Shown here: one piece after another, positions 1-64,000 of the stretch | Layout of the letters: each line of letters starts with the position of its first letter | Position numbering within the stretch: position 1 is the stretch's first letter | Assembly: GCA_022825195.1 (NCBI GenBank) | Contig: JAJDYL010000103.1 | Location: forward strand, 7,874-71,873 | Length of the DNA: 64,000 nt | Source: Alphaproteobacteria bacterium | GTDB taxonomy: Bacteria > Pseudomonadota > Alphaproteobacteria > Bin95 | Direction: 5' to 3' | Made by a program: the position numbers and the translations under genes | Notes under the pieces: model-generated | The model's input: the letters and a program-made list of their open reading frames with translations, nothing else | Told to the model about the DNA's origin: nothing | Database searches by the model: none

Positions 1-1
1 C

Positions 2-1270
2 GCGACGCTGGAGGCGCGCTACGAGCGGCCCTACCAGATGCACGCCTCGCTGGGTCCATCGGCGGCGATGGCGACGTTCGCCGACGGCCGCCTGACCGTC
101 GCGACCCACAGCCAGGGGGTCTATCTCCTGCGCCTCGCATTGGCCGATGCGCTTGGCCTGGAGCCCGAAGCGATCCGTGTCCGCCACGCGCCGGGCGCCG
201 GCTGCTACGGCCATAACGGCGCCGACGATGCGGCCTTCGACGCGGCCCTTGTCGCCCGCGCTCTGCCCGGCGCGCCGGTGCTGCTCAAATGGACGCGCGA
301 GGAGGAGCACGCCTGGGAGCCCTACGGGTCCTGCGCGTCGATGGATCTGCGCGCGAGCCTCGACGGCGACGGCAGGATTGCCGCCTGGTCGCATGAGACA
401 TACAGCGACACCTATTCCATGCGGCCCCGTCCGGGCCCCGGCAGGATCGGCGCGGCGCGACTGCTGTCCGCCCGGTTCCTGGCCGAGCCGCTGGAGCCGC
501 CGGTCATGGGCCCGGCGATGGGGCGCCATATGGGCATCCACCGCAATCTCGACCCGCTCTACGACCTGCCGGAGAAGCGGCTGGTCAAGCATCTGGTCCG
601 GGACATGCCGCTCCGGGTGTCGTCGCTGCGCTCGCTCGGCGCCTACGCCAATGTCTTCGCCATCGAGTCCTTCATGGACGAGCTTGCCGGGGAAGCGGGC
701 CGCGATCCCGTTTCCTTCCGGCTCAGCCATCTTTCGGACCCGCGCGGCCGCGCGGTCATCGAGGCGGCGGCGGCGCGTCTCGACATAGCGGGCGCGGACT
801 GTCCTGCAGGCCGCGGGCGCGGGATCGGATTCGCGCAGTACAAGAACAGCGCCGCCTATGCCGCCGTCATCATGGAAGTATCGGTCACCGATGCCGGCGG
901 AATCCGGCTCGAACGCTGCGTCATCGCCGCGGATGCGGGCGAAATCGTGGACCGCGCCGGCCTCGCCGCGCAGCTCGAAGGCGGCGTCATCCAGGCGGCA
1001 AGCTGGACGCTCCACGAAGCGGTGACATTCGACCGGGGCGGCATTACCAGCCGCGACTGGGACAGCTATCCGATCCTGGGCTTCGACAATGTGCCCAGCT
1101 TCGAGACCGTGCTGATCGACCCCGGCCGACAGCCGTTCCTCGGCGCGGGCGAGGCCACGGCCGGCCCGACCGCAGCGGCCATCGCCAACGCCGTTCACGC
1201 CGCAACCGGGCTGAGGCTGCGGCGGATTCCCTTCACGCCGGACGAGCTGCGCGCCGCAGCCCTCGCATAG
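2..1270 (+). CDS. xanthine dehydrogenase-family molybdopterin-binding subunit (isoquinoline 1-oxidoreductase beta / aldehyde oxidoreductase-like), C-terminal part; 5' end lies outside the window
   Basis: Frame of ORF 38..1270 stays open to the window edge. The C-terminal MoCo-subunit signature is recognisable (…GGVIQAASWTLHEAV…AIANAVHAATG…). Confidence 0.8.
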   Translation, partial: ATLEARYERPYQMHASLGPSAAMATFADGRLTVATHSQGVYLLRLALADALGLEPEAIRVRHAPGAGCYGHNGADDAAFDAALVARALPGAPVLLKWTREEEHAWEPYGSCASMDLRASLDGDGRIAAWSHETYSDTYSMRPRPGPGRIGAARLLSARFLAEPLEPPVMGPAMGRHMGIHRNLDPLYDLPEKRLVKHLVRDMPLRVSSLRSLGAYANVFAIESFMDELAGEAGRDPVSFRLSHLSDPRGRAVIEAAAARLDIAGADCPAGRGRGIGFAQYKNSAAYAAVIMEVSVTDAGGIRLERCVIAADAGEIVDRAGLAAQLEGGVIQAASWTLHEAVTFDRGGITSRDWDSYPILGFDNVPSFETVLIDPGRQPFLGAGEATAGPTAAAIANAVHAATGLRLRRIPFTPDELRAAALA

Positions 1271-1292
1271 CCGTCCAAGCGCCCGTTTCGCG

Positions 1293-2243
1293 TCAGGCGG
1301 CGGAGACGGACCCGAATTCCCTTTGCTGCGCGCGCGCCACTTTGCGAACGGTTTCGGCGAAGAACCTGAAAGCGGAAATGTCCCAGGCCGAAATGCGCGA
1401 GACGATACCGGCGCGCAACCGGGTCCTGCCGAAGTCGAGCGGCAGAGGCTTGAGGCGGGGGCCGGGGATCCTGCCGAGGAACGCGACCGGGAGTCGGGAC
1501 AGGTAAGGCCCCGTGCCCATCAGCGCCAGGCCCGCGGGACCGGCGCGGACGACTGTGCCCACGCGTTTTCCGGTTCTGGCGAAGAGTTCGTTGAGCAGTG
1601 TCGCCAGGGGCGGCTGTTCCTCGTCATCCCGCGTTCTCGCGGGAGCTTCGCAGTCGATCCAGGGCCAGTCGGCCAGGTCGTCGCAGGTTGTCTTTTCGGT
1701 GTGAAGCGGGTGGTCCGAGCGGGCGACGATGCGCGATGTCATGTTGAAGAAGCTTTCGCGCCGCAGGATCGCCGGGAGGAGCCGTTCGGCGTCGATGCGG
1801 CCGCAATGGAGATCGCTCTCGCCGTTGACGAGCAGGCGGATACCCTCGGGGAATGTCATGGCATGGAGCCTGAGCTCGACGTTCGGGAAGGCCTCATGAA
1901 ATCTGGCGACGACCTCGGGCATGACCGCCTGCATCCATGTCGGGCCTGCGGTGACCCGCAGGCCGCTGGAATGGCCCGACAGCGCCGACTTGACCCTGCC
2001 TTCGGCGGTCTCGATCTCGTGCAGGATGTGGCGGGCCTGATCTGCGGCCGTGGCGCCGAATTCGGTAAGGCGGACGCCTGTCGGGAGCCGTTCGAACAGC
2101 TTTCCGCCGAATGCCGCCTCGAGCCGGGCGATGGCGCGCGACAATGCCGGTTGCGTCATTGCGATCCGGTCCGCCGCGCCCAGAACCGTGCCGGTTTCCG
2201 CAACAATGAGGAACTTCTTCAGGTCGCTGCGCTTTTCGAACAT
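1293..2243 (-). CDS. LysR-family transcriptional regulator
   Basis: N-terminal HTH (…GAADRIAMTQPALSRAIARLE…) plus LysR substrate-binding domain; GGAGAG RBS 8 nt upstream of the ATG. Confidence 0.9.
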   Translation of the reverse strand: MFEKRSDLKKFLIVAETGTVLGAADRIAMTQPALSRAIARLEAAFGGKLFERLPTGVRLTEFGATAADQARHILHEIETAEGRVKSALSGHSSGLRVTAGPTWMQAVMPEVVARFHEAFPNVELRLHAMTFPEGIRLLVNGESDLHCGRIDAERLLPAILRRESFFNMTSRIVARSDHPLHTEKTTCDDLADWPWIDCEAPARTRDDEEQPPLATLLNELFARTGKRVGTVVRAGPAGLALMGTGPYLSRLPVAFLGRIPGPRLKPLPLDFGRTRLRAGIVSRISAWDISAFRFFAETVRKVARAQQREFGSVSAA

Positions 2244-2760
2244 GCCGGCTTCTCTCCTTCGGCAGTCCGGAAGGAATCTTTGACATGCTATATATGTATA
2301 TGGCCGATGAAGTTAAGGGTGATAACATGGGTTTTTCGGTAAATTACACGAGTTTGTGAACATATTTTAACTCATAAGAATAGCCTATATGGCCTATAGG
2401 TTTTTCTCTTGAAACTCACAAGAAGGGGCAGAAGCAGCTATTATATTCGAATTATTACCTTATGTATTTCTCGCATAAAATTCGTTTATAGGCATTTCCG
2501 AAAGGGAGCATATACGCAGCCCTCTTGCCGTCATGCCCTGAGCTTATCTAAGGGGGCGTTCGGGCATGACGGAAAGAGAGCCGGGACGCCGGAGGCATCC
2601 TTCGCAACGAGCATGTCCAGGGCGCTGTCGGCGCCCATGGCTCCCCTGGCCGCCGACCCGAACGGAGTTATCCTTTCCGGGCATGTGCCGGCTGCCGACC
2701 GGAAGCTCCTGCCGTCCGACGAAGTCCCCTGCCGCCCGATGCAGAGGCGAGGATTGTCCG
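2244..2760. promoter_or_regulatory. AT-rich non-coding island containing the lysR promoter/RBS, a CCTATA-N5-TATAGG palindrome (2384-2400) and an 11-bp-stem hairpin (2527-2572)
   Basis: Visibly AT-rich versus its flanks; TTGACA at 2280 followed by TATATAT-rich sequence. The hairpin is inverted GCCGTCATGCC/GGCATGACGG(a). Confidence 0.6.
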
Positions 2761-3285
2761 TTACGAACTGCTGATGGCGGCAAGGATGGGCCGGATGGCG
2801 CGGTCGGCGATGTCCGCCAGTTCGTCCGGCGTGCGGTTCTGGATCGGATGGTCCACGAACACCACGGCCGGACGCACGCCCATGGCGTCGGCCTGCGCCG
2901 TCGCGGCGTCCCGGAACTCGACGGTCGCTACCGCGCAGCCGGGCATCCCCAGGCGATCGAGCTCGTTCATGTCATGCAAACTGCACGACGTGCACGAGCC
3001 TCAGTCCGCCAGCCCTTCGACAACGATGTCGCAGCGCTCCACAAGGTCCTGGATGACGCCGCGGGGAGCCGGCTTGGTGTGTGTCGGCTTGGCGAAGCGG
3101 AGCACGTTCAGGCCCCGCACCGCGAGCCGTTGCTCCACCGTGTCGAGAAACTCCACCGACCGCTCCTTGCCGATGGAAAGCAGGCCGATGGTGAGGCCGT
3201 CGAGACTCGTCGGCGGAACGACGGGCTGGCGCATGACCGGCTCCGTCTCCGCCGTCGGGTCTCGCATCGCATAGGGTTCCGTCAT
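2761..3285 (-). CDS. UGSC-motif (seleno)protein; in-frame TGA at 3001-3003 read as selenocysteine
   Basis: ORFs 3001..3342(-) and 2761..2979(-) are in the same frame and join across a single TGA, giving …VVEGLAD-U-GSCTSCSLHDMNELD…. The likely start is the internal ATG at 3283-3285 (MTEPYAMRDP…), which overlaps the upstream gene's stop as ATGA. Confidence 0.65.
2955..3000 (-). other. candidate SECIS-like stem-loop immediately 3' of the in-frame UGA
   Basis: mRNA reads UGA-GGCUCGU[GCAC-GUC-GUGC…CAUGACAUG]ACGAGCU. A 7-bp outer stem starts 1 nt after the UGA and encloses shorter internal pairings. Confidence 0.4.
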
Positions 3286-4886
3286 GTACCGATCTCCTTG
3301 GTTACAGGGTCCACCTGGCCGGCAATCCGCATTCCGGACCATCCGCCGATCACCGCCGAGAACAGGCCCGCCGGCCCGCCGGCGCGCGCGATGATGAATG
3401 TGCCTTCGCGGAATTTGTCGATCATTTCATCCTCGCGGCCGGGGTCTATCCCCTCGGCCAGTCCGCCCGCCCCCCGCACGACCTCGCTTCCGGGGCGCTT
3501 GAGGGCAGAGATGAGGGCGTCCTCGATCTCGCTGCGGCCCCAGCCGTCGTCCTTGTAGATTGCATGGTGCTCGGGCGAGAGCACCAGCAGGGCTCCGCCG
3601 AATTCGCAGAGCTTCGGGTGGTTCACGTTCCACAGGTAGCGGACCAGCGAGGCCGTCAGTTCTTCCGCCGTCCGGCTTTTCTGGTCCACGAACCCGCTCA
3701 CCCCTTCGCCGTGGAACAGGGTGACGGCCGATGCGCCCGGCCGGATGCCGCGCGAGACCGAAAGCGGCGTCCAGTCCGGGTCGGTCTCGTCCTCGGCGAA
3801 GCAGAAGGTGTATTTGCCCGGATTGCCCTGCATTGCGCGGTCGATTTCGCCCGGCCGGCCGCCGCCGACATTGCGGATGATGAGCTGGAAGGCCCGGCCG
3901 ATGGTCGCGTTGGCCCGGTTGCCCTGGCCGAGCGCGTTCAGGCCCCAGTTCATGCCGATGCGCCGCGCGACGGGGCCGTTCACGATGATGACCGGCCCGG
4001 CGAAATGGGTCGTGCAGAGCAGGCCGTGCATGGAGAAGCCCGGTATCAGCGCCGCTTCGACCGCCGCGAGAACGGTCGGGAAATATTCGGGCCGGCAGCC
4101 GGCCATCACGGCATTGATGGCCGCCTTCTCCACGGTGCAGGGCGCGAGGTTGGGCGGAATATCCCCGATAATTTCGTCCGCCGCCCGCGTCGTGCCCGCC
4201 AGCATCCGCGCGACGCGCAGGTCGGTCGGCGGCACGATCGGCAGCCCGTCCGTCCAGCCGCGGTCGAAGGCCGTCTCCATCGGGTCGTCATGGTCCTCCA
4301 CGACGATCCGGCGCGCCGAAAGCGGGATGTCGCCGAACCGCACGGCCAGCCTCTCCGGCATCCCGAATTCGACCGACAGAGACCCGCATCCGGGCTGGTT
4401 GTCCGGCAGGCTCTCGCCGAGATCGGCGCGGCCTGTCAGTGCGCGCCACTCGGCCTTGTTCCATCCGATCGCACGTTCGGCTTCGCTGCCGCCGCTGAAG
4501 CGGATCAGCGTCGGCACGGTCTCGATGTCGAGCCGGTAGGAGAGCTCCAGGTCGCCGTCATGCCGGGGGGCCGCACCCTCGGGAAAGGCGGGATCGTCCT
4601 GCGTGACCGCTACGGCGCCCCCCGCCGCCAGTTCCGCAAGGAGCGGCGCAACGAGGACGCAGGTCGGGCAGTCCCGCTTGACCACGGCAAGCAGGCCGTC
4701 GGAAGGAAGGGCGTCGCGCCAGCCGGTCACTCGTCCGTCTCCATGTTCGGTATGCGCAGTCTGCACGGAATCCGCACCGGACTCCAATTTTCGCCGGTCG
4801 CTTTGATAAAGTGTTTGCCAAGTGTATCTGTACACGGTACACCTTGGGGCAAATCCATAATGTCTGGTTGCGTGAAGTTTCGACAC
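3282..4886 (-). CDS. thioredoxin/glutaredoxin-like CxxC domain fused to a large uncharacterised C-terminal domain; true start uncertain
   Basis: …LLAVVKRDCPTCVLVAPLL… is a CPxC redox motif in a beta-strand/helix context. The stop is ATGA-coupled to the UGSC gene. The annotated GTG start lies inside the higB remnant, so the real start is probably further in. Confidence 0.6.
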   Translation of the reverse strand: MSKLHATRHYGFAPRCTVYRYTWQTLYQSDRRKLESGADSVQTAHTEHGDGRVTGWRDALPSDGLLAVVKRDCPTCVLVAPLLAELAAGGAVAVTQDDPAFPEGAAPRHDGDLELSYRLDIETVPTLIRFSGGSEAERAIGWNKAEWRALTGRADLGESLPDNQPGCGSLSVEFGMPERLAVRFGDIPLSARRIVVEDHDDPMETAFDRGWTDGLPIVPPTDLRVARMLAGTTRAADEIIGDIPPNLAPCTVEKAAINAVMAGCRPEYFPTVLAAVEAALIPGFSMHGLLCTTHFAGPVIIVNGPVARRIGMNWGLNALGQGNRANATIGRAFQLIIRNVGGGRPGEIDRAMQGNPGKYTFCFAEDETDPDWTPLSVSRGIRPGASAVTLFHGEGVSGFVDQKSRTAEELTASLVRYLWNVNHPKLCEFGGALLVLSPEHHAIYKDDGWGRSEIEDALISALKRPGSEVVRGAGGLAEGIDPGREDEMIDKFREGTFIIARAGGPAGLFSAVIGGWSGMRIAGQVDPVTKEIGT

Positions 4887-5065
4887 AAAGGGCTACAAGC
4901 GTTCTTCGAGCGGGACGAAGCTCGGCGCCTGCCCGGATACCTCTCCATGCCCTGAAGGGCGACCGGCGGGGCCAGTGGAGCATCCGCGTGTCCGGCAATT
5001 GGCGCGTCACCTGTCGCTTCGTCGAAGGTGGGGCCGTCGATATCGATCCGGTCGACTACCATTAG
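4860..5065 (+). pseudogene. higB: higB (HigB/RelE-type killer protein) remnant, frameshifted and shortened
   Basis: The N-terminal MSGCVKFRHKGLQAFFERDEARRLPGY is in one frame. The C-terminal …LHALKGDRRGQWSIRVSGNWRVTCRFVEGGAVDIDPVDYH is in another frame. Total length is about 206 nt against about 280 nt for intact HigB. Confidence 0.6.
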
Positions 5066-5077
5066 GGAGAGACGCCA

Positions 5078-5350
5078 ATGACCGACGCGATGATGAACCC
5101 GTCCCATCCGGGAGAAACGATCCGTGATTGCATCGAGGAAATGGGTTGGACCGTGACATATGCCGCCGGACAGTTGGGCGTGGCGAGGCATACCCTCTCG
5201 CGCCTGCTCAACGGCCATTCGGGTGTTTCGCCGTCGATGGCGCTGGCGCTGGAGCGGGTCGGCTGGAGCAATGCCGGTTTCTGGATGCGGCGGCAGGCCT
5301 CCTGGGACCTGGCGCAGGCAAGGTTGCGCGAAAGCACCAGAGCCGCGTGA
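5078..5350 (+). CDS. higA: HigA-family antitoxin (XRE HTH)
   Basis: …NPSHPGETIRDCIEEMGWTVTYAAGQLGVARHTLSRLLNGHSGVSPSMALALE… is the classic HigA HTH, 12 nt after the higB remnant. Confidence 0.85.
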   Translation: MTDAMMNPSHPGETIRDCIEEMGWTVTYAAGQLGVARHTLSRLLNGHSGVSPSMALALERVGWSNAGFWMRRQASWDLAQARLRESTRAA

Positions 5351-5432
5351 CAAGCGGAACTTGCTGCGAGCGTCCCAATAGCGAAATTCGGATGATTTCA
5401 GGCCGGACCGAAACCGTCACTCTGCTCGTTGC

Positions 5433-7058
5433 TCACAGTGCCGGCGCGCCTTGCATCGAAACCGTATCCGCCTCCATCGCCTCGGCCATGCGGCGCAGTT
5501 CGGCTTTCTGGATCTTGGTGCCGTTGGCGCTGTAGGTGACGGGGAAGGCGTCTATGGCGGCGGCTCGGACCGGGACCTTGTAGTTGGCCATGGTCTCGCG
5601 GCACCAGGCGAGAAGCGCGGCTTCGTCGTAGAAGGGTTTCCCCGCCGGGCGCACGAAGGCGAAGGCGCGGGGCCCTCGCGGGGTGGCGACGCCGACGACC
5701 TGGCAGCCGGCGACCGAAGGATGGGTCTCGATATGCGCCTCGATCTCGCTCGGGGCCGTAAGGAAGCCGGCGAGTCGCAGCGTGTCGCCCATGCGCGCCT
5801 CATAGATGAAGCTGCCGTCGGCGCGCATCCGCCCGGCATCCCCCGTGCGCAGGAAGCCGTCTTCGGTCATTGCCGCCGCTGTCGCTTCCGGGTTGCTCTC
5901 ATAGCGGAGGAACAGGCTGGGGCAGCGCATTTCGACTTCGCCCGAGACGCCCGGCGGGCAGAGTTCGCCGGTCTCGACATTGCGCACCCGGACGGCGGCT
6001 TCGGGCGCCACCGGATAGCCGCCGCCGGCAAGGCGGTCCTCCAGCGGCGCGTCGATCTTCTGGACGGCCATCAGCGCGCCCACCTCGCTCATGCCGTAAA
6101 GGCCGATCAGCGGCACGCCGCGCGCGAGCGTCCGAGCCGCGAAATCCTCCAGGGTCGGGTTGAACAGGGCGTAGCCGCACAATCTGAGGCTGGGGAAGGG
6201 GATCGGTTCCTCCCGCAGGGCCAGCATGCCGGCATACATGTCGTCCGTGCCCATGAAATGGGTGACCTTGTGGCGGCGCACGGCCTCGGCGGCCTCGCCC
6301 GGCGTGAACAGCGGCGCCAGCACGTTCGGCGCGCCCGCGGCCGCCGTCGCCATCATGGTCGAGAAGCCGAACACCCCGCAAAGCGGCGTCGCCTGGTAGC
6401 TCGCCGCGCCCGCCCGGTCCCAGCCGAAGGCGGCAACGCAGTCGCGGGCATGGCGCGTGACCGGCGCCTGTCCATGCAGCACGAATTTGGGTTTCGAGGT
6501 CGTGCCGGAGGTGGTGAAGACGTTGCAGGGGTCGTCCGGCGTTGCGCGGTCCCCGGCCATCGGGAGCGCCTCGAACAGTGTCCGCACCGCCGTCGCGGGC
6601 TTGCCGGCCACCCGCTCCGGAACCGCAGCCTCGCCCTCGTCGTAGACCAGCACCCGCTCAAGGCCGGACAACGCCTCGTAACCGATCTCCGCCAGCAGGC
6701 CGGCAAAGTCGATATCCTTGAAGCCCGGCCACATGGCGAGCGCCTTCGCGCCCGACCGCGACAGGATGTCCGCGACCTCCAGCGCCCGGAAGCGGGTGTT
6801 GACCGCGACGGCGACTGCGCCGAGGCGTCCGAGCGCGAAGTAGAGCGCGAGCCAGGCCGGCACGTTCGGCAACCAGAGCGCGACCTTGTCGCCGCGCCCG
6901 ATTCCGAGACCCGCCAATGCGGATGCGGCCCGGCGCGACCGGTCGAGCAGGTCGCCGTAGCTCCAGCTCCCGCCGCCATAGAGCAGCGCCGGCGCGTCCC
7001 CGGCTTCCGCGGCGACGCGCTCAAGCAGCGCGGAGAGGGTCTCCCGCTTCCCGGTCAT
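5433..7058 (-). CDS. AMP-dependent synthetase/ligase (acyl-CoA synthetase family)
   Basis: AMP-binding motif TSGTTSKPK and C-terminal lysine region; start overlaps the upstream stop by 4 nt. Confidence 0.9.
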   Translation of the reverse strand: MTGKRETLSALLERVAAEAGDAPALLYGGGSWSYGDLLDRSRRAASALAGLGIGRGDKVALWLPNVPAWLALYFALGRLGAVAVAVNTRFRALEVADILSRSGAKALAMWPGFKDIDFAGLLAEIGYEALSGLERVLVYDEGEAAVPERVAGKPATAVRTLFEALPMAGDRATPDDPCNVFTTSGTTSKPKFVLHGQAPVTRHARDCVAAFGWDRAGAASYQATPLCGVFGFSTMMATAAAGAPNVLAPLFTPGEAAEAVRRHKVTHFMGTDDMYAGMLALREEPIPFPSLRLCGYALFNPTLEDFAARTLARGVPLIGLYGMSEVGALMAVQKIDAPLEDRLAGGGYPVAPEAAVRVRNVETGELCPPGVSGEVEMRCPSLFLRYESNPEATAAAMTEDGFLRTGDAGRMRADGSFIYEARMGDTLRLAGFLTAPSEIEAHIETHPSVAGCQVVGVATPRGPRAFAFVRPAGKPFYDEAALLAWCRETMANYKVPVRAAAIDAFPVTYSANGTKIQKAELRRMAEAMEADTVSMQGAPAL

Positions 7059-8083
7059 GCCCGGACGAAACGGAAGACGTCGTCGGGTCCCCGCTCGCGC
7101 TCGACACGGCCCCCATGCCAGAGATTGTGGAGATGGGCGATGGCTTCGCCGATGGCGAAGGACTGCTGGTGCAGGTCGAGCGGGCGGTGGAAGAAGACCG
7201 GCAGCAGGTCGATGGCGTGTTGCGGTTCCGCCAGCGCTTCGCAGCCGTCGTCGAGGCGGACCCGGTGGTGGTCGCGAAGCTGGGCCAGCCGCTCATGCAG
7301 GCCATAGAACGGGCGGTCGTGGCTGCAGAGCGTGAAGGTGTCGTCGGGCAGGTGGGCAAAGGCGCGGGTGCTGTCCAGGAAGTGTTGCAGCGGGTCGCCG
7401 TCGGGCTCGACGAAATGCACGGACACATTGGTCGTGATGCGCGGCAGCACCTGGTCGCCGGAGATCAGCAGCTTCGACTCCGGGCAGGCGAGGCAGACAT
7501 GCTCCGGCGAATGGCCCGAGCCGATGATCGCCTGCCATTCCCGCTCGCCGATGCGGATGCGGTCGCCATGCTGGATGCGGTGATAGACGATGGGCGGGCG
7601 GACCACGTTCTGGGCGTAGAAATTCCCGCGCCCGCGCATGGCGTCCACCGTCGAGGTGGCCATGCCGTTGCGCCGCCAGAAGCGCAGCATCTCCTCCATG
7701 TTGCGTTCTCTGGCGTCGAAGGCGAAATGCGACCAGAGCCATTCCGAAAGGCTCATCCAGAGCTCGGCTTCGGGGAAGCGCGTCAGCAGCCATTGCGCGA
7801 GGCCCATATGGTCCGGGTGGAAATGCGTGACGAGCACGCGGCGCACCGGCCGCCCGGCCAGCAGCGTCCGGATCAGCGTCTCCCAGATGTCGCGGACACC
7901 ATCCTTGTTGAGCCCGCAATCGACGACGGTCCAGCCGTCGCCGTCCTCCAGCAGGTATAGGTTGATGTGGTCGAGAACGAAGGGCAGCGGCATCCGCACC
8001 CACCAGATCCCCTCCGCCACCTGCCGCGCCGCGCCTTCCGGCGGCGGCTCGTCATAGGGGTACTCGACGACGACGGCGTTCAC
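7055..8083 (-). CDS. MBL-fold metallo-hydrolase
   Basis: HFHPDHMG metal-binding motif. Start trimmed to the GTG (VNAVVVEYPYDEPP…) that overlaps the ubiK stop as GTGA; the ORF-track 5' extension is low-complexity. Confidence 0.75.
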   Translation of the reverse strand: MNAVVVEYPYDEPPPEGAARQVAEGIWWVRMPLPFVLDHINLYLLEDGDGWTVVDCGLNKDGVRDIWETLIRTLLAGRPVRRVLVTHFHPDHMGLAQWLLTRFPEAELWMSLSEWLWSHFAFDARERNMEEMLRFWRRNGMATSTVDAMRGRGNFYAQNVVRPPIVYHRIQHGDRIRIGEREWQAIIGSGHSPEHVCLACPESKLLISGDQVLPRITTNVSVHFVEPDGDPLQHFLDSTRAFAHLPDDTFTLCSHDRPFYGLHERLAQLRDHHRVRLDDGCEALAEPQHAIDLLPVFFHRPLDLHQQSFAIGEAIAHLHNLWHGGRVERERGPDDVFRFVRA

Positions 8084-8355
8084 TTGCCGGTTTCTGCCAG
8101 CCGGGCCTCCAGGGCGGCCACGCGCGCTTCGAGCCGTTCCTGCTCCATGCGCGCGTTCTGCGCCATCTCCTGCACGGCCTCGAAATCCTCGCGCCGCACC
8201 AGGTCCATCGAATCGAGCATGCTCTGCAGGCGGTCGCGCACCATCGACTCCATCTCGTCGCGAACGGCGCCGGCCGCGCCGGCCGCGCCCGAGGCCACGC
8301 GGGCCAGATCGTCGAAGATTCGCTTTCCGGTTTGCATGGGTCCGACTCCGGGCAT
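8080..8355 (-). CDS. ubiK: ubiquinone biosynthesis accessory factor UbiK (YqiC-like coiled-coil protein)
   Basis: MQTGKRIFDDLARVASGAAGAAGAVRDE…LEARVAALEARL resembles the UbiK/YqiC family. Confidence 0.75.
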   Translation of the reverse strand: MPGVGPMQTGKRIFDDLARVASGAAGAAGAVRDEMESMVRDRLQSMLDSMDLVRREDFEAVQEMAQNARMEQERLEARVAALEARLAETGK

Positions 8356-8446
8356 AGCTTCTCGACCGCGCCGACAGGATGGGCCATGAAATGATGCTTG
8401 TCACGGGAGATCCTGCCGCCTTGCCAGGGCTGGCGAAGCCCCGGTC

Positions 8447-9238
8447 GTGATTCTTCCTGTCATTCCGTTCCCGGCCATCGACCCGGTCGCGGTAGAGCTG
8501 GGGCCGCTGGCGATTCGCTGGTATGCGCTGGCCTATCTCGTCGGCCTGATCGCCGGCTGGCGCCTTGCGCGCCGCCTTGCCGCCCTGCCGCCGCGGCCGA
8601 TGCGTCCCGAGCGCGTGGACGACCTGCTGGCCTGGATGGTGCTGGGCGTGGTGGCCGGGGGGCGGCTCGGCTACGTGCTGTTCTACAAGCCCGGCTACTA
8701 TCTCCAGAATCCGGGCGAGGCGCTGTTCCTGTGGCAGGGCGGCATGTCGTTCCACGGCGGCATGGCCGGCGTTGCGCTCGCAGTCTTCCTGTTCGCGCGC
8801 CGGCATGACCTGCCGTTCCTGCGGGTGGGCGATATCGTGGCGGCGGTCACCCCCCTGGGCCTGTTCCTCGGGCGGCTCGCCAATTTCGTGAACGGCGAGC
8901 TCTACGGCCGGGCGTCCGACGTCTCCTGGGCGATGGTCTTTCCCTCGGACCCGGCGCAGGTGCCGCGCCACCCGAGCCAGCTCTACGAAGCGGCGCTGGA
9001 AGGCCTGGCGCTCGGAGCGGTCATGCTGGCGCTGGCGTTCAGCGAGCGGGTGAGGGCGCGCCCCGGCCTGCTGGCGGGCGTCTTCATGCTCGGCTACGGG
9101 CTCGCGCGGTCCTTCGTCGAGTTCTTTCGCGAGCCGGACGCGCATCTCGGGTTCATCCTGGGGCCGGTCACCATGGGGCAGTTATTGTCCCTGCCGCTGA
9201 TCGTCGCCGGCCTCTTCCTGCTGGTCCGCAGGCCGTGA
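8447..9238 (+). CDS. lgt: prolipoprotein diacylglyceryl transferase
   Basis: Lgt signature, polytopic membrane protein (…QGGMSFHGGMAGV…HPSQLYEA…). Confidence 0.9.
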   Translation: MILPVIPFPAIDPVAVELGPLAIRWYALAYLVGLIAGWRLARRLAALPPRPMRPERVDDLLAWMVLGVVAGGRLGYVLFYKPGYYLQNPGEALFLWQGGMSFHGGMAGVALAVFLFARRHDLPFLRVGDIVAAVTPLGLFLGRLANFVNGELYGRASDVSWAMVFPSDPAQVPRHPSQLYEAALEGLALGAVMLALAFSERVRARPGLLAGVFMLGYGLARSFVEFFREPDAHLGFILGPVTMGQLLSLPLIVAGLFLLVRRP

Positions 9239-10242
9239 CCGCCGGCCTCGGCGCCCGCCTTGCCCGGCGCATCGGGCGCGACGGCCCGATTCCGCTTGCC
9301 GAGTTCATGGCGTTGAACAACGCGGCCTACTATGCCGGCCGCGACCCGTTCGGCCGCGGCGGCGACTTCGTGACCGCGCCCGAGGTCAGCCAGATATTCG
9401 GCGAGATCGTGGGGCTGTGGTGCGTCGATGCCTGGGAGCGGCTGGGCCGTCCCGCGGAGGTCCGGCTGATCGAGCTCGGGCCCGGCCGCGGCGTGCTGAT
9501 GGCGGATGCGCTGCGCGCCGCGCGGCTGGAGCCGGCATTCCGGCCCGAGATCCATCTGGTCGAGACCTCGCCGGCGCTGCGCGCGCTCCAGCGTTCGCAG
9601 GGCTTCGATGCGGTCTGGCACGACCGGCCGGAGACGATACCGGACGGTCCGTCCATCTGGATTGCGAACGAGTTCTTCGACGCCCTGCCCGTCCGACAGT
9701 TCGTGCGAATCGGCGGTCGCTGGCATGAACGCCTGGTGGACCGGGACGGAGACGGTTTCCGCTTCGTCGCGGGCCCGGCGCTCCGCCGCGCGGGGTCCGG
9801 CGAGGACGGCGACATTGCCGAAGTCTGCCCGGCGGCGGGCGGCATCGCCGCGACACTGGCGGCGCGTCCGGGCTACGGCCTCGCGATCGATTACGGCTAT
9901 GCGGAGGCGCAGCGCGCCGCGACCCTGCAGGCGGTCAGTGGGCATGCGCCGGTCGATCCGTTGTCCCGGCCGGGCGGAGCGGACATGAGCGCGCATGTGG
10001 ACTTCGGGGCTTTGATGCGCGCGGGCCGCGAGGCCGGCGCGGCGGTCTGGGGGCCGGTGCCGCAGGGCGAATGGCTCAAGCGCCTGGGCATCGAGGCCCG
10101 CGCCGCCCGGCTCGGCTGCCAGGACGATGCGCTGGCCCGGCTGACCGGCGGGGACGCCATGGGCCGGCTGTTCCGGGTGCTTGCCTTCGGCCCGGCGAGC
10201 GAACCCGCGCCGGCCGGGTTCTGCGACGGGGAAGGGGGATGA
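9235..10242 (+). CDS. class I SAM-dependent methyltransferase, MidA/NDUFAF7-like (DUF185)
   Basis: …DFVTAPEVSQIFGEIVGLW…IELGPGRGVLMAD…; 4-nt overlap with lgt. Confidence 0.8.
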   Translation: MTAGLGARLARRIGRDGPIPLAEFMALNNAAYYAGRDPFGRGGDFVTAPEVSQIFGEIVGLWCVDAWERLGRPAEVRLIELGPGRGVLMADALRAARLEPAFRPEIHLVETSPALRALQRSQGFDAVWHDRPETIPDGPSIWIANEFFDALPVRQFVRIGGRWHERLVDRDGDGFRFVAGPALRRAGSGEDGDIAEVCPAAGGIAATLAARPGYGLAIDYGYAEAQRAATLQAVSGHAPVDPLSRPGGADMSAHVDFGALMRAGREAGAAVWGPVPQGEWLKRLGIEARAARLGCQDDALARLTGGDAMGRLFRVLAFGPASEPAPAGFCDGEGG

Positions 10243-10994
10243 TGGAAAAGGGAGCGCTTTCCGGCCTCGAGGGCGTCGCGCATGCCTTTCTGGACCGCGG
10301 CGGCGGCGTCAGCACGGGCCTCTATGCCGGCCTCAATTGCGGCTTCGGCTCCTGCGACGACCGGGATGCGGTGAGCGAGAACCGGCGCCGCGCGCTGGCG
10401 GCGGTCGGCGCGGAGCGTCTGGCGACCCTCCACCAGGTCCACAGCGCCGAGGCTGCGATCCTGACGGAGCCCCCGAAGCGCCTCAGGGCCGACGGCATGG
10501 CCACGGACCGTCCGGGCCTTGCGCTCGGCATCCTGACGGCGGACTGCGCGCCCGTCCTGTTCGCGGACGCGCGGGCGGGCGTGGTCGGGGCCGCCCATGC
10601 CGGCTGGCGGGGCGCGCTCGCCGGCATCGCCGAATCGGTCCTGGAGCGGATGGAGTGGCTCGGCGCGCGGGCGGGGCGGACGGTGGCCGCCGTCGGCCCC
10701 TGCATCGGGCAGGAATCCTACGAGGTCGGCCCCGAGTTCCGGGCGGCGTTCGAGGCCGCGGACCCCGATAACGAACGCTGGTTCGTCCCGGCCGTGCGGC
10801 CCGGCCACTTCCGCTTCGACCTCGCGGGATATGTCGGGGCGCGGCTGGAGCGCGCGGGCCTCGCGGCGGTCTCGGTCGCCCGGGCCGATACCTGTGCCGA
10901 GGAGGAGCGCTTCTTCAGCTACCGCCGCGCCTGCCTGAGAGGCGAGACGGACTACGGACGGCAGTTGTCGCTGGTGGCGCTGCGGCCCCGCTGA
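10239..10994 (+). CDS. pgeF: peptidoglycan editing factor PgeF (YfiH/laccase-domain protein)
   Basis: …QVHSAEAAIL…TADCAPVLFADARAGVVGAAHAGWRG…; start trimmed to the ATG in the ATGA overlap with the preceding gene. Confidence 0.85.
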   Translation: MMEKGALSGLEGVAHAFLDRGGGVSTGLYAGLNCGFGSCDDRDAVSENRRRALAAVGAERLATLHQVHSAEAAILTEPPKRLRADGMATDRPGLALGILTADCAPVLFADARAGVVGAAHAGWRGALAGIAESVLERMEWLGARAGRTVAAVGPCIGQESYEVGPEFRAAFEAADPDNERWFVPAVRPGHFRFDLAGYVGARLERAGLAAVSVARADTCAEEERFFSYRRACLRGETDYGRQLSLVALRPR

Positions 10995-10997
10995 CCG

Positions 10998-13856
<2,859 letters not shown>

Positions 13857-13985
13857 GACAGGTGGGATTTTAGGCCGAACCGCAACCTTATAGAAGCCGG
13901 GGCGCGGTTCAGCCGCATTCACTCTGGCGGCGGACGCTCCGGGCCGGAGTTCCCGTCCATCGCATCTGGAGATCGGGCCCGGCGC

Positions 13986-14816
13986 ATGGCAGGCTGGGCG
14001 GCGATGACGTTCGTTTCCAACGCCCGCATGTATGCCGTCAGCCCCGCGGCCGAGGCGGAGTGGAGGAAGTTGATCGCCCATGTGGCCGGGGACGCCGGCG
14101 TGTCCTTCGACTATCTGGCCTACAAGGCGCCGCAGCCTCTCGAAGACCTCTGGCGCCGTCCTGATCTCGGCTGCGTGCAGATGTGCGGCTACCCCATCGC
14201 GCTCGGGGTCGCCGAGGTCGCGCCGCTGGCTTCGCCCGTGCCCGCCGCGCCCTGGGCGGAGGAGAAGGCGGTTTACCGGAGCGACCTGATCGTGCGGAAG
14301 GACGCGCCATACCGCACGCTTGAAGACACGTTCGGCGGCACGGTCGGCTGGACCGTCGAGCACTCGCATTCGGGCTTCAACGCGCTGCGCCATCATCTCC
14401 TGCCCTGGCTCGGCGGCGGCCGGGATCGGCTTTACCGGCAGTCGGTCGGCCATCTGGTCACGGCGCGGCGCATCCTCGACAGCGTGCTGGACGGCACGGT
14501 CGATGTCGGGCCGCTGGACGCTTACTGGCACATGCTGATGCGGAAATACGAGCCCGCGCTGACGGAGAGCGTCCGTATCCTCGACTCGACCGCGACCGCG
14601 CCGATGCCGGCCTTCGTCGCCGCACCGGCCTTGCCGGAGAAAACCGTCGCCCGGCTGCGCGAAGCCTTTGCGGCGGCGCATACGCGGCCCTGGTTCGGGC
14701 GGTTCCGCGAGGCGTTGCTGATCGACGGATTCGAGGCGGTGACGCGGGAGACGTTCGCTTCGACCCTGGATTGGGACCGGGCCGCCCGGGCCGCGGGATA
14801 TGCGGTGCCGGCGTGA
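13986..14816 (+). CDS. PhnD/SsuA-like periplasmic-binding-fold protein with no recognisable signal peptide
   Basis: MCGYP motif and PBP type-2 fold features; the N-terminus [14 protein letters not shown]… has no hydrophobic leader. Confidence 0.55.
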
Positions 14817-16492
14817 TGGCGGAAACCGGCATGAGCTACGATTTCGATCTCGGTCCCTGGTCGCGCAAGGTCTCGACGAGGTCGGAGGCCGCGCAGCGCT
14901 GGTTCGACCGGGGGCTGAACTGGAACTTTGCCTTCAATCACGACGAGGCGGCCGTCTGCTACCGGCGGGCGGCGGAGGCGGACCCCGCCTGCGCCATGGC
15001 CCGGTGGGGCATCGCCCATGCGATGGGTCCCTTCTACAACCGGGCATGGATCCGCTACTCGGACGCCGAGATCGCCAAGGTGCTGCCGGCCTGCCATGAG
15101 GCGGTGGAAGCCGCGCTGGCGCTCGCCGGCGGCGCAACGCCGGCCGAACGGGCGCTCATGCAGGCGCTCGCGAAGCGCTACCGGAACGGCCATGAGAGGG
15201 ACCGCGAGGTGCTGGACGCCTGGCACCGGGACTATGCCGACGCGATGCGCGAAGCCTGCCGGGCTTATCCCGACGATCCGGACATCGCCGCGCTCTATGT
15301 CGAGGCCGCGATCACCTGCACGCCCCGCCGCCTCTGGAACCTGAAGACCGGCGAGCCCGACCCGGACGCGCGCACCATGGAGGCGATGCCGGTGCTGGAG
15401 CGCTGGATGGACCGGATCGGGCGGGGCGGCGCGATGCATCCGGGCATTCCGCACATGTATATCCACACGCTGGAAATGTCGCCCTTTCCCGAGCGCGCCC
15501 TGAACGCCGCCGACATGCTGCGCGGCTACGCGCCCGACGCGGGCCACATGGAGCACATGCCGGCGCATATCTACGTGCTCTGCGGCGACTATGCGCAGTC
15601 CGTGTCGCAAAGCGAACGCGCGGTCCGCGCCGACGACAAATATCTCACCTATGCCGGGGACGCGAACTTCTACACCACCGCCCGCTGCCACGATCTGCAC
15701 CTGTTCATGTATGCGGCCATGTTCCTCGGCCAATGCGGCAGGGCCTCCCACGCGGCCGGGCGGATCCGCAAGGTGGCAAGGTCCGAACTGATCGCACGGA
15801 GCGCGCCCTTCATGGCGTCGATCCTGGACGGCTATTCCGCCATGTGCACGCATGTCGCGGTCCGCTTCGGCCGTTGGCGCGAGCTTGCCGCGTCGCCGGG
15901 GCCGGAGGACGCCTCGCTGCGCCCGATCGGCGTCGCGATGCACGCCTACGGACAGGGGGTGGCGCATGCCGCGCTCGGCGATATCGACGCGGCGGAGGCG
16001 GCCCGGTCGGCGTTCGATGAGGCCGCCACGGCGATTCCCGAGGACGCGATCTTCCTCAGCAACACGGTGCGCGACATGCTCCGCGTCGGCGAGGCCATGC
16101 TGGAGGGCGAGCTGGAATACCGGAAAGGCAACCACGACCGCGCCTTCGCCAGCCTGAGCCTCGCGGTCGCGCGCGACGACTCGCTCAACTACACCGAGCC
16201 CTGGGCCTGGATGCATCCGCCGCGCCATGCGCTGGGCGCGCTGCTGGCCGAGCAGGGCCTGTTCCGGGAAGCCGAGGAGGTGTTCCGCGAAGACCTCGGC
16301 TACAGCCGGGGCCTGCCGCGCTGCTGCCGGCATCCCGACAATGTCTGGGCGCTGCAGGGGCTGGTCGAGTGCGTGGAGCGGGCCGGCGGCGCCGACGAGC
16401 TCCGCCTGCTGCGGCAGAGGCTGGACTTCGCAAAAGCGCGCGCCGACATTCCCATCGACAGTTCCTGCTTCTGCCGCGCCGCCGCCGCGTAG
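14816..16492 (+). CDS. hypothetical all-alpha (TPR-like) His-rich protein
   Basis: Start is an ATG that overlaps the upstream stop by 1 nt; [11 protein letters not shown] and [11 protein letters not shown] histidine clusters; I recognise no family. Confidence 0.55.
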
Positions 16493-16498
16493 CGCGGA

Positions 16499-17219
16499 TC
16501 AGGTCTCCAGGCCGAAGGTCTCGCGCACTTCCGCCGCCATCGCCTCCACCATCGCCGCAAGCGCAGCGCCGCCCTTCGCGGCCGTGGCGCGGGTGGGGCG
16601 GCCGACCGTGCCGGAGCGGCTGTAGGCGGCGAGGCCCCTGACGGCGAGTTGCGGGCGCTCGGCGAGTTCGTCGGCGGCGTCCTCCATGCGGACCAGTTGC
16701 GGCCAGCGGTGGAGCAGGACGGAGGTTTCGTATTCGCCGGCATGCATGTCGTCATGGACGCTCGTCTCGATGCCGGCGGCGGCGAAGGCGGCCTCCTGGA
16801 TATGCCGGCCGGGGCCCAGCCAGACGCGCGGGCCGTCGAGATTGGCCTCGCGCGCCAGATGCGCCAGCACGAGGTTGCCGCCATGCGCGTTGACGACGGC
16901 GAGCCGCTCTATGCCGGAGTGCGCAAGGCTCGCGCGGATGTCGCCGACGACGGAAGCGAGCGTGCCCGCCGCCAGCCAGACCGTGCCCGGAAAGCCCGCA
17001 TGCTCCTGCGAGCAGGAGACGGGCAGCACCGGCAGCAGCAGTCCGCCGGTCTTCTCCGCGAGGTCGGCCGCGAGCGCGCCCGCGATCAGGCTGTCGGTCG
17101 CGAGCGGCAGGTGGCTCCCATGTTGCTCGAACGCGCCCACCGGCAGCACGGCGAGTTCGGGCCGGCCGACATCGGCGGCGGTGCGGGCGAGGTGGGCTTC
17201 CGGTAGCATGCCCGCCATC
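16499..17219 (-). CDS. creatininase-family amidohydrolase
   Basis: …LPVGAFEQHGSHLPLATDSLIA…VVNAHGGN…EYETS…; trimmed from the 796-aa ORF to the MAGMLPEAH… start. Confidence 0.8.
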
Positions 17220-17239
17220 CTATCAGGAGGCGCCGCCCG

Positions 17240-18187
17240 ATGCTCCTGCCGACCTCGACGCTCTTCGAAAGCGGCCCGCTCGAACTCGAACGCGGCGGGA
17301 GGCTGGAGCGGCTCGCCGTCGCCTATGAGAGCTGGGGCCGGCTGGACGCGGACGGCGGCAATGCGATCCTGGTCGCGCACGGCTACACCTCGAACCCGCA
17401 CGCCGCCGGCCCCGGCGGCTGGTGGGAGCCGCTGATCGGGCCGGGCCGGGCCATCGATACGGACCGCTGGTGCGTCGTCTGCCCGAACATGATCGGCTCC
17501 GCCTACGGCAGCAGCGGGCCGGTCCGGGGCCGGCCCTTCCCCGACATCGAGGTGGCCGACATGGTGGCGGCGCAGGGCCGGCTGCTGGAGCATCTGGATG
17601 TGCGCCGGCTGGCGGCGGTTATCGGCTTCTCCTATGGCGGCCACCTCGCCTTCGAATGGGGCAGCCGCCATCCCGACCGGGTGCGCGCGCTCGTGCCGGT
17701 CGCAACGGGCATTGCCGGCCGGATGGGAGAGGAGCGCGCGCTGGCGCTGGAGGCGCGCTTCGCCGGCCTCGACGACCCGACGGAGGAGCTGGAGCGGCTC
17801 AGGTTCGAGACGCTGGAGCGCTACGGGGACCTCGACTGGTTCTCCGACCGGCTCGGCTCCCGCGAGGCGGGGCGGCGGGAGGTGGAGGCGCTGGCGCGGA
17901 AATGGGCGCGGGAGTTCACGCCGGAGTCGCTGGTCGTGCTGGCGCGCGCAGCCGCCCGCTTCGATGGGCGGCCGCGCACCGGCGACATTCGCGCGCCGCT
18001 GCTCTATGTGCTCTCCTGCAGCGACGCGCTGTTCCCGCCTGCGCTTGCCGAACCGACGCTCGCGCTGCTGGGCTCCAATGCTTCGTATTTCGAGATCGAC
18101 AGCCTCTACGGCCACCGCGCCCCAAGCCGCGACTGGGCCAAATGGGCGCCGACGCTGGCGGCATTCCTTCGCGAACATGCGGGTTGA
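17240..18187 (+). CDS. alpha/beta hydrolase of the homoserine O-acetyltransferase (MetX)-like family, short form
   Basis: …ILVAHGYTSNPH…GWW…VVCPNMIGSAYGSSGP…GFSYGG…; RBS AGGAGG. Confidence 0.75.
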   Translation: MLLPTSTLFESGPLELERGGRLERLAVAYESWGRLDADGGNAILVAHGYTSNPHAAGPGGWWEPLIGPGRAIDTDRWCVVCPNMIGSAYGSSGPVRGRPFPDIEVADMVAAQGRLLEHLDVRRLAAVIGFSYGGHLAFEWGSRHPDRVRALVPVATGIAGRMGEERALALEARFAGLDDPTEELERLRFETLERYGDLDWFSDRLGSREAGRREVEALARKWAREFTPESLVVLARAAARFDGRPRTGDIRAPLLYVLSCSDALFPPALAEPTLALLGSNASYFEIDSLYGHRAPSRDWAKWAPTLAAFLREHAG

Positions 18188-18202
18188 GGGCGCGCGGCGG
18201 GC

Positions 18203-18958
18203 ATGAAACCCGACTACGAACGCATTGCCGGGGATTACCGTAAGGCCCGGCCGCGATATCCGGTGCGGCTGGTCGCGCTCATCGCCGGCTGGCTGCCGGA
18301 CGGGCCGGTCGAGGTGCTGGACGCGGGCGCGGGCACCGGCATCGGGACGCGGGCGCTCGCGGGCGTTCTGGGCTCGCGGGCGTCCATCCTGGCCGTGGAG
18401 CCGAGCCCCGCCATGCGGCAGGAGGCGGAGGCTGCGCCGGGAATACGCTGGCGCGACGGCAGGGCGGAGGCGCTGCCCGCGGCCGATGAGGCCGCCGACC
18501 TCGTCTTCTCGGCGCAGGCGCTCCACTGGTTCGACCGCCCGGCCTTCTGGCAGGAATGCGGGCGGGTGCTGAAGCCGGGCGGAACGGTCGCCATCCTCTA
18601 CAACAACCGGGACTACAGGCGCGACGCCTTCGCCAGCGGCTACGAAGACCTGCTCGAACGCCACAGCCCCGGCTACCGGCGCGATTACCGTGAATTCGAC
18701 ATCCGGGGCGAGCTGGACGCGCTCGGCTGGACGGCCCTGACGCATGAGGAAAGCGAGGTCTGGACGAGGCCGATGTGCCCGGACGCCTTCATGGCGATGT
18801 CCCGCTCGTCCTCGCGGGCGCAGGCCGCGCGCGGCGCCGCCGGGGCGGAGGTGTTCGACCGCGAAGTCGAGGCGCTGATGAACCGGCATGCGAAGGCCGG
18901 CGGATCGGTCGAGGTCCTCTACCGCTGCGTGCTGACGCTTGCCGCGAAGCGGGGCTGA
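18203..18958 (+). CDS. class I SAM-dependent methyltransferase (Methyltransf_11-like)
   Basis: VLDAGAGTGIGTRAL…LKPGGTVAI. Confidence 0.85.
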   Translation: MKPDYERIAGDYRKARPRYPVRLVALIAGWLPDGPVEVLDAGAGTGIGTRALAGVLGSRASILAVEPSPAMRQEAEAAPGIRWRDGRAEALPAADEAADLVFSAQALHWFDRPAFWQECGRVLKPGGTVAILYNNRDYRRDAFASGYEDLLERHSPGYRRDYREFDIRGELDALGWTALTHEESEVWTRPMCPDAFMAMSRSSSRAQAARGAAGAEVFDREVEALMNRHAKAGGSVEVLYRCVLTLAAKRG

Positions 18959-18965
18959 GGCGGGG

Positions 18966-19553
18966 CTACAGAAGCGTTACCGTCCAGCCGGCGTCCGAGC
19001 GGTCGAAGCGGATCGGCGCCGCATTGGGCGCCAGTTCGTCGCGGAAGTCCGCACCGAGAGCCGCCATGATGGTCCGCAGGTTACCGCCATGCGCGACGAT
19101 GCAGGGGACGCCGCCGCCCGAGAGGGCATCCGCGGCCGCAGCCTTCGTGCGCGCGACGAAGGCCTCCAGCGTCTCGCCGCCGGCCGGGCGGGCGCGCCAG
19201 TCGAGCTTCAGCGCGCTCTGGCCCACCAGCTCCCCGAACAGCCGCTCGCCGAGCCGGGGCGTCGCGTTCATCGGCACGGCGAGCCCGCGCGCGACGGCCT
19301 GCGCGGTCTCGTAGGCGCGCGGATAGCTGCTGGCCTCGATCCGCGTGATGTCCCCGGCCTTAGCCAATTTCCCTGCGGCGCGCTCCGCCTGCGCCCGCCC
19401 GGCTTCGTTCAGCGGAATGACCGGGCTCTGCACGATGAAGCCGGCATTGCCGGCGGTCTCGCCGTGACGAAGAAAGTAGAACCGCCGCACCCCCGGCCGA
19501 AGCGCCGGCGGCGCGGCGGCGAGAGCGCGGAGCTCCTCGCCGCCCCGGATCAT
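18966..19553 (-). CDS. histidine phosphatase family protein (phosphoglycerate mutase-like)
   Basis: FYFLRHGET catalytic RHG motif. Confidence 0.85.
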   Translation of the reverse strand: MIRGGEELRALAAAPPALRPGVRRFYFLRHGETAGNAGFIVQSPVIPLNEAGRAQAERAAGKLAKAGDITRIEASSYPRAYETAQAVARGLAVPMNATPRLGERLFGELVGQSALKLDWRARPAGGETLEAFVARTKAAAADALSGGGVPCIVAHGGNLRTIMAALGADFRDELAPNAAPIRFDRSDAGWTVTLL

Positions 19554-19563
19554 CGCGGCCGCA

Positions 19564-20772
19564 TCAGAGAGCGCCGGCCTGCTTCAGGTCCGCCACTTCC
19601 GCTGGCGACATGTCCAGCAGTTCGCCCAGCACCGCTTCGCTGTGCTCGCCGAGCAGCGGCGCCCGCGCCACCTCCATCGTCTCGCCGCCGAAGCGCACCG
19701 GCCACGCCGGCACCACCACCGCGCCCCGGTCCGGATGCTCGACGGTCTGCATGATGCCCCGCCGGTGCATGTCCTCGCTCGAGATCAGGTCCTTGATGTC
19801 GAACACCGCGCCGGCGGGCACGCCGGCGCTGCCGATGGCCTCCATCACCTCCTGCTTCGTGCGCTCGCGCGTCCAGGCCGCGAGGTTCTCCTCGATCTCC
19901 GCCTTGTGCTCGATGCGCTTGTGTCCGTTGCAGAAGCGCGGATCGGCCAGCATGTCCTCGCGCCCGATGGCCTTGCAGACGCGCTCCCAATGGACCGTCA
20001 GGTCGCGGGCGACGAAGATGAAGCAATAGTCGTTCGGCCCGCCGCCCTTGCAGGGGAAGAGCCCGCCCGGCGCGCCCGAAGCCACGGAGTTGCCGAGCCG
20101 CGGCGCCGGTTCCTGCATCATCGGCTGGCGCGAGAAGGTGACCCGGCAGTAGTTCGTCATCGCGTCCTGCATCGCGACCTGGAGATGCTGGCCGCGCCCG
20201 GTGCGCTCGCGCTGGAAGAGCGCGGAGAGGATCGAGACGCACATGTGCAGGCCGGTGCCGGTATCGCCGATGGTGGCGCCGGGGCGGATCGGCACCCCGT
20301 CCGGCATGCCGGTGATGCTCATCACGCCGCCCGTGGCCTGCGCGATCATGTCGAAGGAGAGGTATTTGGCGTAGGGGCCGTCGGTGGCGAAGCCCTTGAC
20401 CTGCGCGAAGACGAGGCGCGGGTTGAGCTTCTGCAGCTCGTCCCAGCCGAAGCCCAGCCGCTCGATGGCGCCCGGCGCGAAATTCTCGATCAGCACGTCG
20501 GCCCTGGCGATCAGGCGGCGCAACAGGTCCTTGCCGCTCTCCTCCTTGAGGTTGCAGGTGATCGAGCGCTTGTTGCAGTTGAGCAGGATGAAATAGAGCG
20601 AATCCATGTCCGGCCGCTCGGATATGGCGAGCCGGCCCTGGTCGCCGCGCCGGGGCTCCTCGACCTTGATGACATTGGCGCCGTGCCACGCCAGCGCCTC
20701 CGTGCAGGACGGGCCTGCCTCGAATTGGGTCAGGTCGAGAACGGTAATGCCCGCCAGCGGCGCATCGCCCAT
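19564..20772 (-). CDS. CoA-transferase family III (CaiB/BaiF/Frc-like)
   Basis: …ITVLDLTQFEAGPSCTEALAWHGANVIKVE…; trimmed to MGDAPLAG…, with a GGAGGA RBS. Confidence 0.9.
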   Translation of the reverse strand: MGDAPLAGITVLDLTQFEAGPSCTEALAWHGANVIKVEEPRRGDQGRLAISERPDMDSLYFILLNCNKRSITCNLKEESGKDLLRRLIARADVLIENFAPGAIERLGFGWDELQKLNPRLVFAQVKGFATDGPYAKYLSFDMIAQATGGVMSITGMPDGVPIRPGATIGDTGTGLHMCVSILSALFQRERTGRGQHLQVAMQDAMTNYCRVTFSRQPMMQEPAPRLGNSVASGAPGGLFPCKGGGPNDYCFIFVARDLTVHWERVCKAIGREDMLADPRFCNGHKRIEHKAEIEENLAAWTRERTKQEVMEAIGSAGVPAGAVFDIKDLISSEDMHRRGIMQTVEHPDRGAVVVPAWPVRFGGETMEVARAPLLGEHSEAVLGELLDMSPAEVADLKQAGAL

Positions 20773-20799
20773 CGGTTTCCTCCTTGCTATGCTTGCCGG
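20773..20799. promoter_or_regulatory. 27-bp divergent intergenic region with nested inverted repeats (GCTTGC…GCAAGC; CCGGATG…CATCCGG) that extend into the downstream start codon
   Basis: Read directly from tatGCTTGCCGGATGatacaGCAAGCCATCCGGaatg. Confidence 0.5.
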
Positions 20800-22140
20800 A
20801 TGATACAGCAAGCCATCCGGAATGTTCCACTGACCGGGGCCGACCCGGTGTTTCCGACACCCTACCGCATCGGCGAGGCGGGCGCCGTCGCGATCGCCGC
20901 CTCGGCGCAGGCCGCCGCCGATTTCTGGGAGCTGCGCACCGGCGAGCGCCAGTCGGTCGAGGTGGACCGCCGCCATGCGGCCGCGGCCATGCGGTCGGCC
21001 ACCTACCTGAAGATCGACGGCGTCGCGCCGTCCTCCTTGTGGGACCCGTTCTCGGGCCTTTATCCGACCGGCGACGGGCGGCATGTCTTCCTGCACTGCA
21101 ACTTCCCTCACCACCGCGACGGGATGCTGGCGCTGCTCGGCGCGAAGGCGGAACAGGGTGCGTTTACGCAAGCGGTCGCGGCGCGCGGCGGGCAGGAATT
21201 CGAGGACGCGATAGCTGCCGCCGGCCTCTGCGGCGCGATGACGCGCACGCCGGAGGAATGGGCCGCCCATCCGCACGGCCGGACGGTCGCGGCGCTGCCG
21301 CCCGTGACCATCGAGCGCATCGGCGGCGGGCCGCCCATGCCGCCGCGCGGCGGCGAAAGGCCGCTGGACGGCATTCGCGTGCTGGACCTGACGCGCGTGC
21401 TCGCCGGGCCGACCTGCGGGCGCACGCTGGCCGAGCACGGCGCCGACGTCATGCGGATCGCGGGGCCGCACCTGCCCTTCGCGCCGACGCTCGTGATGGA
21501 CACCGGCCACGGCAAGCTCTCCGCCTTCGTCGATCTGCGAGACGAGCGCGGCCGGGCGCGGCTTCGCGCGCTGGCTTCGCAAGCCGATGTGTTCGTCCAG
21601 AGCTACCGCCCGGGCACGCTGGCCGCGCGCGGCTTCGGCCCCGGCGATATCGGCCCCGGCAAGGTCTATGTCTCGCTCTCGGCCTACGGCCACGAGGGGC
21701 CGTTCGCCATGCGCCGGGGCTTCGACAGCATCCTGCAGAACGTCTCCGGCATGTCCACGGTGCAGGGCAGCCCGGAGGCCCCGCGCAACCTGCCGGTGCA
21801 GCCGCTCGACTATTGCGCCGGCTATCTGGCCGCCTGGGGCGTCGTGACGGCCCTGCTGCGCCGGGCGGAGGAGGGCGGAAGCTGGCATGTGCAGCTCTCG
21901 CTTGCCGGCATGGCGGAATGGATCAAGGGCATGGGCCTCGTGGAAGACTGGCAGGACGCGCCCGCGGAACTGCCGCCGGAGGAGTTGGCGGCGATCACGA
22001 TGGAGAGCGACACGCCGCACGGCCGGCTGACCCATCTGGCTCCCATTGCGCAGATGTCCCGCACGCCGCCGCACTGGGCGCGGCCCGCCGTCCCGCTCGG
22101 CTCCAACGATCCCGTCTGGCCGGAGATGCTCGCCGCATGA
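20800..22140 (+). CDS. CoA-transferase family III (CaiB/BaiF-like), long form
   Basis: …IRVLDLTRVLAGPTCGRTLAEHGADVMRI…; trimmed from ORF 19642..22140 to MIQQAIRN…. Confidence 0.85.
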   Translation: MIQQAIRNVPLTGADPVFPTPYRIGEAGAVAIAASAQAAADFWELRTGERQSVEVDRRHAAAAMRSATYLKIDGVAPSSLWDPFSGLYPTGDGRHVFLHCNFPHHRDGMLALLGAKAEQGAFTQAVAARGGQEFEDAIAAAGLCGAMTRTPEEWAAHPHGRTVAALPPVTIERIGGGPPMPPRGGERPLDGIRVLDLTRVLAGPTCGRTLAEHGADVMRIAGPHLPFAPTLVMDTGHGKLSAFVDLRDERGRARLRALASQADVFVQSYRPGTLAARGFGPGDIGPGKVYVSLSAYGHEGPFAMRRGFDSILQNVSGMSTVQGSPEAPRNLPVQPLDYCAGYLAAWGVVTALLRRAEEGGSWHVQLSLAGMAEWIKGMGLVEDWQDAPAELPPEELAAITMESDTPHGRLTHLAPIAQMSRTPPHWARPAVPLGSNDPVWPEMLAA

Positions 22141-22892
22141 GCCGCCTTGCCCGCGGCCCCGGCGCCGCGATCCACTACGAGACTCACGGAGAGGGCCCGG
22201 CGGTCCTGCTCACCCACGGCTTCGGGCTGACGGCGCGCATGTGGGCGGGCCAGGTCGAGGCGCTGGCGCCGTCCCACCGGCTCATCCTCTGGGACCTGCG
22301 CGGCCACGGCCGCAGCGACTCGCCGGAGGATGGTGCGCTTTACGACCCGGAAGCCTGCGTGGCCGACATGGCGGCGCTGCTCGATGCGGAAGGCGTCGAA
22401 CGGGCGGTCGTCGGCGGGCTCTCGCTCGGCGGCTACCTGTCGCTGGCCTTCCATCTCCGCCACCCGGAGCGGGTGCGGGCGCTGATGCTGTTCGACTGCG
22501 GCCCCGGCTTCCGCCGCGACGAGCCGCGCGAGGCCTGGAACGAGCGGGCGAAGCAGCGGGGCGAACGGATCGCCGCCCGCGAGCCGCGCGTCCTGGAGAG
22601 CCTTGAGCCGGACGGCCACCGCGATCTCGCCGGCGTCGCCCGCGCGGCCTGCAGCATGATGCGCCACCGGGACGGCAGCGTGCTCGAATCGCTGCCCTCG
22701 ATCCGGGCGCTGGCACTGGTGCTGGCAGGCGAGCGCGACACCCCCTTCCTGGCCGGCATCGACTACATGGCCCGGAAGATTCCGGACGCAGAGAAAATCG
22801 TTCTGCCGGACGCCGGCCACACGTCCAATCTCGACAATCCCGCGGCCTTCAACGCCGCGGTTTCCGGATTCCTCGCCCGACTGCCTGCATGA
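22137..22892 (+). CDS. alpha/beta hydrolase
   Basis: HGFG…GLSLGGY nucleophile elbow; ATGA overlap with the upstream gene. Confidence 0.85.
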   Translation: MSRLARGPGAAIHYETHGEGPAVLLTHGFGLTARMWAGQVEALAPSHRLILWDLRGHGRSDSPEDGALYDPEACVADMAALLDAEGVERAVVGGLSLGGYLSLAFHLRHPERVRALMLFDCGPGFRRDEPREAWNERAKQRGERIAAREPRVLESLEPDGHRDLAGVARAACSMMRHRDGSVLESLPSIRALALVLAGERDTPFLAGIDYMARKIPDAEKIVLPDAGHTSNLDNPAAFNAAVSGFLARLPA

Positions 22893-24103
22893 CGGCGCCT
22901 GTCGACAGCTTCTCCCGCGATGCGCGGGTCATCGGCCTCGTGGCCGCCGGGCACACCATGAGCCACATGTTCGTGTTCATGCTGCTGCCGCTTTCGGTGC
23001 GCATGCAGGACGAGCTGGGATTCAGCTATCTGGAGGTCGGCATCCTGGCGGGCGCCTTCTCGGTCGGCGCGGCGGTCTGCCAGACGGGCGTCGGATTCGT
23101 CGTGGACCGCATCGGCGGGCGGGTGCCGCTCATCATGGGCGTGGCCGTGCTCTCGGCGGCCGTCATGGGGTTCGGGCTGGTCTCCTCCTTCTGGGCCATG
23201 CTGCCGCTCGCGGTCATCGGCGGCGTCGCCAACTCCGTCTTCCACCCCGCCGACTACGCCATCCTCTCGGCTTCCGTCGCCGAGCACCGCATGGGGCGCG
23301 CCTTCTCCATCCATGCCGTCAGCGGCAATACCGGCTGGATCCTCGCGCTGCTGGGCCCCGACCTTGCCGATATCGTCGGCCTGAAGAACGTCTTCCTCGT
23401 GGCGGGCGGCATCGGGGTCGTCGTCTCCTTCGCCCTCCTGCTCCAGTCCCGGCATCTGGAAAGCGCCGAGGGCAGGGCAAGGCGGCGCGAGCAGGGCGGC
23501 TCGACCTCGGACGGGATCGCGCTCCTGCTGACGGTGCCGGTCATCCTGCTGTTCCTGTTCCAGATGTTCCATTCCATGTCGCTCGGCGGCATCCGCACCT
23601 TCGGCATCCCGGCGCTCCACGAATTGCGCGGCTTCGAGGACACGGTGCTGGCGAAGGCGCTGATCGCCTACATGGTGGCGGCCTCGGTCGGCAATCTCGC
23701 GGGCGGCTGGCTGGTGGACCGCACCGGGCGGCCGCAACTCGTGTTCTTCGGCGCCATCGGCACGGTCTTCCTCACGGTCAACATCATCGGCGCGGTTCCG
23801 CTGCCGCTCTACGGCATCGTGGCCCTGCTGCTCGTCGCCGGGGTCATGCACGGCGCGATCATGCCGACCCGGGACCTGCTGGTGCGCCGCATCTCGCCGC
23901 CGGGGCAGATGGGCAAGGTGTTCGGCTTCACCTCCACCGGGCTGTCCATCGGCGGCTTCATGGCGCCGGTCCTGTTCGGCTGGGTGATGGACATGGGCGA
24001 CCCGCGCTGGGTGTTCTTCGGCAGTGCGGCCGTCATGCTGCTCGCCGTCGCCACCTTCGTCGAAACCAGCCGCAATGCGGGCAGGGCAAGGGCAACGGCA
24101 TGA
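22889..24103 (+). CDS. MFS transporter
   Basis: 12-TM hydropathy pattern and MFS motifs; 4-nt overlap. Confidence 0.9.
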   Translation: MTAPVDSFSRDARVIGLVAAGHTMSHMFVFMLLPLSVRMQDELGFSYLEVGILAGAFSVGAAVCQTGVGFVVDRIGGRVPLIMGVAVLSAAVMGFGLVSSFWAMLPLAVIGGVANSVFHPADYAILSASVAEHRMGRAFSIHAVSGNTGWILALLGPDLADIVGLKNVFLVAGGIGVVVSFALLLQSRHLESAEGRARRREQGGSTSDGIALLLTVPVILLFLFQMFHSMSLGGIRTFGIPALHELRGFEDTVLAKALIAYMVAASVGNLAGGWLVDRTGRPQLVFFGAIGTVFLTVNIIGAVPLPLYGIVALLLVAGVMHGAIMPTRDLLVRRISPPGQMGKVFGFTSTGLSIGGFMAPVLFGWVMDMGDPRWVFFGSAAVMLLAVATFVETSRNAGRARATA

Positions 24104-24987
24104 AACAGCTTCCGACAGGCGACGAACTTTTCCTCGACCATGTGGGCTATTTCCTCGCCGACCTCGACGGGGCGGCGGCGCGGTTCGAACGGCTGGGCTT
24201 CACCGTGTCGCCCGTCAACATCCACTACAACAGCGCCGGCGGCGAACTCGTGCGGTCGGGCACGGCCAACCGCCTGATCACCTTCGAGGCGGGCTATATC
24301 GAGGCGCTGGGCCAGGTCGCGGACACGCCGCTCGGCGCGGAACTCGCCGCCGGCCTCGCGCGCTATGAGGGGCTGCACCTGCTCGCGCTCGCGCACGGGC
24401 GGGTCGAGGCGCACGATGTGGGCGGCACGGACATGCGCCCGACGGTCTTCCTGCGCCGCCCGCTGGAGGACGGGCGCATCGTGCGCGCGACCGTGCGCCG
24501 GGCGACGGCGGGGGCGATGCCGGAAGGCCGGGTGCAGCTGCTCACCCACGAGACGCCGGAGCTGATCTGGCTGCCGGGCATGGACCGCCACGCCAACGCC
24601 GCCCGCGCGCTTACCGGCTTCCTGCAGACCGTCGCCGACCCCGAAGAGGCGGCGGCGCGCTACGCCCGGTTCGCCAACCGCCCCGCGCGCAGGCTCGGCT
24701 CCGTCTTCGAGATCGCGCTGGACCGGGGCCGCTTTGCGCTTGCCGGGCCGGACGCGCTCGCCGCGCTGTTGCCTGCCGGAGAGCACCCGCCGCCGCCCTT
24801 CGGCGCCGCCGTCGGCATCGAAAGCGCCGACCTCGACCGCACGCGCTTCCTTCTTGCGAACGCCGGCATTACCGTCCACGCGCGGCCGGACCGCCTGCTG
24901 GTCCCGCCGCCGGAGGGACTGGGCGCCTGGATAGACTTCCACCGCCCCGACGCCCCGCCGCTCTGGGCCGCAGGGCCGGATTTGTAA
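24100..24987 (+). CDS. VOC (glyoxalase/bleomycin-resistance/dioxygenase) family protein
   Basis: …LFLDHVGYFLADLDGAAARFERLGF…; 4-nt overlap with the MFS gene. Confidence 0.7.
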   Translation: MKQLPTGDELFLDHVGYFLADLDGAAARFERLGFTVSPVNIHYNSAGGELVRSGTANRLITFEAGYIEALGQVADTPLGAELAAGLARYEGLHLLALAHGRVEAHDVGGTDMRPTVFLRRPLEDGRIVRATVRRATAGAMPEGRVQLLTHETPELIWLPGMDRHANAARALTGFLQTVADPEEAAARYARFANRPARRLGSVFEIALDRGRFALAGPDALAALLPAGEHPPPPFGAAVGIESADLDRTRFLLANAGITVHARPDRLLVPPPEGLGAWIDFHRPDAPPLWAAGPDL

Positions 24988-25130
24988 TACCGGCGGTACG
25001 GGGTTGCGACCCATAGGAGATGGCGCTCCACCGTCGCCCCGGCAGCCTCGGGTATCGGAGATGGGCCCCCGCTTTCGCGGGCGCGACGAAAAGCGGGCGG
25101 TAGTCGGGGGACCGGCGGAAGCGTCAGGAT

Positions 25131-25590
25131 ATGTCATGTTTTGTCATGAGGCCGGTCTGTGCCCGGCCGTTTGCTCCGGGCCGGCAGTCGCTCGCAAAGG
25201 CATTGCGGCTTCCTTTCCGTCCATGGTCCTCGGACGCCCGGTTGCCGGAGGAGCGTTCCCCTCCCGCGCATAATGCGCGCGCGCGTTTCGCGGCGGCGCG
25301 CGTGTGCGCCCGCGCGTGCGGGACGGCGGGGCCGTCCTCTCCATTGTGGATGTCATGAGATGTCATGTTTTGTCATGAGGCCGGTCTCCGTCCCGGCCGC
25401 TTGCGCCGGTCCGGCGGTCGTTCGCAGGGCATCGCGGCCTCCTTGTCGGTCCATGATCCCGGACGCCCGGTTGCCGGAGGCGCGTCCCCCTCCTGCGCAT
25501 AATGCGCGCGCGCGTTCGCGGCGGCGCGCGCGCGCCCGCGTGCGCGAGGCGGCGGGCGGGCCATTCCCCTCGACAAGCTCATGACAGGTT
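25131..25590. repeat. imperfect tandem duplication of a ~229-bp GC-rich structured unit; five forward and one inverted copy of TGTCATG(AG)
   Basis: Unit 1 starts at 25131 and unit 2 at 25360, both with ATGTCATGTTTTGTCATGAGGCCGG. Unit 2 is preceded by a third decamer (25351). The far end at 25578-25586 is CTCATGACA, the inverse of TGTCATGAG. Confidence 0.85.
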
Positions 25591-26085
25591 CTTTTGTCGC
25601 TCCGGCCCCCGAGCCGGGGTCCAGTCTCGGTCCTCGCGGCAGCCCCGGATACCCGGAACAAGTCCGGGCACGGTCCGGGGCAGGCCCCGGCAGTTGAGCC
25701 AGCTCTCCACCGGCTGCGGCATCATCGAGAGCCATGCATGGACCCCGGCTCGGAGGCCGGGGTGACAGTCGGGGGGCATGCGACGCGAAGCCAACGCCGG
25801 AGATGTGTGCATCGGGTAGCGGTTGGGGGCGGGGATCGTTCACGGTCATTCGTGCCTCCTCCCTGGGGACCATGGGCGGGACGGGGTGTCCCTGTTTCGC
25901 GCGTTATCGTGCGCCGGTGCGTGCGTGGGCGCGGGCGGGCGTATCGCGGCGGCGCGGTTCACGCGCGTGATTGCCCGCGCGCACGGGCGCGCGGCGGCAG
26001 GCCGGCCGGAGGGCGCACCCCTCCCGCCTGCTCACGCCGGGGGTTTTGCGGCCCCCAGCCATTGCTTTCTGCAGAAAAGCGGAAC

Positions 26086-26112
26086 GGCGGCCCCGGAAGC
26101 CGCCTTTCTCTC
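26086..26112 (+). terminator. GC hairpin GGCGGC-cccggaa-GCCGCC followed by TTTCTCTC
   Basis: Read directly; the T-rich tail is only moderate. Confidence 0.4.
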
Positions 26113-26332
26113 ATGCCTATTCTACACCATTCCTCGGAAAGTCAAGCCATTTGGGAACAAAAAATGAAAAACCGGACAACTTTCTCACAACCCGTTGAAC
26201 CGGCAGGACAATATCGGTGTTGCCGGATTGGGACCCATGAGGAACAGCGCTCCACCGCCGCCCCGGCCCCGGCCTTTGCGGAGGCAGCGAAGGGGCGGCC
26301 CCGTCATCGGTTCCGGTCGATGCCCGCTGGTA

Positions 26333-26956
26333 TCAGACCTCCTGCGCCTTGAGGCCGCGCTGCACGGCGGGCCGCGCGGTCATGATGTCGAACCAGCGCT
26401 TCACATTGGGGAAGCGGTCGAAGTCGAGGTCGATCCACTCATGGCGGCAGGCCCAGGGATAGACGGCGATATCCGCGATCGAATAGTCGTCGCAGAGGAA
26501 GTCCCGCCCCTCCAGCCGCCGGTCCATGACGCCGTAGAGCCGGTAGGTCTCCTGGGTGTAGCGCTCGATGCCGTAGGGCACCTCCACCTTGGCGGCGCGG
26601 CGGAAATGGTGCGCCTGGCCCTGCATCGGCCCGACGCCGCCCATCTGCCACATCAGCCATTGCAGCACCTCGAGGCGCCGTCGCGGCTCCGTCGGCCAGA
26701 GGGGGCTGCCGGTCTTCTCGGCGAGATAGATCAGGATGGCGCCGCTCTCGAACAGCGAGACCGGCCCGCCGCCGGGGCCGTCGGGGTCGACGATGGCCGG
26801 GATGCGGTTGTTGGGGCTGATCTTCAGGAAGTCGGGATGGAACTGCTCGTCCTTGCCGATATTGACCGGGTGCCACTGGTATTCCAGCCCCAGCTCCTCC
26901 AGCATGATCGAAATCTTGCGCCCGTTGGACGTGTTCCAGCTATGGAGATGAATCAT
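26333..26956 (-). CDS. glutathione S-transferase, YfcG/Nu-class-like
   Basis: Close to E. coli YfcG throughout (…ISPNNRIPAIVDP…SLFESGAILIYLAEKTG…IERY…ETYRLY…). Confidence 0.9.
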   Translation of the reverse strand: MIHLHSWNTSNGRKISIMLEELGLEYQWHPVNIGKDEQFHPDFLKISPNNRIPAIVDPDGPGGGPVSLFESGAILIYLAEKTGSPLWPTEPRRRLEVLQWLMWQMGGVGPMQGQAHHFRRAAKVEVPYGIERYTQETYRLYGVMDRRLEGRDFLCDDYSIADIAVYPWACRHEWIDLDFDRFPNVKRWFDIMTARPAVQRGLKAQEV

Positions 26957-27382
26957 TCGGGCCGCTTCCTTGGGCTTTATGTGTATTGCGGCGTGGCCGT
27001 CGCGGGGCTCCCGCCCGGACGCCCTTCAGCCGCACGGCTGGCAGGCGCTTCAACCTTTGATTGAGCGGATCGACTTCGATCCCCACGGACTCCAGCGCGG
27101 TAACGCCCAACAGGGGCTCCGCGTCCGGCGCTCCGTAGAGCACGGTTCCGCCGACCGTTTCGCCCATGAACTCGATTTCCGCAACGGTTACGTCCATGGT
27201 GATTTCGCTGCCATCCGCCACTTCGTAAACGCGCTTACCCCTTGGCTTCAGCCCGATAGCGTCCAAATGGGGCCGGGGCACCAGCGAATCCGTTGCGCCG
27301 GTATCCACCAGGAACAGGGCTTCCCAACACCGCTCCGGGTCCGCCGGGTTGCGAACGGCTACCGTCACATGCGTTGCGCCCA
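26940..27382 (-). CDS. clan AA (retropepsin-like) aspartic protease, small free-standing
   Basis: FLVDTGAT catalytic motif; trimmed from the 509-aa ORF to MGATHVTVAV… with a GGAGG RBS; 17-nt overlap with the gst start. Confidence 0.65.
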
Positions 27383-27424
27383 TGAGCCTCCAGCCTCCCT
27401 TGCCCGCGGTTCCACTCGCGGACC

Positions 27425-28531
27425 TTACCCGCCCGCCGGGCCGTTGGCGAGCAGGGCGTCGATGCGCCCCGGCGCCATGCCGGTGGCGCGGACGGAGGCA
27501 GTGATCGAGTCCCAGGCACCATCCGCAAGCGGCAGCCCGTTGGCGCGGCGCTCGGCGGCGGTGATCCGCTCCGGGTCGCCCGGCACCAGCACCGGCGCGT
27601 CCGGGTCGGCGGGCGCGGCGGAGAGCAGCCACTCGACATAGTCCTCGACCGCGCGCGCAAACGCCTCGCCCGGTCCGAAGGCGTCCGGGACCGCGTAGAG
27701 CGAGAACATGCCGTTGGCGAAGGGCCGGTCGGTCGGCCCGCAGACACCGTTGCCGGTGAGCGCGCCGCCCAGCAGCTCGCACATCAGCGCCAGGCCGGAG
27801 CCCTTGTGCTCGCCCATGGCGCGGATGGCGCCCTTGCCGTCGCGGAACTGCGGCGGCGCGTCCGGGCCGGCGGTGCCGTAGAGCGCGGCGGGGTCGTTCG
27901 TCCGCTGTCCCTCGCCGTCGATCAGTGCATCGCCGGGCACCGGCTTGCCGCCCTTGGCCGCGACCAGCACCTTGCCTTCCGCGACCACGGAGGTCGCGAA
28001 ATCCAGCACCAGCGGCTCGCGGTCCTTGCGGGGCACGGCGACGCAGAAGGGCGCGGTCGAGAACCGCCGCTCGCGCGCGCCATAGGGGGCGACCAGCACG
28101 CTGCCGCGCGCATTGACGAAATGGACCGAGACCAGCCCTTCTTCGGCCGCCACCCCGGCCCATTCGCCGATACGGCCGAGATGGCCGGTATTGCGCAGCG
28201 CCACCACGCCGACGCCGCCAGCGCGGGCCTTCCCGATGCCGCAGCGCACCGCCTGCGGCCCGATGGTCTGGCCGAAGCCGAGCCGCCCGTCGAGCACCGC
28301 CATCGCGCCCGTGTCCGACACGACCTCCACTTCGCGGTCGGCCACCACCCGCCCGTCGCGCAGCATGTCCAGATAGCGCGGCACGCGCACGATGCCGTGG
28401 CTGTCGTGGCCGGCGAGGTTGGCCGACACCAGCGAGGCGGCGATGCGCGCGCCCTCGGCGTCGGAGCAACCCGCCGCAGCGAAGGCTTCGCCGATCAGGG
28501 ATTCGGCGGTTTCGACCGGTATGCGGGGCAC
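27425..28531 (-). CDS. Ldh family oxidoreductase (malate/L-lactate dehydrogenase family 2; pyrroline/piperideine-2-carboxylate reductase-like)
   Basis: …SANLAGHDSHGI…; start trimmed to a GTG (VPRIPVETAESL…) with GAGGAG 5 nt upstream. Confidence 0.8.
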   Translation of the reverse strand: MPRIPVETAESLIGEAFAAAGCSDAEGARIAASLVSANLAGHDSHGIVRVPRYLDMLRDGRVVADREVEVVSDTGAMAVLDGRLGFGQTIGPQAVRCGIGKARAGGVGVVALRNTGHLGRIGEWAGVAAEEGLVSVHFVNARGSVLVAPYGARERRFSTAPFCVAVPRKDREPLVLDFATSVVAEGKVLVAAKGGKPVPGDALIDGEGQRTNDPAALYGTAGPDAPPQFRDGKGAIRAMGEHKGSGLALMCELLGGALTGNGVCGPTDRPFANGMFSLYAVPDAFGPGEAFARAVEDYVEWLLSAAPADPDAPVLVPGDPERITAAERRANGLPLADGAWDSITASVRATGMAPGRIDALLANGPAGG

Positions 28532-28541
28532 CGGGTTCTCC

Positions 28542-29576
28542 TCAGAGTGTCGGGAACAGCACTCCGAAGACGATACCGGAGAGGACCGCGCCGGCAAATC
28601 CGAGTCCGACATAGGCCGCAAAGACAGGACGCCGCACCAGCGCATAGACGGCCGTCATGGCCGGGATGCAGCTCACCGCGCCCGCCACCATGAAGGCCAT
28701 GCCGGCGCCGTTGGTCATGCCCTGCCCGATGAGGCCCGCGACCAGCGCCGGGGCGGCATAGCCGTTGAGATAGGCGGGCGCGCCCACCAGCGCCGCGATG
28801 ACGATCGGCAGCAGGCCCTCGCCGCCGACCGCGCCCGCAATCGCCTCGGCCGGCAGCCAGGCCAGCATCAGGCTCTCCAGCAGGTAGGCCAGCGTCAGCC
28901 ATTTGAGCAGGAAGAGCCCGTTCTCCCGCGCCTCCGCGCCGAACAGCCGCCGGCGCTTCGCATCGCCCCAGAAGCGCCATTGCGGCGCGCCGCCGAAAGC
29001 CGATGGCGCGCCGCAGCAACCGCCCGACTCACGCGGCTTCACCGGGTTGGCGAAGAAGCCGGCACGGACGGCGGCCTGCACGGCAAACCCGCCCATCAGC
29101 CCGACGCCGACGGCGGCGACGGTCTTGCCGACGGCGAACGGCCAGCCGAGCGCGCCGGCGGTGATGAGGAAGGCCGCCGGGTCGATCAGCGGCGAGGACA
29201 GCCAGAACGCCATCACCGCCGAGACCGGCGTGCCGAGCGCGAGCAGCGCGGCGATGAACGGGATCACCTCGCAGGAGCAGAAGGGCGCCAGGCCCCCGAC
29301 CAGCGCCGCCAGCACGATCATCCGCGTCTCGCGCCCGACGAATGCGCGCGCCACCAGCGTATCGGCCCCCGTCGCCTTCAGCACCGCCACCGCCAGCACC
29401 GCGAAGGCGATGAAGGGCAGGGTGTGCAGGAGCGCATCCAGGGTGAAGGAGACGGACGGGCGGAACTGCGCCGGGTCGAGCAGCGCCACCGCGGCCAGGA
29501 TGACGAGCACGGCCAGCCAGACGCGGCCGACGTTCGGCAGGTCCAGGCGTCTCAGGGTCGCGGCGAGGGCGGCCAT
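28542..29576 (-). CDS. DUF318/ArsP-like permease
   Basis: Multi-TM protein with the conserved …APFCSCEVIPF… (TPFcSC-type) motif. Confidence 0.75.
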   Translation of the reverse strand: MAALAATLRRLDLPNVGRVWLAVLVILAAVALLDPAQFRPSVSFTLDALLHTLPFIAFAVLAVAVLKATGADTLVARAFVGRETRMIVLAALVGGLAPFCSCEVIPFIAALLALGTPVSAVMAFWLSSPLIDPAAFLITAGALGWPFAVGKTVAAVGVGLMGGFAVQAAVRAGFFANPVKPRESGGCCGAPSAFGGAPQWRFWGDAKRRRLFGAEARENGLFLLKWLTLAYLLESLMLAWLPAEAIAGAVGGEGLLPIVIAALVGAPAYLNGYAAPALVAGLIGQGMTNGAGMAFMVAGAVSCIPAMTAVYALVRRPVFAAYVGLGFAGAVLSGIVFGVLFPTL

Positions 29577-29606
29577 CAGCGCTGGCCTCTATTTCTATAT
29601 TTCTAA
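29577..29606. promoter_or_regulatory. AT-rich spacer with inverted repeat ATATTTC-N10-GAAATAT between arsR and the permease
   Basis: Read directly from ctATTTCTATATTTCtaactaaatcGAAATATgc. Confidence 0.45.
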
Positions 29607-29930
29607 CTAAATCGAAATATGCTGATGATGGCACGATCCGTCAAGATGGTCTGCGCAACATTCCTTCAGCAGGAAACCCAGTGTTTCGTTCATCGCCTCG
29701 GCATTGGCGCGGCAGATGAGCGTGGTGCCGCGCCGCTCGCGCTGCATCAGGCCGCAATCCGCCAGCCGGCGCAGATGGTGCGAGAGCGTGGAGCGCGGAA
29801 CGCCCGTGCGCTCATGGATGTCGTTGACGGCAAGTCCCCCTTCGCCGGCCCGCACCACATGGCGGAACACGGCAAGCCGGGTCTCGTTGCCGAGCACTTC
29901 CAGCCGGACGGCGATCTCTCCAAGCGTCAT
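29607..29930 (-). CDS. arsR: ArsR/SmtB-family metalloregulator
   Basis: Winged HTH (…LGNETRLAVFRHVV…RSTLSHHLRRLADCGL…) with a C-terminal Cys/His cluster. Confidence 0.85.
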   Translation of the reverse strand: MTLGEIAVRLEVLGNETRLAVFRHVVRAGEGGLAVNDIHERTGVPRSTLSHHLRRLADCGLMQRERRGTTLICRANAEAMNETLGFLLKECCADHLDGSCHHQHISI

Positions 29931-30047
29931 GGGGCCGGAGTATAGAGCGGAGACGGTCTTTTTCGCGCCGTAAATCGGGCCGCCGCTTTCGTCTCCCTTG
30001 CATGCCTCCGGTTCGTTGCAGCGCCTGTCGTCGCAACGGCGGGCGCG

Positions 30048-31250
30048 TCACCCGCTCTCGCCGCCTATCGCCCCGGCGGCCTCCAGTTCCGCGATGACCT
30101 CGGCCGCGAAGCCGTATTCCCGGAGCACGTCGCGGTTGTGCTGGCCCAGCAGCGGCGGCGGCGTGCGCACGGTCCGGCCCTCGAAGGCATCCATGCGGAT
30201 CGGGTTCGAGAGCAGCTTCAGCGCGCCCGCGACCGGGTGGTCGATCTCCTCGACCATGCCCTGCTGGCGGACCTGCGGGTCGGCGAACACCCTGTCGAGG
30301 GAATAGACCGGGCCGGTGGGGATGCCGCCTTCCATCAGCTCCTTCGTCCAGTCGATGGCGTCGCGGGTCCGGAACCGGGCGTTCAGGAGCTCGCGGAGCT
30401 CGTCCCGGTTCGCCCGGCGAAGGTCGTTCGTGCTGTATTTCTCCTCCGCCAGCAGCTCCTCGCAGCCAAGCACCCGGCAGAGCCACTGCCAGTGCTTGTC
30501 GCTCGGCGTGGCGACGTTGAGCGGCCCGTCCTTCGCTTCGAAGAGGCCGTAGGGATAGATCGTCGGGTGGTCGTTGCCGGCCTGGCCGGGCACCTCGCCG
30601 TTCGAGAGGTAGCGCTGGCCCTGCACGCTCAGCAGGCCGACGAGCGCCGCCAGCAGCGAGGTCTCCACCCGCTGGCCTTTGCCGGTCACATGCCGCTGGG
30701 CGATGGCGGCGGTGATGGCGAGCGCGCACCACATGCCGGCGGTGAAGTCGCCGATGGGAACGCCGTAGCGGGTGGGCGCGCCGCCGGGCTCGCCCGTCAG
30801 GCTCATCATGCCGGACATGCCCTGCGCGATCTGGTCGAGGCCGGGCCAGCTCCCGTAGGGCCCGGAGCTGCCCATGCCCGTGATGCTGCCGTAGATGACG
30901 CCGGGATTGGCCCGGCTGACGGCCTCGTAGTCGAGGCCCATCGCCGCCGTCGTCCCCGGCTTGAAATTCTCCACCACGACATCGGCCCCGGCCGCCATCC
31001 GGCGCACTGCTTCCAGGCCCGCCTCGTTGCGGAAATCGACGCCGAGGCCCCGCTTGTTGCGGTTGATGGAGAGGTAATAGACGCCGATATCGTGGTCGTA
31101 GGGGCCCCAGAGCCGCGTCAGGTCCCCGTTCGGCAGGGGCTCCACCTTCACCACGTCGGCGCCGAAATCGGCGAGGATCATGGTGCAGAACGGGCCGGCG
31201 GCGGCGCGCGTCAGGTCGAGTACGCGGACGGTCTCAAGCGGCAGCGGCAT
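30048..31250 (-). CDS. CoA-transferase family III (CaiB/BaiF-like)
   Basis: MPLPLETVRVLDLTRAAAGPFCTMILADFGADVVKVE…. Confidence 0.9.
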   Translation of the reverse strand: MPLPLETVRVLDLTRAAAGPFCTMILADFGADVVKVEPLPNGDLTRLWGPYDHDIGVYYLSINRNKRGLGVDFRNEAGLEAVRRMAAGADVVVENFKPGTTAAMGLDYEAVSRANPGVIYGSITGMGSSGPYGSWPGLDQIAQGMSGMMSLTGEPGGAPTRYGVPIGDFTAGMWCALAITAAIAQRHVTGKGQRVETSLLAALVGLLSVQGQRYLSNGEVPGQAGNDHPTIYPYGLFEAKDGPLNVATPSDKHWQWLCRVLGCEELLAEEKYSTNDLRRANRDELRELLNARFRTRDAIDWTKELMEGGIPTGPVYSLDRVFADPQVRQQGMVEEIDHPVAGALKLLSNPIRMDAFEGRTVRTPPPLLGQHNRDVLREYGFAAEVIAELEAAGAIGGESG

Positions 31251-31277
31251 GGCGCGTCTCCGGTCGGTTGCGCGGCC

Positions 31278-32225
31278 TCAACCGTATTTCGCCGCATAGC
31301 CGCCGTCGGCCTGCGGTTCGACGAAATGGATGAGCAGGCCGCCGCCGAAATTCGAGGGATGGACGAAGCCGATCAGCGCGCCGCGCCCGCCGGGCCGGCC
31401 TTCGAGGTCGATCATGCGCCAGCCGTCATCGGCGAGCTTCGGCAGCAGCGCGTCGATATCGCGCGTGGCGAAGGCGACATGCGCCAGGCCCGGCCCCCGT
31501 CGCGCCACGAATTTCGCGATCGCGCTCTGGTCGCCCTTGGTATTGCCCTTCTGCTCGCCGAGCCCGTCCCTGGGCTTCAGCGCCGGGTCGTAGTCCATCA
31601 GCATTTCGAGCTCGCAGTCGCCGATGTTGATGAAGACGTCGCGCAGGCCGCCCAGGATCTCCGTCGGGCGCGAATGGTAGATCGCGCCATATTTGTCGGA
31701 GACGAAACTCTCCGTCACGTTGCGGACCTCGATGTCGGTCTGCGTGCTCTCGACGGGACAGCCGAGATTGTCCGAGAAGACGCGCACCGTGGCGTCATTG
31801 TCATCGGTCGCGATGCCGAGATGGTCGATCTTGTAGGCCGGACCGTCGGCCGAGGGGATGTCCAGCGGTTCGACGAAACGGGTGCGGATGCCGACGGTCT
31901 CCCGCGGATCGACGGCGGCGAACTGCCTGCCGTCCGGCCCCGTGCCCTCGACCGTCACCGTCAGGCCGTGCCGGGCGGCAGCGGCGGCGGGGTCCGGCGC
32001 GGCCAGCGCCATATGGTGGACGCCCGGGAATTGCGGCTCATCCAGATAGGGGTCGTAAGGGTCGAACAGCGCCACGGCCGACCTGCCGACGCCGAAGAAC
32101 GGAACGGTGCCGCCGCCGAGCGCGACATCGGTCCGCTCCAGGCCGAGCGAGCCGCCGAGGAACCGGCAGGCGGCCTCCACGTCGCGGGCCGCCAGCGCCA
32201 GGTAGTTGAGGGCATAGCCGGCCAT
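31278..32225 (-). CDS. two-domain VOC family protein (extradiol-dioxygenase/epimerase-like)
   Basis: Two glyoxalase-type modules (…GVHHMALAA… and …IDHLGIAT…). Confidence 0.75.
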   Translation of the reverse strand: MAGYALNYLALAARDVEAACRFLGGSLGLERTDVALGGGTVPFFGVGRSAVALFDPYDPYLDEPQFPGVHHMALAAPDPAAAAARHGLTVTVEGTGPDGRQFAAVDPRETVGIRTRFVEPLDIPSADGPAYKIDHLGIATDDNDATVRVFSDNLGCPVESTQTDIEVRNVTESFVSDKYGAIYHSRPTEILGGLRDVFINIGDCELEMLMDYDPALKPRDGLGEQKGNTKGDQSAIAKFVARRGPGLAHVAFATRDIDALLPKLADDGWRMIDLEGRPGGRGALIGFVHPSNFGGGLLIHFVEPQADGGYAAKYG

Positions 32226-32228
32226 GGG

Positions 32229-33170
32229 TCAGACCTCCTCGCGCTGGACGAAATGCATCAGCACGCCGCCGATCATGGTGGGGTGCATGAAGCCGATGAG
32301 CGCGCGGCGGGAGCCCGGCCGGCCCACCCTGTCGATGGTCCGGTGGCCTGCGGCCCGGAGCTTTCCCAGCGATCCGGCCACGTCCGGCGTCTTGAAGGCG
32401 ATGTGGTGCAGCCCCGCGCCGCGCGCCGCGATGTAGCGCGCGATGGCGCTGCGGTCGCCGCGCGTGTTGCCGGCCGCATCGTGCCGCGCGGCATCGACTT
32501 CGTTGCCCGTCGTCAGGTCCTGGATGAACTCCAGCTCCGTGTCGCCGACGGTGATGAAGGTCACGCGCATGCTGCCGACCAGACGGGACGGCCGCGTGTG
32601 GAAAATGTAGTTGTAGGTGTCCGAGGTGAAATTCTCCGAGACCGTCTCGGTTTCGCTGTCGGTCTGCTGGCTCTCATAGACGCAGCCCAGCCTGTCGATG
32701 AAGGCCTCTCGCGCGGCCCGGTTGTCGGCGGATGCGACGCCGAGATGGTCGATCCGCTCGATCATTTCGGACGAACCGGGGGCCGTGCCGAGCGGCGCCG
32801 CAAGGCGTGTGCGCACCCCGGCGGTCGCTTCCGGCGAAAGCGCCACCTGCGGCCCGCCGCCGAGGCCCTCCGAGACGGCGCCCGTCATCGTGATGCCGGA
32901 CTCCCGGGCCGCAGCCTCGGGGTCGGCGGCGGCAATCGCCATATGGTGGACGCCCTTCTTCGCGTCCGGCCCGAGGAACGGATCGTCCGGGCGGAAGAGG
33001 GCGAGCGCCGAACGTCCGACCGAGACGACCGGCACGCTCGACCGCCCGCAGGCGAAGTCCTGCCGCGGCAGGTTGAAATCCTTCTCGAAGATCGCCGCGC
33101 TGGCCTCCGGCTCATCGACGGCGAGCGCCACATAGGCAAGGTCGGGTGCGGTCATGCGTCCTCCACGCAT
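32229..33170 (-). CDS. two-domain VOC family protein, tandem paralogue of 31278..32225
   Basis: Same architecture and motifs (…GVHHMAIAA…, …IDHLGVAS…); 3-nt spacing to its paralogue. Confidence 0.75.
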   Translation of the reverse strand: MRGGRMTAPDLAYVALAVDEPEASAAIFEKDFNLPRQDFACGRSSVPVVSVGRSALALFRPDDPFLGPDAKKGVHHMAIAAADPEAAARESGITMTGAVSEGLGGGPQVALSPEATAGVRTRLAAPLGTAPGSSEMIERIDHLGVASADNRAAREAFIDRLGCVYESQQTDSETETVSENFTSDTYNYIFHTRPSRLVGSMRVTFITVGDTELEFIQDLTTGNEVDAARHDAAGNTRGDRSAIARYIAARGAGLHHIAFKTPDVAGSLGKLRAAGHRTIDRVGRPGSRRALIGFMHPTMIGGVLMHFVQREEV

Positions 33171-33185
33171 CTGTTGAGACAGGCC

Positions 33186-33962
33186 TCAGAGGATCTCCAG
33201 CTCCACCGTGCCCAGCGCCTCGTGGGTATAGACGGCGCGGTTGCCGGCTTCCAGGAACTGCGTCGGGATGATGGAGCCCGTCATGACGATCTCGCCGGCG
33301 CGGAGCGGCCGGCCGCGCGAAATGGCGTTGTTGGCGAGCCAGGCCAGCGGTTCGAGCGGGTGGCCCATCGCGTCGCCGCCCCGGCCCTCGCCGACCAGCC
33401 TGCCGTCGATCTCCAGGCTGCCGCGCGCGCCCACAAGGTCGAGCGCCTGCCAGTCCGCGACCTCGGGCCCGACCACCACGCCGCCGTTCCAGGCATTGTC
33501 GGCGATGAGCTCGAAGGCGTTCATGTTGTTGTAGTCGGCCTCGCGGTCGTCGATGAGCTCGAAGGCGGCCGCCACCGCGCCGACATGGGGCGCCACGCTC
33601 TCCCGCGTCCAGGGCCGGCCAGTGTCCGGCAGGTCGCCGCCGAGGCGCACCATCGCCTCGCATTCGAGCCCGATGCGCATCAGCGCCGAGCGCAGCAGCC
33701 TGGCCGGCGAGCGATGGACGCGCTCGGCGAAGATCGCGCCGGCGCAGGGCTGGTCGATGCCGGGCACGACCCGCCGCATGGCGGCGGAGGTGAGCGCCAC
33801 CTTCCAGCCGGCGACGGGCAGGCCGAGGCCGGCGACCAGCGCGGCCTGCACCCGGTAGGCATCGTCCTCGGAGCCGGGCGCGATGCCGGCGGGCAGGCGC
33901 TCGAAGCGCCGGCCCTCGCGGTGTCCGGCGAGCAGAAAGTCCGCCGCGGCCTCGACGCTCAC
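33186..33962 (-). CDS. 2-keto-4-pentenoate hydratase / 2-oxohepta-3-ene-1,7-dioate hydratase family (MhpD/HpcG-like)
   Basis: …GWKVALTS…; start trimmed to the GTG that overlaps the upstream stop as GTGA. Confidence 0.7.
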   Translation of the reverse strand: MSVEAAADFLLAGHREGRRFERLPAGIAPGSEDDAYRVQAALVAGLGLPVAGWKVALTSAAMRRVVPGIDQPCAGAIFAERVHRSPARLLRSALMRIGLECEAMVRLGGDLPDTGRPWTRESVAPHVGAVAAAFELIDDREADYNNMNAFELIADNAWNGGVVVGPEVADWQALDLVGARGSLEIDGRLVGEGRGGDAMGHPLEPLAWLANNAISRGRPLRAGEIVMTGSIIPTQFLEAGNRAVYTHEALGTVELEIL

Positions 33963-34360
33963 ACGCCCATCTCCTCGAACACCTTCGAGGCTTCCCGGAA
34001 CGCCTCGACGGCGGCAGGCACGCCCGCATAGATGCCGACCTGCAGGAACACCTCGGCGATCTCTTCCTTGGTGACGCCGTTGTTGAGCGCGCCGCGCGTG
34101 TGCAGGCGGAGTTCGTGGGTGCGGCCGAGGGCAGCCAGCATGGTCAGGTTCATGATGCTGCGGGTCTTGTCCGGCAGGCCGTCGCGGCACCACACCGTGC
34201 CCCAGCAATATTCGGTGACGAATTGCTGGAGCTGGTGGGCGAAATCGTCCTCCGCGCCCCGGGCGATGGAGGGGCCGACATAGTCTTCGCCGAGTACCCG
34301 GCGGCGGGCTTCCAGGCCCTGCTCGAAGCCGGGCGTGCGGTTATAGCTGCTGAGGTCCAT
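33959..34360 (-). CDS. carboxymuconolactone decarboxylase (AhpD-like) family protein
   Basis: …FVTEYCWGTVWCRDGL…; trimmed to MDLSSYNRTPGF…. Confidence 0.8.
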   Translation of the reverse strand: MDLSSYNRTPGFEQGLEARRRVLGEDYVGPSIARGAEDDFAHQLQQFVTEYCWGTVWCRDGLPDKTRSIMNLTMLAALGRTHELRLHTRGALNNGVTKEEIAEVFLQVGIYAGVPAAVEAFREASKVFEEMGV

Positions 34361-34538
34361 GGGTTCGCTTCCGTTTCGGTCCCGCCCAGCAAAGCCCATT
34401 CGCGCTCCGCGCTCAAGCGCGGCCTTCAGGCGTTCCCGCAGGAAAGGAGACATTCGCAAATTGCGTCGCGCACCGTCCGGGACGACGGCGAGGCCATGCC
34501 GGATCGGGGAGGGGGCCGGCGGCGGGAAGACGCGCCGT

Positions 34539-34871
34539 TCAGCCCACGGGGCAGAAATCGTAGGTGCCGATACCCTGCACGATCAGGAAGCGGGCGCGGG
34601 CGCCGTCCTTTCCGGTGACGCGGTGCGCGGTCATTCTCGGCACCGCGCAGCTCTCGCCGACCTCCAGCAGGTAACGCGCCCTCGGCGCGCGGGTTTCCAC
34701 CGAGAGCGTGCCTTCGAGGCAGTAGAAGGTGTCCTCGATCTCGCTGTGATAGTGCCAGGGCACTTCCTGCCCTTCCGCGAGCGTCAGGATGCCGACCCGC
34801 AGCGTGTCGGTTTCGGCCACCGTCTCGCGGCGCTCGATGACATAGGGCCGTGCGTCGGGGTCTGTCATAGT
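34539..34871 (-). CDS. cupin domain protein
   Basis: …WHYHSEIEDTFYCLEGTLSVE…; trimmed to MTDPDARPYV…. Confidence 0.7.
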   Translation of the reverse strand, partial: TMTDPDARPYVIERRETVAETDTLRVGILTLAEGQEVPWHYHSEIEDTFYCLEGTLSVETRAPRARYLLEVGESCAVPRMTAHRVTGKDGARARFLIVQGIGTYDFCPVG

Positions 34872-34982
34872 CGGGTCGCTCTCCGTGCGCGACACGGCGC
34901 AACCGGTAACGTCTCTGTTGCGACAAGTCGTAAGTGCCGCCTCCAAACCCGTCAAGGCGGACTTCGTTCCCCGGGACTGCCG

Positions 34983-35423
34983 TTACGCACCGCTCGCCGA
35001 AATATCGGCGAGATGCAGGGTACGGTCCGCAAGGTAAGGATGGGCGCGCACCTTGTCGTGGAAACGCGCGTCGGCGGTCACGACCGGATATTGCGTATGG
35101 ATCGCGAGCGCGAGGTAGAAGCAGTCGTAAACCGGATGGTCCAGATCGCTCGCCAGCCGCGTTGCCGCCGCCATGAGGTCCGGCATCGACAGGGGCGTCG
35201 AAACCGGAGCTACCCGCAAGGTCTCCACCGCCTCTGCGAGGTCGGAGGCCGCAATATCGCCGCGCCGACGCATGGCCCAGAGCGCATTGGCAGCCTCGGC
35301 GAACAGGAGCGGCGGCGCGGCAAGCGTCGAGTCGCCGTCCAGCAGGGCAGCCGCCTTGTCCGAAAGAACTTCCTCGACCAGCCATTTCACCGCGACGCTG
35401 GCATCGACGACATAGCCGGTCAC
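34983..35423 (-). CDS. vapC: type II TA toxin, VapC family (PIN domain)
   Basis: MTGYVVDASVAVKWL… PIN acidic-residue pattern; ATGA-overlapped by the upstream antitoxin. Confidence 0.85.
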   Translation of the reverse strand: MTGYVVDASVAVKWLVEEVLSDKAAALLDGDSTLAAPPLLFAEAANALWAMRRRGDIAASDLAEAVETLRVAPVSTPLSMPDLMAAATRLASDLDHPVYDCFYLALAIHTQYPVVTADARFHDKVRAHPYLADRTLHLADISASGA

Positions 35424-35656
35424 GCCATGCTTTCCCGGTCCCGGTCCGCTCGTATCGTAGCAGTGCTATCGACCGAGGAGCGAAGCCGCCGCCGCAACGC
35501 AGCTGCGCGTGCGGCAAACTCTTCTTCCGTTCCCAGCAACGTTTCCCGCAGGATGGCCCGATGCTCGGCTTCAGCGGACCGTCCATTGGACGCTGCGCGC
35601 TGCTTCAGCGCGCCGACGACCTCCTCGCTCAGCTTTCTTACGGTGAGTTGGGCCAT
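35420..35656 (-). CDS. vapB: VapB/FitA-like ribbon-helix-helix antitoxin
   Basis: MAQLTVRKLSEEVVGALKQRAASNGRSAEAEHRAILRETL. Confidence 0.75.
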   Translation of the reverse strand: MAQLTVRKLSEEVVGALKQRAASNGRSAEAEHRAILRETLLGTEEEFAARAAALRRRLRSSVDSTATIRADRDRESMA

Positions 35657-35816
35657 CCGGAATGTCTTCTTTGCTGCGTCTGCAATGACAGCATATATAG
35701 CCAGCTTGCCTTTGCCGGGCAATCCTGCCGGCCCCCGCCATTGCGCAGCGCGGGCTTCGCTCCTAGATAGGGTCGGGCCGCTGGCGGGAGCGGCATTCGG
35801 AGGTCGCGGGCAGGCC

Positions 35817-36656
35817 ATGGGTATTCCGTTCGTCAAGATGCACGGGCTCGGCAACGATTTCGTCGTGCTGGATGCGCGCGCCCGGCCGCTCGACTGGTCC
35901 GAGGCGGGCTACCGCCGCGTGGCGGACCGGCGCACCGGCATCGGCTGCGACCAGTTCATGGTGCTGCGCCCGCCGGCCGGCGGCGGCGACGTGTTCATGG
36001 AAATCCGCAATGCCGACGGCGGCGAGGTCGAGGCCTGCGGCAACGGCACGCGCTGCGTGGCGGCGCTCCTGTTCGACGAGCGGGGCCGGGACGAGGCCGC
36101 GGTCGAGACCGTCGCGGGAACGCTCCGGGCGGCGCGCGCACCGGCGGGGCTGGTGCGCGTGGACATGGGACCGGCGCGGCTCGCCTGGGACGAGATTCCC
36201 TTGGCCGGCCCGGCGGACACGCTTTGCCTCGACCTCGCCCGGGGCCCGCTGGCGGGACCGGTGGCGACCAATGTCGGCAATCCGCACGCCACCTTCTTCG
36301 TGGAGGACGCCGAAGCGGTGGACCTGGAGCGCTGGGGCCCCGAGATCGAGCATGACGCCCTCTTCCCGGAGCGCGCCAATGTCGGCGTGGTCCGCATGGA
36401 GGGACGGGAGGCGATGCGGCTCCGCGTCTGGGAGCGCGGCGTCGGCATCACCCGCGCCTGTGGCACCGGAGCCTGCGCGGCAACCGCCGCCGCCGTGCGC
36501 CGGGGCCTCGGCGAGCGCCGGATCGAAGTGCGGCTCGACGGCGGGGCGCTCGAAATCGAGTGGCGCGAGGGCAACGGCCACCTGCTGATGACCGGGCCGG
36601 CCGCGGTGAGCTTCCGCGGCGAGCTCGAGGCGCATGTGCCGGAGGCGGGGCCGTGA
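35817..36656 (+). CDS. dapF: diaminopimelate epimerase
   Basis: …FVKMHGLGNDFVVLD…CGNGTRC…ACGTGACA…. Confidence 0.9.
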   Translation: MGIPFVKMHGLGNDFVVLDARARPLDWSEAGYRRVADRRTGIGCDQFMVLRPPAGGGDVFMEIRNADGGEVEACGNGTRCVAALLFDERGRDEAAVETVAGTLRAARAPAGLVRVDMGPARLAWDEIPLAGPADTLCLDLARGPLAGPVATNVGNPHATFFVEDAEAVDLERWGPEIEHDALFPERANVGVVRMEGREAMRLRVWERGVGITRACGTGACAATAAAVRRGLGERRIEVRLDGGALEIEWREGNGHLLMTGPAAVSFRGELEAHVPEAGP

Positions 36657-37897
36657 CCGCAGAAATCGTCACCTTCGGCTGCCGCCTCAACGCCTGGGAA
36701 TCCGAGGCCATGCGCCGGCTGACGGCCGAGGCCGGTCTCGGCGAGGCCGTCGTCTTCAACACCTGCGCGGTCACGGCCGAGGCCGAGCGGCAGGCGCGGC
36801 AGGCGATCCGCAGGGCCCGGCGCGAACGGCCCGGCGCCGAAATCGTGGTGACCGGCTGCGCCGCGCAGATCGCGCCCGGGCGCTGGCTCGCCATGGAAGA
36901 GGTGGACCGGGTCGTCGGCAATGCCGAGAAGCTGACTGCCGAGGCCTGGAAGCCGGACGCGCCCGCGGCGCTGGTGGACGACATCATGAGCGTGCGCGAG
37001 ACGGCGGCGCATCTGCTCGACGGCTTCGGTGGCCGGGCGCGGGCCTTCGTGCAGGTGCAGCAGGGCTGCGACCACCGCTGCACCTTCTGCATCATCCCCT
37101 ACGGGCGCGGCCCCGGCCGCAGCGTGCCGCTCGGCGGCGTCGCGGCGCAGGTCCGCCGGCTGCTGGAGGCGGGCGCTGCCGAAATCGTGCTGACCGGGGT
37201 GGACATCGCCTCCTGGGGCGCGGACCTGCCGGGCGCGCCGCGGCTGGGGCAGCTTGTCCGCCGCCTGCTGGCGCAGGTGCCGGAGCTTCGCCGGCTCAGG
37301 CTCTCCTCCGTCGATCCCGCCGCCGTGGACGATGAGCTCTTCCGGTTGCTGGCGGAGGAACCCCGGCTGATGCCGCATCTGCACCTCTCCGTGCAGGCGG
37401 GCGACGACATGGTGCTGAAGCGGATGAAGCGCCGGCACAGCGCGGCCGATATCGTCTCGCTTTGCGAAAGGCTCAGGGCGCTGCGCCCGGAAATCGCCTT
37501 CGGGGCGGACCTGATCGCCGGCTTCCCGACCGAAACGGAAGCGATGTTCGCCCGCAGCCTCGAACTGGTGGAGGCCTGCCCGCTCACCTGGCTGCATGTC
37601 TTTCCCTATTCGCCGCGCCGGGGCACGCCGGCGGCGCGGATGCCGCAGGTGGCGGCGCCGGTGCGCAGGGAACGCGCGCGCCGGCTCAGGGCGGCGGGCG
37701 GGGCGGCAGCCGCGCGCTTCCTCGAAGGCCGGGTCGGCCTGACGGAGCGCGTTGCGGTCGAGCGCGAGGGCGTCGGACGCACCGAGCAGTTCGCGCCGGC
37801 CCGCCTGGTAGGCCCGGCCCGGCCCGGTTCGGTGCGGCGCGCGCGTGTGTGCCGGGTCGAGGAGGAACGGCTCGTCGCGGAGGTCCTCGCGGCGTGA
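36653..37897 (+). CDS. mtaB: tRNA methylthiotransferase MtaB (MiaB-like radical SAM)
   Basis: UPF0004 N-domain cysteines and the radical-SAM motif QGCDHRCTFCIIP; GTG start in a GTGA overlap with dapF. Confidence 0.85.
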   Translation: MTAEIVTFGCRLNAWESEAMRRLTAEAGLGEAVVFNTCAVTAEAERQARQAIRRARRERPGAEIVVTGCAAQIAPGRWLAMEEVDRVVGNAEKLTAEAWKPDAPAALVDDIMSVRETAAHLLDGFGGRARAFVQVQQGCDHRCTFCIIPYGRGPGRSVPLGGVAAQVRRLLEAGAAEIVLTGVDIASWGADLPGAPRLGQLVRRLLAQVPELRRLRLSSVDPAAVDDELFRLLAEEPRLMPHLHLSVQAGDDMVLKRMKRRHSAADIVSLCERLRALRPEIAFGADLIAGFPTETEAMFARSLELVEACPLTWLHVFPYSPRRGTPAARMPQVAAPVRRERARRLRAAGGAAAARFLEGRVGLTERVAVEREGVGRTEQFAPARLVGPARPGSVRRARVCRVEEERLVAEVLAA

Positions 37898-38808
37898 GTT
37901 GGCTTCAGCGGCTGAGACGGGGGCTGTCGCGATCTTCCGACCGCCTCGCCGACGGGATTGCGGGCATCTTCAACCGGCGCCGGCTGGACGATGAGGCGCT
38001 GGAGGAACTGGAAGACCTGCTCATCATGGCCGATCTGGGGCCGGCCACCGCCGCACGGCTCGCCGCCGGCCTCGGGCGCACGCGCTTCGGCAAGGAGGTT
38101 TCCGGCGAGGAAGTGCGCGGCGTGCTGGCCGAGGAGATCGCCGGCCTGCTGGAGCCGGTAGCGCGCCCGCTCGTCGCCGATCCGGCGCGCAAGCCGCATG
38201 TCATCCTGGTCGTGGGCGTGAACGGCACCGGCAAGACGACGACGATCGGCAAGCTGGCGCACGCCTTCCGCGCCGGGGGAAAGACCGTGCTGCTGGCGGC
38301 GGGCGACACCTTCCGCGCGGCGGCGGTCGAGCAGCTGCAGCTATGGGGGGAGCGGGTCGGCGCGCCGGTCGTGGCGCGGCCGGCGGGGGCGGACGCCGCG
38401 GGCCTCGTCTTCGACGCTCACGCGCAGGCGATCGGCGAGGGCATCGACATCCTGCTGATCGACACCGCCGGGCGGCTGCACAACAAGGCCAATCTGATGG
38501 ACGAGTTGCGCAAGATTACCCGCGTGATCGCCAAGCAGGACGCGGATGCGCCGCACGACACCGTGCTCACCCTCGACGCCACCACCGGGCAGAACGCGTT
38601 GCAACAGGTCCGTGCCTTCCGGGACATGGCGGAGGTGACGGGCCTGATCGTGACCAAGCTCGACGGCTCGGCGAGAGGAGGCGTCGTCGTGGCGCTCGCG
38701 GAGAGTGTCGGCCTGCCGGTCCACGCCGTCGGCGTCGGCGAAGGCGAGGAAGACCTCCGCCCCTTCGCCCCCCGGGACTTCGCCCGCAGCCTGATGGGGC
38801 TGGAGTGA
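37894..38808 (+). CDS. ftsY: signal recognition particle receptor FtsY (short form)
   Basis: …VGVNGTGKTTTIGKLA…DTAGRLHN…; GTG start in a GTGA overlap with mtaB. Confidence 0.9.
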   Translation: MSWLQRLRRGLSRSSDRLADGIAGIFNRRRLDDEALEELEDLLIMADLGPATAARLAAGLGRTRFGKEVSGEEVRGVLAEEIAGLLEPVARPLVADPARKPHVILVVGVNGTGKTTTIGKLAHAFRAGGKTVLLAAGDTFRAAAVEQLQLWGERVGAPVVARPAGADAAGLVFDAHAQAIGEGIDILLIDTAGRLHNKANLMDELRKITRVIAKQDADAPHDTVLTLDATTGQNALQQVRAFRDMAEVTGLIVTKLDGSARGGVVVALAESVGLPVHAVGVGEGEEDLRPFAPRDFARSLMGLE

Positions 38809-38878
38809 GGGGGCGGGGCGACCGGTTGCGACAGTCCGTTTCGTCTGGCGCGACGGGATCGAAGGAGAGGTAAGCGAT

Positions 38879-39229
38879 ATGACCGTCCGGCGCGAAGACC
38901 TGGAGCGCGGCGCGGTGCAGTTTTCGGAAGTCGTCACCGGCGGCCGGCTGGCGCCGGTGCATCCCGGCGAAGTACTGCGCGATGAGTTCCTGGCGCCGAT
39001 GGACCTCAGCGTCTATGCGCTGGCCAAAGCGCTGAAGGTTTCAAGGGCGCGTCTAAACGACGTTGTGCGCGGCCGGCGGGCCGTCACAACCGATACTGCG
39101 CTGCGGCTGGGGCGCTATTTCGGCACCACACCGGATTTCTGGATCAATCTTCAGGTCCGATACGAATTGGACGCCTCCGATGCCCTTCGCGCGCGGATCG
39201 AAAAGGAGATCGCGCCCCGCGCAGCGTAA
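38879..39229 (+). CDS. HigA-family XRE HTH protein with no adjacent toxin gene
   Basis: …VHPGEVLRDEFLAPMDLSVYALAKALKVSRARLNDVVRGRRAVTTDTALRLGRYFGTTPDFWINLQ…; GGAGAGG RBS. Confidence 0.7.
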   Translation: MTVRREDLERGAVQFSEVVTGGRLAPVHPGEVLRDEFLAPMDLSVYALAKALKVSRARLNDVVRGRRAVTTDTALRLGRYFGTTPDFWINLQVRYELDASDALRARIEKEIAPRAA

Positions 39230-39247
39230 GGCCCATCCTTGCGGGCG

Positions 39248-39967
39248 CTATTCACCTCCTTCCCGCCCTCCGGAAGCCAACCGGGCGATGACGCCGCGGA
39301 GCGTGCGGACTTCCTGGTCGGTGAGGCCGGCGCGGGCGAAGACGGCGCGGAGATTGCGCTGGACGGTAGGCTTGAGCTTCGGTTCGCGGTAGTAACCCGC
39401 GGCTTCCAGCGCGCCGTCGAGATGCTGCCAGAAGCCCTCGAAGGCTTCCGCCGAGGCGCGCGCGCTGGTGGGCGGCGGCTCGGGCGGCGGGCCGGCCATG
39501 CGCCATTCCCAGGCCATCAGGAACACGGCCTGGGCGAGATTGAGCGAGGGGAATTCCGGGTTGAGCGGCGCCTCGACGATGGCGGCGGCCAGGCCCGCCT
39601 CGTCATTGTCGAGGCCGCTGCGCTCCGGGCCGAACAATATGCCCGTCCGCGCGCCGGAATCGCGCAACAGCCGCGCCGCCTCGCGGGGACCGTGGACGGG
39701 CTTCTCGACATCGCGCCGCCGCGCCGTCGTGGCCAGAACGAGCTGCAGGTCGGCGACGGCCTCGGCCGCCGTGTCGAAGAGGCGCGCCTTGTCGATCACG
39801 GCATCGGCGCCGGCCGCGGCCGCGCGGGCCGCCGGGTTCGGCCAGCCGTCGCGCGGGGCCGCGATACGGAGTTCGTCCAGCCCGCAATTCATCATCGCGC
39901 GCGCCGCCATGCCGATATTCTCGCCCAATTGCGGGCGCACCAGCACGATGGCGGGCGGGCGGCTCAC
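39248..39967 (-). CDS. SpoU/TrmH-family RNA 2'-O-methyltransferase (TrmJ-like)
   Basis: …IVLVRPQLGENIGMAARAMMNCGLDELRIAAP…. Confidence 0.8.
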   Translation of the reverse strand: MSRPPAIVLVRPQLGENIGMAARAMMNCGLDELRIAAPRDGWPNPAARAAAAGADAVIDKARLFDTAAEAVADLQLVLATTARRRDVEKPVHGPREAARLLRDSGARTGILFGPERSGLDNDEAGLAAAIVEAPLNPEFPSLNLAQAVFLMAWEWRMAGPPPEPPPTSARASAEAFEGFWQHLDGALEAAGYYREPKLKPTVQRNLRAVFARAGLTDQEVRTLRGVIARLASGGREGGE

Positions 39968-41550
39968 CGTTCGGCGGTGAGCAGCTTGTAGGTCAGGCTG
40001 TCGTTCAACGCCTCGTAGGAGGCATTGATGATGTTCTCCGAAACGCCGACCGTGGTCCAGCGGGCGCCCGTCTCGTCGGCGCTCTCGATCAGCACCCGCG
40101 TGACCGCCGCCGTGCCGTCGCCCGGTGTCAGGATGCGCACCCGGTAGTCGGTGAGGCGCACGCCCTCGAGGCAGGCATAGGCCGGCAGCAGCGCCTGGCG
40201 GAGCGCGGCATCGAGCGCATTCACCGGGCCGTTGCCCTCCGCCACCTCCATGGACCGGCGTCCGTCGACGGTGAGCTTGACCACGGCTTCCGACACGGTG
40301 ACCAGTTCGCGCCTGGCGTTCAGGCGCCGCTCGTCGGTGACGCGGAAGCTCTCCAGCGACCAGTAGTCGGGCACGGTCTGGAGCATCCGGTGGGCCAGAA
40401 GCTCGAAGCTCGCCAGCGCGCCGTCATAGGCGTAGCCCTCGAACTCGCGCTCCTTCACGAGATCGACAAGCCGGGCGACGCGCGGGTCGTCCCGGTCCAC
40501 ATCGAGGCCGATCTCCCGGAACCGCGCGAGGATATTGGCGCGGCCCGACTGGTCCGAGACCAGGATCTGGCGCTTGTTGCCGACCGTCTCCGGCGCAATG
40601 TGCTCGTAGAAGCCGGGATCCTTCTCCACGGCCGAGACGTGCAGGCCCGCCTTGTGCGCGAAGGCCGACGCCCCGACATAGGGCGCGTGACGGTTGGACG
40701 GACGGTTGAGCCGCTCGTCGAACGCCCGCGAGACCTGTGTGAGGCGCTCCAGCCCTTCGGCCGGAACCCCGGTCTCGAAGCCCATCTTGCGCGTGAGCGT
40801 CGGCAGCAGCGCCACCAGATCGGCATTGCCGCACCGCTCTCCCAGGCCGTTCAGGGTGCCCTGAACCTGCCTCGCCCCGGCGCGCACCGCCGCCAGCGTG
40901 TTGGCGACGGCATTGCCGGTGTCGTTGTGCGTGTGGATGCCGAGGCGGGCGCCCGGAACGGACCCGGCCGCCGCGGCGACGGCGGCCTCGATCTCGTGGG
41001 GAAGCGTGCCGCCGTTGGTGTCGCAGAGCACGACCCAGCGCGCACCGGCCTCCAGCGCCGTTTCCAGCACCTTGAGCGCATAGTCCGGACGGGCCTTGTA
41101 GCCGTCGAAGAAATGCTCGGCGTCGAACAGCGCTTCCTTGCCGCGCCCCACGATCTCGGCGATGGAATCGCGGATCATCGCCAGGTTCTCGTCGAGCGAA
41201 ACCCCGAGCGCCGACTCGGCATGGCGGGCATCGGCCTTGCCGACCAGGCAGATGGCGTCGACCTTCGAGCGGAGCGTGACCGCGAGCCCCGGGTCGTTCG
41301 CCGCCGACCGGCCGGCCCGGCGCGTCATGCCGAAGGCCGTGAGGCGGGCGCGGGAGAGCGCCGGCGGGTCGGCGAAGAAGCCGTCATCGGTCGGGTTGGC
41401 GCCGGGCCAGCCGCCCTCCACATAGTCGATGCCGAGCGCATCGAGATCGCGCGCGATGGCGGCCTTGTCGGCAATATTGAAATCGACGCCCTGGGTCTGG
41501 GCGCCGTCGCGGAGCGTCGTGTCGAAGAGGTAGAGGCGGTTGTCGTTCAT
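39964..41550 (-). CDS. cimA: citramalate synthase (LeuA-like)
   Basis: MNDNRLYLFDTTLRDGAQTQGVDF… HMGL-like barrel plus a LeuA-dimer C-terminal region. Confidence 0.85.
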   Translation of the reverse strand: MNDNRLYLFDTTLRDGAQTQGVDFNIADKAAIARDLDALGIDYVEGGWPGANPTDDGFFADPPALSRARLTAFGMTRRAGRSAANDPGLAVTLRSKVDAICLVGKADARHAESALGVSLDENLAMIRDSIAEIVGRGKEALFDAEHFFDGYKARPDYALKVLETALEAGARWVVLCDTNGGTLPHEIEAAVAAAAGSVPGARLGIHTHNDTGNAVANTLAAVRAGARQVQGTLNGLGERCGNADLVALLPTLTRKMGFETGVPAEGLERLTQVSRAFDERLNRPSNRHAPYVGASAFAHKAGLHVSAVEKDPGFYEHIAPETVGNKRQILVSDQSGRANILARFREIGLDVDRDDPRVARLVDLVKEREFEGYAYDGALASFELLAHRMLQTVPDYWSLESFRVTDERRLNARRELVTVSEAVVKLTVDGRRSMEVAEGNGPVNALDAALRQALLPAYACLEGVRLTDYRVRILTPGDGTAAVTRVLIESADETGARWTTVGVSENIINASYEALNDSLTYKLLTAER

Positions 41551-41708
41551 GGCGGCCCCCGGGCCGGACGGGCAGGCGCCGGGGTATAGCGCCCCCGCGC
41601 CGCCCGGTCGAGGCTCCGGTATCGGCTCCTCGGGACGCGCCTCCGCGATTGAATGCCGGCGCGCCTCGGCTATGGTGCCCGGACGCCCGTAACGCGAACC
41701 GACCGTCC

Positions 41709-42662
41709 ATGAGCATTCTCGTCACCGGCGTCGCCGGCTTCATCGGCATGCACACCGCCGCCGCGCTGCTTGCCCGCGGCGAGACGGTAATCGGCGTCGA
41801 CAATCTGGACGGCTACTACGACCCGGTGCTGAAGCGCGCCCGGCTCGCGCGCCTGAACGGCCTGCCCGGCTTTACCTTCCTGCGCACCGACATCGCCGAC
41901 GACGAGGCGATGGAACGGCTGCCGCTGGACGGGGTCGACCGCATCCTGCATCTCGCCGCACAAGCCGGCGTGCGCTATTCGCTGGAGAACCCGCGCGCCT
42001 ATGTCCGCGCCAACATCGCCGGCCACCTCAACCTGCTGGAACTGGCGCGGCGGCGGGCCGTCCGGCATTTCGTCTATGCGAGCTCCTCCTCCGTCTATGG
42101 AGACGCCGGGTCCGGCCCGCTCGCCGTCGGGGCGCCGGCCGACCGGCCCGTGTCGCTCTACGCCGCCACGAAGCGCGCGGACGAGCTGATGACGGAGTGT
42201 TACGCGCATCTCTACGGCTTCCCCGCGACGGGACTGCGCTATTTCACGGTTTACGGGCCGTGGGGCCGGCCCGACATGGCGCCGACCCTGTTCGCGCGCG
42301 CCATGCTCGCCGGCGAACCGATCCGGGTCTTCAACCGGGGCCGGCTCGCCCGCGATTTCACCTTCGTCGAGGACGCGGTCGCCGGCACGCTCGGCGCGCT
42401 CGACCGGACCGGGGACGGCCACCGGGTCTACAATATCGGCAACGGTCGCGCCGAGCCCCTGATGCGCTTCATTCACACGCTCGAAGCGGCTCTCGGCACG
42501 CGGGCGCGCATCGATTTCCAGCCGATGCAGCCGGGCGACGTGCTGGAGACCTGCGCCGACATCGGCGAAGCGGCGCAGCATTTCGACTACGTCCCCCGGA
42601 CCGCCATCGACGAGGGCCTGCCCCGCTTCGCCGCCTGGTACCGGAGCTATTACGGTGTTTGA
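41709..42662 (+). CDS. NAD-dependent epimerase/dehydratase (UDP-glucuronate 4-epimerase-like)
   Basis: MSILVTGVAGFIGMH…YASSSSVYG…YAATK…; trimmed from ORF 41649. Confidence 0.9.
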   Translation: MSILVTGVAGFIGMHTAAALLARGETVIGVDNLDGYYDPVLKRARLARLNGLPGFTFLRTDIADDEAMERLPLDGVDRILHLAAQAGVRYSLENPRAYVRANIAGHLNLLELARRRAVRHFVYASSSSVYGDAGSGPLAVGAPADRPVSLYAATKRADELMTECYAHLYGFPATGLRYFTVYGPWGRPDMAPTLFARAMLAGEPIRVFNRGRLARDFTFVEDAVAGTLGALDRTGDGHRVYNIGNGRAEPLMRFIHTLEAALGTRARIDFQPMQPGDVLETCADIGEAAQHFDYVPRTAIDEGLPRFAAWYRSYYGV

Positions 42663-43959
42663 CGCGCTGCTGCGCAAGCTGCTGGACCGCCGGGCGCGTA
42701 TCGGCGTCATCGGGCTCGGCTATGTCGGCCTGCCGCTGGCGCGCGCGTTCCACGAGGCCGGCTTCGCCGTGACGGGTTTCGACACCGATGCGCAGAAGCC
42801 GGCGCGCCTTGCCGCCGGGCGCTCCCACATCATGGATGTCTCCGACAGCGACGTCGCGCGAATGGCCGGAAGCGGGCGGTTCGAGGCGACGGGCGATTTC
42901 GCCCGGCTCGACGAGGCCGATGCGGTTGCGATCTGCGTGCCCACGCCCCTCGGCCCGGACCGGGAGCCCGATCTTCGCTTCGTCGAGGCGAGCGCCCGCG
43001 CCGTCGCCGCGACGCTCAGGCCGGGGCAGCTCGTCGTGCTCGAATCGACCACATGGCCCGGCACGACCGACGAGGTGGTCAAGCCCATCCTGGAGGCAGG
43101 CGGACTTCGCAGCGGGCGCGATTTCTTCCTCGCCTATGCGCCGGAGCGCGAGTCTCCCGGCAGCGGCGAACGGCGCATCCCGCGCGTCGTCGGTGCCGAC
43201 GGTCCGGAGGCGTTGGCGCTCGCCCGCGCGCTTTACGAAGCCGTATCCCCGGCGGTGCATGCCGTGTCCTCGCCGGCAACGGCGGAAGCGGCCAAGCTCA
43301 CCGAGAACGTCTTCCGCGCCGTCAACATCGCGCTCGTCAACGAACTCAAGGGCATCTACGCCGCGATGGATGTGGATGTCTGGGAAGTCGTCGAGGCGGC
43401 GAGCACCAAGCCCTTCGGCTACATGCCCTTCTGGCCCGGGCCCGGATGGGGCGGGCATTGCATCCCGATCGACCCGTTCTACCTCGCCTGGAAGGCGCGC
43501 GGCGTCGGCCTGCCGAGCCGCTTCATCGAACTCGCGGGCGAGATCAACGCCGAAATGCCCGAACGCGTGATTGCGCGGCTGGCCGGGGAACTCGCACCGG
43601 CAGCCCTTGCCGGCAGCCGCATCCTGCTCGCGGGCGTCGCCTACAAGAAGAATATCGACGACATTCGCGAGAGCCCGGCACTGCGCCTCTGGGAGCTGTT
43701 GGAGGCCGGAGGCGCGGACGTCGCCTATTTCGACCCGCATGTGCGGACGATTCCGCCCACCCGCGCCCATCCCGAGCTTGCCGGCACGTCCCGCATAGAG
43801 TGGTCGCCGAAGGCGCTGGCCGGTTTCGACGCCGCGCTCGCGGTAACCGATCACGATGCGGTGGACTGGGAGTCGCTGGCGGCGGCGGTCCCGCTGGTCG
43901 TGGATACGCGCAATGTCTACGATGACCGGCCGCGCCGGGCGCGGATCGTCAAGGCGTGA
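42655..43959 (+). CDS. nucleotide-sugar (UDP-glucose/GDP-mannose-type) dehydrogenase
   Basis: …RIGVIGLGYVGLPLA…GGHCIPIDP…; 8-nt overlap with the epimerase. Confidence 0.9.
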   Translation: MFDALLRKLLDRRARIGVIGLGYVGLPLARAFHEAGFAVTGFDTDAQKPARLAAGRSHIMDVSDSDVARMAGSGRFEATGDFARLDEADAVAICVPTPLGPDREPDLRFVEASARAVAATLRPGQLVVLESTTWPGTTDEVVKPILEAGGLRSGRDFFLAYAPERESPGSGERRIPRVVGADGPEALALARALYEAVSPAVHAVSSPATAEAAKLTENVFRAVNIALVNELKGIYAAMDVDVWEVVEAASTKPFGYMPFWPGPGWGGHCIPIDPFYLAWKARGVGLPSRFIELAGEINAEMPERVIARLAGELAPAALAGSRILLAGVAYKKNIDDIRESPALRLWELLEAGGADVAYFDPHVRTIPPTRAHPELAGTSRIEWSPKALAGFDAALAVTDHDAVDWESLAAAVPLVVDTRNVYDDRPRRARIVKA

Positions 43960-44360
43960 CGGAGGAGAGTGCCATGGCAGCCACGCGCGTTACCCATCCC
44001 GATGTGGCCGAGCCGCCGCCGGAGACCTGGTCCAACTGCCTGGTCGCAGGAAACCACATCTTCGTGGCCGGCATGACGGCGCGCGACGGCGCAACGATCC
44101 TCGCCGACGACGAATACGGGCAGGCCAGGGCGATCTTCGACAAGATCGCGAAGCTCCTCGACGCAGCCGGCGCGTCGATGGCCGATGTCGTCAAGGTCGT
44201 GATCTATGTCACCGACATCTCGCGGCGGGAGGAGGTCTGGCGCGCGCGCCGCGAGTTCTTCCGGGGCGATTTTCCGGTCTCCACGCTGGTCGAGGCGAGC
44301 GCGCTCGCCATGCCCGAACTCAAGGTCGAGATCGAGGCCATTGCGGTCCGCACCGGGTGA
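43956..44360 (+). CDS. ridA: RidA-family (YjgF/L-PSP) protein
   Basis: …VKVVIYVTDI…ALAMPELKVEIEAIA…; 4-nt overlap. Confidence 0.8.
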   Translation: MTEESAMAATRVTHPDVAEPPPETWSNCLVAGNHIFVAGMTARDGATILADDEYGQARAIFDKIAKLLDAAGASMADVVKVVIYVTDISRREEVWRARREFFRGDFPVSTLVEASALAMPELKVEIEAIAVRTG

Positions 44361-44458
44361 GCATCTTGTTCTCGAAGCGCCTGCAAAGCTGACGGGACCG
44401 GCCGAGCCGGGCTGCAGCGAGACCGAGGCGGCGCTCCTCCGGCCGACCCCGCTCCGCT

Positions 44459-44932
44459 TCAGTAGGGCGTGCCGTCCTTGCGCGTGAAGCGCCACTTGCC
44501 ATCCGCGCCCATGACGGCCTGGATATCGTCCTTCGGATAGCTGCCCTCGTCGCCTTCGGGCCGGTCGCCGATCTCGAGGATCACCACGTCCCGGTCGGTG
44601 CGGTTGAGAATATGGTGCGCCTCGCCGCGCGCGGGAAATCCGGCGCACATGCCGGGAGACAGCCGCGTTTCGCCCGAGGGAGTCGCCAGGGTCGGCTCGC
44701 CCTCCAGCACATAGACAAGTTCGTCCTGTTTGCTGTGCGTGTGCATCAGCGCCGATTCGCCGCCCGGCGCGATCCTGGTCAGGTTCACGCCGAAACTCTT
44801 CAGGCCGAAAAAGTCGCCGAGCGCCCGCTTCTCCCGCCGCGCCATGCGGCTGGCGAACGGTTCCGGGTAGTTGGACGGCTTCGTTCTGGCCGGAACGTCC
44901 GCGGCCGCAACGGCCGCCTTGTCGTCTGTCAT
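44459..44932 (-). CDS. cupin domain protein
   Basis: …GGESALMHTHSKQDELVYVLEGE…; trimmed to MTDDKAAV…. Confidence 0.75.
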   Translation of the reverse strand: MTDDKAAVAAADVPARTKPSNYPEPFASRMARREKRALGDFFGLKSFGVNLTRIAPGGESALMHTHSKQDELVYVLEGEPTLATPSGETRLSPGMCAGFPARGEAHHILNRTDRDVVILEIGDRPEGDEGSYPKDDIQAVMGADGKWRFTRKDGTPY

Positions 44933-44979
44933 CGCTCGTCCCCTTGCCGCCCGGCGGCAGGCTTCGGTCGGGTTCGACC

Positions 44980-45596
44980 TCAGCATATCCCCTCGACCGC
45001 CATCGGGACATGGCCCGGTTCCGCCGCAACCCGGTCGAGCCAGGCGCGCACGGCCGGATAGGCGCCGAGGTCGAAGCCCCCCTCCCCGGCCACATGGGTA
45101 TAGGCGTAGAGCGCAATGTCCGCGACGGTCATGCTCTCGCCGCCGAACCAGTCCCTCCGGCCCAGATGCCCCTCCATCACGGCAAGCGCGGCATGGCCGC
45201 CCTCGCGTTTGGCCGGAAGCTGCGCCCGCTGCGCGTCCGTCAGTTCGCCGAGATGAAGCCAGTGGCGGACGACCGCGATACAGGGCTCGTGGCTGTATTG
45301 CTCGAAAAACATCCATTGCAGGGTGTGCGCCCGGGCAAGGCGCTCCGAAGGCAGGAAGCGCGAGCCTTCCGCCAGATAGAAGAGGATCGCGTTGGACTCC
45401 GCGAGGCAGGCGCCGTTCTCCAGTTCCAGCACCGGAATGCGCCCGTTCGGGTTCTTCTTCAGGAAGGCCGGCGTGCGCGACTCTCCCTGGTCGATATCGA
45501 CCTCGACACGCTCGAAATCGCGGCCCAGATGGCCGAGCAGCAGGCGCGGCTTGTAGCCGTTGCCGGAGGTATGGTTGTCGTAGAGGCGGAGCATGG
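44980..45596 (-). CDS. glutathione S-transferase
   Basis: MLRLYDNHTSGNGYKPRLLL…ESNAILFYLAE…; trimmed from the 719-aa ORF. Confidence 0.85.
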
Positions 45597-45693
45597 GTCG
45601 TTCCTTCGGAAATGCGTTCGCCGTCCATGATCGGAAACACGCGCCGGCGGGTCCCGTGGCGTCTTTGCCTCTTTTCGGTAAGATCGCGCCACA

Positions 45694-46716
45694 ATGCCCG
45701 CTCATGCGCCTCATTCGCACGTTGTCGCCCTTGCCTATGACGGTCTCTGCACCTTCGAATTCGGCTGCGCCTACGAAATCTTCGGCCTGCCGCGGCCGGA
45801 GCTGGACCGTTCCTGGTATCGCTTCGATGTCTGCGCGGTCGAGCCGGGACCGCTCCGGGCGGCTGGCGGGCTCGCCGTCGCAGCGCCTTACGACCTGGAT
45901 CTGGTCGAACGGGCCGACACGGTGATCGTGCCGGGCTGGCGGGGCGCCGACGCGCCTCCGCCCCGGTCCCTGCTGGATGCGCTCGCGCGGGCCGCCGGGC
46001 GCGGCGGCCGGCTTGTCTCCATCTGCTCGGGCGTTTTCGTGCTGGCCGCAACCGGGGTGCTGAACGGGAAACGCGCAACGACCCACTGGCGCTATGCGGA
46101 CCTGCTGGCGCGGCGCTATCCCGAAATCCGCGTGGACCCCGACGTCCTCTATGTCGATGAAGGATCGGTGCTGACCTCCGCGGGCAGCGCGGCGGGGCTG
46201 GACCTCTGCCTCCACATCGTCCGCCGGGACCATGGGGCGGCCGTCGCGAACAATGTCGCGCGCCGGCTCGTGCTGGCTCCCCACCGGGATGGCGGCCAGC
46301 AGCAATTCGTGGCGATGCCGCTGGCGCGCCAGGACGGAAACGGCCGCCTGGCCGCCCTCCTCGACTGGCTGCCCGGCCATCTCGACGAAGAGTTGACCGT
46401 TGGCGACCTCGCCCGCCGGGCCGGCATGAGCGTCCGGGCGTTTCAGCGCCGCTTCCGGGATACGCTGGGCACCACGCCCGGCGAATGGCTCGCCCGCCAG
46501 CGTGTCGCCCATGCCCGCCAGCTCGCGGAGACGACCGACCTCTCGGTGGAACAGATCGCCGCGCAGTCGGGGTTCGGGTCGGTGGAGACCCTCCGCCACC
46601 ATTTCCGCCGCCTGGTCGGCACCACGCCCGGCCGCTACCGCCGCAGTTTCGCGCAGCCGGGGAACGGAAAACGGCAGCGGCGCCAAGCCGTTTCGCAGCC
46701 ACTGCCGAGCGGGTAG
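45694..46716 (+). CDS. GlxA-family transcriptional regulator (DJ-1/PfpI domain plus AraC HTH)
   Basis: …VSICSGVFVLAATG… and a C-terminal AraC HTH; divergent from the gst. Confidence 0.85.
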   Translation: MPAHAPHSHVVALAYDGLCTFEFGCAYEIFGLPRPELDRSWYRFDVCAVEPGPLRAAGGLAVAAPYDLDLVERADTVIVPGWRGADAPPPRSLLDALARAAGRGGRLVSICSGVFVLAATGVLNGKRATTHWRYADLLARRYPEIRVDPDVLYVDEGSVLTSAGSAAGLDLCLHIVRRDHGAAVANNVARRLVLAPHRDGGQQQFVAMPLARQDGNGRLAALLDWLPGHLDEELTVGDLARRAGMSVRAFQRRFRDTLGTTPGEWLARQRVAHARQLAETTDLSVEQIAAQSGFGSVETLRHHFRRLVGTTPGRYRRSFAQPGNGKRQRRQAVSQPLPSG

Positions 46717-46727
46717 AATGGGCGGGC

Positions 46728-46803
46728 GCCGCGCTAGCTCAGTCGGTAGAGCAGCCGATTTGTAATCGGCAGGTCGGGGGTTCGAGACCCTCGCGCGGCA
46801 CCA
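46728..46803 (+). tRNA. tRNA-Thr (anticodon TGT)
   Basis: Cloverleaf read by eye. Acceptor GCCGCGC/GCGCGGC; D-arm GCTC-AGTCGGTA-GAGC; anticodon stem GCCGA/TCGGC with loop TTTGTAA; T-arm GGGGG-TTCGAGA-CCCTC; CCA encoded. Confidence 0.85.
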
Positions 46804-46879
46804 GAAAACCAATAATTCAAGGGAATTCGGTGACTGCGGGACAGAGGCCGGTCGCCGGCGGGGGGTAGGGAAAACGGCA

Positions 46880-48550
46880 TTGGAGCACGATCCATCCGGG
46901 TTGAAACGGTCTCCAAGGCGCATCCGGGATGCCAGGAGCTGGGACCTGACCCCGCGCCAGCTCTGCGATCTGGAGCTCCTGCTGAACGGCGCTTTCTCCC
47001 CGCTCGAGGGCTTCATGGGTGCGGCGGAGCATGAGAGCGTGCTGCGGGACATGAGGCTGCCCGGCGGCGCGCTCTGGCCGGTCCCGGTGACACTCGATCT
47101 GACCGAAGAGTTCGCAGCCGGCCTCGAAGCGGGCGACACGGTCGTGCTGCGGGATGCGGAAGGGTTGCCCGTCGCGCTTATGGAGGTCGGCGAGACCTGG
47201 CGTCCGGAGCTGGCAGAAGAGGCCCGGGCCGTTTACGGCACCGACGACACGGCGCATCCCGGGGTCTTCCGTCTGTTGCACCGGACGCATCCGGTCTATG
47301 CGAGCGGCCGCGTCACGGGCGTCCAACCCGTTCTGCATTACGACCACCGCGCCCTGCGGCATACTCCCGCCGCGCTTCGCGCGCAGTTCCGCGAAATCGG
47401 CCATCGCCGGGTCGTCGCGTTCCACACCCGCAACCCGATGCATCGGGTCCATGTCGAACTGGCGCTGGAGGCGGCGCGCGCATGCGACGCGCACCTCCTG
47501 CTGCATCCCGTCGTGGGAGAGGCGATGCCGGGGGACATCGACCGCTTCACGCGGGTCCGGTGCTACCGGCGGGTCCTGCCCCGCTTCCCGGACGGGACGG
47601 CGACCCTGAGTCTGCTGAACCTGGCGATGCGCATGGCCGGGCCGCGCGAAGCGCTCTGGCACGCGATCGTCCGCAAGAACCACGGCTGCACGCATTTCAT
47701 CGTCGGCCGCGACCATGCCGGCCCCGGCGCCGACGGCGACGGACGGCCCTTCTACGGACCGCACGACGCCCAGGCGCTCATCGCCGGGCACGAGGACGAA
47801 CTCGGTATCGCCATGGTGCCGGTCCAGGAGATGGTCTATGTCCGCAACCGCGCCCGGTATCTGCCCACGGACCGGCTCTCCGGCGAGGACCGGGCGCTCA
47901 GGCTGACCGGCGCGGAGTTGCGGCGCAGGCTCGCGCTCGGAATCGACCTCCCGGACTGGTTCACCTTCCCCGATGTCGCCGCGGAACTCCGTCGCGCCTG
48001 CCCGCCGCGCCATCGCCGGGGTCTCGCCGTGTTGTTCACGGGGCTCTCGGGCGCGGGCAAATCCACGCTCGCAAAGGCCCTGGCCGCGATGTTGCGCGAG
48101 AGGGGCGACCGGCCCGTGACGCTGCTCGACGGCGACATTGTGCGCCGGCAGCTTTCCGGCGAACTCGGCTTCTCGCGCGAGCATCGCGAGATCAACCTGC
48201 GCCGGATCGGCTTCGTCGCATCCCGGATCGTGCGCAGCGGCGGGGCTGCGATCTGCGCCCCCATCGCTCCCTATGCCGCAAGCCGCCGCGAGTTCCGCGA
48301 GTCCGTCGAGGCCGCCGGCGGGTTTGTCGAAATACATGTCTCGACCCCGCTCGACACCTGCGAGGCGCGCGACCGCAAGGGGCTTTATGCGAAGGCCCGG
48401 GCCGGGCTGATCCGCGACTTCACGGGAATCGACGACCCCTATGAAGCGCCGGTCGATCCCGACATCCGGATCGACACGACGGATATCCCTCCGGACCTGG
48501 CGGCGCAACGCATCTTCGCCGAACTCGAAAGCCTCGGTTTCATTCGCTGA
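46880..48550 (+). CDS. bifunctional sulfate adenylyltransferase (Sat-type) / adenylylsulfate kinase
   Basis: ATP-sulfurylase HxxH (…[11 protein letters not shown]…) and a C-terminal APS-kinase P-loop ([13 protein letters not shown]). Confidence 0.9.
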
Positions 48551-48566
48551 GGCGCGGCGCCGCCTG

Positions 48567-50024
48567 TCATTCCTCGTGGGGATTCTCGACCCGCGGCCAG
48601 TAGGGCGCCGCGAAGCGCTCGTAGGGGATCGTGGCGAAGTCGGGTGGGATTGCGCCCTCGCAGGCGAGATACGCGATCCGCGACGCGAGCGGCGCGAAGC
48701 CGGCATAGAAATGCTGCGTCGATTTGACGGCGATGCCCTTGTAGGCGGCCGGGTCGATGCCGAGCTGGGTCATGCCGTTCGGGTGGAAGACCTGCGTCCG
48801 GGTCGAGGTCAGGATGAGGTCGATGCCCGCGTCCGTCGAAAGCCACACGGCCGTTCCCATGCCCATCGTGGCGTCGCCGAAGCTTTGGCTGGCGCCCTCC
48901 AGAATGCGCTTCACCGTGACGGTCAGGTCCACGGGATCGCCCGAATCCGGCCCGCATTTGCCGCCGACCCGGAGGCGCATCGTGGCGCCTTCTCCCGCCT
49001 CTTCGCAAAAGCGCACGGCGACCGGGTCCCAGTAATAGCCCGAGAGCAGCCCGGTTGCGCCGCGTTCCAGCGCGCGCGACAGCAGGAAGGTCGAGTCCGA
49101 GGGCGCGCCGCCGCCGGCATTGTCGGCGACATCGGCCACGACCACCGGCCCCGGACCCGCCTCGATCAGGTCCAGCGCCTCGTCGATGGTCACGGTGTCC
49201 TGTACGGTCTCGTCGCGCAGGCCCCAGATCTTCCGTCCGAACGCCTGTGCGGTTTCGGCCGCGAGGCCGGCGTCGCCATCGGCGATGACGAGCATCCTGG
49301 CGGAGGTGTCCGGCACGTCCTGCCACGGGAAGCCGTGCGCGAAGGAAACGGACAGTATGCCGTCCCGGCCTTCCGCTGCCTGCATCTCCTCGACGAGGCT
49401 GCGCACCGGCTCGACGGGCGTGCGCCACATGCCGATCATCCGGCAATCGTGAACGGCCATGACGGGCTTCGCGCTGCCCTGATGCGCGGCATGGCAGATG
49501 TCGAACAGCTCGCGCGCGCGCTCGCCGGCGTCGACATGCGGATATTCCTTGAACACGACGAGCGCGTCTGCGTTCTCGACCATTTTCGCGGTGATCGAAC
49601 AGTGGAGATCGAGTTCGCCGCCGATCACGGCATCCGGACCGGCGACCTCGCGCACGCGGGCCAGGAGGTCGCCCTCGCAATCCTCGTAGCCCTCGGCGGT
49701 CATGGCGCCGTGCATGGACAGGAGCACGATATCGACCGGCATCGCCGCCCGGAGATCGTCCAGTATCTCGTCGCGGAAACCTTCATAGACCTTGCGCACG
49801 GTCAGCCCGGCGGGCTGGGCGAAAGCGGCGAGGCTCTCGACGACCCGGCCCTGGCGCTCCTCGGCGGCGGTGCGCCAGACATGCAGGGGCAGGCTGAAGG
49901 TGGTGGCGGGACGCCGGGTCGCGTCGCCCCGGAACAGCATGGTGTCCTCGAAGGTCTGCACGCCGGTCGGCATGGACGAGAAGGTGTTGGTTTCGGTCCC
50001 GAGGCAGGCGATGAAGACTTTCAT
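48567..50024 (-). CDS. M81-family metallopeptidase (MlrC/microcystinase-like)
   Basis: MKVFIACLGTETNTFS… is the family N-terminus; trimmed to that start, with a GGGAAGAAcc RBS. Confidence 0.8.
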   Translation of the reverse strand: MKVFIACLGTETNTFSSMPTGVQTFEDTMLFRGDATRRPATTFSLPLHVWRTAAEERQGRVVESLAAFAQPAGLTVRKVYEGFRDEILDDLRAAMPVDIVLLSMHGAMTAEGYEDCEGDLLARVREVAGPDAVIGGELDLHCSITAKMVENADALVVFKEYPHVDAGERARELFDICHAAHQGSAKPVMAVHDCRMIGMWRTPVEPVRSLVEEMQAAEGRDGILSVSFAHGFPWQDVPDTSARMLVIADGDAGLAAETAQAFGRKIWGLRDETVQDTVTIDEALDLIEAGPGPVVVADVADNAGGGAPSDSTFLLSRALERGATGLLSGYYWDPVAVRFCEEAGEGATMRLRVGGKCGPDSGDPVDLTVTVKRILEGASQSFGDATMGMGTAVWLSTDAGIDLILTSTRTQVFHPNGMTQLGIDPAAYKGIAVKSTQHFYAGFAPLASRIAYLACEGAIPPDFATIPYERFAAPYWPRVENPHEE

Positions 50025-50049
50025 GGTTCTTCCCCCGTTTGGTCGCGGT

Positions 50050-51021
50050 TCAAGGCGCACCGCCATAGAGATGGCACTCGGTGTTGTGGCCGCCGTCGGA
50101 CGCTGGCCGCGGCGGCTCGGACCGGCAGATCGCCATGCAGTCCGGGCAGCGCGGATGGAACGTGCAGCCGGGCGGCGGGTCGATGGGGTTCGGGAACACC
50201 GCGCCGAGATGCGTATCGGGCACGCCGAGTCGCGGGTCGGGCGTCAGCACCGAGCCGAGAAGGGCGCGGGTATAGGGGTGGCGCGGATCGTTGAAGAGCG
50301 TGTCCGAGTCGGCCTCCTCGACGATCCGGCCCAGATACATCACCGCCACCCGGTCCGCCATGTGCTGAACCACGGCCAGATTGTGGCTGATGAGCAGGTA
50401 TGTGAGCCCGAACTCCTCCTTCAGGTCCTGCAGCAGGTTCAGGATCTGGCTCTGGACCGAGACATCGAGTGCGGAAGTCGGCTCGTCGCAAATTACGACT
50501 TCCGGGCGCATGATGAGCGCGCGGGCGATCGCCACCCGCTGACGCTGGCCGCCGGAGAGCTGGCTCGGATAGCTGGACGCCACCCGGCGCGGCAGGCCCA
50601 CGACATCGAGCATTTCGCCGACCCTGGCGGACCATTCCGACGGCGCGCCCACACTGTGGATCCGGAGCGGCTGGGAGACGATGGACTCGATGGTCTTGGT
50701 CGGGTTGAGCGAGGAATAGGGGTCCTGGAAGATCGGCTGGATACGGCGCGCGATTTCGCGGCGGGAGAAGCCGGCCGCGCTGTTGCCGGCATAGAGCACG
50801 TCCCCCGAACTCGGGCGCTGCAGGCCGAGCAGGATGTTCGCCATCGTGCTCTTGCCGCAGCCCGACTCGCCCACGAGCCCCACGACCTGACCCCTGGGTA
50901 TCTTCAGCGAGACGCCGTTGACCGCGCGGAGCGGCTTCGAGCCGCGCAGGAGACCCTGGCTGACCTGGAAGACGCAGGTGACATCCACGGTTTCGAGCGC
51001 GGCGGCGGGGGCTTCGGTCAT
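50050..51021 (-). CDS. peptide ABC transporter ATP-binding protein (DppF/OppF-like)
   Basis: Walker A GESGCGKST, signature LSGGQRQR and a C-terminal oligopeptide-type extension. Confidence 0.9.
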   Translation of the reverse strand: MTEAPAAALETVDVTCVFQVSQGLLRGSKPLRAVNGVSLKIPRGQVVGLVGESGCGKSTMANILLGLQRPSSGDVLYAGNSAAGFSRREIARRIQPIFQDPYSSLNPTKTIESIVSQPLRIHSVGAPSEWSARVGEMLDVVGLPRRVASSYPSQLSGGQRQRVAIARALIMRPEVVICDEPTSALDVSVQSQILNLLQDLKEEFGLTYLLISHNLAVVQHMADRVAVMYLGRIVEEADSDTLFNDPRHPYTRALLGSVLTPDPRLGVPDTHLGAVFPNPIDPPPGCTFHPRCPDCMAICRSEPPRPASDGGHNTECHLYGGAP

Positions 51022-52058
51022 GGCGTTTCGGCCGCCTGCGGTTCGCCCGAAATCTCCTCCGGCGCGCGCAGGCAGGTATAGGCGTGACCGTCGCCCATGC
51101 GCGTCGGCTCGTCCCTCATGCCGGCGCAGGCGTCGCTCGCATAGTCGCAGCGATTGCGGAACATGCAGCCGGAGAGTTCGCCGACGAGGTTCGGCACGAT
51201 GCCGGGCACCGAACCCAGGCGTTCGCCGCGTTGCGTCCGCCCCGGTATCGGGATGCAGCGCAGCAGCCCCTGCGTGTAGGGGTGCATGGGCGCGTCGAAA
51301 ACCGTCTCGCACGGGCCCTCTTCGACCGTCTTGCCGGCATACATCACCTGCACCTTGTCGGCCACGCGCGCGACGATGCCGAGATCGTGGGTGATGAGGA
51401 TCATGCCCATCCGGAATTCGCGCTGGAGTTCGGCCAGCAGGTGAAGGATCTGGGCCTGGATGGTGACATCGAGCGCGGTGGTCGGCTCGTCCGCGATAAT
51501 CAGCTCCGGCCCGCACATCAGCGCCATGGCGATCATCACGCGCTGGCGCTGCCCGCCCGAGAGCTGGTGGGGATACTGGCCGAGACGCGAGGCGGCGGAG
51601 GAAATGCCGACCTTTTCGAGCAGGAACACGGCCCGGTCGCGCGCCGCCGCGCGGCTCTGCTCCACATGGCGCAGATAGACTTCCGCCAGCTGGTTGCCGA
51701 TGGTGTAGGACGGGTTGAGCGAGGTCATCGGCTCCTGGAAGATCATCGACATGGAGCCGCCGCGCAGGCGCGCCATCTCGCGCTCACGGAGACTGCGGAT
51801 ATCGCGGCCGAGGAACTCCATCCGGTCGGCGCTGCGCCGGGCGGTCTTCGGCAGAAGCCCCATGACTGCGAGCGAGGTCAGCGACTTGCCGCAGCCCGAC
51901 TCGCCCACGATGCAGAGCGTCTCGCCGCGCGAGACCGAGAAACCGATGCCGCGCACCGGATGCAGCATCCCGGCGGCGACGGGGATATCGACGGAGAGGT
52001 TCTCGACCTCGAGGATCGTCCCGGACACCGTCTCAACGCTCCCGTTCGAGCGTGACAT
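51018..52058 (-). CDS. peptide ABC transporter ATP-binding protein (DppD/OppD-like)
   Basis: GESGCGKS, LSGGQRQR; 4-nt overlap with the downstream ATPase. Confidence 0.9.
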   Translation of the reverse strand: MSRSNGSVETVSGTILEVENLSVDIPVAAGMLHPVRGIGFSVSRGETLCIVGESGCGKSLTSLAVMGLLPKTARRSADRMEFLGRDIRSLREREMARLRGGSMSMIFQEPMTSLNPSYTIGNQLAEVYLRHVEQSRAAARDRAVFLLEKVGISSAASRLGQYPHQLSGGQRQRVMIAMALMCGPELIIADEPTTALDVTIQAQILHLLAELQREFRMGMILITHDLGIVARVADKVQVMYAGKTVEEGPCETVFDAPMHPYTQGLLRCIPIPGRTQRGERLGSVPGIVPNLVGELSGCMFRNRCDYASDACAGMRDEPTRMGDGHAYTCLRAPEEISGEPQAAETP

Positions 52059-52959
52059 CGCGCAGCCCGTCGCCGAAGAGGTTGATCGCCAGCACGAGCA
52101 TGAAGAGGCAGACGCCGGGCAATGCCAGCAGCCAGGGCGAGAAGAACATGTACTCGCGCCCCTCGTTCAGCATCAGGCCCCAGCTCGGCGTCGGCGCCTG
52201 CACGCCGAAGCCGAGGAAGGAGAGCGCGGCTTCCAGCAGGATCGCGTTCGCCATCTCGACCGTCGCCACGACGGTCAGCGATGAGAGCACATTGGGGAAG
52301 ATCTCGCGCACGATGATGTAGGGCGTCGAGCAGCCCATGGCGCGCGCCGCCTTCACGTAGTCCAGGTCGCGCGCCTGCATGGTGATGCTTCGCATGACCA
52401 CGGCGAAGCGGTCCCAGAGGAACAGCCCGAGGACGAGGATCACCACGGTGAGCGAGGCGCCGAAGGCCACCACCGCGGCCATCGCGACCAGAAACACCGG
52501 CATGGCGAGCCGCGTGTTGATGATGAAGTTCACCACCATGTCGACCCGGCCGCCGAAATAGCCTGCCGTCACGCCCAGCACCGTGCCGATGACGCCCGAG
52601 ATCAACATGGTCGAGAAGCCGATCAGCAGCGAAATCTGGCTGCCGTAAATGAGCCGCGAGAGGTAATCCCGGCCCACCTTGTCGGTGCCGAAGACATGCT
52701 CCGGATCGATTTTCTTCTCATGCCAGAACGGGTTGGTCAGGCGCTTCGCCAGATCCTGGTCGTAGGGGTCGTGCGGCGCCAGCAACGGCGCGAGGATCGC
52801 CACCGTGAAGATGGCGGCGAGGATGATCGCGCCGATCAGGAAGCTGTGGTTGCCGAGAATGCGCCGGCGGAGCTTGGACCAGGGAGAGGGCTCGAGGATT
52901 TCCTCGGCCGTCTGCCGCTGTCGGAAAACGAGGGATCTGGCAGCGCCGGTATCGGTCAT
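52033..52959 (-). CDS. ABC transporter permease (DppC-like)
   Basis: 6-TM permease with an EAA-like loop. Confidence 0.9.
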   Translation of the reverse strand: MTDTGAARSLVFRQRQTAEEILEPSPWSKLRRRILGNHSFLIGAIILAAIFTVAILAPLLAPHDPYDQDLAKRLTNPFWHEKKIDPEHVFGTDKVGRDYLSRLIYGSQISLLIGFSTMLISGVIGTVLGVTAGYFGGRVDMVVNFIINTRLAMPVFLVAMAAVVAFGASLTVVILVLGLFLWDRFAVVMRSITMQARDLDYVKAARAMGCSTPYIIVREIFPNVLSSLTVVATVEMANAILLEAALSFLGFGVQAPTPSWGLMLNEGREYMFFSPWLLALPGVCLFMLVLAINLFGDGLRDVTLERER

Positions 52960-52968
52960 GGCAACCCC

Positions 52969-53886
52969 TCAGCGCACCGAGATTCGCGGGTCGAGATAGG
53001 CGTTGAGCAGGTCGGCCAGCAGCGTCAGCACCACATAGAACGAAGCGAAGACCAGCACGATCGCCTGCACCACCGGCAGGTCCGAGCGCAGCAGCGCATC
53101 GTAGGAGAGCCAGCCGATGCCCTTGAGGTTGAAGATCGTCTCGATGACGATCGAACCGCCCAGCATGAACCCGAACCACACGGCCGCGAGCGCGACGACC
53201 GGGATGATCGCGTTCCTGAGCGCATGCTTGAAGAGCACCGAGGCCGGGCTCAGTCCCTTGGCGCGCGCCGTGCGGATATAGTCGGAGGCCAGCACCTCGA
53301 TCATGCCGGCGCGGGTCAGGCGCATCAGCGCGGGCGTGGCGTAGTAGCCGAGCGCGATGGTGGGCATGACATAGTTGGCCCACTGCGTATGGCCGGAAAT
53401 CGGCAGCCAGCGCCACCAGACGCCAAAGACGATAATCATCATCAGCGCGAACCAGAAGGTCGGCAACGCCTGGCCGAGAACCGCTATGAACAGCGCGATC
53501 CGGTCAGTGATCGAATTGGGCCGCATGGCCGCGAGCGTGCCCAGAGGGATGGAGACGGCCAGTGCGAACAGGATCGCCAGCGTGCCGAGCAGCATGGTCC
53601 GCCCGATCCGCTCGGAGACCATGTCGAAGACGCGCTGCTTGTAGTGGTAGCTCTCCCCGAAATCGCCGGAGAGCGCGCGGCCGAGCCAGTCGAGATACTG
53701 GACATGGATCGGCCGGTCGAAGCCGTAGAGCTTGCGGATCGCCTGGATGTCCTCGTCGCTCGCCTGCTCGCCTCCGATGGTCAGCGCCGGATCCGCCGAA
53801 AGGTGGCTGAGCGAGAAGGTCAGCCCCGACACGACGATCAGGATCAGGAACGCAACGAAGGTCCGCTTGAGCGTGTAGGCAGGCAT
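52969..53886 (-). CDS. ABC transporter permease (DppB-like)
   Basis: 6-TM BPD-transporter fold. Confidence 0.9.
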   Translation of the reverse strand: MPAYTLKRTFVAFLILIVVSGLTFSLSHLSADPALTIGGEQASDEDIQAIRKLYGFDRPIHVQYLDWLGRALSGDFGESYHYKQRVFDMVSERIGRTMLLGTLAILFALAVSIPLGTLAAMRPNSITDRIALFIAVLGQALPTFWFALMMIIVFGVWWRWLPISGHTQWANYVMPTIALGYYATPALMRLTRAGMIEVLASDYIRTARAKGLSPASVLFKHALRNAIIPVVALAAVWFGFMLGGSIVIETIFNLKGIGWLSYDALLRSDLPVVQAIVLVFASFYVVLTLLADLLNAYLDPRISVR

Positions 53887-53976
53887 TCCGCCGCTCTCCG
53901 ACGGTCAAAGGAACGGCAGGGCGGGAACGCGGCCCGCCCTGCCTTGTCGCCGCCCCCCTGCGGGGGCGAAGCGCCG

Positions 53977-55515
53977 TTAGCTGCTTGCCCAGCCGTACTG
54001 CCAGAAGCGCGGAATCTCATCCTGGTAGGGGATGAAGTTCAGTTCCTCGCGGTAGGCGTAGTTCCGGACATGGTTGAACATCGGCAGCCAGTAGACCTCG
54101 CGCGTGATCTTCTCGACGGCCTTCCGGTAGGCAGCCTTGCGCACCTCCGGATCCGAGTTCGTGTCGCCTTCTTCCAGCCACGCGGCCACTTCGTCGTCGA
54201 GCGCGAAATCGTCCGGCCCCTTCTTGAAGAAGTGGCTGGTGATGGCCGACATGTCGTTCATCGAATAGGAGCCCCAGTCCATCAGGAACATCGGCGTCGT
54301 GCCCTCGTTGCGCTGTTTGTCGCGCAGCGCGAAGTAAGGCATTTTCGTGAGCGTCGCCCTGATGCCGACCTTGGCAAGGTCGCCCATGATCGCTTCGGCC
54401 CAGTCCGCGGGACGGAAGGTGTAGAAGCCGATCTCGAACCCGTCCGGATAACCCGCCTCGGCGAGAAGCGCCCTGGCCTTTTCCGGATCGAACTCGTGCC
54501 TGACCGCCGCCTCCGCGTCGCAGCCGAACTGGGTCGGGAAGCAGGGCGTGTGGATGACGCCGGCATCGCCGCGGATCAGGTTCTTCACGAGCGAGGCGCG
54601 GTCGATCGCATGGGCCATCGCCTGGCGGACCTTGAGCTTCGTGGTCGGCTCGAAATTGCCGCGGCCGGCGGCGTCGAAGCCGATATAGCCGGTGCGCATC
54701 GTGCCGGCCTGGAGGGCCTTGTAGCCCGGCACCTGGCCGATCTGGTCCACATGGTCGGCCGAAATGTCGGCGGTCACGTCGATGCCGCCCGCCAGCAATT
54801 CGGCAATCTGGGTCTGCACGTCCGCGATCTCGCGCACGATCATGCTGGAGACCTGCGCCTCGCCCTTCGGGCTGCCCCAGGTGTAGCCTTCGTTCTTCTC
54901 GAAGACATATTCCTCGGCGGTCTTGATCGAGACGACCTTCATCGGGCCCGTGCCGACCGGCTTCCGGCCCATGCCTTCAGGGCCGACCTCGGCGTAATAC
55001 TCGTTGGGATAGATCGTCAGCGGCCCCGACAGGAACTCGAAGGCCTGCGGGAACGGCTTCTTCATGTGCAGGTTGACGGTGTACTGGTCCACCTTCTCGG
55101 CCCGGTCGATCCAGTTGACGTTGCGCTGCACCTTGACGCCGTTGTCCGGGTTGGAAATCCAGTTCAGCGTGAAGACCACATCGTCGGCGTCGAACGGCTC
55201 GCCATTATGGAACTTGACGCCTTCGCGCAGCTTGAACTGCCAGGTCGTGTCGTTCAGCAGCTCCCAGCTCGTCGCGAGCAGCGGCTTGTATTCGAAGGTC
55301 TTCGGCTCACGGTAGATGAGCTGGTCCCAGACCATGCGGCTGAACCAGATTCCCGTCCGGTTGGTGTTGAAATAGTTGTCGACATTCTCGATGGGGCCGG
55401 TCGAGCCCCATGCGATGACCAGCGAATCGTCGTCCGGTCCGGCGTTGGCCGCGGTCGCGATCATTGCCGCGCCGGCGATCGACGCCGCAACGCCGGCAAG
55501 TTTCCTGAAACTCAT
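53977..55515 (-). CDS. ABC transporter substrate-binding protein, family 5 (DppA/OppA-like)
   Basis: Signal peptide MSFRKLAGVAASIAGAAMIATAANA; GGAGAGG RBS; trimmed from ORF 53977..55668. Confidence 0.9.
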   Translation of the reverse strand: MSFRKLAGVAASIAGAAMIATAANAGPDDDSLVIAWGSTGPIENVDNYFNTNRTGIWFSRMVWDQLIYREPKTFEYKPLLATSWELLNDTTWQFKLREGVKFHNGEPFDADDVVFTLNWISNPDNGVKVQRNVNWIDRAEKVDQYTVNLHMKKPFPQAFEFLSGPLTIYPNEYYAEVGPEGMGRKPVGTGPMKVVSIKTAEEYVFEKNEGYTWGSPKGEAQVSSMIVREIADVQTQIAELLAGGIDVTADISADHVDQIGQVPGYKALQAGTMRTGYIGFDAAGRGNFEPTTKLKVRQAMAHAIDRASLVKNLIRGDAGVIHTPCFPTQFGCDAEAAVRHEFDPEKARALLAEAGYPDGFEIGFYTFRPADWAEAIMGDLAKVGIRATLTKMPYFALRDKQRNEGTTPMFLMDWGSYSMNDMSAITSHFFKKGPDDFALDDEVAAWLEEGDTNSDPEVRKAAYRKAVEKITREVYWLPMFNHVRNYAYREELNFIPYQDEIPRFWQYGWASS

Positions 55516-55841
55516 TTGTGTCCTCTCCCTGTTCGCTGTCCGGCAAAGAAGTCCGCTGTCCCGTCCGCTCCGCACGGGCTGCGTCCGGCCTGCGCAGGAA
55601 CGCAGGCCCGCACGCCAGCGGTCGGTAAAAGCAGGCCCCCCTGTCGGCATCGCGGCACGATGCACCAACCGTAGCGCGAGTCAACGCAACGATTGGCCGC
55701 GTCCTGAAATACGAAGCCCGCCGGCCGGGCCATGCCGCGCCCGGAGGCGCCGCCTCCCCGCCGGCAAAGACATTTGGGACAGACCTCTACAGGATGCTAG
55801 ACTGCCTGTCTTCCCTGTCACCAGCGTCCCCCGGAGGCCAT

Positions 55842-57233
55842 CCCATGCCGTTGCAGCCGAACTCGCCGGAAGCGCGCGATGTCGCGTATCTGCTCCACCC
55901 CTACACCAACTTCCGTCAGCACGAAGAACAGGGGCCGATGGTCATCGAGCGCGGTGACGGAGTCTATGTCTGGGATACCGGCGGCAAGCAGTATATCGAG
56001 GCCATGGCGGGCCTCTGGTCCACCTCGCTCGGCTTCCAGCACAAGCGCCTCGTGGCCGCCGCCGTCAAGCAGATGGAGACGCTGCCCTACTACCACCAGT
56101 TCGGCCAGAAATCGCACCTCCCCGGCATCGACCTCGCCGAGAAGCTGATGGGGCTCGCGCCCACCACCGTCTCCAAGGTGTTCTTCAACAACTCCGGGTC
56201 CGAGGCGAACGACACCGCCATCAAGATCATCTGGTACTACAACAATGCCCGCGGCCGCCATCAGAAGAAGAAGATCGTCGGGCGGGTCAACGGCTATCAC
56301 GGCATCACGCTGGCGGCGGCCAGCCTCACCGGCCGCTCCCTCAACCATTCCGGTTTCGACGCGCCGCTCGACCGTTTCATCCACACCGGCAATCCGCACC
56401 ATTACCGCTGCGGCGAGGAAGGCGAGAGCGAAGAGGATTTCGCCACGCGGATGGCCGAAGAACTCGACGCGCTGATCGAGGCGGAGGGGCCGGACACGGT
56501 CGCGGCCTTCTTCGCCGAGCCGGTCATGGGCGCCGGAGGCGTGATCGTTCCGCCGGCGACCTATTTCGAGAAAATCCAGAAGGTGCTGCGCAAGCACGAC
56601 GTGCTGTTCGTCGCCGACGAGGTCATCTGCGGCTTCTGCCGGACGGGTAACTTCTGGGGTTCCCAGACCTTCGGCATCGAGCCCGACATCCTCACCTGCG
56701 CCAAGGCGCTGTCGTCGAGCTACGTGCCCATATCCGCCACCATGATCAGCGACCATGTCTATCAGGCCATCGCGGATGCGAGCGCCAAGATGGGCGTGTT
56801 CGGGCACGGCTACACCTATTCCGGCCATCCGGTCGCGGCGGCGGTAGCCCTCGAGACGCTGAAGATCTACGAGGAAACCGACATGCTGGGCCATGTCCGC
56901 AGCGTGGCCCCGCACTTCCAGGAGAGGCTGCAGGGCTTTGCCGGCCATCCGCTGGTCGGCGAGGTGCGCGGCGTGGGGCTGGTCGGGGCGACCGAGCTGG
57001 TCAGGAACAAGGAGACCCGGGAAGCCTTCGCGGCGTCCGAGGGCGTCGGCGCCCTCGTCAACGACCTCTGCGCGCAGCACGGGCTGATTACCCGGCCGGT
57101 GGGCGACTCGATGTGCTTCGCTCCGCCCCTGATTATCCGGGACAGCGAGATCGACGACCTGTTCGACCGCTACGCCAGGGCGCTCGACGAGGGCCTCGAT
57201 GCGCTCACCAAGCAGGGCAAGGCCGTAGCGTAA
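55842..57233 (+). CDS. class III (omega) aminotransferase, SpuC/putrescine–pyruvate-type
   Basis: PLP-fold class III motifs (…FVADEVICGFCRTG…); GGAGG RBS. Confidence 0.9.
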   Translation, partial: PMPLQPNSPEARDVAYLLHPYTNFRQHEEQGPMVIERGDGVYVWDTGGKQYIEAMAGLWSTSLGFQHKRLVAAAVKQMETLPYYHQFGQKSHLPGIDLAEKLMGLAPTTVSKVFFNNSGSEANDTAIKIIWYYNNARGRHQKKKIVGRVNGYHGITLAAASLTGRSLNHSGFDAPLDRFIHTGNPHHYRCGEEGESEEDFATRMAEELDALIEAEGPDTVAAFFAEPVMGAGGVIVPPATYFEKIQKVLRKHDVLFVADEVICGFCRTGNFWGSQTFGIEPDILTCAKALSSSYVPISATMISDHVYQAIADASAKMGVFGHGYTYSGHPVAAAVALETLKIYEETDMLGHVRSVAPHFQERLQGFAGHPLVGEVRGVGLVGATELVRNKETREAFAASEGVGALVNDLCAQHGLITRPVGDSMCFAPPLIIRDSEIDDLFDRYARALDEGLDALTKQGKAVA

Positions 57234-57348
57234 CTCCGCAAGGCCGCAGCGTCTTGCCGCCGGGACCGGCCGCCGGCCTGCCGCTTTCCCTCCCGCGGGA
57301 GAGCGGCAGGCGCGGCTGCGCGCCGTCGCCTGCGCGCTTCCCGACAGG

Positions 57349-58482
57349 ATGTCCGGCCGGCGGAACTGGACGGGAGACCCGTTAGCCGTGGCCGTCGAGC
57401 CCGAGGTCCTTGTCCGTTTCCGCGACGTCGAGAAGACCTATGACGGCCGCGTCAATGTCGTGGACCGCCTCAATCTCGAAATCCGCAAGGGCGAGTTCCT
57501 GACGCTGCTCGGCCCCTCCGGGTCGGGCAAGACGACCATCCTGCTGATGCTCGCCGGCTTCGAGGCGGTGACGGCGGGCGACATCGCCCTCAACGACCGC
57601 TCGCTGCGCAATGTGCCTCCCTTCCGGCGCAATATGGGCATCGTGTTTCAGAACTACGCGCTCTTCCCGCACAAGTCCGTCTTTCAGAATGTCGCCTTCC
57701 CGCTCGTCCAGCGCCGCATGTCGAAGCCGGCGGTCCGCGAGAAGGTCGAGGCGGCGCTGCGCATGGTCGACCTCACAGGCCTCGGCGACCGCCGTCCCAA
57801 CCAGCTGTCGGGCGGGCAGCAGCAGCGGGTGGCGCTCGCGCGGGCGCTGGTGTTCCAGCCGGAAATCGTGTTGATGGACGAGCCGCTGGGCGCGCTGGAC
57901 AAGAAGCTCCGCGAGCAGATGCAGATCGAGATCAAGCATCTGCACGAAGACCTGGGCATGACCGTGGCCTATGTCACGCACGACCAGGGCGAGGCGCTCA
58001 CCATGTCGGACCGGGTCGCGATCATGAATGACGGGCTCATCCAGCAGGTCGGCTCGCCCCACCAGGTCTATGAAGAGCCCGCCAACGGGTTCGTCGCCAA
58101 TTTCATCGGCGAAAACAACAGTTTCGAAGGCCGGATCGAAAGCACGAGCGGGAACGACTGCGCCGTCCGGCTCGCATCCGGAGACATCGTCCGCGCCCGC
58201 TCCGCATCGCCGCGCGGCAACGGAGAGGCGGCGGCGCTGTCCCTGCGCCCCGAGCGCCTGACGATCGACCCGGAGGGCGAGGGCATTGCCAACCGGTTCG
58301 GCGCCACCGTCGTCGAGGTGATCTATTTCGGGGCGCACAACCGCGTCCGGCTGGCGATGGCCGGACGGGACGACATCATCGCGCTCGCGCCCGCCGGCCC
58401 CCGCAGCGATGCGCTCGCCCCCGGGGACACGGTCGAGGTCGGCTGGTCCCCGGAGCACTGCCGGGTGCTGGCCCCGGAATGA
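57349..58482 (+). CDS. ABC transporter ATP-binding protein (PotA/PotG-like)
   Basis: GPSGSGKTT, LSGGQQQRVALARAL and a C-terminal TOBE-like region; exact start uncertain. Confidence 0.85.
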   Translation: MSGRRNWTGDPLAVAVEPEVLVRFRDVEKTYDGRVNVVDRLNLEIRKGEFLTLLGPSGSGKTTILLMLAGFEAVTAGDIALNDRSLRNVPPFRRNMGIVFQNYALFPHKSVFQNVAFPLVQRRMSKPAVREKVEAALRMVDLTGLGDRRPNQLSGGQQQRVALARALVFQPEIVLMDEPLGALDKKLREQMQIEIKHLHEDLGMTVAYVTHDQGEALTMSDRVAIMNDGLIQQVGSPHQVYEEPANGFVANFIGENNSFEGRIESTSGNDCAVRLASGDIVRARSASPRGNGEAAALSLRPERLTIDPEGEGIANRFGATVVEVIYFGAHNRVRLAMAGRDDIIALAPAGPRSDALAPGDTVEVGWSPEHCRVLAPE

Positions 58483-59738
58483 ACGCGCCGGCCGGGATAG
58501 CGGACGGGAGAAAGGCCGGCCCCGCGGACCGGAGCCTGGAGGCGAAACTCAGACGCGCGGAGCGGCGCCGGTCGCTCAACGCCTTCCTGCTCGTCGCGCC
58601 TCTGCTTGCCTTCATTGTCGTGGTCTTCGCGGGGCCGATCCTCTCGCTTCTCTATTTCAGCGTGGACGACCCGAAGCTGGCGGAGGTCATGCCGCGGACC
58701 GCGCAAATCGTGGACGCCTGGGACGGGGCCGAACTCCCCGGCGAAGAGGCCTACGCCACCCTGGTCGAGGAGATCCGGACCGCCTACAAGGCCAGAACCG
58801 TCGCCGCCGCCGCGATGCGCCTCAACTACGAGATCAGCGGCTTCCGCAGCATGGTGATGCGCACGGGCCGGAAGATCCGCCGCATCACCGGACCTCCCTA
58901 CAAGGAGGCGCTCATCGGGCTCGACGAGCGCTGGGGCGACCTCGCCTACTGGCGGGCGATCAAGGCGTCGGCCGGGCCCTACACGACACGCTACCTGCTG
59001 GCCGCCGTCGATCTCCAACGGAAATGGGACGGCAGCATCGGCGCCGCCCCGCCCGAGCGCACCATCTATATCGACTACCTGAAGCGCACCTTCTGGATCA
59101 GTTTCTGGGTGCTCGCCTGCTGCATCGCCATCGGCTATCCGATGGCCTTCCTCATCGCCACCTCCGGGAAACGCTGGTCCCGGTTCCTGCTGGTGCTGGT
59201 GCTGCTGCCCTTCTGGACCTCGCTCCTGGTGCGCACGGCCGCCTGGGTGGTGCTGCTCCAGAACGAGGGCATCATCAACGATTTCCTGCTCTACGGCGGC
59301 ATCGTCGACGAGCCGCTCACGCTGATATTCAACCGCACGGGCGTCTATATCGCCATGGTGCACATCCTGCTCCCCTTCCTCGTCCTGCCGCTCTACGCGG
59401 TGATGCGGAACATTCCGGCGAGCCAGATGCGGGCCGCCGCCTCGCTCGGCGCCAGGCCCGTGGCCGCCTTCCTGTCCGTGTATCTGCCGCAGACGCTGCC
59501 CGGCCTCGGCGCGGGGTGCATACTGGTCTTCATCCTGGCGCTGGGCTTCTACATCACGCCCGCCCTCATCGGCGGCGCGGCGGACCAGATGTTGAGCTAC
59601 CTGATTGCCGAATTCGCCACCCGGACCGGCAATTGGGGCATGGCCAGCGCGATCGCCATCCTGCTGCTGCTGAGCGTGGCCGCCCTCTATCCGGTCTATC
59701 GCGGCCTGGTACGCGGCGGCACCTTCAGGTTCGGCTGA
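58479..59738 (+). CDS. ABC transporter permease (PotB/PotH-like, long N-terminus)
   Basis: Multi-TM; 4-nt overlap. Confidence 0.85.
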   Translation: MNAPAGIADGRKAGPADRSLEAKLRRAERRRSLNAFLLVAPLLAFIVVVFAGPILSLLYFSVDDPKLAEVMPRTAQIVDAWDGAELPGEEAYATLVEEIRTAYKARTVAAAAMRLNYEISGFRSMVMRTGRKIRRITGPPYKEALIGLDERWGDLAYWRAIKASAGPYTTRYLLAAVDLQRKWDGSIGAAPPERTIYIDYLKRTFWISFWVLACCIAIGYPMAFLIATSGKRWSRFLLVLVLLPFWTSLLVRTAAWVVLLQNEGIINDFLLYGGIVDEPLTLIFNRTGVYIAMVHILLPFLVLPLYAVMRNIPASQMRAAASLGARPVAAFLSVYLPQTLPGLGAGCILVFILALGFYITPALIGGAADQMLSYLIAEFATRTGNWGMASAIAILLLLSVAALYPVYRGLVRGGTFRFG

Positions 59739-59741
59739 CCG

Positions 59742-60572
59742 ATGGCAGTGCCCGTCAACGCCACACGCGGCCAGCATGTCTGGTACTGGTGCCTGCGGCT
59801 CATCTGCGCGACGGGCTTCATATTCCTGATCGGCCCCATCGTCATCATCGTGCCGATCTCGTTCAGTTCGGGAAGCTTCCTCAGCTATCCTCTGCCCGGC
59901 TTCTCGATGCGCTGGTACGACGCCGTCGTCGAGCCTTTCCCCTGGATGTTCGCGCTGGAGAACAGCCTGATCGTCGCCACCACGGTGACGGTCGTGGCCA
60001 CAGCGCTCGGGACCCTTGCCGCCTACGGGCTCACGCGCGCGGATTTCCCGGGCAAACCGCTCGTCTTCGGCCTCCTGATCTCGCCGCTGGCGGTGCCGCT
60101 CGTGATTACCGCGCTCGGCCTCTATTTCTTCTTCGCCAGAATCGGCCTCGTGCAGACCCATATCGGGCTGATTATCGCGCATGTCGTGCTCGCGGTGCCC
60201 TTTGTCGTCATCACGGTGTCCGCAACCCTGAAGGGCTTCGACTGGAACCTCGTGCGCGCCGCCGAAAGCCTTGGCGCGCCGCCGCTCGCCGCCTTCTTCC
60301 AGGTGACGCTGCCCTTGATCCTGCCGGGCGTGCTGGCGGGCGCGGTGTTCGCATTCGTCACCTCGCTGGACGAGGTCATCGTCGCCCTGTTCCTGAGCGG
60401 CCCGGCGCAATTGACGCTGCCGCGCCAGCTCTTCACCGGCCTGCGCGACCAGCTCGACCCGTCCATCGTGGCGATCGCGACCCTCCTGATCGCCTTTTCG
60501 ATCGCCCTGCTCGTCGTCGTGGAAGTGCTGCAATGGCGAAGCGCACGGCAGCGGTCGGCGCGCGCGGACTGA
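59742..60572 (+). CDS. ABC transporter permease (PotC/PotI-like)
   Basis: 6-TM. Confidence 0.85.
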   Translation: MAVPVNATRGQHVWYWCLRLICATGFIFLIGPIVIIVPISFSSGSFLSYPLPGFSMRWYDAVVEPFPWMFALENSLIVATTVTVVATALGTLAAYGLTRADFPGKPLVFGLLISPLAVPLVITALGLYFFFARIGLVQTHIGLIIAHVVLAVPFVVITVSATLKGFDWNLVRAAESLGAPPLAAFFQVTLPLILPGVLAGAVFAFVTSLDEVIVALFLSGPAQLTLPRQLFTGLRDQLDPSIVAIATLLIAFSIALLVVVEVLQWRSARQRSARAD

Positions 60573-60684
60573 GGGCGGCATGGCGCCGGGGGGAGGAAAC
60601 CGGTTGCCTATCGCGGTCCGGACTAGGAAACTGAGAGTTTGGAACAGCCAGAAAAGCCGGTTTCGGCGGAAAGGAGGAAAGGTC

Positions 60685-61746
60685 ATGAAAGCCATCGGGA
60701 GGAACCTTAAACCCCTTTTCGCCGTTGCGGCGGCGCTCGGCGTCCTTTCGGGAGCCGCCGAGGCCCGGGACTTCACCATTGCAAGCTGGGGCGGCACCTA
60801 CCAGGACGCACAGCGCGACGTGTATTTCACCCCTTTCAGCGAAGAGTCGGGCATCGCGTTCCTCGAGGACGTCTATCTCGGCGGCTGGGCCCAGTTCCAG
60901 GCCATGCAGGATACCGGGCAGATTCCCTGGGATGTCGTGCAGGTGGAGACGTCCGAACTGGTCCGGGGTTGCGAGGAAGGCGTCTTCGTCCAGCTCGACT
61001 GGTCGAAGCTCGTGCCCAGGGAGCAGATGCTGCCGGACGCGGTCACCGAATGCGGCGTGGGCATGCTGGTCTGGTCGGTGGTCATCGCCTACAACGCCGA
61101 CACGATCTCCAAGGCGCCGGCCACGCTCGCCGATTTCTGGGATACGAAGACCTGGCCGGGCAAGCGCGGCATGCGCAAGGGGCCGAAGCTCAACCTCGAA
61201 TATGCGCTGATGGCCGACGGCGTGGCGCCCGCGGACGTCTACAAGGTCCTCAACACGCCGGAAGGCGTGGACCGGGCGTTCGCCAAGCTGGATGAGGTCA
61301 AGCCGCTGGTGCAGTGGTGGGAAGCCGGCGCCCAGGCGCCCGAGTGGCTTGCCGCCGGCGATGTCGAGTTGAGCGTCGCCTATAACGGCCGGATCACCAA
61401 TGCCCAGAAGGATGGAAAGAACCTCCAGATGGTGTGGGACGGGACGATCTACGCCATCGATTCCTGGGCCATCATCGAGGGCGCGCCCAACCAGGACGCC
61501 GGTTATGCCTTCATCAAGTTCACGACCGATCCCGGTCGTCAGGCCTCGTTCACCAAGGCCTATGCCTACGGGCCGACGCACAAGGACGGCGTGGCGATGG
61601 TCGATCCGGAGCGGGCGAAGAGCCTGCCCGCAGGGGACAATCTGGCGACCGGCCTGTTCGGCGGCAGCCAGGAATCGATCAACTTCTGGGTCGATTACCA
61701 GGAGGAGCTGACCGAGCGCTGGAACCGCTGGGTCGCGCAGAACTGA
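60685..61746 (+). CDS. ABC transporter substrate-binding protein (PotD/PotF-like)
   Basis: Signal peptide MKAIGRNLKPLFAVAAALGVLSGAAEA; AAGGAGG RBS; trimmed from ORF 60580. Confidence 0.85.
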   Translation: MKAIGRNLKPLFAVAAALGVLSGAAEARDFTIASWGGTYQDAQRDVYFTPFSEESGIAFLEDVYLGGWAQFQAMQDTGQIPWDVVQVETSELVRGCEEGVFVQLDWSKLVPREQMLPDAVTECGVGMLVWSVVIAYNADTISKAPATLADFWDTKTWPGKRGMRKGPKLNLEYALMADGVAPADVYKVLNTPEGVDRAFAKLDEVKPLVQWWEAGAQAPEWLAAGDVELSVAYNGRITNAQKDGKNLQMVWDGTIYAIDSWAIIEGAPNQDAGYAFIKFTTDPGRQASFTKAYAYGPTHKDGVAMVDPERAKSLPAGDNLATGLFGGSQESINFWVDYQEELTERWNRWVAQN

Positions 61747-61798
61747 TCCTGCGGCGGCGGATGCGGGCCGTACCGGCCTGTATTCCGCCGCCGGATGT

Positions 61799-62449
61799 TC
61801 AGGCAGGCCGGAGCACGAAGTCGAAGCGGCCGCGCCATGCGCCTTCGGCGGTCCGGTCGAGGCGCATCAGCAACTCCTCCCGGTAGATGCCGTCCCGCGC
61901 ATTGCGGTCCGCGAGGTCCGGGAAATAGACCTGCGTGGTGAGCGGGCGCGTCGCCTTGCCCTGCGCCTTCACATGGATGTGCGGCGTGCGCCCGGTATAG
62001 CGGCCGGGCCGGATCGTCGCGAACCGGAAAGCCCCGTCGCTGTCGGTGAACTGGTGGCCCCGGTAGCGGAAGCCCCGATTGTCGTAGCGCCCGTTTTCGT
62101 CGCTGTGCCAGATGTCGATGACGGCGCCGGGCACGGGCCGGCAGTCCGGCGTCAGCACGAGGCCTTCGAAAATCAGCGTTTCGCCGTCCGTACCGGCTTC
62201 GCGCAGGTCGGTGCGGCGCGGGGTGGACGGCGTGTAGAACGGCCCTTCCGTCTGCGAACGCGTGCCCGGCGTGCAGGCGACCGGCGGCGCGAGCCCGAGA
62301 CCGCGGTCGCCGACCGCGTCCGGAAAGGCGTAGCCCAGCGGAGTCGAACGCGCACAGGCCACCAGCGGCATTGCCGCCGTGCCCGCCAGCCCCGCCAGGA
62401 CCGACCGTCTCGTCGCCCCGCATAACGACATGGGGCGAGGATAGCGCAT
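61799..62449 (-). CDS. intradiol ring-cleavage dioxygenase-family protein with a Tat-like leader
   Basis: …IWHSDENGRYDN…RPGRYTGRTPHIHVKAQ…; N-terminus has RRSVLAGLAGTAAMPLVA. Confidence 0.75.
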   Translation of the reverse strand: MRYPRPMSLCGATRRSVLAGLAGTAAMPLVACARSTPLGYAFPDAVGDRGLGLAPPVACTPGTRSQTEGPFYTPSTPRRTDLREAGTDGETLIFEGLVLTPDCRPVPGAVIDIWHSDENGRYDNRGFRYRGHQFTDSDGAFRFATIRPGRYTGRTPHIHVKAQGKATRPLTTQVYFPDLADRNARDGIYREELLMRLDRTAEGAWRGRFDFVLRPA

Positions 62450-62562
62450 TCCGGCGCGCGCGTCCGAGAAACTGTTTTGTTCGCATATATGGATATAATT
62501 ATCCGCAAGGGGCTTGCATTCTAGGAAATTATGCTACAATAGCTCCCAGGGCAGCGGTGTCC
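62450..62562 (+). promoter_or_regulatory. AT-rich promoter-like region (TTGCAT…CTACAAT; TATAAT-containing stretch) upstream of the terminase-like gene
   Basis: Read directly from …catatatggatataattatccgcaaggggcTTGCATtctaggaaattatgCTACAATagc…. Confidence 0.45.
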
Positions 62563-63480
62563 ATGGGTCCGCTTCCCGCCTCTCCGGCCCGGCGCCGGAA
62601 CGACCCCCTTTCGACGCACAGGCGAAGTGCGCCCGCCATCGCCCTCTCCACACGCCAGGAAGCCTTCTGCCGCCACTATGCCGTCTCCGGCAATGCCGCC
62701 GGCGCCGCAAGGCAGGCCGGCTATGCGGAGCGTTCCGCCCGCCAGACCGGCTGCGCCCTGCTGGAGCGGCCCTACATCATCGAGCGCCTGCGCCGCATCC
62801 GGCTCTCGTGGAAGCGCACGGAGAGGGACGAGGCGGGCATCCTGCTGGCCCGGCTGGAGCAGGCGTGGGACGCGGCCGTTGTCGCCGGGTCCGCCTACCT
62901 GATGCTGCGGGTGCTGCGCTTCCAGGCGGAGATCGTGGGGCTGGCCGGGTCCGGCGGCGGGAACCGGGCCCGGCTCTGGCCGGTGGCGCACGAGGACGAG
63001 CTCGGGGAGATCGAAGCCGGGGAGGCGCGGGAGGCGGGCACCGAACCCGGCCCGCTCGCCGAGGCCGTCGAGGAGCGCACGCGCCTGCCCGTCAGCTTCG
63101 CGGCCCCGGCCCCGGCGAACGACCTTCCCCCCGCCGACGACCCGCCGGAGGAGACCTGCGAATACTGCCCCTGGGACAGCGGCGACCGGGAGGGGGCCGA
63201 CCGGGACCGGAAGGACGACGACCGGGCCGACGGCGCGGAGCATGACTGGCTCCACCAGCGCCGCCACGGCTACGGCGACATCTACGACCCGTGGGCGCCG
63301 GAGGAGGTCGCGGAGCGCAGGCGGACCCGGCTCGAACGGGAAGCGGAGGACCGCTGCGCCCGCGAGGACCGGACCGGACCGGCGAAGAGGAAGAAGAAAA
63401 AGAAGAAGACCGGGCGGACGGGGACCGGTTCGACCGCGTGGATTTCGCCCCCGGCCATGACGGAACATGACAATTCATGA
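62563..63480 (+). CDS. phage terminase small subunit-like protein (Terminase_2-type HTH N-domain) with a low-complexity acidic/poly-Lys C-terminus
   Basis: …STRQEAFCRHYAVSGNAAGAARQAGYAERSARQTGCALLERPYIIERL… matches the TerS N-domain; the C-terminus is …KRKKKKKKTGRTG…. Trimmed to MGPLPASP…. Confidence 0.6.
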   Translation: MGPLPASPARRRNDPLSTHRRSAPAIALSTRQEAFCRHYAVSGNAAGAARQAGYAERSARQTGCALLERPYIIERLRRIRLSWKRTERDEAGILLARLEQAWDAAVVAGSAYLMLRVLRFQAEIVGLAGSGGGNRARLWPVAHEDELGEIEAGEAREAGTEPGPLAEAVEERTRLPVSFAAPAPANDLPPADDPPEETCEYCPWDSGDREGADRDRKDDDRADGAEHDWLHQRRHGYGDIYDPWAPEEVAERRRTRLEREAEDRCAREDRTGPAKRKKKKKKTGRTGTGSTAWISPPAMTEHDNS

Positions 63481-63595
63481 CATTTCCGGGAGGGTCCCCG
63501 CTCCCCGTTCGCGGGGCCGGCGGCCGTGCCCGGCAAACGGAAAAAGGGCCGGCTTGGGAGCCGGCCCTTTCCCTGTCCTTGCGCCCGGAGGCGGG

Positions 63596-64000
63596 TCAGA
63601 CGGTATCGCCCATGGGCAGGTCGCGCATGCGCTTGCCGGTCGCGTGGAAGACTGCATTGCCGATCGCCGGCGCAACGGGCGGCACGCCCGGCTCGCCCAC
63701 GCCCGAGGCGTGGACCGAGAAGGGATGCGGCACGATGTGCGTGTGCACCTTCTCGGGGAAGTTGTCCGAACGCACCATCTGGTAGTCATGGTAGTTCGAC
63801 TGCACGGCCGCGCCGTCCTCGAAGGTGACGCCGCTGTAAAGCGCGATGGTCATGCCCTGCACGGCCGAGCCCTCCATCTGGCTGCGGATCCGCTCCGGAT
63901 TGGCCGCGAAGCCGCAGTCCACCGCCATGTGAATCTCCGGCACGGTGATCCTGCCGTCCACGACCTTCACGCGGGCGCAGGCCGCCACATAGGTGACGAA
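63596..64000 (-). CDS. xanthine dehydrogenase-family molybdopterin-binding subunit (IorB-like), C-terminal end; gene continues beyond the window
   Basis: …GVGEPGVPPVAPAIGNAVFHATGKRMRDLPMGDTV*. Confidence 0.75.
   Translation of the reverse strand, partial: FVTYVAACARVKVVDGRITVPEIHMAVDCGFAANPERIRSQMEGSAVQGMTIALYSGVTFEDGAAVQSNYHDYQMVRSDNFPEKVHTHIVPHPFSVHASGVGEPGVPPVAPAIGNAVFHATGKRMRDLPMGDTV

Follow-up and report, generated by a model that had tools for sequence, protein, structure and literature searches.

A conserved AT-rich region upstream of lysR in a group of alphaproteobacteria and its probable role in lysR control

LysR-type transcriptional regulators (LTTRs) act on operators that have the form of an interrupted T-N11-A dyad and lie upstream of the regulated or divergent promoter. 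Classical LTTR operators cover about 50-60 bp. A different kind of promoter DNA is recognized by the nucleoid protein MucR. The MucR sites in the Brucella btaE, bpdB and babR promoters span 141-217 nt, have an AT content of 74-83% and contain many TA steps; at btaE a specific activator, the counter-silencer MdrA, displaces MucR (PMC10746212). In Sinorhizobium, the recruitment of MucR drops as the G+C content rises (PMC9410896). The locus described here, an AT-rich island immediately upstream of a lysR gene, resembles each of these two systems in some respects and departs from each in others.

The stretch of alphaproteobacterial DNA that was analysed (the window) is 64,000 nucleotides long and has a mean G+C content of 69.2% (sd 5%, in 150-nt windows over the whole 64 kb). 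Its contig turns up in sequencing run SRR16351696 as well. The lowest-G+C spot of the 64 kb, with a minimum of 31%, falls inside 2181-2590; the only other part below 50% G+C is a single marginal 150-nt window at 26101-26250 (49%). The main features around this minimum are as follows:

1293-2243, minus strand: lysR, which encodes a 316-aa LysR-type regulator (PF00126 and PF03466 matches); the island is its upstream region.
About 2275-2503, no strand: the AT-rich core of the island, 231 nt long, 34% G+C, with 27 TA steps.
2761-3342, minus strand: a UGSC-family selenoprotein gene (NF041046, PF24696) with an in-frame TGA at 3001-3003; its 3' end bounds the interval.

The initial annotation had described a 0.5-kb AT-rich island at 2244-2760. 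The drop in composition is confirmed by the sliding-window G+C profile, but the size is not: the AT-rich part covers only about 0.23 kb, and the remaining 0.26 kb or so (2504-2760) is G+C-rich, returning to about 55-82% G+C, and non-coding. The core is 66% AT, compared with 31% for the window, and no region of the window is denser in TA steps, of which the window as a whole has 1.2 per 100 nt. The absence of a credible ORF from the interval also holds up, as the ORFs at 2409-2774 (plus strand) and 2544-2783 (minus strand) have no Pfam or NCBIfam match, and the flanking genes are those first described, with lysR on one side and the selenoprotein gene on the other. Since both of these genes run leftward, the interval follows the selenoprotein operon and precedes lysR in the direction of transcription. 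There is hardly any doubt that this AT-rich, ORF-free island is regulatory.

A scan of one genome per species gave eight lysR orthologue loci (L002-L009), all of them in uncultured alphaproteobacterial metagenome-assembled genomes (MAGs), several of whose names we take as a hint of sponge origin. A ninth locus came from the metagenome collection, in which an IUPAC pattern built from the most conserved stretch of the island (block 2, below) has one true match, directly upstream of a lysR orthologue on contig L047; two further matches, in contigs of 33% G+C, were set aside as chance. Alignment A1 comprises the upstream regions, and alignment A3 adds the contig as a tenth sequence. The LysR orthologues in these nine other loci are 77-83% identical to the LysR of the window. 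Each of the eight genome orthologues is preceded by a G+C trough (24-40%) that spans about 230-240 bp, at about -40 to -280 from the lysR ATG, and the metagenome contig carries an island of the same size at the same offset. The island is kept whatever its upstream neighbour may be: a gene for a protein with FN3 and Calx-beta domains (L003, L006), an ARPP-1 gene (L002, L004, L005, L009, L047) or a deletion (L007 and the window). No such trough was found in 23 loci with a LysR that is 47-54% identical, where the composition shows short shallow dips to 40-55% G+C.

The occurrence of the island in ten genomes or contigs with LysR proteins that differ by up to 23% means that it is older than their divergence and has been inherited with lysR. 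Judged by these alignments, the island is an old feature specific to this group of lysR orthologues. Two suggestions of the initial annotation are thereby contradicted, namely that the island might be a horizontally acquired junction, and that it might be xenogeneic, recently acquired DNA of the sort targeted by silencers. It occupies the same locus in all ten genomes or contigs, and the deletion junction that does exist here (2504-2701) only adjoins it. When the spacer is compared across relatives, as had been proposed, it proves to be conserved essentially only as the lysR promoter.

Conservation within the island is uneven. The conserved columns are clustered, with 11 of 12 columns in the best alignment window (permutation P = 0.0008). 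Even the 90 least conserved columns have a G+C content of 39%, in genomes of 66-69% G+C, and this persistence of AT-richness in variable columns means that the composition itself is maintained. Mean identity over the island is 56%, compared with 66% at the four-fold synonymous sites of lysR; because the former is not above the latter, constraint can be demonstrated for the conserved blocks only and not for the island as a whole. These blocks, and a weaker dyad, are the following:

2346-2361, no strand: dyad TCAC-N6-GTG(T) (A1 columns 265-280, A3 columns 154-167), 62% of cells paired; moderately conserved and weaker than the blocks.
2372-2410, no strand: conserved block 2, reading AAGAAAAAC..AT.G..A.G.TA.T.TTATG on the lysR strand; no other stretch of the island is as well conserved (identity 0.88-0.93).
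2459-2501, no strand: conserved block 1, reading GGAAATGCCKATAAAGGAATTTyCATGCA-N5-TGCATAAAG on the lysR strand; the distal edge of the conserved unit.

Block 1 consists of two short imperfect palindromes, GGAAATGCCKAT..ATTTyC followed by ATGCA-N5-TGCAT (lysR strand), and is separated from block 2 by an AT-rich, non-conserved spacer of about 50 nt. Elsewhere in the window and in the loci, both block motifs have chance-level matches only, and, as they do not recur in the window, no regulon backs an operator reading. A looping model in which blocks 1 and 2 are inverted copies of one motif was rejected, as a PWM scan misses block 2.

The palindrome CCTATA-TGGCC-TATAGG at 2384-2400 lies inside block 2, is followed by T5 and was initially proposed as a possible LysR box. 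The palindrome is present. At this site, however, the nine orthologous islands read CTAATAGGnCACCAAAG, from which the window differs at 8 of 28 positions, and the helix-turn-helix of LysR, including the recognition helix, is virtually identical in the window and in the orthologues. A palindrome found only in this genome, next to a regulator with the same helix-turn-helix as its relatives, is unlikely to be the LysR recognition element. Its inner part, CTATA-N5-TATAG (2385-2399), does fit T-N11-A, and it is absent from the nine orthologues. No conserved canonical T-N11-A LysR dyad was found in the island among the ten aligned sequences; the dyads that are conserved, AACT-N13-AGTT and TCAC-N6-GTG, are not of the canonical LTTR type.

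The lysR-proximal end of the island and the single scan match that points the other way are described by three further features:

2237-2271, minus strand: predicted lysR translation-initiation hairpin, with arms CCGGACUGCCG and CCGGCAUGUUCG (RNAalifold).
2280-2316, minus strand: candidate lysR core promoter, with a -35 element TTAACT (2311-2316), a 16-nt spacer, a -10 element TATATA (2289-2294) and TGTCA (2281-2285).
2415-2444, plus strand: sigma-70-like match CTCACA-18-TATTAT, directed away from lysR (promoter scan, 1 found and 0.4 expected).

The arrangement TTAAnT-16/17-TAnATA-n-TGTCA is positionally conserved in the 10 orthologues, 40-50 nt before the lysR ATG, and from this we infer that TTAACT, TATATA and TGTCA mark the -35, -10 and start region of lysR. 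A strict sigma-70 scan places the candidate hexamers of the window, and those of L003, L006 and L007, under its threshold. The same DNA had been read in the opposite direction, as a TTGACA/TATATAT promoter pointing towards the selenoprotein gene. Both motifs are indeed there (2280-2285 and 2289-2295), but they are 3 nt apart and therefore cannot be a -35/-10 pair; the scan gives no match, and a 17-nt spacer after TTGACA would lead to a -10 that reads GCCGAT. The two motifs are the reverse complement of the conserved lysR-strand block TAnATA-n-TGTCA, and fit the lysR -10 and start region. The plus-strand match CTCACA-18-TATTAT falls where the island is conserved least (identity 0.44-0.52) and is probably a chance match. 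Downstream of the candidate promoter, the Shine-Dalgarno sequence AAGGAG (2254-2259) lies in the loop of the predicted initiation hairpin and the AUG (2241-2243) in its 3' arm. Across the 10 orthologues 95% of the cells of this hairpin are paired, and G-U variants as well as 2 compensatory cells occur.

The G+C-rich part of the interval, beyond the distal edge of block 1, contains two features of another kind:

2519-2581, no strand: REP-like palindromic repeat at the deletion junction, with 20-nt arms (2519-2538 and 2562-2581) that are 90% complementary.
2597-2701, minus strand: fragment of a nucleotidyltransferase gene, 35 codons (residues 18-52 of 109), a pseudogene remnant found by tblastn and blastn.

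The nucleotidyltransferase fragment shows 60% identity over 35 aa (E = 8e-8, tblastn) and 81% nucleotide identity (blastn). An intact copy of the gene, with a PF01909 match, is located downstream of the UGSC gene, between ARPP-1 and UGSC, in L002, L004 and L009. The presence of this fragment identifies the G+C-rich part of the interval (2504-2701) as a deletion scar, and homology to the other genomes starts again exactly where conserved block 1 has its distal edge, at about 2501-2503. The relatives indicate what the scar replaced. L003 and L006 carry a large gene that is transcribed away from lysR, with its start about 60 nt past the island. The L003 product is a protein of 1011 aa with a signal peptide, four FN3 domains and a Calx-beta domain; first read by eye as an autotransporter, it lost that label because its C-terminal 470 residues have zero matches in Pfam, NCBIfam and PDB sequence searches, and it is here called a secreted FN3/Calx-beta repeat protein. 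In L002, L004, L005, L009 and L047 this gene has been lost save for remnants, and an ARPP-1 gene (PF20208) lies further out. In L007 and in the window the UGSC gene is only about 520 bp from lysR, and L007 retains 43 C-terminal codons of ARPP-1. Remnants of lost genes were found in L002, L003, L007 and L047. By comparison with these relatives, a deletion in this genome has removed the FN3/Calx-beta gene, the ARPP-1 gene and most of the nucleotidyltransferase gene. The junction sits beside the island, not in it, and the island thus adjoins a recent deletion. On the other side of lysR the window is without 2-4.5 kb that relatives have before a xanthine-dehydrogenase-like gene. An IS transposase is present in L002, and a HigBA pair is close by.

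A long hairpin had been noted in the interval at 2527-2572. It exists, with the somewhat longer arms given above, and folds as RNA with a dG of -40.8 kcal/mol (z = -5.3); it lies outside the AT-rich core and, rather than being a conserved feature of the locus, is one copy of a dispersed repeat. The repeat core CGTCATRYCCGRA occurs eight times in L009, five times in L033, twice in L017 and once each in L002 and the window, with 0.02 expected from shuffling, and the extended hairpin has matches of 86-100% identity at several unrelated sites in L009 and L033. On these counts the hairpin belongs to a family of dispersed REP-like repeats. An apparent equivalence with a conserved hairpin before the divergent gene in the orthologues (A1 columns 60-100) was traced to a spurious alignment and dropped, the window hairpin belonging to the repeat family. 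On the minus strand the hairpin is followed by GCUGCGUAUAUGC, which has no U-run, and a terminator scan found none in the interval, this hairpin included; without a U-run, it does not qualify as a canonical terminator of the UGSC operon. Like REP elements, it forms an imperfect palindrome about 60 nt long, G+C-rich, intergenic, multi-copy, often clustered in related genomes and situated at a rearrangement junction. Unlike them, the family is single-copy in this 64 kb.

Taken together, these observations make it probable that the AT-rich core at about 2275-2503 is a conserved upstream control region of lysR, with both promoter and operator. The core would consist of the lysR promoter, the 5' leader and about 200 bp of operator DNA, the last containing two strongly conserved putative footprints (2372-2410 and 2459-2501) and the weaker dyad at 2346-2361. 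We infer that site-specific regulators, with LysR among the candidates, bind the conserved blocks. The AT-richness may be selected for easy melting and/or as a binding site for MucR or another nucleoid protein with a preference for AT, and the outcome would be a silencer/counter-silencer arrangement like that of alphaproteobacterial adhesin promoters. The ancestral layout would have been a divergent intergenic region between lysR and the large secreted FN3/Calx-beta gene, as retained in two relatives. The ARPP-1 gene and most of the nucleotidyltransferase gene, which stand between UGSC and lysR in relatives, have been lost here along with the FN3/Calx-beta gene, in a deletion whose end coincides exactly with the conserved unit's distal edge and which left the REP-like palindrome and the gene fragment (2504-2701).

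A wider reading joins several of these elements, and we offer it tentatively, with a minor share of our confidence. The island might be a self-contained module under selection for composition, a silencer-nucleation platform with LysR counter-silencer sites, that has remained with lysR while the surface-protein gene formerly under its control was lost repeatedly and independently. In this genome, transcription from the orphaned divergent promoter might then continue across the REP hairpin and run antisense to the UGSC selenoprotein operon, or block 1 might be an RNA-level leader element of lysR.

Among the alternatives to a lysR control region, the one that survives best explains the island by composition alone, as a generic MucR/H-NS-like nucleation patch or a DNA-melting element with no LysR binding; we regard it as unlikely. 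The island does have the trait typical of MucR/H-NS-type targets, as it is extended, far more AT-rich than the window and contains many TA steps. Its length, AT content and TA-step density resemble those of the mapped MucR sites (PMC10746212), and the AT-richness that persists in the non-conserved columns is what such an element would show. Selection on composition only, however, would not keep sequence-specific blocks at 88-93% identity, and A/T tracts in the island give no 10-11 bp signal of helical phasing. A tblastn search with an approximate MucR sequence gave no match in the window or in the orthologous loci, a result that carries no information, as it covers just a small part of the genome. 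By analogy with the mapped sites, the island may in our preferred reading, too, be a binding platform for a MucR-like nucleoid protein.

We also considered, as an improbable alternative, that the distal island is transcribed on the lysR strand, either within an extended leader of lysR or as an independent small RNA (sRNA), and that block 1 acts as RNA through the hairpins GGAAAU..AUUUCC and AUGCA-N5-UGCAU. The second of these helices gives the reading some substance: it is 92% paired in the 10 orthologues, it has two G-C compensatory cells (in L003 and L004, which belong to different subclades), and its G-U intermediates in L005 and L008 pair on the lysR strand only. The compensatory cells and the strand-specific G-U pairs keep an RNA-level role of block 1 weakly alive. 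More robust measures of covariation, however, are the same as in shuffles; for five candidate helices in the 10 orthologues there are 4 double-change pairs, with 3.2 expected. The fold of the whole island on the lysR strand (z = -0.66) is no better than that of shuffled sequences, and a plus-strand signal of z = -3.07 is best explained by the REP hairpin included in it, which has z = -5.3 by itself. A permissive Rfam search over 1800-3400 returned noise only (the best match, with E = 0.077, is of a miRNA model to the REP hairpin), and a tRNA/tmRNA scan found none near the interval. No conserved promoter is located upstream of block 1, where in the window the DNA has been replaced by the deletion junction, and the block 1 hairpin is degraded in the window (4 bp, with a 1-nt deletion). 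The initial suggestion of an sRNA locus is thus not borne out, there being no Rfam match, no fold signal and no terminator.

A short peptide or leader ORF that starts at the ATG in block 1, with the pattern MxxxH[KR]VxIR... and an AAGGAA-like ribosome binding site before it, is very improbable. Eight of the 10 orthologues have the ATG, with AAGGA 5-6 nt upstream in about five; L004, L006, L007 and L047 keep an open frame of 25 codons, as does L009 save for its start codon; and the K/R and V/I exchanges look conservative. Against coding, the frame shows no codon periodicity (the mean pairwise differences at the first, second and third codon positions are 0.49, 0.43 and 0.43), its length varies from 5 to 36 codons and its middle is unconserved. 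L005 has a GTG and an early stop, and L009 an ACG. In the window the candidate comprises 11 codons (2478-2443, minus strand), and its Shine-Dalgarno sequence has been lost (AAACGAA). Another frame of block 1, MPIKEFSCxxC, was discarded because it is frameshifted in the window and the compensatory changes in the palindrome destroy its second Cys.

Foreign DNA, whether a horizontally acquired junction or a mobile-element remnant, has next to no likelihood and is already largely refuted: the composition is extreme for this genome, the neighbourhood is plastic (deletions on both sides of lysR, the transposase and the HigBA pair) and a REP-like repeat abuts the island, but the island lies in the same place with alignable blocks across the ten divergent genomes and contigs, has no terminal repeats, integrase or tRNA, and the true junction is the G+C-rich 2504-2701.

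The conserved lysR control region remains our preferred reading, and it has several implications. It clears up an anomaly, in that the strongest composition drop of the 64 kb would be an old, inherited control region and not foreign DNA or a hidden gene. The island also appears to be a clean example of AT-richness that is held by selection in a 69% G+C genome despite sequence drift, and of a regulator that keeps its entire upstream region after the neighbouring target gene has been lost. In addition, the blocks at 2372-2410 and 2459-2501 could be used for finding binding proteins in these uncultured alphaproteobacteria. In kind, the island is ordinary and does not point to a new class of system.

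The closest parallels are divergent LTTR promoter/operator regions and MucR-silenced promoters. The island differs from the former in that its conserved AT-rich stretch is about 230 bp long, compared with the roughly 50-60 bp of classical operators, in that it persists after loss of the divergent gene, and in that it is without a conserved T-N11-A dyad, the sole T-N11-A-like palindrome (2384-2400) being genome-specific. It agrees with them in its position immediately upstream of lysR, its short dyads and the promoter that we assign to lysR, as well as in the ancestral divergent gene opposite lysR and the conservation of the island together with its regulator. From MucR-silenced promoters such as that of Brucella btaE the island differs in being vertically conserved and not xenogeneic, and in that the putative silenced gene is absent here; no autotransporter or adhesin match was found for the C-terminal 470 residues of its partner protein, and the likeness is one read from the DNA letters. 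It nevertheless shares with these promoters a length of more than 140 nt, a very AT-rich and TA-step-rich composition within a G+C-rich alphaproteobacterium, an ancestral position upstream of a large secreted repeat protein, and a dedicated transcription factor gene next to it.

The 3' end of lysR in the window is separated by only 23 bp (1270-1293) from a convergent xanthine-dehydrogenase-like gene. In L002-L009, eight alphaproteobacterial metagenome-assembled loci whose LysR is 77-83% identical to that of the window, this place is occupied by 2-4.5 kb of additional genes (6945 to about 9100-11500), among them a transposase of the IS type (L002) and transporter genes resembling znuA/znuB (L003 and L005). 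Since this stretch is present in the related loci and absent from the window, the genome has deletions on both flanks of lysR. The features at these flanks and in the neighboring genes are as follows.

Window 2237-2271, minus strand: conserved lysR leader hairpin whose loop carries the Shine-Dalgarno sequence and whose stem includes the AUG
Window 2519-2581; L009 8660-8800 and 10550-10990; L033 3470-3880; L017 338-450: REP-like palindromic repeats
L003 5560-5700; L006 5560-5700; equivalent in L002, L005, L007 and L009: conserved hairpin GAAGACCCC..GGGGTCTTC
Window 3282-4886, minus strand: gene for a 534-aa protein; it overlaps the UGSC selenoprotein gene at the latter's start
Window 4811-5350; L004 896-1512; L007 2816-3432: HigB/HigA toxin-antitoxin pair

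The REP-like family, which is absent from Rfam, has the core CGTCATRYCCGRA, often adjoined by CCGGAACAAGTCCGG. Its repeats are grouped in clusters in some related genomes, and the single copy in the 64-kb window is located at the deletion junction. Also deleted in the window is the hairpin stretch that precedes the divergent FN3/Calx-beta gene, a large secreted repeat-protein gene still present in L003 and L006. This hairpin lies within the approximately 60 nt separating the AT-rich island from the gene start and shows some changes that are compensatory. About 50 nt inside the annotated start of the open reading frame, L003 and L006 also have a terminator-like stem and T-run. The stretch may be a regulatory leader of the FN3/Calx-beta gene.

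The HigB/HigA pair coincides in the window with a second, milder G+C dip (55%). The only other 150-nt segment below 50% G+C in the 64 kb, besides the island region, is 26101-26250 (49%). HigA is 94-98% identical to its counterparts in L004 and L007, and HigB matches there only piecemeal, in three broken tblastn segments; these fragmentary matches suggest that the toxin is decaying in both genomes.

The 534-aa protein has no family match in Pfam or NCBIfam. Seven related loci carry its gene, 85-91% conserved, in synteny with UGSC, and the product may be an uncharacterized partner of the UGSC (seleno)protein.

On the lysR side, pairing in the leader hairpin is 95% across the ten orthologues (the window, L002-L009 and L047), with G-U variants on the minus strand, and this predicted structure could limit lysR translation.

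Follow-up and report, generated by a model that had tools for sequence, protein, structure and literature searches.

The window (the whole 64-kb stretch of DNA that was analysed) carries on its minus strand a gene of the UGSC family whose reading frame runs through an internal TGA, preceded by a conserved partner gene and containing, directly after the TGA, a candidate selenocysteine insertion element (SECIS) hairpin (Table 1; nucleotides of the hairpin are numbered from the U of UGA, and codons are counted from the UGA). The TGA (3003..3001) joins in frame a 94-codon ORF that begins at ATG 3285 to 79 further codons that end at TAA 2763..2761. Around it the minus-strand codons are GTC GAA GGG CTG GCG GAC TGA GGC TCG TGC ACG TCG TGC AGT TTG CAT GAC ATG AAC GAG CTC GAT, which give LAD-U-GSCTSCSLHD in the read-through product.

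Table 1. Positions of the genes and RNA features at the UGSC locus of the window.
Feature	Position	Strand	Details
Predicted UGSC-family selenoprotein gene	2761..3285	minus	174 codons plus stop, read through UGA
Start and stop of the UGSC gene	ATG 3285..3283; TAA 2763..2761	minus	from the sequence
In-frame UGA, predicted selenocysteine codon of the U-G-S-C motif	3001..3003	minus	TGA in 80/80 genome loci; TGC/TGT in 39 Cys homologues
Shine-Dalgarno-like AAGGAG	3294..3299	minus	8 nt 5' of the UGSC ATG; direct reading of the sequence
Complete candidate SECIS hairpin, nt 1-46 from U of UGA	2958..3003	minus	MFE -23.7 kcal/mol, z about -3.9
Parts of the complete hairpin	2958..3003	minus	basal pairs UGAG/CUCG, lower helix, two small internal loops, upper helix, loop
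Candidate SECIS core, nt 15-33	2971..2989	minus	8-bp upper helix GUCGUGCA/UGCAUGAC plus apical loop; begins 11 nt past UGA
Apical loop G23 U24 U25	2979..2981 (G 2981, U 2980)	minus	presumed SelB contact nucleotides
Lower-stem 5' arm, nt 4-13 (GGCUCGU + CA)	2991..3000	minus	pairs with 2969..2958
Lower-stem 3' arm, nt 35-46 (UG.ACGAGCUCG)	2958..2969	minus	fold; co-variation of the arms
Conserved partner gene, 534 codons	3282..4886	minus	directly 5' of UGSC; its TGA stop and the UGSC ATG overlap as ATGA

Several lines of evidence indicate that the two halves of the UGSC gene form one protein. The read-through product matches the Pfam family PF24696 (UGSC) in a single stretch, residues 7-171, with the UGA inside it (E 1.7e-34; 119.8 bits against a cut-off of 25), and scores 120.2 bits with the NCBIfam model NF041046 ("UGSC family (seleno)protein"), about 5 bits below that model's cut-off of 125. 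The family's U-G-S-C motif is present, with D-U-GSCTSC in the window and D-C-GSCTSC in P0001, P0002 and 39 metagenome loci, and these Cys homologues are uninterrupted proteins across the site of the UGA. GC3 is 0.86 5' of the UGA and 0.89 3' of it in the same frame. Compared with 74 distant orthologues (<75% identity), the protein is 59% identical on the 5' side of the UGA and 57% on the 3' side, and 52% of identical-amino-acid codons differ synonymously on both sides. By these comparisons, protein-level selection persists 3' of the UGA, and the gene belongs to a known (seleno)protein family in which the aligned sequences mark the UGA as a recoding site, with selenocysteine as the predicted residue.

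Public gene calls cut UGSC selenoproteins at the UGA into a 95-residue and a roughly 73-residue ORF (L130 1501-2031; P0003-P0041), and the database entries for the family are mostly such cut-off halves. The gene described here should be entered as a single 174-residue selenoprotein.

The partner gene accompanies UGSC with great regularity: in nearly all loci, whether of the Sec or the Cys form, its tblastn match runs right up to the UGSC start. Searches of the partner against Pfam and NCBIfam gave no match; a PDB sequence search returned weak thioredoxin matches (E 0.08-0.9) over residues ~57-146, around a CPTC motif, and the same search with UGSC found nothing. Since homology to its orthologues begins at residue ~47-65, the true start probably lies downstream of the annotated GTG at 4886. 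The partner may correspond to the 'Unknown_1' domain that PMC2398784 reports as fused to UGSC, and the two genes form a conserved operon whose function is probably thiol-redox.

Two further elements flank this pair. About 180 nt 3' of the UGSC stop lies a near-perfect inverted repeat (2517-2584) with a 21-bp stem and a folding energy of -49.7 kcal/mol across 101 nt (z -5.4). It has no U-run after it and is the source of spurious miRNA-like Rfam matches; possible identities are an operon-end hairpin and a repeat element. On the opposite (plus) strand, overlapping the nominal 5' end of the partner, is a HigB-like toxin remnant (4811-5065), whose match to PF05015 (E 2e-6) is confined to the C-terminal half of that family, followed by an HTH_3 (HigA-like) gene at 5078-5350.

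The initial annotation had proposed that a stem-loop directly downstream of the recoded UGA is a SECIS candidate, and had described it as a 7-bp outer stem, GGCUCGU/ACGAGCU with one G·U pair, that begins 1 nt after the UGA and encloses self-complementary GCAC/GUGC and CAUG/CAUG segments. That outer stem is indeed present on the minus strand, where the sequence after the TGA reads GGCTCGT GCACGTCGTGCAGTTTGCATGACATGA ACGAGCT C. Its start needs correction: pairing begins directly after the UGA, and in the minimum-energy fold the UGA is itself paired (U1.G46, G2-C45, A3-U44). Nor do the interior segments form separately, as the interior folds into one 8-bp helix closed by a 3-nt loop. In this core, GUCGUGCA-GUU-UGCAUGAC, nucleotides 15-22 (G15-A22) pair perfectly with nucleotides 26-33 (U26-C33).

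The region 3003..2955 folds as one continuous hairpin at -23.7 kcal/mol (ViennaRNA), and its stability exceeds that of shuffled controls, so that the folding check named in the initial annotation came out in favour of its proposal. Dinucleotide shuffles average -13.6 +/- 2.6 kcal/mol, none of 200 is as stable as the native sequence (z -3.95), and a 67-nt version of the hairpin also lies below its shuffles (z -2.98). Synonymous resampling of all 15 downstream codons under local codon usage gave a mean of -12.3 kcal/mol, with 0.3% of samples reaching the native energy; when resampling was restricted to the flanks of the core, 5% did so. The core alone folds at -10.6 kcal/mol, a value that none of 200 shuffles matches. 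A scan of the window for further copies of the core motif returned none besides the element itself and a single one-mismatch match, which is at chance level.

To place the hairpin among its relatives, the protein and its database relatives were aligned and one genome per bacterial or archaeal species was then scanned, which confirmed 319 loci; the best 80, labelled mostly Alpha-, Beta- and Gammaproteobacteria, were kept. All 80 of these best loci have the TGA followed by GSCTSCSLHD. The core hardly varies among the 87 distinct orthologues with a UGA, which come from several bacterial groups, and the orthologue comparison thus agrees with the proposed SECIS in that the structure is common to the UGA-containing genes. 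In an ungapped 54-nt alignment that starts at the TGA (83 sequences, two paralogues among them), nucleotides 13-33 are nearly invariant and nucleotides 6-12 and 34-42 are variable. G23 and U24 are present in 83/83, and position 25 is U or C, with G in one sequence (L130). RNAalifold retains the 8-bp core alone as the consensus and gives it a covariation term of only -0.18. Being near-invariant, the core shows little classical covariation, and only two of its eight pairs vary. One of these, pair 15-33, is GC in 81 sequences, AU in 3, GU in 2 and AC in 1 (Fisher p 4e-4), its A-U cases representing about two independent events. The other, pair 18-30, is GU in 75, GC in 10 and AU in 2, and is broken in none.

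The lower stem behaves differently. In the form described by the initial annotation it is kept only in the closest relatives (L001-L012 and similar), and in other clades the lower stem is made of different sequence in a shifted register; the basal pairing UGAG/CUCG is conserved. When lower-stem arms from different orthologues were combined, native combinations folded at -9.59 kcal/mol and chimeric ones at -7.89, and none of 200 permutations reached the native value. Since native arm pairs beat chimeras, the lower stem is evidently kept by co-evolution and not by sequence conservation. Covariation counts on fixed structures, with two lower-stem registers, found that ~82% of cells pair, against 25-43% in slid controls, and few pairs change on both sides, owing to the register shifts between clades and to the invariant core. 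For this reason we relied on the synonymous-site analysis, the Cys control and the chimera test. The main feature is not the outer stem, which the initial annotation had stressed, and the functional, presumably SelB-binding part is the inner 8-bp stem-loop.

Some individual loci deserve mention. Two of them (L069, TGA 617-619; L072, TGA 1317-1319) carry a second, divergent UGSC-like selenoprotein gene, VGD-U-GSCSSCSLHDAVA, in which the SECIS core recurs with A15-U33 as a compensatory pair; in L072 this second gene lies just 5' of the partner gene. In the metagenomic locus L134 (ena:ERZ24894577:ctg303953l) the 75-nt segment around the UGA matches the window except at three synonymous sites, and the variable MNELDRLGMPG stretch is shared; the source is probably the same organism or one very close to it. 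A contig labelled Chloroflexi (L008, VXPS01000183.1) encodes a UGSC protein 87% identical and a partner 89% identical to those of the window, like alphaproteobacterial MAGs, and is probably mis-binned.

A conserved hairpin inside a conserved peptide raises the question of which of the two is under constraint. Conceivably the stem-loop is a passive by-product of the peptide GSCTSCSLHD: the codons for Ser-Cys and His-Asp would be complementary by chance, and the RNA as such would be without function. The peptide does favour pairing, since a 6-7-bp GUCGUGC/GCACGAC helix is possible even in some Cys homologues (L083, L090, L097, L103), and its invariance accounts for part of the invariance of the nucleotides. 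Codon choice in the Sec forms, however, goes well beyond what the peptide asks for. Codons +4 to +10 have a normalised entropy of 0-0.51 over the 87 distinct Sec forms, against 0.62-1.0 for the remaining conserved codons up to 20 codons on either side of the UGA, Leu+14 (0.49) excepted; the gene-wide entropy table (codons -88 to +73) shows the same collapse at +4 to +10. The codons themselves are ACG in 83/85, TCG in 85/87, TGC in 87/87, AGT in 87/87, TTG or CTG in 86/87, CAT in 77 with CAC in 10, and GAC in 82 with GAT in 5. Ser+7 is thus fixed as the rare codon AGT and Cys+6 as TGC in every sequence, whereas the neighbouring Cys+3 is TGC in 54 and TGT in 33. Leu+14 lies in the basal stem, where its codon, CUC in 63/84, pairs with the GAG of UGAGG, and its synonymous diversity is reduced. 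In the comparison with the 74 orthologues below 75% identity, 6% of identical-amino-acid codons in the core differ synonymously, compared with 52% in the flanks, so the loss of synonymous variation in Sec forms is confined to codons +4 to +10.

The Cys homologues (36-39 sequences with TGC or TGT at the UGA site; the 39 are metagenome loci, to which P0001 and P0002 are added) serve as a control for this comparison. They encode nearly the same peptide, GSCTSCS-T-HD, yet choose its codons freely (entropy 0.58-0.99). The full helix of 8/8 pairs is found in 85/86 Sec forms and in 0/39 Cys forms, and the mean core energy is -10.6 kcal/mol in the former against -4.3 kcal/mol in the latter, a contrast that largely reflects two separate clades rather than many independent gains and losses. 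The one residue at which the two peptides part, codon +8, also follows the RNA: it is Leu (UUG/CUG) in 86/87 Sec forms and Val (GUG) in a distant orthologue labelled Chloroflexi, with variation at the loop-facing first base only, and Thr (ACN) in all Cys forms. U26 and G27 must pair. Read from these alignments, it is the RNA that dictates the amino acid at +8 (Leu or Val as opposed to Thr). With free codons and no full helix in the Cys forms, a rare serine codon fixed throughout the Sec forms and a residue shift that suits the RNA, the by-product reading is largely refuted by the Cys control, and we regard it as highly improbable.

Taken together, the hairpin is very probably a bacterial SECIS element in the mRNA of a UGSC-family selenoprotein, with SelB binding and selenocysteine at the UGA as its inferred role. 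The most likely mechanism, by analogy with the E. coli system, would be recruitment of SelB·GTP·Sec-tRNASec. The upper stem-loop (nucleotides 15-33, with the loop G23 U24 U25) would be bound during translation by the C-terminal domain of SelB, which would contact the loop through G23/U24 and bring GTP and Sec-tRNASec. As the helix begins 11 nt past the UGA, the bound factor would sit at the mRNA entrance when the UGA enters the A site, and selenocysteine would be delivered in place of release factor 2 ending the chain. The lower stem, the UGA included, may stabilise and present the upper hairpin until the approaching ribosome melts it. That the UGA specifies selenocysteine rather than another amino acid, and that the genome holds the sel machinery, we likewise infer: within the 64-kb window ARAGORN finds a tRNA-Thr only and no tRNA-Sec, and Pfam scans of ~50 ORFs hit no family of the Sec machinery, with no selA, selB or selD among them, so the Sec competence of the genome is assumed.

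Two other accounts of the UGA have to be set against the SECIS reading. The hairpin might drive events at the UGA that do not involve selenocysteine, such as ribosome pausing, programmed read-through with a near-cognate tRNA, or a regulated stop that leaves a 94-residue product at low selenium. The sequestration of the UGA in the basal stem would suit this, as would the sel genes not found in the 64-kb window and the 95-residue N-terminal piece that public gene callers list as a protein of its own; but it does not account for the invariant loop G-U, which defines SelB-binding SECIS loops and sits here at the fdhF positions, or for the alignment of the UGA with the active-site-like Cys of a CxxC-type motif in homologues, in a family that is catalogued as a selenoprotein family. 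We consider it very unlikely. Least probable of all, to our minds, is that the TGA genuinely terminates the first of two small genes and that the stem-loop is a terminator, an attenuator or a DNA palindrome for a regulator. The inverted repeat TGCA-N3-TGCA is palindromic in DNA and annotation pipelines do give two ORFs, yet a single Pfam domain crosses the TGA, the full-length Cys homologues are continuous, and the downstream piece is without a conserved start and in frame in all orthologues, which together reject two separate genes. An intrinsic terminator is rejected as well: the stem is followed by GAUCGCCUGG and not by a U-run, and 2250..5100 contains no terminator-like site.

On the SECIS reading, the locus offers a clean textbook case of an RNA signal inside a coding sequence, with the Cys homologues as a natural control and a sharp map of the synonymous sites and the amino acid that the RNA dictates. 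The way selenocysteine decoding is understood is unaltered by the finding. One more speculative idea, which we hold to be possible though rather doubtful, is that the UGSC SECIS is an unusually rigid 19-nt module shared across phyla (GUCGUGCA-GUN-UGCAYGAC, with fdhF geometry and no U17 bulge) whose near-invariance exceeds what SelB binding calls for. This could result from horizontal transfer in which the two-gene UGSC/partner operon took its SECIS along, or from a second role, for example in selenium-dependent control of the operon. Were it true, the module could be used as a compact, portable SECIS and as a diagnostic that tells Sec from Cys forms by sequence alone.

How the element compares with known systems can be stated in some detail. 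Bacterial consensus criteria (bSECIS, Zhang & Gladyshev, as summarised in PMC13188914) call for an apical loop of 3-9 nt on an upper stem of 4-16 bp, a G at loop position 1 or 2 with G or U as its usual successor, a UGA-to-loop distance of 16-37 nt, and an energy of -7.5 kcal/mol or lower (PMC13188914). The window element has a 3-nt GUU loop on an 8-bp stem; its loop opens with G23 U24 over an A-U closing pair, in the pattern N1-G-[G|U]-N-N2; 19 nt (positions 4-22) separate the UGA from the loop; and its energy is -10.6 kcal/mol for the core and -23.7 kcal/mol for the full hairpin. Like its bacterial counterparts it lies within the coding region directly 3' of an in-frame UGA (nucleotides 1-46), with no structural difference from the model. 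With this agreement, the structure conserved in orthologues and the stability above shuffles, the SECIS candidate proposed from the initial reading of the DNA is well supported.

The E. coli fdhF element, whose sequence we checked (100% identity in 5,420 genomes, annotated fdhF) and folded beside that of the window, consists of a 17-nt upper stem-loop (nucleotides 15-31) at a distance of 11 nt from the UGA; its key nucleotides are U17, G23 and U24 (PMC8659212). The two share a lower helix at nucleotides 6-10 and a 2-bp helix at nucleotides 12-13 (counted from the U of UGA), an upper helix that begins at nucleotide 15 and thus 11 nt past the UGA, G23/U24 exposed in the loop, and UGCA at nucleotides 26-29 of the 3' arm. 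The concern that a spacing of about 3 nt would be shorter than in fdhF-type elements therefore falls away: measured to the upper helix the distance is the same, with G-U at nucleotides 23-24 in both, and the fdhF fold likewise starts pairing at A3. They differ in that fdhF has a bulged U17, whereas position 17 here is a C paired with G31 and none of the 83 aligned sequences has a bulge in the 8-bp helix; in the loop, which is GGUC (4 nt) in fdhF and GUU, GUC or GUG (3 nt) here; and in stability, as the 23-nt upper hairpin of fdhF folds at -5.7 kcal/mol, compared with -10.6 kcal/mol for the perfect and much more stable 8-bp helix here. The host genes are unrelated, UGSC being a small redox-type protein.

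Rfam models of SECIS cover eukaryotic and a few other lineage-specific types. These families share the biological role of the element, but none matches it at the level of the covariance model: a scan of 2500..3500 with E up to 10 returned no SECIS family and chance miRNA-like matches only.

The closest known system is the UGSC family itself (NF041046 / PF24696; Zhang & Gladyshev 2007, 2008), with which the locus shares the U-G-S-C motif, the length and the domain match across the UGA, and from which it differs in nothing essential. UGSC-containing proteins were catalogued in 2007-2008 as a selenoprotein family with strong predicted SECIS elements (PMC1976440; PMC2398784; PMC13188914), reported in Alphaproteobacteria such as Hyphomonas neptunium (PMC1976440) and ranked with the most abundant selenoprotein families of ocean metagenomes, with 255 Sec and 21 Cys forms in GOS (PMC2398784). 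Since such selenoproteins and their predicted SECIS elements have been on record since then, the hairpin is an ordinary example of a known mechanism in a known family, and of a kind already known; its mildly interesting extras are an fdhF-like geometry without the U17 bulge and a SECIS that fixes rare codons and one amino acid of the protein.

Follow-up and report, generated by a model that had tools for sequence, protein, structure and literature searches.

Several reductases carry a fused thioredoxin-fold recycling module, as in the thioredoxin-MsrA/B (PilB) and Prx-Grx proteins, and the grd operons of the GrdB/PrdB systems encode a thioredoxin system of their own. From 2007 to a 2026 review, the UGSC selenoproteins (PF24696, NF041046) are described as stand-alone proteins of unknown function, for which a thioredoxin-like fold has been guessed. 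Zhang and Gladyshev (2008; PMC2398784) reported a UGSC fusion to an unnamed domain, 'Unknown_1', with a conserved cysteine.

The locus studied here lies in a window of 64,000 nucleotides of alphaproteobacterial DNA (contig JAJDYL010000103.1), numbered from its first letter. It contains a UGSC gene and, directly upstream, a gene for a thioredoxin-fold fusion protein whose C-terminal domain (the C-domain) is also found naturally fused to UGSC, as was the unnamed domain of PMC2398784. Unlike the stand-alone, thioredoxin-like UGSC of the literature, UGSC is here predicted to be flavodoxin/Rossmann-like, and it has a constant partner domain that carries exchangeable reductant modules. The arrangement also differs from PilB and Prx-Grx in its unclassified partner domain, its separate selenoprotein subunit and an extra conserved cysteine in a PGCGS linker motif. 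With the GrdB/PrdB systems it shares a UxxC selenocysteine (Sec), probably placed after a beta-strand, weak similarity around the Sec, a separate larger partner subunit and an associated thioredoxin-type reductant; in contrast to GrdB, UGSC has only about 170 residues, without the N-terminal ~330 residues of GrdB, and in contrast to Grd/Prd its partner has no GrdE/PrdA similarity and GrdA, GrdC and GrdD are absent.

Two overlapping genes and their upstream boundary

The genes and the DNA that precedes them are arranged as follows.

2761..3285, minus strand: gene for a 174-aa selenoprotein of the UGSC family, Sec at codon 95 (PF24696 at 1.7e-34; NF041046)
3282..3285, minus strand: ATGA stop/start overlap of the two genes (read from the sequence)
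3282..4730, minus strand: gene for the thioredoxin-linker-C-domain protein, 482 aa, GTG start at 4730, TGA stop at 3284-3282 (homologue lengths, P0001, L002/L003)
4731..4886, minus strand: 52 spurious codons at the N-terminal end of the mechanical ORF (covered by no homologue; DNA absent from L002/L003)
4743..5472, plus strand: strain-specific insertion with a degraded higB (about 4868-5065) and higA (5078-5350) (no homology to L001-L003)

An earlier note on this DNA had read the upstream gene as a 534-aa ORF (3282..4886, minus strand), doubting its GTG start inside a degraded higB. The ORF exists, but the true gene is shorter. The best 120 homologues of the ORF are all 466–488 aa long and cover only 87–90% of it; the closest of them, P0001 (91% identical), has the N terminus MTGWRDAL, matching the GTG at 4730; and DNA homology to the syntenic relatives L002 and L003 stops at window positions 4742 and 4724, respectively. 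The gene therefore spans 3282..4730 and encodes 482 aa, which settles the start at GTG 4730, with GGAG 8 nt upstream. The 534-aa reading was rejected, its extra 52 codons lying inside a higBA insertion that close relatives lack. This insertion parts the gene pair from an upstream AMP-ligase gene, which in L002 and L003 ends 45–57 nt before the pair. The higB is indeed a remnant, in which positions 49–91 of the PF05015 profile alone survive, with a frame change, and higA matches HTH_3. No terminator came out of a promoter and terminator scan of positions 2200–5400, and its single weak site lies on the wrong strand; an Rfam scan gave noise only.

The stop/start overlap was also read correctly: the ATG of the UGSC gene occupies 3285-3283, preceded by AGGAG 8 nt upstream, and shares its last two nucleotides with the TGA of the fusion-protein gene.

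The downstream gene is a UGSC selenoprotein

Identification of the downstream gene as UGSC was borne out by an in-frame TGA in D-U-G-S-C and by PF24696, matched over positions 2–170 of 172 with 119.8 bits (cut-off 25). NF041046 reaches 120.2 bits, slightly below its equivalog cut-off of 125. Two features concern Sec decoding.

3001..3003, minus strand: in-frame TGA, selenocysteine of D-U-G-S-C (motif LAD-U-GSCTSC)
2955..3006, minus strand: SECIS-like stem-loop directly after the UGA, with an apical 7-bp hairpin at 2972-2988 and a GUU loop (from folding)

The stem-loop folds with an energy of −35.5 kcal/mol (z −3.9), and its apical loop has a G 20 nt after the UGA, as in SECIS elements of the bacterial type. 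Among orthologous loci the Sec codon is TGA in 71 and a cysteine codon (TGC/TGT) in 7. The apical hairpin is retained in all 36 aligned Sec forms, with a GU/GC/AU exchange at one pair, and is missing from the 7 Cys forms, where other codons are used. Conservation of the hairpin in TGA forms only supports Sec decoding.

The structure predicted for UGSC is a flavodoxin-like alpha/beta domain with U-G-S-C at the start of a helix, the predicted topology consisting of beta-alpha repeats with flavodoxin/Rossmann-like matches. Many UGSC-C-domain fusions carry CGTS instead of CGSC, and so an intramolecular U..C pair is not universal.

The upstream gene joins a thioredoxin-like domain to an unmodelled family

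The 482-aa protein consists of a thioredoxin-fold domain, a probably flexible linker and a C-domain of ~340 aa (AF2 model, pLDDT 87.7).

4416..4730, minus strand: thioredoxin-fold domain, about residues 1-105, with the cis-Pro loop V72-P73-T74
4659..4670, minus strand: CPTC redox motif, C21 and C24 (read from the sequence; conservation in 121 sequences)
4380..4394, minus strand: PGCGS motif with C115 in the low-confidence linker (conserved in 121 sequences; 79 of 80 loci)
3285..4313, minus strand: C-domain, about residues 140-482, unmodelled family, with AVMAGC (C212, codon 4095-4097) and FCFAEDE (C310)

The N-terminal domain combines a thioredoxin fold with a CxxC at the CGPC position and a cis-Pro loop. 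The CPTC had earlier been placed in a thioredoxin/glutaredoxin-like context, and phmmer sets C-P-T-C on the C-G-P-C of 1rqm/1nsw; in the same alignments the loop ietVPTLirf falls on imsIPTLilf. C21, P73 and T74 are invariant among 121 sequences and C24 is at least 90% conserved; in the set of 80 loci it takes the form CxTC, with CPTC in 51, CETC in 19 and other variants in 10. Curated thioredoxin thresholds are not reached: TIGR01068 has a cut-off of 96.8 bits but scores 14.8 here, and no Pfam thioredoxin model matches at E≤1. The domain is thus divergent and thioredoxin-like, not a canonical thioredoxin, and may act as a disulfide oxidoreductase.

The linker that carries PGCGS is probably flexible, as modelled by AF2 (pLDDT 59–81 around residues 120–170). 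Its residues P113, G114, C115 and G116 are nevertheless invariant in the 121 sequences. PGCG recurs in all but one of the 80 loci, and PGCGS is restricted to the thioredoxin-fused and redoxin-fused forms.

The C-domain corresponds to the stretch of about 400 aa that could not at first be assigned to any family, and it has stayed without a match. Pfam and NCBIfam searches at E≤1 to 10 yielded nothing (no Pfam match at E≤1, NCBIfam noise), whether the queries were the window protein, 10+10 of its distant relatives or 45 fusion proteins. Sequence searches of the PDB, run with the protein by itself and with the profiles A4 and A5, gave only noise for this domain. Neither the profile nor the PDB sequence searches matched it to a well-known unrelated enzyme family, the outcome that the earlier note had named as speaking against a redox pair. 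The family is large, with 5827 representative clusters. C310 is invariant and C212 at least 90% conserved in the 121 sequences; the AGC cysteine shows no variation among the 45 fusion proteins and is at least 90% conserved in a wider set of 116 sequences. The AGC or FCF cysteine is missing in some members (P0226, P0216). Pyruvoyl-type cleavage between the glycine and cysteine of AVMAGC was considered and rejected, as there was no evidence for it. The C-domain is probably the 'Unknown_1' of Zhang and Gladyshev (2008), with which, by comparison of descriptions only, it shares fusion to UGSC, occurrence on its own and a conserved cysteine.

The constant partner of UGSC is the C-domain

Conservation of the neighbourhood, which the earlier note had proposed as a check, is nearly universal. 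UGSC lies directly downstream on the same strand in 78/78 informative genome loci (those with enough sequence), which span at least 8 phyla, and the 482-aa product is 61–91% identical across phyla. In a metagenome search anchored on UGSC, the C-domain gene is directly upstream in about 52 of the 56 loci that have at least 600 nt of upstream sequence. A CxxC thioredoxin domain is present in every full-coverage locus of this search, the reverse of UGSC genes that never adjoin a CxxC protein. The two genes could overlap at an ATGA in 52 of 76 genome loci, and in 39 of 57 from metagenomes. Clustering of all ORFs of the 80 loci gave no third conserved gene and only clade-specific synteny, in the Reyranella group. 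The pairing is far beyond chance, and the data support the two genes being a dedicated, co-inherited and usually translationally coupled pair.

The two products also occur as single polypeptides. UGSC-C-domain fusions include P0216, P0288 and about 45 others, and the reverse order, C-domain-UGSC cut off at the Sec codon, is seen in P0237 and P0253. The AF2 model of one natural fusion is confident throughout (pLDDT 94.1, pTM 0.92). The N-terminal module, moreover, varies. P0131 and P0136 have an AhpC/redoxin-like module instead. In a sister group (P0160, P0389-P0394), whose genes also adjoin Sec-UGSC, the thioredoxin domain is replaced by the catalytic chain of ferredoxin:thioredoxin reductase (PF02943; 2.2e-21 in P0160). 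PF02943 is not part of the window protein and is relevant only as a sign that the N-terminal position holds an electron-input module. In loci L165 and L166 UGSC lies beside a C-domain gene with a ferredoxin:thioredoxin-reductase module; in L161 and L163 UGSC stands beside a C-domain gene without any thioredoxin domain or fused reductant; and L167 has a stand-alone C-domain gene with no UGSC within 3 kb.

These arrangements revise the earlier proposal of a thiol/selenol redox pair. A co-inherited pair stands on the genome loci, but the CxxC module is not the core partner, as L161, L163, L165, L166 and the fusions show: the constant partner of UGSC is the C-domain. Fusions in both orders, together with UGSC beside C-domain genes that lack thioredoxin, make the CxxC module one of several interchangeable electron-input modules. 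The L161 and L163 pairs, which have no fused reductant, show that the core does not require the thioredoxin module.

A candidate two-subunit oxidoreductase and its alternatives

The pair probably encodes a thiol/selenol oxidoreductase of two subunits whose built-in electron-input module can be swapped. The sequences are best read as a thiol/selenol redox relay, and from them we infer the redox chemistry as well as complex formation, the direction of electron flow and the pairing of residues. The conserved core would be the ~340-aa C-domain bound to UGSC. Each turnover would oxidize the selenol, which would form a selenenylsulfide inside UGSC or become bonded to the conserved AVMAGC cysteine of the C-domain. 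The N-terminal CPTC module, perhaps via the PGCGS linker cysteine, would then re-reduce it, and the thioredoxin reductase of the cell would in turn recharge this module. The stop/start overlap may serve co-translation of both subunits.

A more specific version of this explanation, rather than a contradiction of it, is that UGSC acts as a selenoprotein B (GrdB/PrdB), its selenol attacking a small molecule held by the C-domain as a stand-in for GrdE/PrdA, with the fused thioredoxin reducing the Se-S bond. We regard this as a tentative possibility. NCBIfam models for GrdB, GrdF, GrdH and PrdB match around the Sec in 14 of 25 UGSC proteins and 15 of 45 fused UGSC domains (best E 5e-4), yet these matches are local, about 65 residues around the Sec, and reach ~14 bits against cut-offs of 602–800; PF07355, which with TIGR01917/01918 represents the selenoprotein B family, does not match UGSC. 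An hhalign comparison with a GOS GrdB read places U on U and GIP on GIS but is not significant (E 0.073, probability below 1%). The built-in reductant parallels the thioredoxin system of grd operons, whereas the C-domain has no similarity to the Gly_reductase family of Pfam (GrdE/PrdA, PF09338) at E≤10 in 45 members and no sign of a pyruvoyl-forming cleavage site, no conserved equivalents of GrdA, GrdC, GrdD or GrdE/PrdA lie nearby in the 80 clustered loci, and the hosts are mostly aerobes. Speculatively, the pair could represent a new selenoenzyme class, widespread in aerobic soil, freshwater and marine bacteria, in which a minimal GrdB/PrdB-like Sec domain is docked on a catalytic subunit with a fold not in the PDB. 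It would cleave a bond in a small molecule reductively, drawing electrons from the fused thioredoxin-, redoxin- or ferredoxin:thioredoxin-reductase-like module with PGCGS as a swinging shuttle.

It is rather unlikely that the pair detoxifies peroxide or repairs oxidative damage, as a Se-dependent peroxidase or a sulfoxide/disulfide repair reductase in which the oxidant or damaged substrate oxidizes the Sec and the thioredoxin module returns it to the reduced state. Such a housekeeping defence role would suit the variable genomic context. An AhpC/TSA-redoxin module does replace thioredoxin in some relatives, but these AhpC-like modules have CxxC/CxxT at the thioredoxin position and may therefore serve as reductants only. 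An OsmC-like putative selenoprotein just upstream of UGSC in L163/L164 and, in L165, an AhpC-TSA gene that lies downstream of the FTR-fused C-domain gene at a distance of about 2.3 kb also fit such a role but are isolated cases, and simple peroxidase chemistry needs no extra domain of ~340 aa.

Handling of metals, metalloids or Se/S, in which the cysteines and Sec of UxxC, CxxC and PGCGS would serve as ligands or carriers of Hg, As, Cu, Se or persulfide without electron cycling, is improbable. UxxC and CxxC are also metal-binding motifs, and several selenoproteins with proposed metal roles are listed in reviews; here, however, the CxxC belongs to a canonical thioredoxin fold that has its cis-Pro loop, the modules fused in its stead (the ferredoxin:thioredoxin reductase chain among them) are dedicated disulfide reductases, and no metal-resistance genes recur nearby. 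Finally, although the mechanical ORF was over-extended by 52 codons into inserted DNA, incidental adjacency of an annotation artefact and UGSC without joint function is refuted by the conservation of the pair in genomes and metagenomes, the identity of the 482-aa product across phyla and the fusions in both orders.

Implications for the UGSC family

The UGSC family and its 2008 fusion were already known; the systematic UGSC/C-domain pairing and the modular reductant are undescribed in the literature searched. UGSC is essentially never alone, and its partner belongs to a large family without a Pfam, NCBIfam or PDB counterpart, to which different disulfide-reducing modules have repeatedly been joined in evolution. 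The label 'thioredoxin family protein' for this partner masks about 70% of the protein, and the C-domain family merits a profile model and a structure. With the pairing, the partner family and the modules in hand, the role of a selenoprotein of unknown function becomes directly testable.

A conserved two-gene unit

The gene for a C-terminal domain of about 340 aa (C-domain), here fused behind a thioredoxin-like module and a linker, and the gene for the selenoprotein UGSC together are the conserved unit. In the window, both lie on the minus strand:

2761..3285, minus strand: UGSC gene (PF24696, 1.7e-34)
3003-3001, minus strand: Sec codon, an in-frame TGA in the motif LAD-U-GSCTSC
3282..4730, minus strand: thioredoxin-fusion gene, 482 aa, GTG start at 4730
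3282..4886, minus strand: mechanical ORF, 534 aa, present in the window; its first 52 codons lie outside the gene
4743-5472: inserted segment of ~730 bp, absent from loci L002 and L003, bearing a higB remnant and higA

A genome scan with the thioredoxin-fusion protein, one genome per species, gave >585 relatives. The best 80 loci, which were used here, span Alpha-, Beta- and Gammaproteobacteria, Gemmatimonadota (Longimicrobiales), Chloroflexota, Acidobacteriota, Nitrospirales, Bacteroidota and others. The reverse scan, of metagenomes from UGSC, gave 80 loci, about 56 of them with at least 600 nt upstream. Both sets comprise closest relatives only, so the pairing counts describe this subfamily: a same-strand UGSC gene lies downstream in 78 of the 78 genome loci having downstream sequence (within about 100 nt in 76), and a C-domain gene lies directly upstream of UGSC in about 52 of about 56 metagenome loci. 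In the window, UGSC adjoins the CxxC fusion gene, as the earlier note described. Two further metagenome loci have the C-domain gene nearby, with one inserted gene (L116) or altered order (L131), and it is missing upstream in two, L126 (behind an IS transposase) and L138. Every UGSC-anchored metagenome locus with full upstream coverage carries a thioredoxin domain with CxxC. The overlap of fusion-gene stop and UGSC start as ATGA at 3282-3285 was read correctly before; an AGGAG lies 8 nt upstream, and such an overlap is possible in 52 of 76 loci. Clustering of all ORFs in the 80 genome loci revealed no third conserved gene beyond 17 loci of one clade.

A Rhodospirillaceae MAG (L058) has tandem Sec-UGSC genes, 7491-8012 and 8044-8556, after the thioredoxin-fusion gene. 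At L167, a stand-alone C-domain gene (3001-4035) is an exception to the pairing, with UGSC absent within 3 kb on either side.

UGSC is a genuine selenoprotein

Among the 78 genome loci, 71 have TGA as the Sec codon and 7 have TGC/TGT in its place. A stem-loop 3' of the window UGA (-35.5 kcal/mol, z -3.9) includes an apical 7-bp hairpin (2972-2988) with a GUN loop. This hairpin is kept in 36/36 aligned Sec-form orthologues, with GU/GC/AU exchange at one pair, and is absent from all seven Cys-form orthologues, which use other codons for this stretch of peptide; the window gene is therefore a genuine selenoprotein gene. The hairpin lies within coding sequence, AGU NUG CAU forming the 3' arm of the stem in Sec forms, and the peptide over it reads CTSCSLHD in Sec forms whereas Cys forms have CTSCSTHD. 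The SECIS hairpin seems to fix an amino acid of UGSC. All seven Cys-form genes (L017, L018, L037, L057, L061, L062 and L066) are partnered by a CETC or CDTC thioredoxin motif, never CPTC.

The UGSC family is likely to be widely mis-annotated, since the window protein scores 120.2 bits against the NF041046 equivalog, narrowly missing the cut-off of 125, and gene callers break Sec-UGSC genes into two products (L161, L163-L166). Between the UGSC stop and a LysR-type regulator gene (1293-2243, same strand) is a ~517-bp gap (2244-2760) with no predicted terminator, Rfam match or convincing ORF; the corresponding gap in L002 is only about 190 nt long.

Start of the fusion gene

The 534-aa ORF described earlier exists, but the gene does not include its 52 N-terminal codons. 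Searched against 5.8 billion proteins, this ORF has at least 8000 relatives; the top 120 among them are all 466-488 aa long and 61-91% identical, and cover just 87-90% of it. P0001, the closest relative among the matches listed, has the N-terminus MTGWRDAL, equivalent to the GTG at 4730, and, at the DNA level, homology with syntenic L002 and L003 ends at window positions 4742 and 4724, respectively. The gene is therefore 3282..4730, with GGAG 8 nt 5' of its GTG. The start, previously doubted as lying within a degraded higB, is now settled, and higB is indeed a remnant: PF05015 profile positions 49-91 alone remain, and a frame change is present. In L002 and L003, only 45-57 nt separate the end of an AMP-dependent ligase gene from the thioredoxin-fusion gene; the higB/higA insertion probably severed the window pair from an upstream promoter. 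L001 has another, ~540-bp filler at this site.

The C-domain lies outside known families

The window protein, whose relatives bear the database name 'thioredoxin family protein', comprises:

Residues 1 to about 105: thioredoxin-like domain, by phmmer alignment to solved thioredoxins
Residues about 105-170: linker, low-confidence model (pLDDT 59-81)
Residues about 140-482: C-domain, very strongly conserved

In the phmmer alignment, C-P-T-C is aligned with the C-G-P-C motif of solved thioredoxins, and V-P-T with their cis-Pro loop; the domain is divergent, below Pfam and NCBIfam thioredoxin thresholds. The linker carries an invariant P-G-C-G motif (C115), found in 79/80 loci.

C-domain motifs include DGLPxxPPT, NAVMAGC, GQGNRANATIGRA, RNVGGGxPG, PGKYxFCFAEDE and AGG. 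The earlier failure to assign this part to a family is borne out: no Pfam or NCBIfam model matches in 45 relatives at thresholds as loose as E<=10, nor does its profile match PDB sequences. The best Foldseek E is 8.5e-4, with TM <=0.20 for model 2, the one of higher confidence. The family comprises 5827 representative clusters (E<=1e-3, library clustered at 50% identity) and takes several forms:

C-domain alone: about 340-375 aa
With thioredoxin-like module: as in the window protein
With AhpC/TSA-redoxin module: relatives P0131, P0136, P0226
With ferredoxin:thioredoxin reductase catalytic chain: P0160 (PF02943, 2.2e-21)
UGSC fused at the C-domain N-terminus: P0216, P0288, about 45 others
UGSC fused at the C-domain C-terminus: P0237, P0253; called protein stops at the Sec codon

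The N-terminal position of C-domain proteins is thus a site of interchangeable disulfide-reducing modules, the PGCGS cysteine being confined to thioredoxin- and redoxin-module forms. Sec-UGSC also lies directly upstream of stand-alone (L161, L163/L164) and reductase-fused (L165, L166) C-domain genes; it is therefore the C-domain that is the constant partner of UGSC. A natural UGSC-C-domain fusion was modelled with high confidence as a single body (pLDDT 94.1, pTM 0.92).

Relatives P0159, P0189, P0209, P0218, P0224 and P0243 (about 710-740 aa) match over two or three stretches, contain no Pfam domain, and look like tandem C-domain duplications or like fusions with an additional unknown region. 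In L163 (1764-2255; also L164), an OsmC-like ORF that contains an in-frame TGA (…SIGF-U-LLT…, UxxT motif) and is called as two small genes adjoins the Sec-UGSC and stand-alone C-domain genes immediately upstream and is probably a second selenoprotein of the cluster.

A putative thiol/selenol reductase

The two genes are co-inherited and often translationally coupled, their products are naturally fused, and the thioredoxin module, which looks redox-competent, is replaced by other reductants in relatives. The C-domain and UGSC would join in a complex, in which the selenol would be oxidised in turnover and then reduced again by the N-terminal module. The likeliest direction of electron flow is towards the UGSC/C-domain centre, because ferredoxin:thioredoxin reductase physiologically reduces disulfides. 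CGTS replaces CGSC in many Cys-form fusions, so an intramolecular U..C pair is not universal. The AVMAGC cysteine is a candidate bonding partner of the selenol; it is invariant in 45 fusions and at least 90% conserved in both the wider 116-sequence alignment and the thioredoxin-fusion subfamily.

UGSC members show weak local matches near Sec to models of GrdB, GrdF, GrdH and PrdB, selenoprotein B of glycine, sarcosine, betaine and D-proline reductases (14/25 and 15/45 members; best E 5e-4), and hhalign against a GOS GrdB read places U on U without significance (E 0.073). These sequence matches are a lead, pointing to glycine/proline-reductase-like chemistry and not to family membership. The C-domain shows no relation to GrdE/PrdA, the pyruvoyl partner of GrdB/PrdB, and genomic context gave no consistent substrate hint. 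We infer that UGSC and the C-domain form a thiol/selenol reductase whose thioredoxin-fold reductant is built in, and a catalytic core of a new kind is a real possibility. The CxxC/UxxC redox pair proposed earlier is partly supported: it still explains the observations best, with the amendment that UGSC has the unassigned domain, not CxxC, as its essential partner.

Since 2007-2008, UGSC has figured in the literature as an abundant selenoprotein without a known function, and it is still uncharacterised according to a 2026 review; a 'UGSC/Unknown_1' fusion was noted earlier (PMC2398784). The modelling does not support the thioredoxin-like fold that was conjectured for UGSC in 2008 (PMC2398784); its matches are to the whole fusion model, with the residues covered not specified. 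The searched literature contained no description of near-obligate UGSC/C-domain pairing across phyla or of a modular electron-input position on the C-domain, nor the point that this domain has no family or fold assignment. The window pair is an ordinary member of its family; the family itself is now a tractable problem.

What the first reader, a model, noticed from the sequence alone, without database searches (positions are those of the whole stretch)
13986..16492. Leaderless PhnD/SsuA-type binding-fold protein coupled (1-nt overlap) to an unassignable His-rich alpha-helical protein
The 276-aa product has the MCGYP-containing periplasmic-binding-protein fold of phosphonate/sulfonate SBPs, but it starts directly with the mature domain ([14 protein letters not shown]…) and has no signal peptide. 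The next gene (ATG inside …TGATG…) encodes a 558-aa all-alpha protein with paired His clusters ([22 protein letters not shown]) that I cannot place. No ABC permease or ATPase is nearby. A cytoplasmic PBP-fold protein paired with a possible metal-binding TPR-like partner would be unusual. It could be an enzyme (as in the ThiY/Thi5 precedent) or a sensor pair rather than a transporter.
Basis: partly seen in the sequence, partly recalled or inferred. Interest (0 to 1): 0.5.

Follow-up and report, generated by a model that had tools for sequence, protein, structure and literature searches.

The report
Cytoplasmic binding-protein plus His-cluster helical partner
Two overlapping genes encode a leaderless relative of periplasmic phosphonate/arsenite-binding proteins and an uncharacterised all-helical protein with an invariant cluster of histidines; the pair recurs in many bacteria and is fused into one protein in a eukaryote, so it is a real, unstudied cytoplasmic module, probably a metal-dependent enzyme and not a transporter.

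Summary
Gene A (14004/13986-14816) is a PF12974 protein with no room for a signal peptide. Gene B (14816-16492) starts inside TGATG and is an all-helical TPR-like solenoid with no family assignment. The pairing is not chance. An A-like gene lies within 8 kb of B in 49 of 80 species-level genomes, and a eukaryotic contig encodes an A-B fusion.

A is closest to the arsenic-oxyanion sensors AioX/ArrX. It keeps five of seven AioX pocket residues, including the ligand-binding Cys.

B belongs to a large family found in bacteria, fungi and a protist. Residues H208, H213, H217, E220, H244, H247, M248, H251 and H292 stay conserved (H295 nearly so) down to 28% identity. I read this as a metal site. About 40% of relatives carry secretion leaders.

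Related loci place B in HutC-regulated TRAP-transporter operons, beside hut genes and once beside an ergothionase-like lyase. Others place it in metal-homeostasis loci.

Best reading, at moderate confidence: a two-subunit cytoplasmic metalloprotein, with A as the ligand-binding subunit and B as the His-cluster subunit, that processes a small anionic, possibly histidine-derived or metal-chelating, metabolite. Substrate, metal and chemistry remain unproven.

The parts
13858..14003 (.). Intergenic region between divergent uvrA (start at 13857, minus strand) and gene A. It presumably holds the promoter of the A-B unit. It also contains the alternative start ATG 13986.
   Evidence: Sequence read. 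No sigma-70 consensus was found, so the promoter is inferred, not shown.
14004..14816 (+). Gene A: leaderless 270-aa PF12974 (PhnD/PtxB/AioX-type) binding-fold protein. The longest possible ORF starts at 13986 (276 aa).
   Evidence: PF12974 E 6.4e-21. Best solved relatives are AioX (3.5e-13) and ArrX. Homologs are mostly 270 aa.
14181..14195 (+). MCGYP motif of A. C61 is equivalent to the arsenite-binding Cys106 of AioX.
   Evidence: Alignment mapped onto the pocket residues listed in PMC5908839. C61, G62 and P64 are invariant across A, A' and A'' and the fusion, at 20-86% identity. Coordinates verified.
14361..14375 (+). HSHSG loop of A. S121 and S123 are equivalent to the anion-binding Ser161 and Ser163 of AioX and to the S-T-S loop of PhnD.
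   Evidence: S121, S123 and G124 invariant.
14517..14519 (+). D172 of A, equivalent to the AioX-specific pocket residue Asp210.
   Evidence: invariant.
14814..14818 (+). TGATG: the stop codon of A overlaps the start codon of B by one base (translational coupling).
   Evidence: The same 1-nt overlap geometry (A end to B start offset of 3) is seen in L004, L006, L007 and L009-L013.
14816..16492 (+). Gene B: 558-aa leaderless all-helical TPR-like solenoid of an uncharacterised family.
15437..15475 (+). B residues 208-220, [13 protein letters not shown]: H208, H213, H217 and E220.
   Evidence: Invariant in alignments A1 and A3. Kept in 28-33% identical relatives and in both leaderless and leader-bearing family members. 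Coordinates verified.
15545..15568 (+). B residues 244-251, HMEHMPAH: H244, H247, M248 and H251.
15689..15700 (+). B residues 292-295, HDLH: H292 and H295.
16466..16474 (+). C-terminal CFC (C551-x-C553) of B.
   Evidence: Invariant in A1 and A3. Present in 92-93% of leaderless but only 54-57% of leader-bearing relatives. Coordinates verified.

Best explanation
A and B form one cytoplasmic functional unit, most likely a two-subunit metalloprotein that processes a small anionic metabolite rather than transporting it.

A is a binding-protein-fold subunit. Its cleft keeps an AioX-like pocket: Cys61, Tyr91, Ser121, Ser123 and Asp172.

B is a 13-hairpin TPR-like solenoid. Three successive inner helices carry an invariant constellation: H208/H213/H217/E220, H244/H247/M248/H251 and H292/H295. 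I interpret this as a mono- or binuclear metal centre. R350, E432, R470 and H471 would be substrate contacts. The C-terminal Cys-x-Cys may be a metal-acquisition tail.

Shown: both proteins lack leaders, the genes are coupled, the pair is conserved, the fusion exists, and these residues are conserved.

Inferred: metal binding, catalysis, and the A-B complex.

Most speculative: the substrate class. Contexts in related genomes point to a histidine-derived imidazole compound (urocanate-like, or a histidine betaine or thiohistidine) and/or a metal chelate.
For: Coupling
- There is a 1-nt stop/start overlap here and in close relatives.
- An A-like gene lies within 8 kb of B in 49 of 80 species-level genomes, in four different arrangements.
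- A and B identities fall in parallel across the groups.
- A single-ORF A-B fusion without a leader sits on a eukaryotic contig.

Not transport
- Neither protein has a leader or a membrane segment.
- The window has no permease or transport ATPase nearby.
- In related operons a separate periplasmic DctP receptor is present alongside the cytoplasmic A'.

A pocket
- The best sequence and fold matches are AioX and ArrX.
- C61, S121, S123, G124 and D172 are invariant down to 20% identity.
- Five of the seven AioX pocket residues are kept.

B metal site
- In A3, H208, H213, H217, H244, H247, H251, H292, H471, E220, E432, M144, M248, R350, R470 and CxC are invariant across bacteria and fungi at 32-66% identity.
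- The central His, Glu and Met set survives at 28-33% identity and in secreted relatives.
- The spacings are i/i+3/i+4 on predicted helices 210-219, 243-255 and 286-303.
- Homologs lie beside a CDF transporter, ArsR, a P-type ATPase and CueR in Acinetobacter; beside ArsR/SmtB in Rhodococcus; beside a tyrosinase and an MNIO enzyme in Burkholderia; and beside a ZnuB-type ABC-3 permease in a metagenome contig.

Enzyme-like features
- Mean identity across phyla is 69%.
- There are fusions to alpha/beta hydrolases.
- B is placed in catabolic operons with transporters and oxygenases.

Histidine link
- The regulators next to A' pass the HutC equivalog cutoff in three lineages (247-268 bits against a cutoff of 220).
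- hutUHIG and hutF flank the locus in Paracoccus saliphilus.
- hutF or hutI is near B in L043, L060 and L062.
- An MIO-less lyase in L055 has ergothionase as its best solved relative.
Against:
- About 30 of 80 genomes show B without an A-like gene within 8 kb, and fungi appear to have B alone. A is therefore an accessory, not an obligate partner.
- In this window and in its closest relatives the pair sits among unrelated genes. The hut/TRAP evidence comes from homologs with only 59-65% (B) and 35-43% (A) identity.
- The contexts are heterogeneous (hut, betaine ABC, TTT, PTS, metal islands). The ergothionase-like lyase occurs in one locus only.
- The AF2 model of A is poor (pLDDT 58.6).
Confidence: 0.45

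Rival explanations
1. Metal trafficking or buffering without catalysis. B would be a His/Met/Cys metal-binding protein (Zn or Cu) that stores, buffers or hands over metal. A, through its thiolate Cys, would bind a metal(loid) or a metal-histidine or metallophore complex and pass it to B.
For: - The invariant residues include His, Met and a C-terminal CxC.
- B homologs sit beside a CDF exporter, ArsR, a P-type ATPase and CueR; beside ArsR/SmtB regulators; beside a ZnuB-type ABC-3 permease; and beside a tyrosinase, DUF2182 and an MNIO enzyme.
- Secreted lipoprotein-like forms exist.
- A keeps the arsenite-binding Cys of AioX.
- The hut linkage could reflect a histidine-metal pool. That link rests on my own knowledge of the Acinetobacter ZigA/hut system and was not tested here.
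Against: - Conservation along the whole length is very high, and invariant Arg, Glu, Trp and Asn lie outside the His cluster. This is more typical of an enzyme active site than of a metal buffer.
- B is embedded in catabolic operons with TRAP, TTT or betaine transporters and oxygenases.
- B is fused to alpha/beta hydrolases.
- The metal contexts involve B only, never A.
Confidence: 0.22
2. Cytoplasmic sensor or regulatory pair. A would sense a ligand, as AioX does for AioS. B, as a TPR scaffold, would transmit the signal by protein-protein contacts to some other partner.
For: - A's closest characterised relatives are sensor-coupled binding proteins (AioX, ArrX).
- B's structural neighbours are partner-binding scaffolds and the Rap, NprR and AimR quorum-sensing receptors.
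- In Skermanella a B-like gene lies next to a histidine kinase.
Against: - Neither protein has an output domain.
- No kinase or DNA-binding partner is conserved nearby: only A recurs across lineages in the neighbour clustering.
- Scaffolding does not explain eight or more invariant His residues.
- Where a regulator is present it is a complete HutC-type repressor with its own effector domain.
Confidence: 0.1
3. Ligand shuttle of the BstB/BstC or TatP/TatT type. This would be a binding protein plus a TPR-like protein that pass a hydrophobic or organic-acid ligand between membranes or to a transporter.
For: - There are precedents for a PF12974 protein working with a TPR-like protein: BstB and BstC bind sterols (PMC10942540).
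- BstB (7t1m) appears among A's fold matches.
- Related loci carry TRAP transporters, P450s and membrane di-iron oxygenases.
Against: - Both proteins here are cytoplasmic, whereas the precedents are periplasmic.
- The A pocket keeps polar anion-binding residues.
- The related TRAP systems have their own DctP receptor.
Confidence: 0.05
4. Artefact: an ordinary periplasmic binding protein with a mis-read start, or a decaying orphan gene next to an unrelated repeat protein.
For: None beyond the generic PF12974 annotation that sources give to homologs.
Against: - No upstream start is possible.
- Hundreds of homologs have the same 270-aa leaderless length.
- Purifying conservation is strong (73% mean identity for A, 69% for B).
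- The pair is conserved across genomes, and a fusion exists.
Confidence: 0.02

Closest known systems
AioX / ArrX / ArxX arsenic-oxyanion binding proteins (PF12974 subfamily; PDB 6esk, 6eu7, 8ed5, 6x6b)
   Same: They are the best sequence and fold matches to A. Both have the type II binding-protein fold. A shares the CGYP Cys (AioX Cys106), Tyr131, Ser161, Ser163 and Asp210 equivalents.
   Different: AioX is periplasmic and signals to the AioS kinase. A is leaderless, has no kinase neighbour, lacks the His192 and Tyr88 equivalents, and is coupled or fused to B. Identity is only 17-23% in the Foldseek alignments.
PhnD / PtxB / HtxB phosphonate, phosphite and hypophosphite ABC-transporter binding proteins
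   Same: Same Pfam family and fold. Same Ser-x-Ser-Gly anion loop.
   Different: A scores far below the NCBIfam cutoffs (TIGR01098: 40 against 112 bits; PhnD equivalog: 33 against 261). It has no signal peptide and no PhnC/PhnE neighbours. A has Cys where E. coli PhnD has Gly.
BstB-BstC (Methylococcus sterol binders) and TatP-TatT (Treponema TPR-associated TRAP system)
   Same: Each pairs a binding-protein-fold protein with an all-helical TPR-like protein. BstB is PF12974.
   Different: Those pairs are periplasmic (TatT is described as a lipoprotein), and BstC and TatT are about 300-aa PF16811 proteins. B is 558 aa, leaderless, has no PF16811 match, and carries an invariant His cluster.
Cytoplasmic enzymes built on the binding-protein fold (Thi5/NMT1 HMP-P synthase; MqnA/MqnD)
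   Same: A leaderless binding-protein fold used inside the cell.
   Different: A does not belong to those families by sequence: it has no PF09084 or PF02621 hit. Those enzymes do not need a TPR-like partner.
Large TPR scaffolds that cradle a catalytic partner (Naa15 in NatA, TTC7B in the PI4KIIIa complex), and Rap/NprR receptors
   Different: There is no specific sequence relationship, only about 10-13% identity. None has the His/Glu/Met constellation that defines the B family.

Membership tests
PF12974 Phosphonate-bd (PhnD/PtxB/AioX-type binding proteins) | Match to the family model and a type II binding-protein fold | tested here: met
   Pfam 75.3 bits against a cutoff of 27, covering profile positions 12-240 of 242. 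Foldseek top hits are AioX, ArrX, PhnD, HtxB and PtxB (from a low-confidence model).
PF12974 Phosphonate-bd (PhnD/PtxB/AioX-type binding proteins) | Export signal and periplasmic location | tested here: not met
   The ORF cannot extend upstream of 13986. There is no hydrophobic N-terminus. Homologs are 270 aa and leaderless.
PF12974 Phosphonate-bd (PhnD/PtxB/AioX-type binding proteins) | Genomic partner is an ABC permease/ATPase (PhnCE, PtxAC) or a sensor kinase (AioS) | tested here: not met
   No such gene between 7 and 23 kb of the window. The only recurrent neighbour across 84 loci is B.
PhnD equivalog (TIGR03431) / TIGR01098 | Score above the curated cutoff | tested here: not met
   33.5 against 261.1 bits, and 39.9 against 112.05 bits.
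AioX/ArrX arsenic-oxyanion sensor subfamily | Pocket residues Tyr88, Cys106, Tyr131, Ser161, Ser163, His192 and Asp210 (PMC5908839) | tested here: inconclusive
   Five of seven are kept (C61, Y91, S121, S123, D172). The His192 position is Ala154 and the Tyr88 position is Pro43. Arsenite binding was not testable.
Tetratricopeptide repeat proteins | Repeat-model matches and an alpha-solenoid of helical hairpins | tested here: met
TatT / BstC T-component (PF16811) | Family-model match, lipoprotein signal, and partnership with a TRAP P-component | tested here: not met
Thi5/NMT1 and MqnA/MqnD binding-fold enzymes | Match to PF09084 or PF02621 | tested here: not met
   Only PF12974 was reported for A at E up to 0.1.
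Type-3 copper proteins (tyrosinase/hemocyanin) or other known His-ligated metalloenzyme folds | Family-model or fold match, with two groups of three His on a four-helix bundle | tested here: not met
Metal-binding site in B (any kind) | Spatial clustering of the ligands and bound metal | not testable with these tools
   Model coordinates are not exposed. Only sequence invariance and helix order are available.

The most novel reading that the evidence does not exclude
B founds a new class of metalloenzyme in which a TPR-type solenoid, normally a protein-binding scaffold, carries a conserved multi-histidine metal centre. A is its dedicated binding-fold substrate-capture subunit. The module is conserved from bacteria to fungi and protists, and acts on histidine-derived or metal-chelating metabolites, for example thiohistidine or histidine-betaine turnover, or metallophore processing.
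Probability: 0.3. Interest if true: 0.8.

Novelty: new variant of a known kind. Interest (0 to 1): 0.58.

Why it matters
B represents a large protein family with no model in Pfam or NCBIfam, no solved structure and no literature that I could find. It has about 1100 clusters at 50% identity with E below 1e-30 and occurs in at least 456 bacterial species, in fungi and in a protist. Yet it carries a sharply conserved His/Glu/Met/Cys signature.

If that signature is a metal centre, it would show a TPR solenoid serving as an enzyme or metal-handling core. It would also give a second use for the PhnD/AioX fold inside the cell.

The recurrent links to HutC-controlled TRAP operons, an ergothionase-like lyase and metal-resistance or uptake loci make concrete experiments possible. 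Candidate carriers are culturable marine bacteria such as Paracoccus saliphilus, Chachezhania antarctica and Thalassobaculum litoreum.

The very high cross-phylum identity among marine MAGs also suggests recent horizontal spread of a useful trait.

Tried and rejected
- Upstream start or signal peptide for A: excluded.
- Conserved neighbours other than A: clustering the ORFs of 84 loci found none shared by most loci. Neighbours shared across more than one lineage were TRAP genes, a HutC-type regulator, SDR and P450 clusters and one alpha/beta hydrolase cluster. OCD and desaturase neighbours were each confined to one group, and the rest is lineage synteny.
- Apparent 855-aa extended B in an acidobacterial locus: it is a spurious antisense extension over a gene I judged hydantoinase-like from its sequence.
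- Link between the alpha/beta hydrolase fused to some B homologs and the hydrolases in the window: only generic 27% similarity, so dropped.
- The window itself holds no hut, TRAP, OCD, desaturase or ergothionase-like genes.
- Literature: searches by family names, accession numbers, PF12974, ergothioneine and thiourocanate found nothing on this pair. An attempt to confirm the source of the MAGs by accession prefix failed.
- AF2 model of A: low confidence, used only as a fold check.
- Contexts of further distant homologs (Chondrinema, Indioceanicola, Ruegeria AD91A, Phyllobacterium, Shinella): uninformative or heterogeneous.
- Sinorhizobium hits are truncated copies.
Full report
**What is in the window**

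Gene A is the ORF 13986..14816 on the plus strand. The ORF opens directly after a stop codon. The in-frame upstream stretch has no start codon and runs into the divergent uvrA start at 13857. About 100 of the 120 best homologs are 270 aa, which points to ATG 14004 ([10 protein letters not shown]...) as the real start.

Gene B starts at ATG 14816, inside GCGTGATGGCG. Its first base is the last base of A's TGA. It ends at 16492, six bases from the stop of a convergent creatininase-family gene.

Neither protein has a hydrophobic N-terminus or a membrane segment: the highest 19-residue hydropathy is 1.36 for A and 1.25 for B. No transporter permease or ATPase lies nearby. The surrounding genes are lgt, a methyltransferase, a YfiH-type protein, uvrA, a creatininase-family gene, an alpha/beta hydrolase, a SAM methyltransferase, a histidine phosphatase and CoA-transferases.

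**Protein A**

A matches Pfam PF12974 (6.4e-21) but falls far below the NCBIfam cutoffs for PhnD and the phosphate/phosphonate binding-protein subfamily. Its best solved relatives by sequence are the arsenite sensor protein AioX (3.5e-13) and the arsenate sensor protein ArrX. The same ranking comes from a Foldseek search with a low-confidence model: AioX, ArrX, then XAC2383, PhnD, HtxB, PtxB and BstB.

I mapped the alignment onto the AioX pocket defined in PMC5908839.
- Kept in A: Cys106 (C61, in MCGYP), Tyr131 (Y91), Ser161 and Ser163 (S121, S123, in HSHSG) and Asp210 (D172).
- Replaced in A: His192 (by Ala154) and Tyr88 (by Pro43).

That paper names Cys106 and Asp210 as AioX-specific, with Gly and Asn in PhnD. 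C61, G62, P64, S121, S123, G124 and D172 are invariant in every B-associated A-like protein I aligned, down to 20% identity. A therefore most likely still binds a small anionic ligand in its cleft, with a thiol taking part.

**Protein B**

The family is large. A full scan of 1.84 billion representatives gives 1100 clusters at E below 1e-30. A scan of species-representative genomes confirmed 456 relatives. Members include Penicillium and Aspergillus proteins at about 45% identity.

In 37 diverse sequences (32-66% identity), the invariant residues are M144, H208, H213, H217, E220, H244, H247, M248, H251, H292, R350, W354, E432, R470, H471, N509, W511, C551 and C553. Relatives at 28-33% identity still keep M144, H208, H213, H217, E220, H244, H247, M248, H251, H292, H295, N509 and W511.

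The His residues sit at i/i+3/i+4 spacings on predicted helices 210-219, 243-255 and 286-303. I read this as a metal site, which is also an inference.

Of 105 full-length cluster representatives, 42 carry a hydrophobic N-terminal leader, and 12 of those have a lipobox-like cysteine. The His cluster is kept in both groups. The C-terminal CxC is kept mainly in the leaderless group. Whatever B does therefore works on both sides of the membrane. That argues against dependence on cytoplasmic cofactors.

**The pairing is real**

Eighty genome loci were fetched around B relatives. An A-like gene lies within 8 kb in 49 of them.
- Directly upstream on the same strand in 28. Eight of these have the same 1-nt overlap as here.
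- Directly downstream in six Roseobacter-type and actinobacterial loci.
- Convergent and adjacent in five.
- Inside a longer operon in seven.

A identity falls in step with B identity across these groups. Clustering all ORFs of 84 loci found no other neighbour shared by most loci.

A 921-927-aa protein fuses an A-like domain, starting without a leader, to a complete B domain. It lies on a contig whose neighbours are cilium-associated, LTV1 and Rad17-type genes, so the contig is eukaryotic. About 30 of the 80 loci, and the fungi, show B without a nearby A. B is therefore the core and A a frequent accessory.

**Functional hints from other genomes**

1. HutC-TRAP operon. Independent gene calls show a seven-gene operon in marine alphaproteobacterial contigs: GntR/UTRA regulator, PF12974 (270 aa), DctP, DctQ, DctM, FA_desaturase-type membrane oxygenase, then B. 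A P450 gene is divergent from it. The oxygenase sits directly upstream of B in eight loci.
2. OCD arrangement. Another arrangement reads OCD-family gene, then B, facing A' and the regulator, with the DctPQM genes following on B's strand. It occurs in five loci and on a Paracoccus saliphilus plasmid, where it is embedded in hutU, hutG, hutH, hutI and hutF.
3. HutC regulators. The regulators score above the HutC equivalog cutoff in three lineages (247-268 bits against a cutoff of 220).
4. hut genes. hutF or hutI lies near B in three further loci.
5. Ergothionase-like lyase. In Chachezhania antarctica the gene divergent from OCD-B is an aromatic-lyase homolog that lacks the Ala-Ser-Gly MIO motif. 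Its best solved relative is ergothionase (2e-69, against 6e-60 for histidine ammonia-lyase). MIO-less members of this family act on histidine betaines (bioRxiv 10.1101/2025.08.13.670108).
6. Betaine-type operon. A Pseudohalocynthiibacter plasmid places B after a betaine-type ABC transporter and a GST. A molybdoenzyme, a Rieske ferredoxin and a desaturase follow B.
7. Metal contexts. These involve B only.
   - Acinetobacter plasmids: after a CDF transporter, next to ArsR, a P-type ATPase and CueR.
   - A Rhodococcus plasmid: after a YeiH-type exporter, with ArsR/SmtB regulators on both sides.
   - Burkholderia stagnalis: a distant B-like gene between a tyrosinase/DUF2182 pair and a DUF692 (MNIO), methyltransferase and radical-SAM cluster.
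   - A metagenome contig: a secreted homolog directly after a ZnuB/MntB-type ABC-3 permease.

**Interpretation**

Three things are shown. A and B are cytoplasmic here. They are genetically coupled, conserved as a pair, and fused in one lineage. B's His, Glu, Met and Cys residues and A's Cys, Ser and Asp pocket are the most constrained features.

Three things are inferred. B binds metal. A and B form a complex. The complex processes a ligand held by A. I favour an enzyme over a pure metal carrier for three reasons.
- B is conserved along its whole length, with invariant Arg, Glu, Trp and Asn beyond the His cluster.
- B sits in catabolic operons beside transporters and oxygenases.
- B is fused to hydrolases.

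The substrate class is the weakest step. Histidine-derived imidazole compounds fit the HutC, hut and ergothionase-like evidence. Metal chelates would reconcile that with the metal contexts. But that evidence comes from homologs, not from this window, where the pair stands alone. The rivals are a metal-trafficking device, a sensor pair, or a BstB/BstC-like ligand shuttle. A mis-annotated periplasmic binding protein is excluded.

**Comparison with known systems and novelty**

A is a member of PF12974 by model and fold. It fails the family's usual defining context: export, and an ABC or kinase partner. It is nearest to AioX/ArrX without being one of them.

B has the TPR fold but belongs to no described family. 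It is not a TatT/BstC T-component. The pairing of a PF12974 protein with a TPR-like protein has periplasmic precedents, BstB/BstC and TatP/TatT. Leaderless binding-fold enzymes such as Thi5 and MqnA are precedents for cytoplasmic use of the fold. Neither relationship is one of homology for B. I therefore rate it a new variant of known kinds, with a realistic chance (about 0.3) that B is a new kind of metalloenzyme.

Many of the closest relatives come from marine MAGs of several phyla at 74-77% identity to this alphaproteobacterial B. That suggests horizontal spread. From their isolate names I suspect sponge-microbiome origins, but I could not verify this.

Noticed in passing
L055:5211-6773 (minus strand), Chachezhania antarctica SM1703: An aromatic-amino-acid-lyase homolog that lacks the Ala-Ser-Gly MIO motif (GSIGEADLA in its place). 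Its best solved relative is ergothionase 6s7j (2e-69). It is divergent from OCD-B and is probably a histidine-betaine or ergothioneine trimethylamine-lyase.
   Followed up: partly
L092/L093:3135-10746; also L037-L044 and L047: A seven-gene operon: HutC-type GntR, leaderless PF12974, DctP, DctQ, DctM, a 299-aa FA_desaturase-type membrane oxygenase (weak similarity to the arginine hydroxylase GntB), then B. A P450 is divergent from it. The substrate of this TRAP system is unknown.
   Followed up: partly
L096:3720-15078, Burkholderia stagnalis plasmid plas2: A RiPP-like, metal-associated cluster: tyrosinase, DUF2182, a hypothetical gene, a distant B-like TPR protein, a 77-aa ORF, DUF692 (MNIO), two methyltransferases and a radical SAM enzyme. 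Two octopine/nopaline-dehydrogenase-family genes and a PhyH gene lie upstream.
   Followed up: no
L085:7965-10698, Acinetobacter plasmids (21 records): A 38% identical B homolog directly follows a CDF transporter inside a mobile heavy-metal island (RND efflux, ArsR, P-type ATPase, CueR, HMA protein, DUF305). It is annotated only as hypothetical.
   Followed up: partly
Sinorhizobium meliloti and S. medicae megaplasmids (hits H50-H69): A truncated B-like sequence (query residues 20-331, about 36% identity) is present in 56 plasmid records and is mostly unannotated. It is probably a conserved pseudogene remnant.
   Followed up: no
Wider B family (P0274-P0388): About 40% of full-length family representatives carry N-terminal leaders, several with a lipobox-like Cys, while the His cluster is unchanged. 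The C-terminal CxC is largely confined to the leaderless forms.
   Followed up: partly
L097:8001-10766: The A-B fusion gene is a single uninterrupted ORF on an AT-rich eukaryotic contig, beside cilium-related, LTV1 and Rad17-type genes. This suggests transfer of the module into, or its ancient presence in, a flagellated protist.
   Followed up: partly
window 16499-17251 (minus strand): A creatininase-family gene (PF02633, 1e-58) converges on B with only six bases between the two stop codons. No terminator-like structure was found between them.
   Followed up: no
window 19564-22892: A family III CoA-transferase (19564-20790, minus strand; PF02515, 1e-109) faces a long plus-strand ORF (19642-22140). 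The tested 20940-22140 part of that ORF gave no Pfam hit. An alpha/beta hydrolase follows at about 22092-22892. Relatives of that hydrolase also occur near B in three loci of other lineages (L037, L042, L068).
   Followed up: partly
L007:7465-7998: In one close relative the A homolog aligns only from residue 93 onward, although B is intact. This could be a disrupted A gene or an assembly error.
   Followed up: no
L004-L036: B is 74-77% identical between this alphaproteobacterial copy and copies in MAGs labelled Gemmatimonadota, Latescibacterota, Acidobacteria and Gammaproteobacteria. That is far higher than expected for vertical descent and suggests recent cross-phylum transfer within one habitat.
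   Followed up: no
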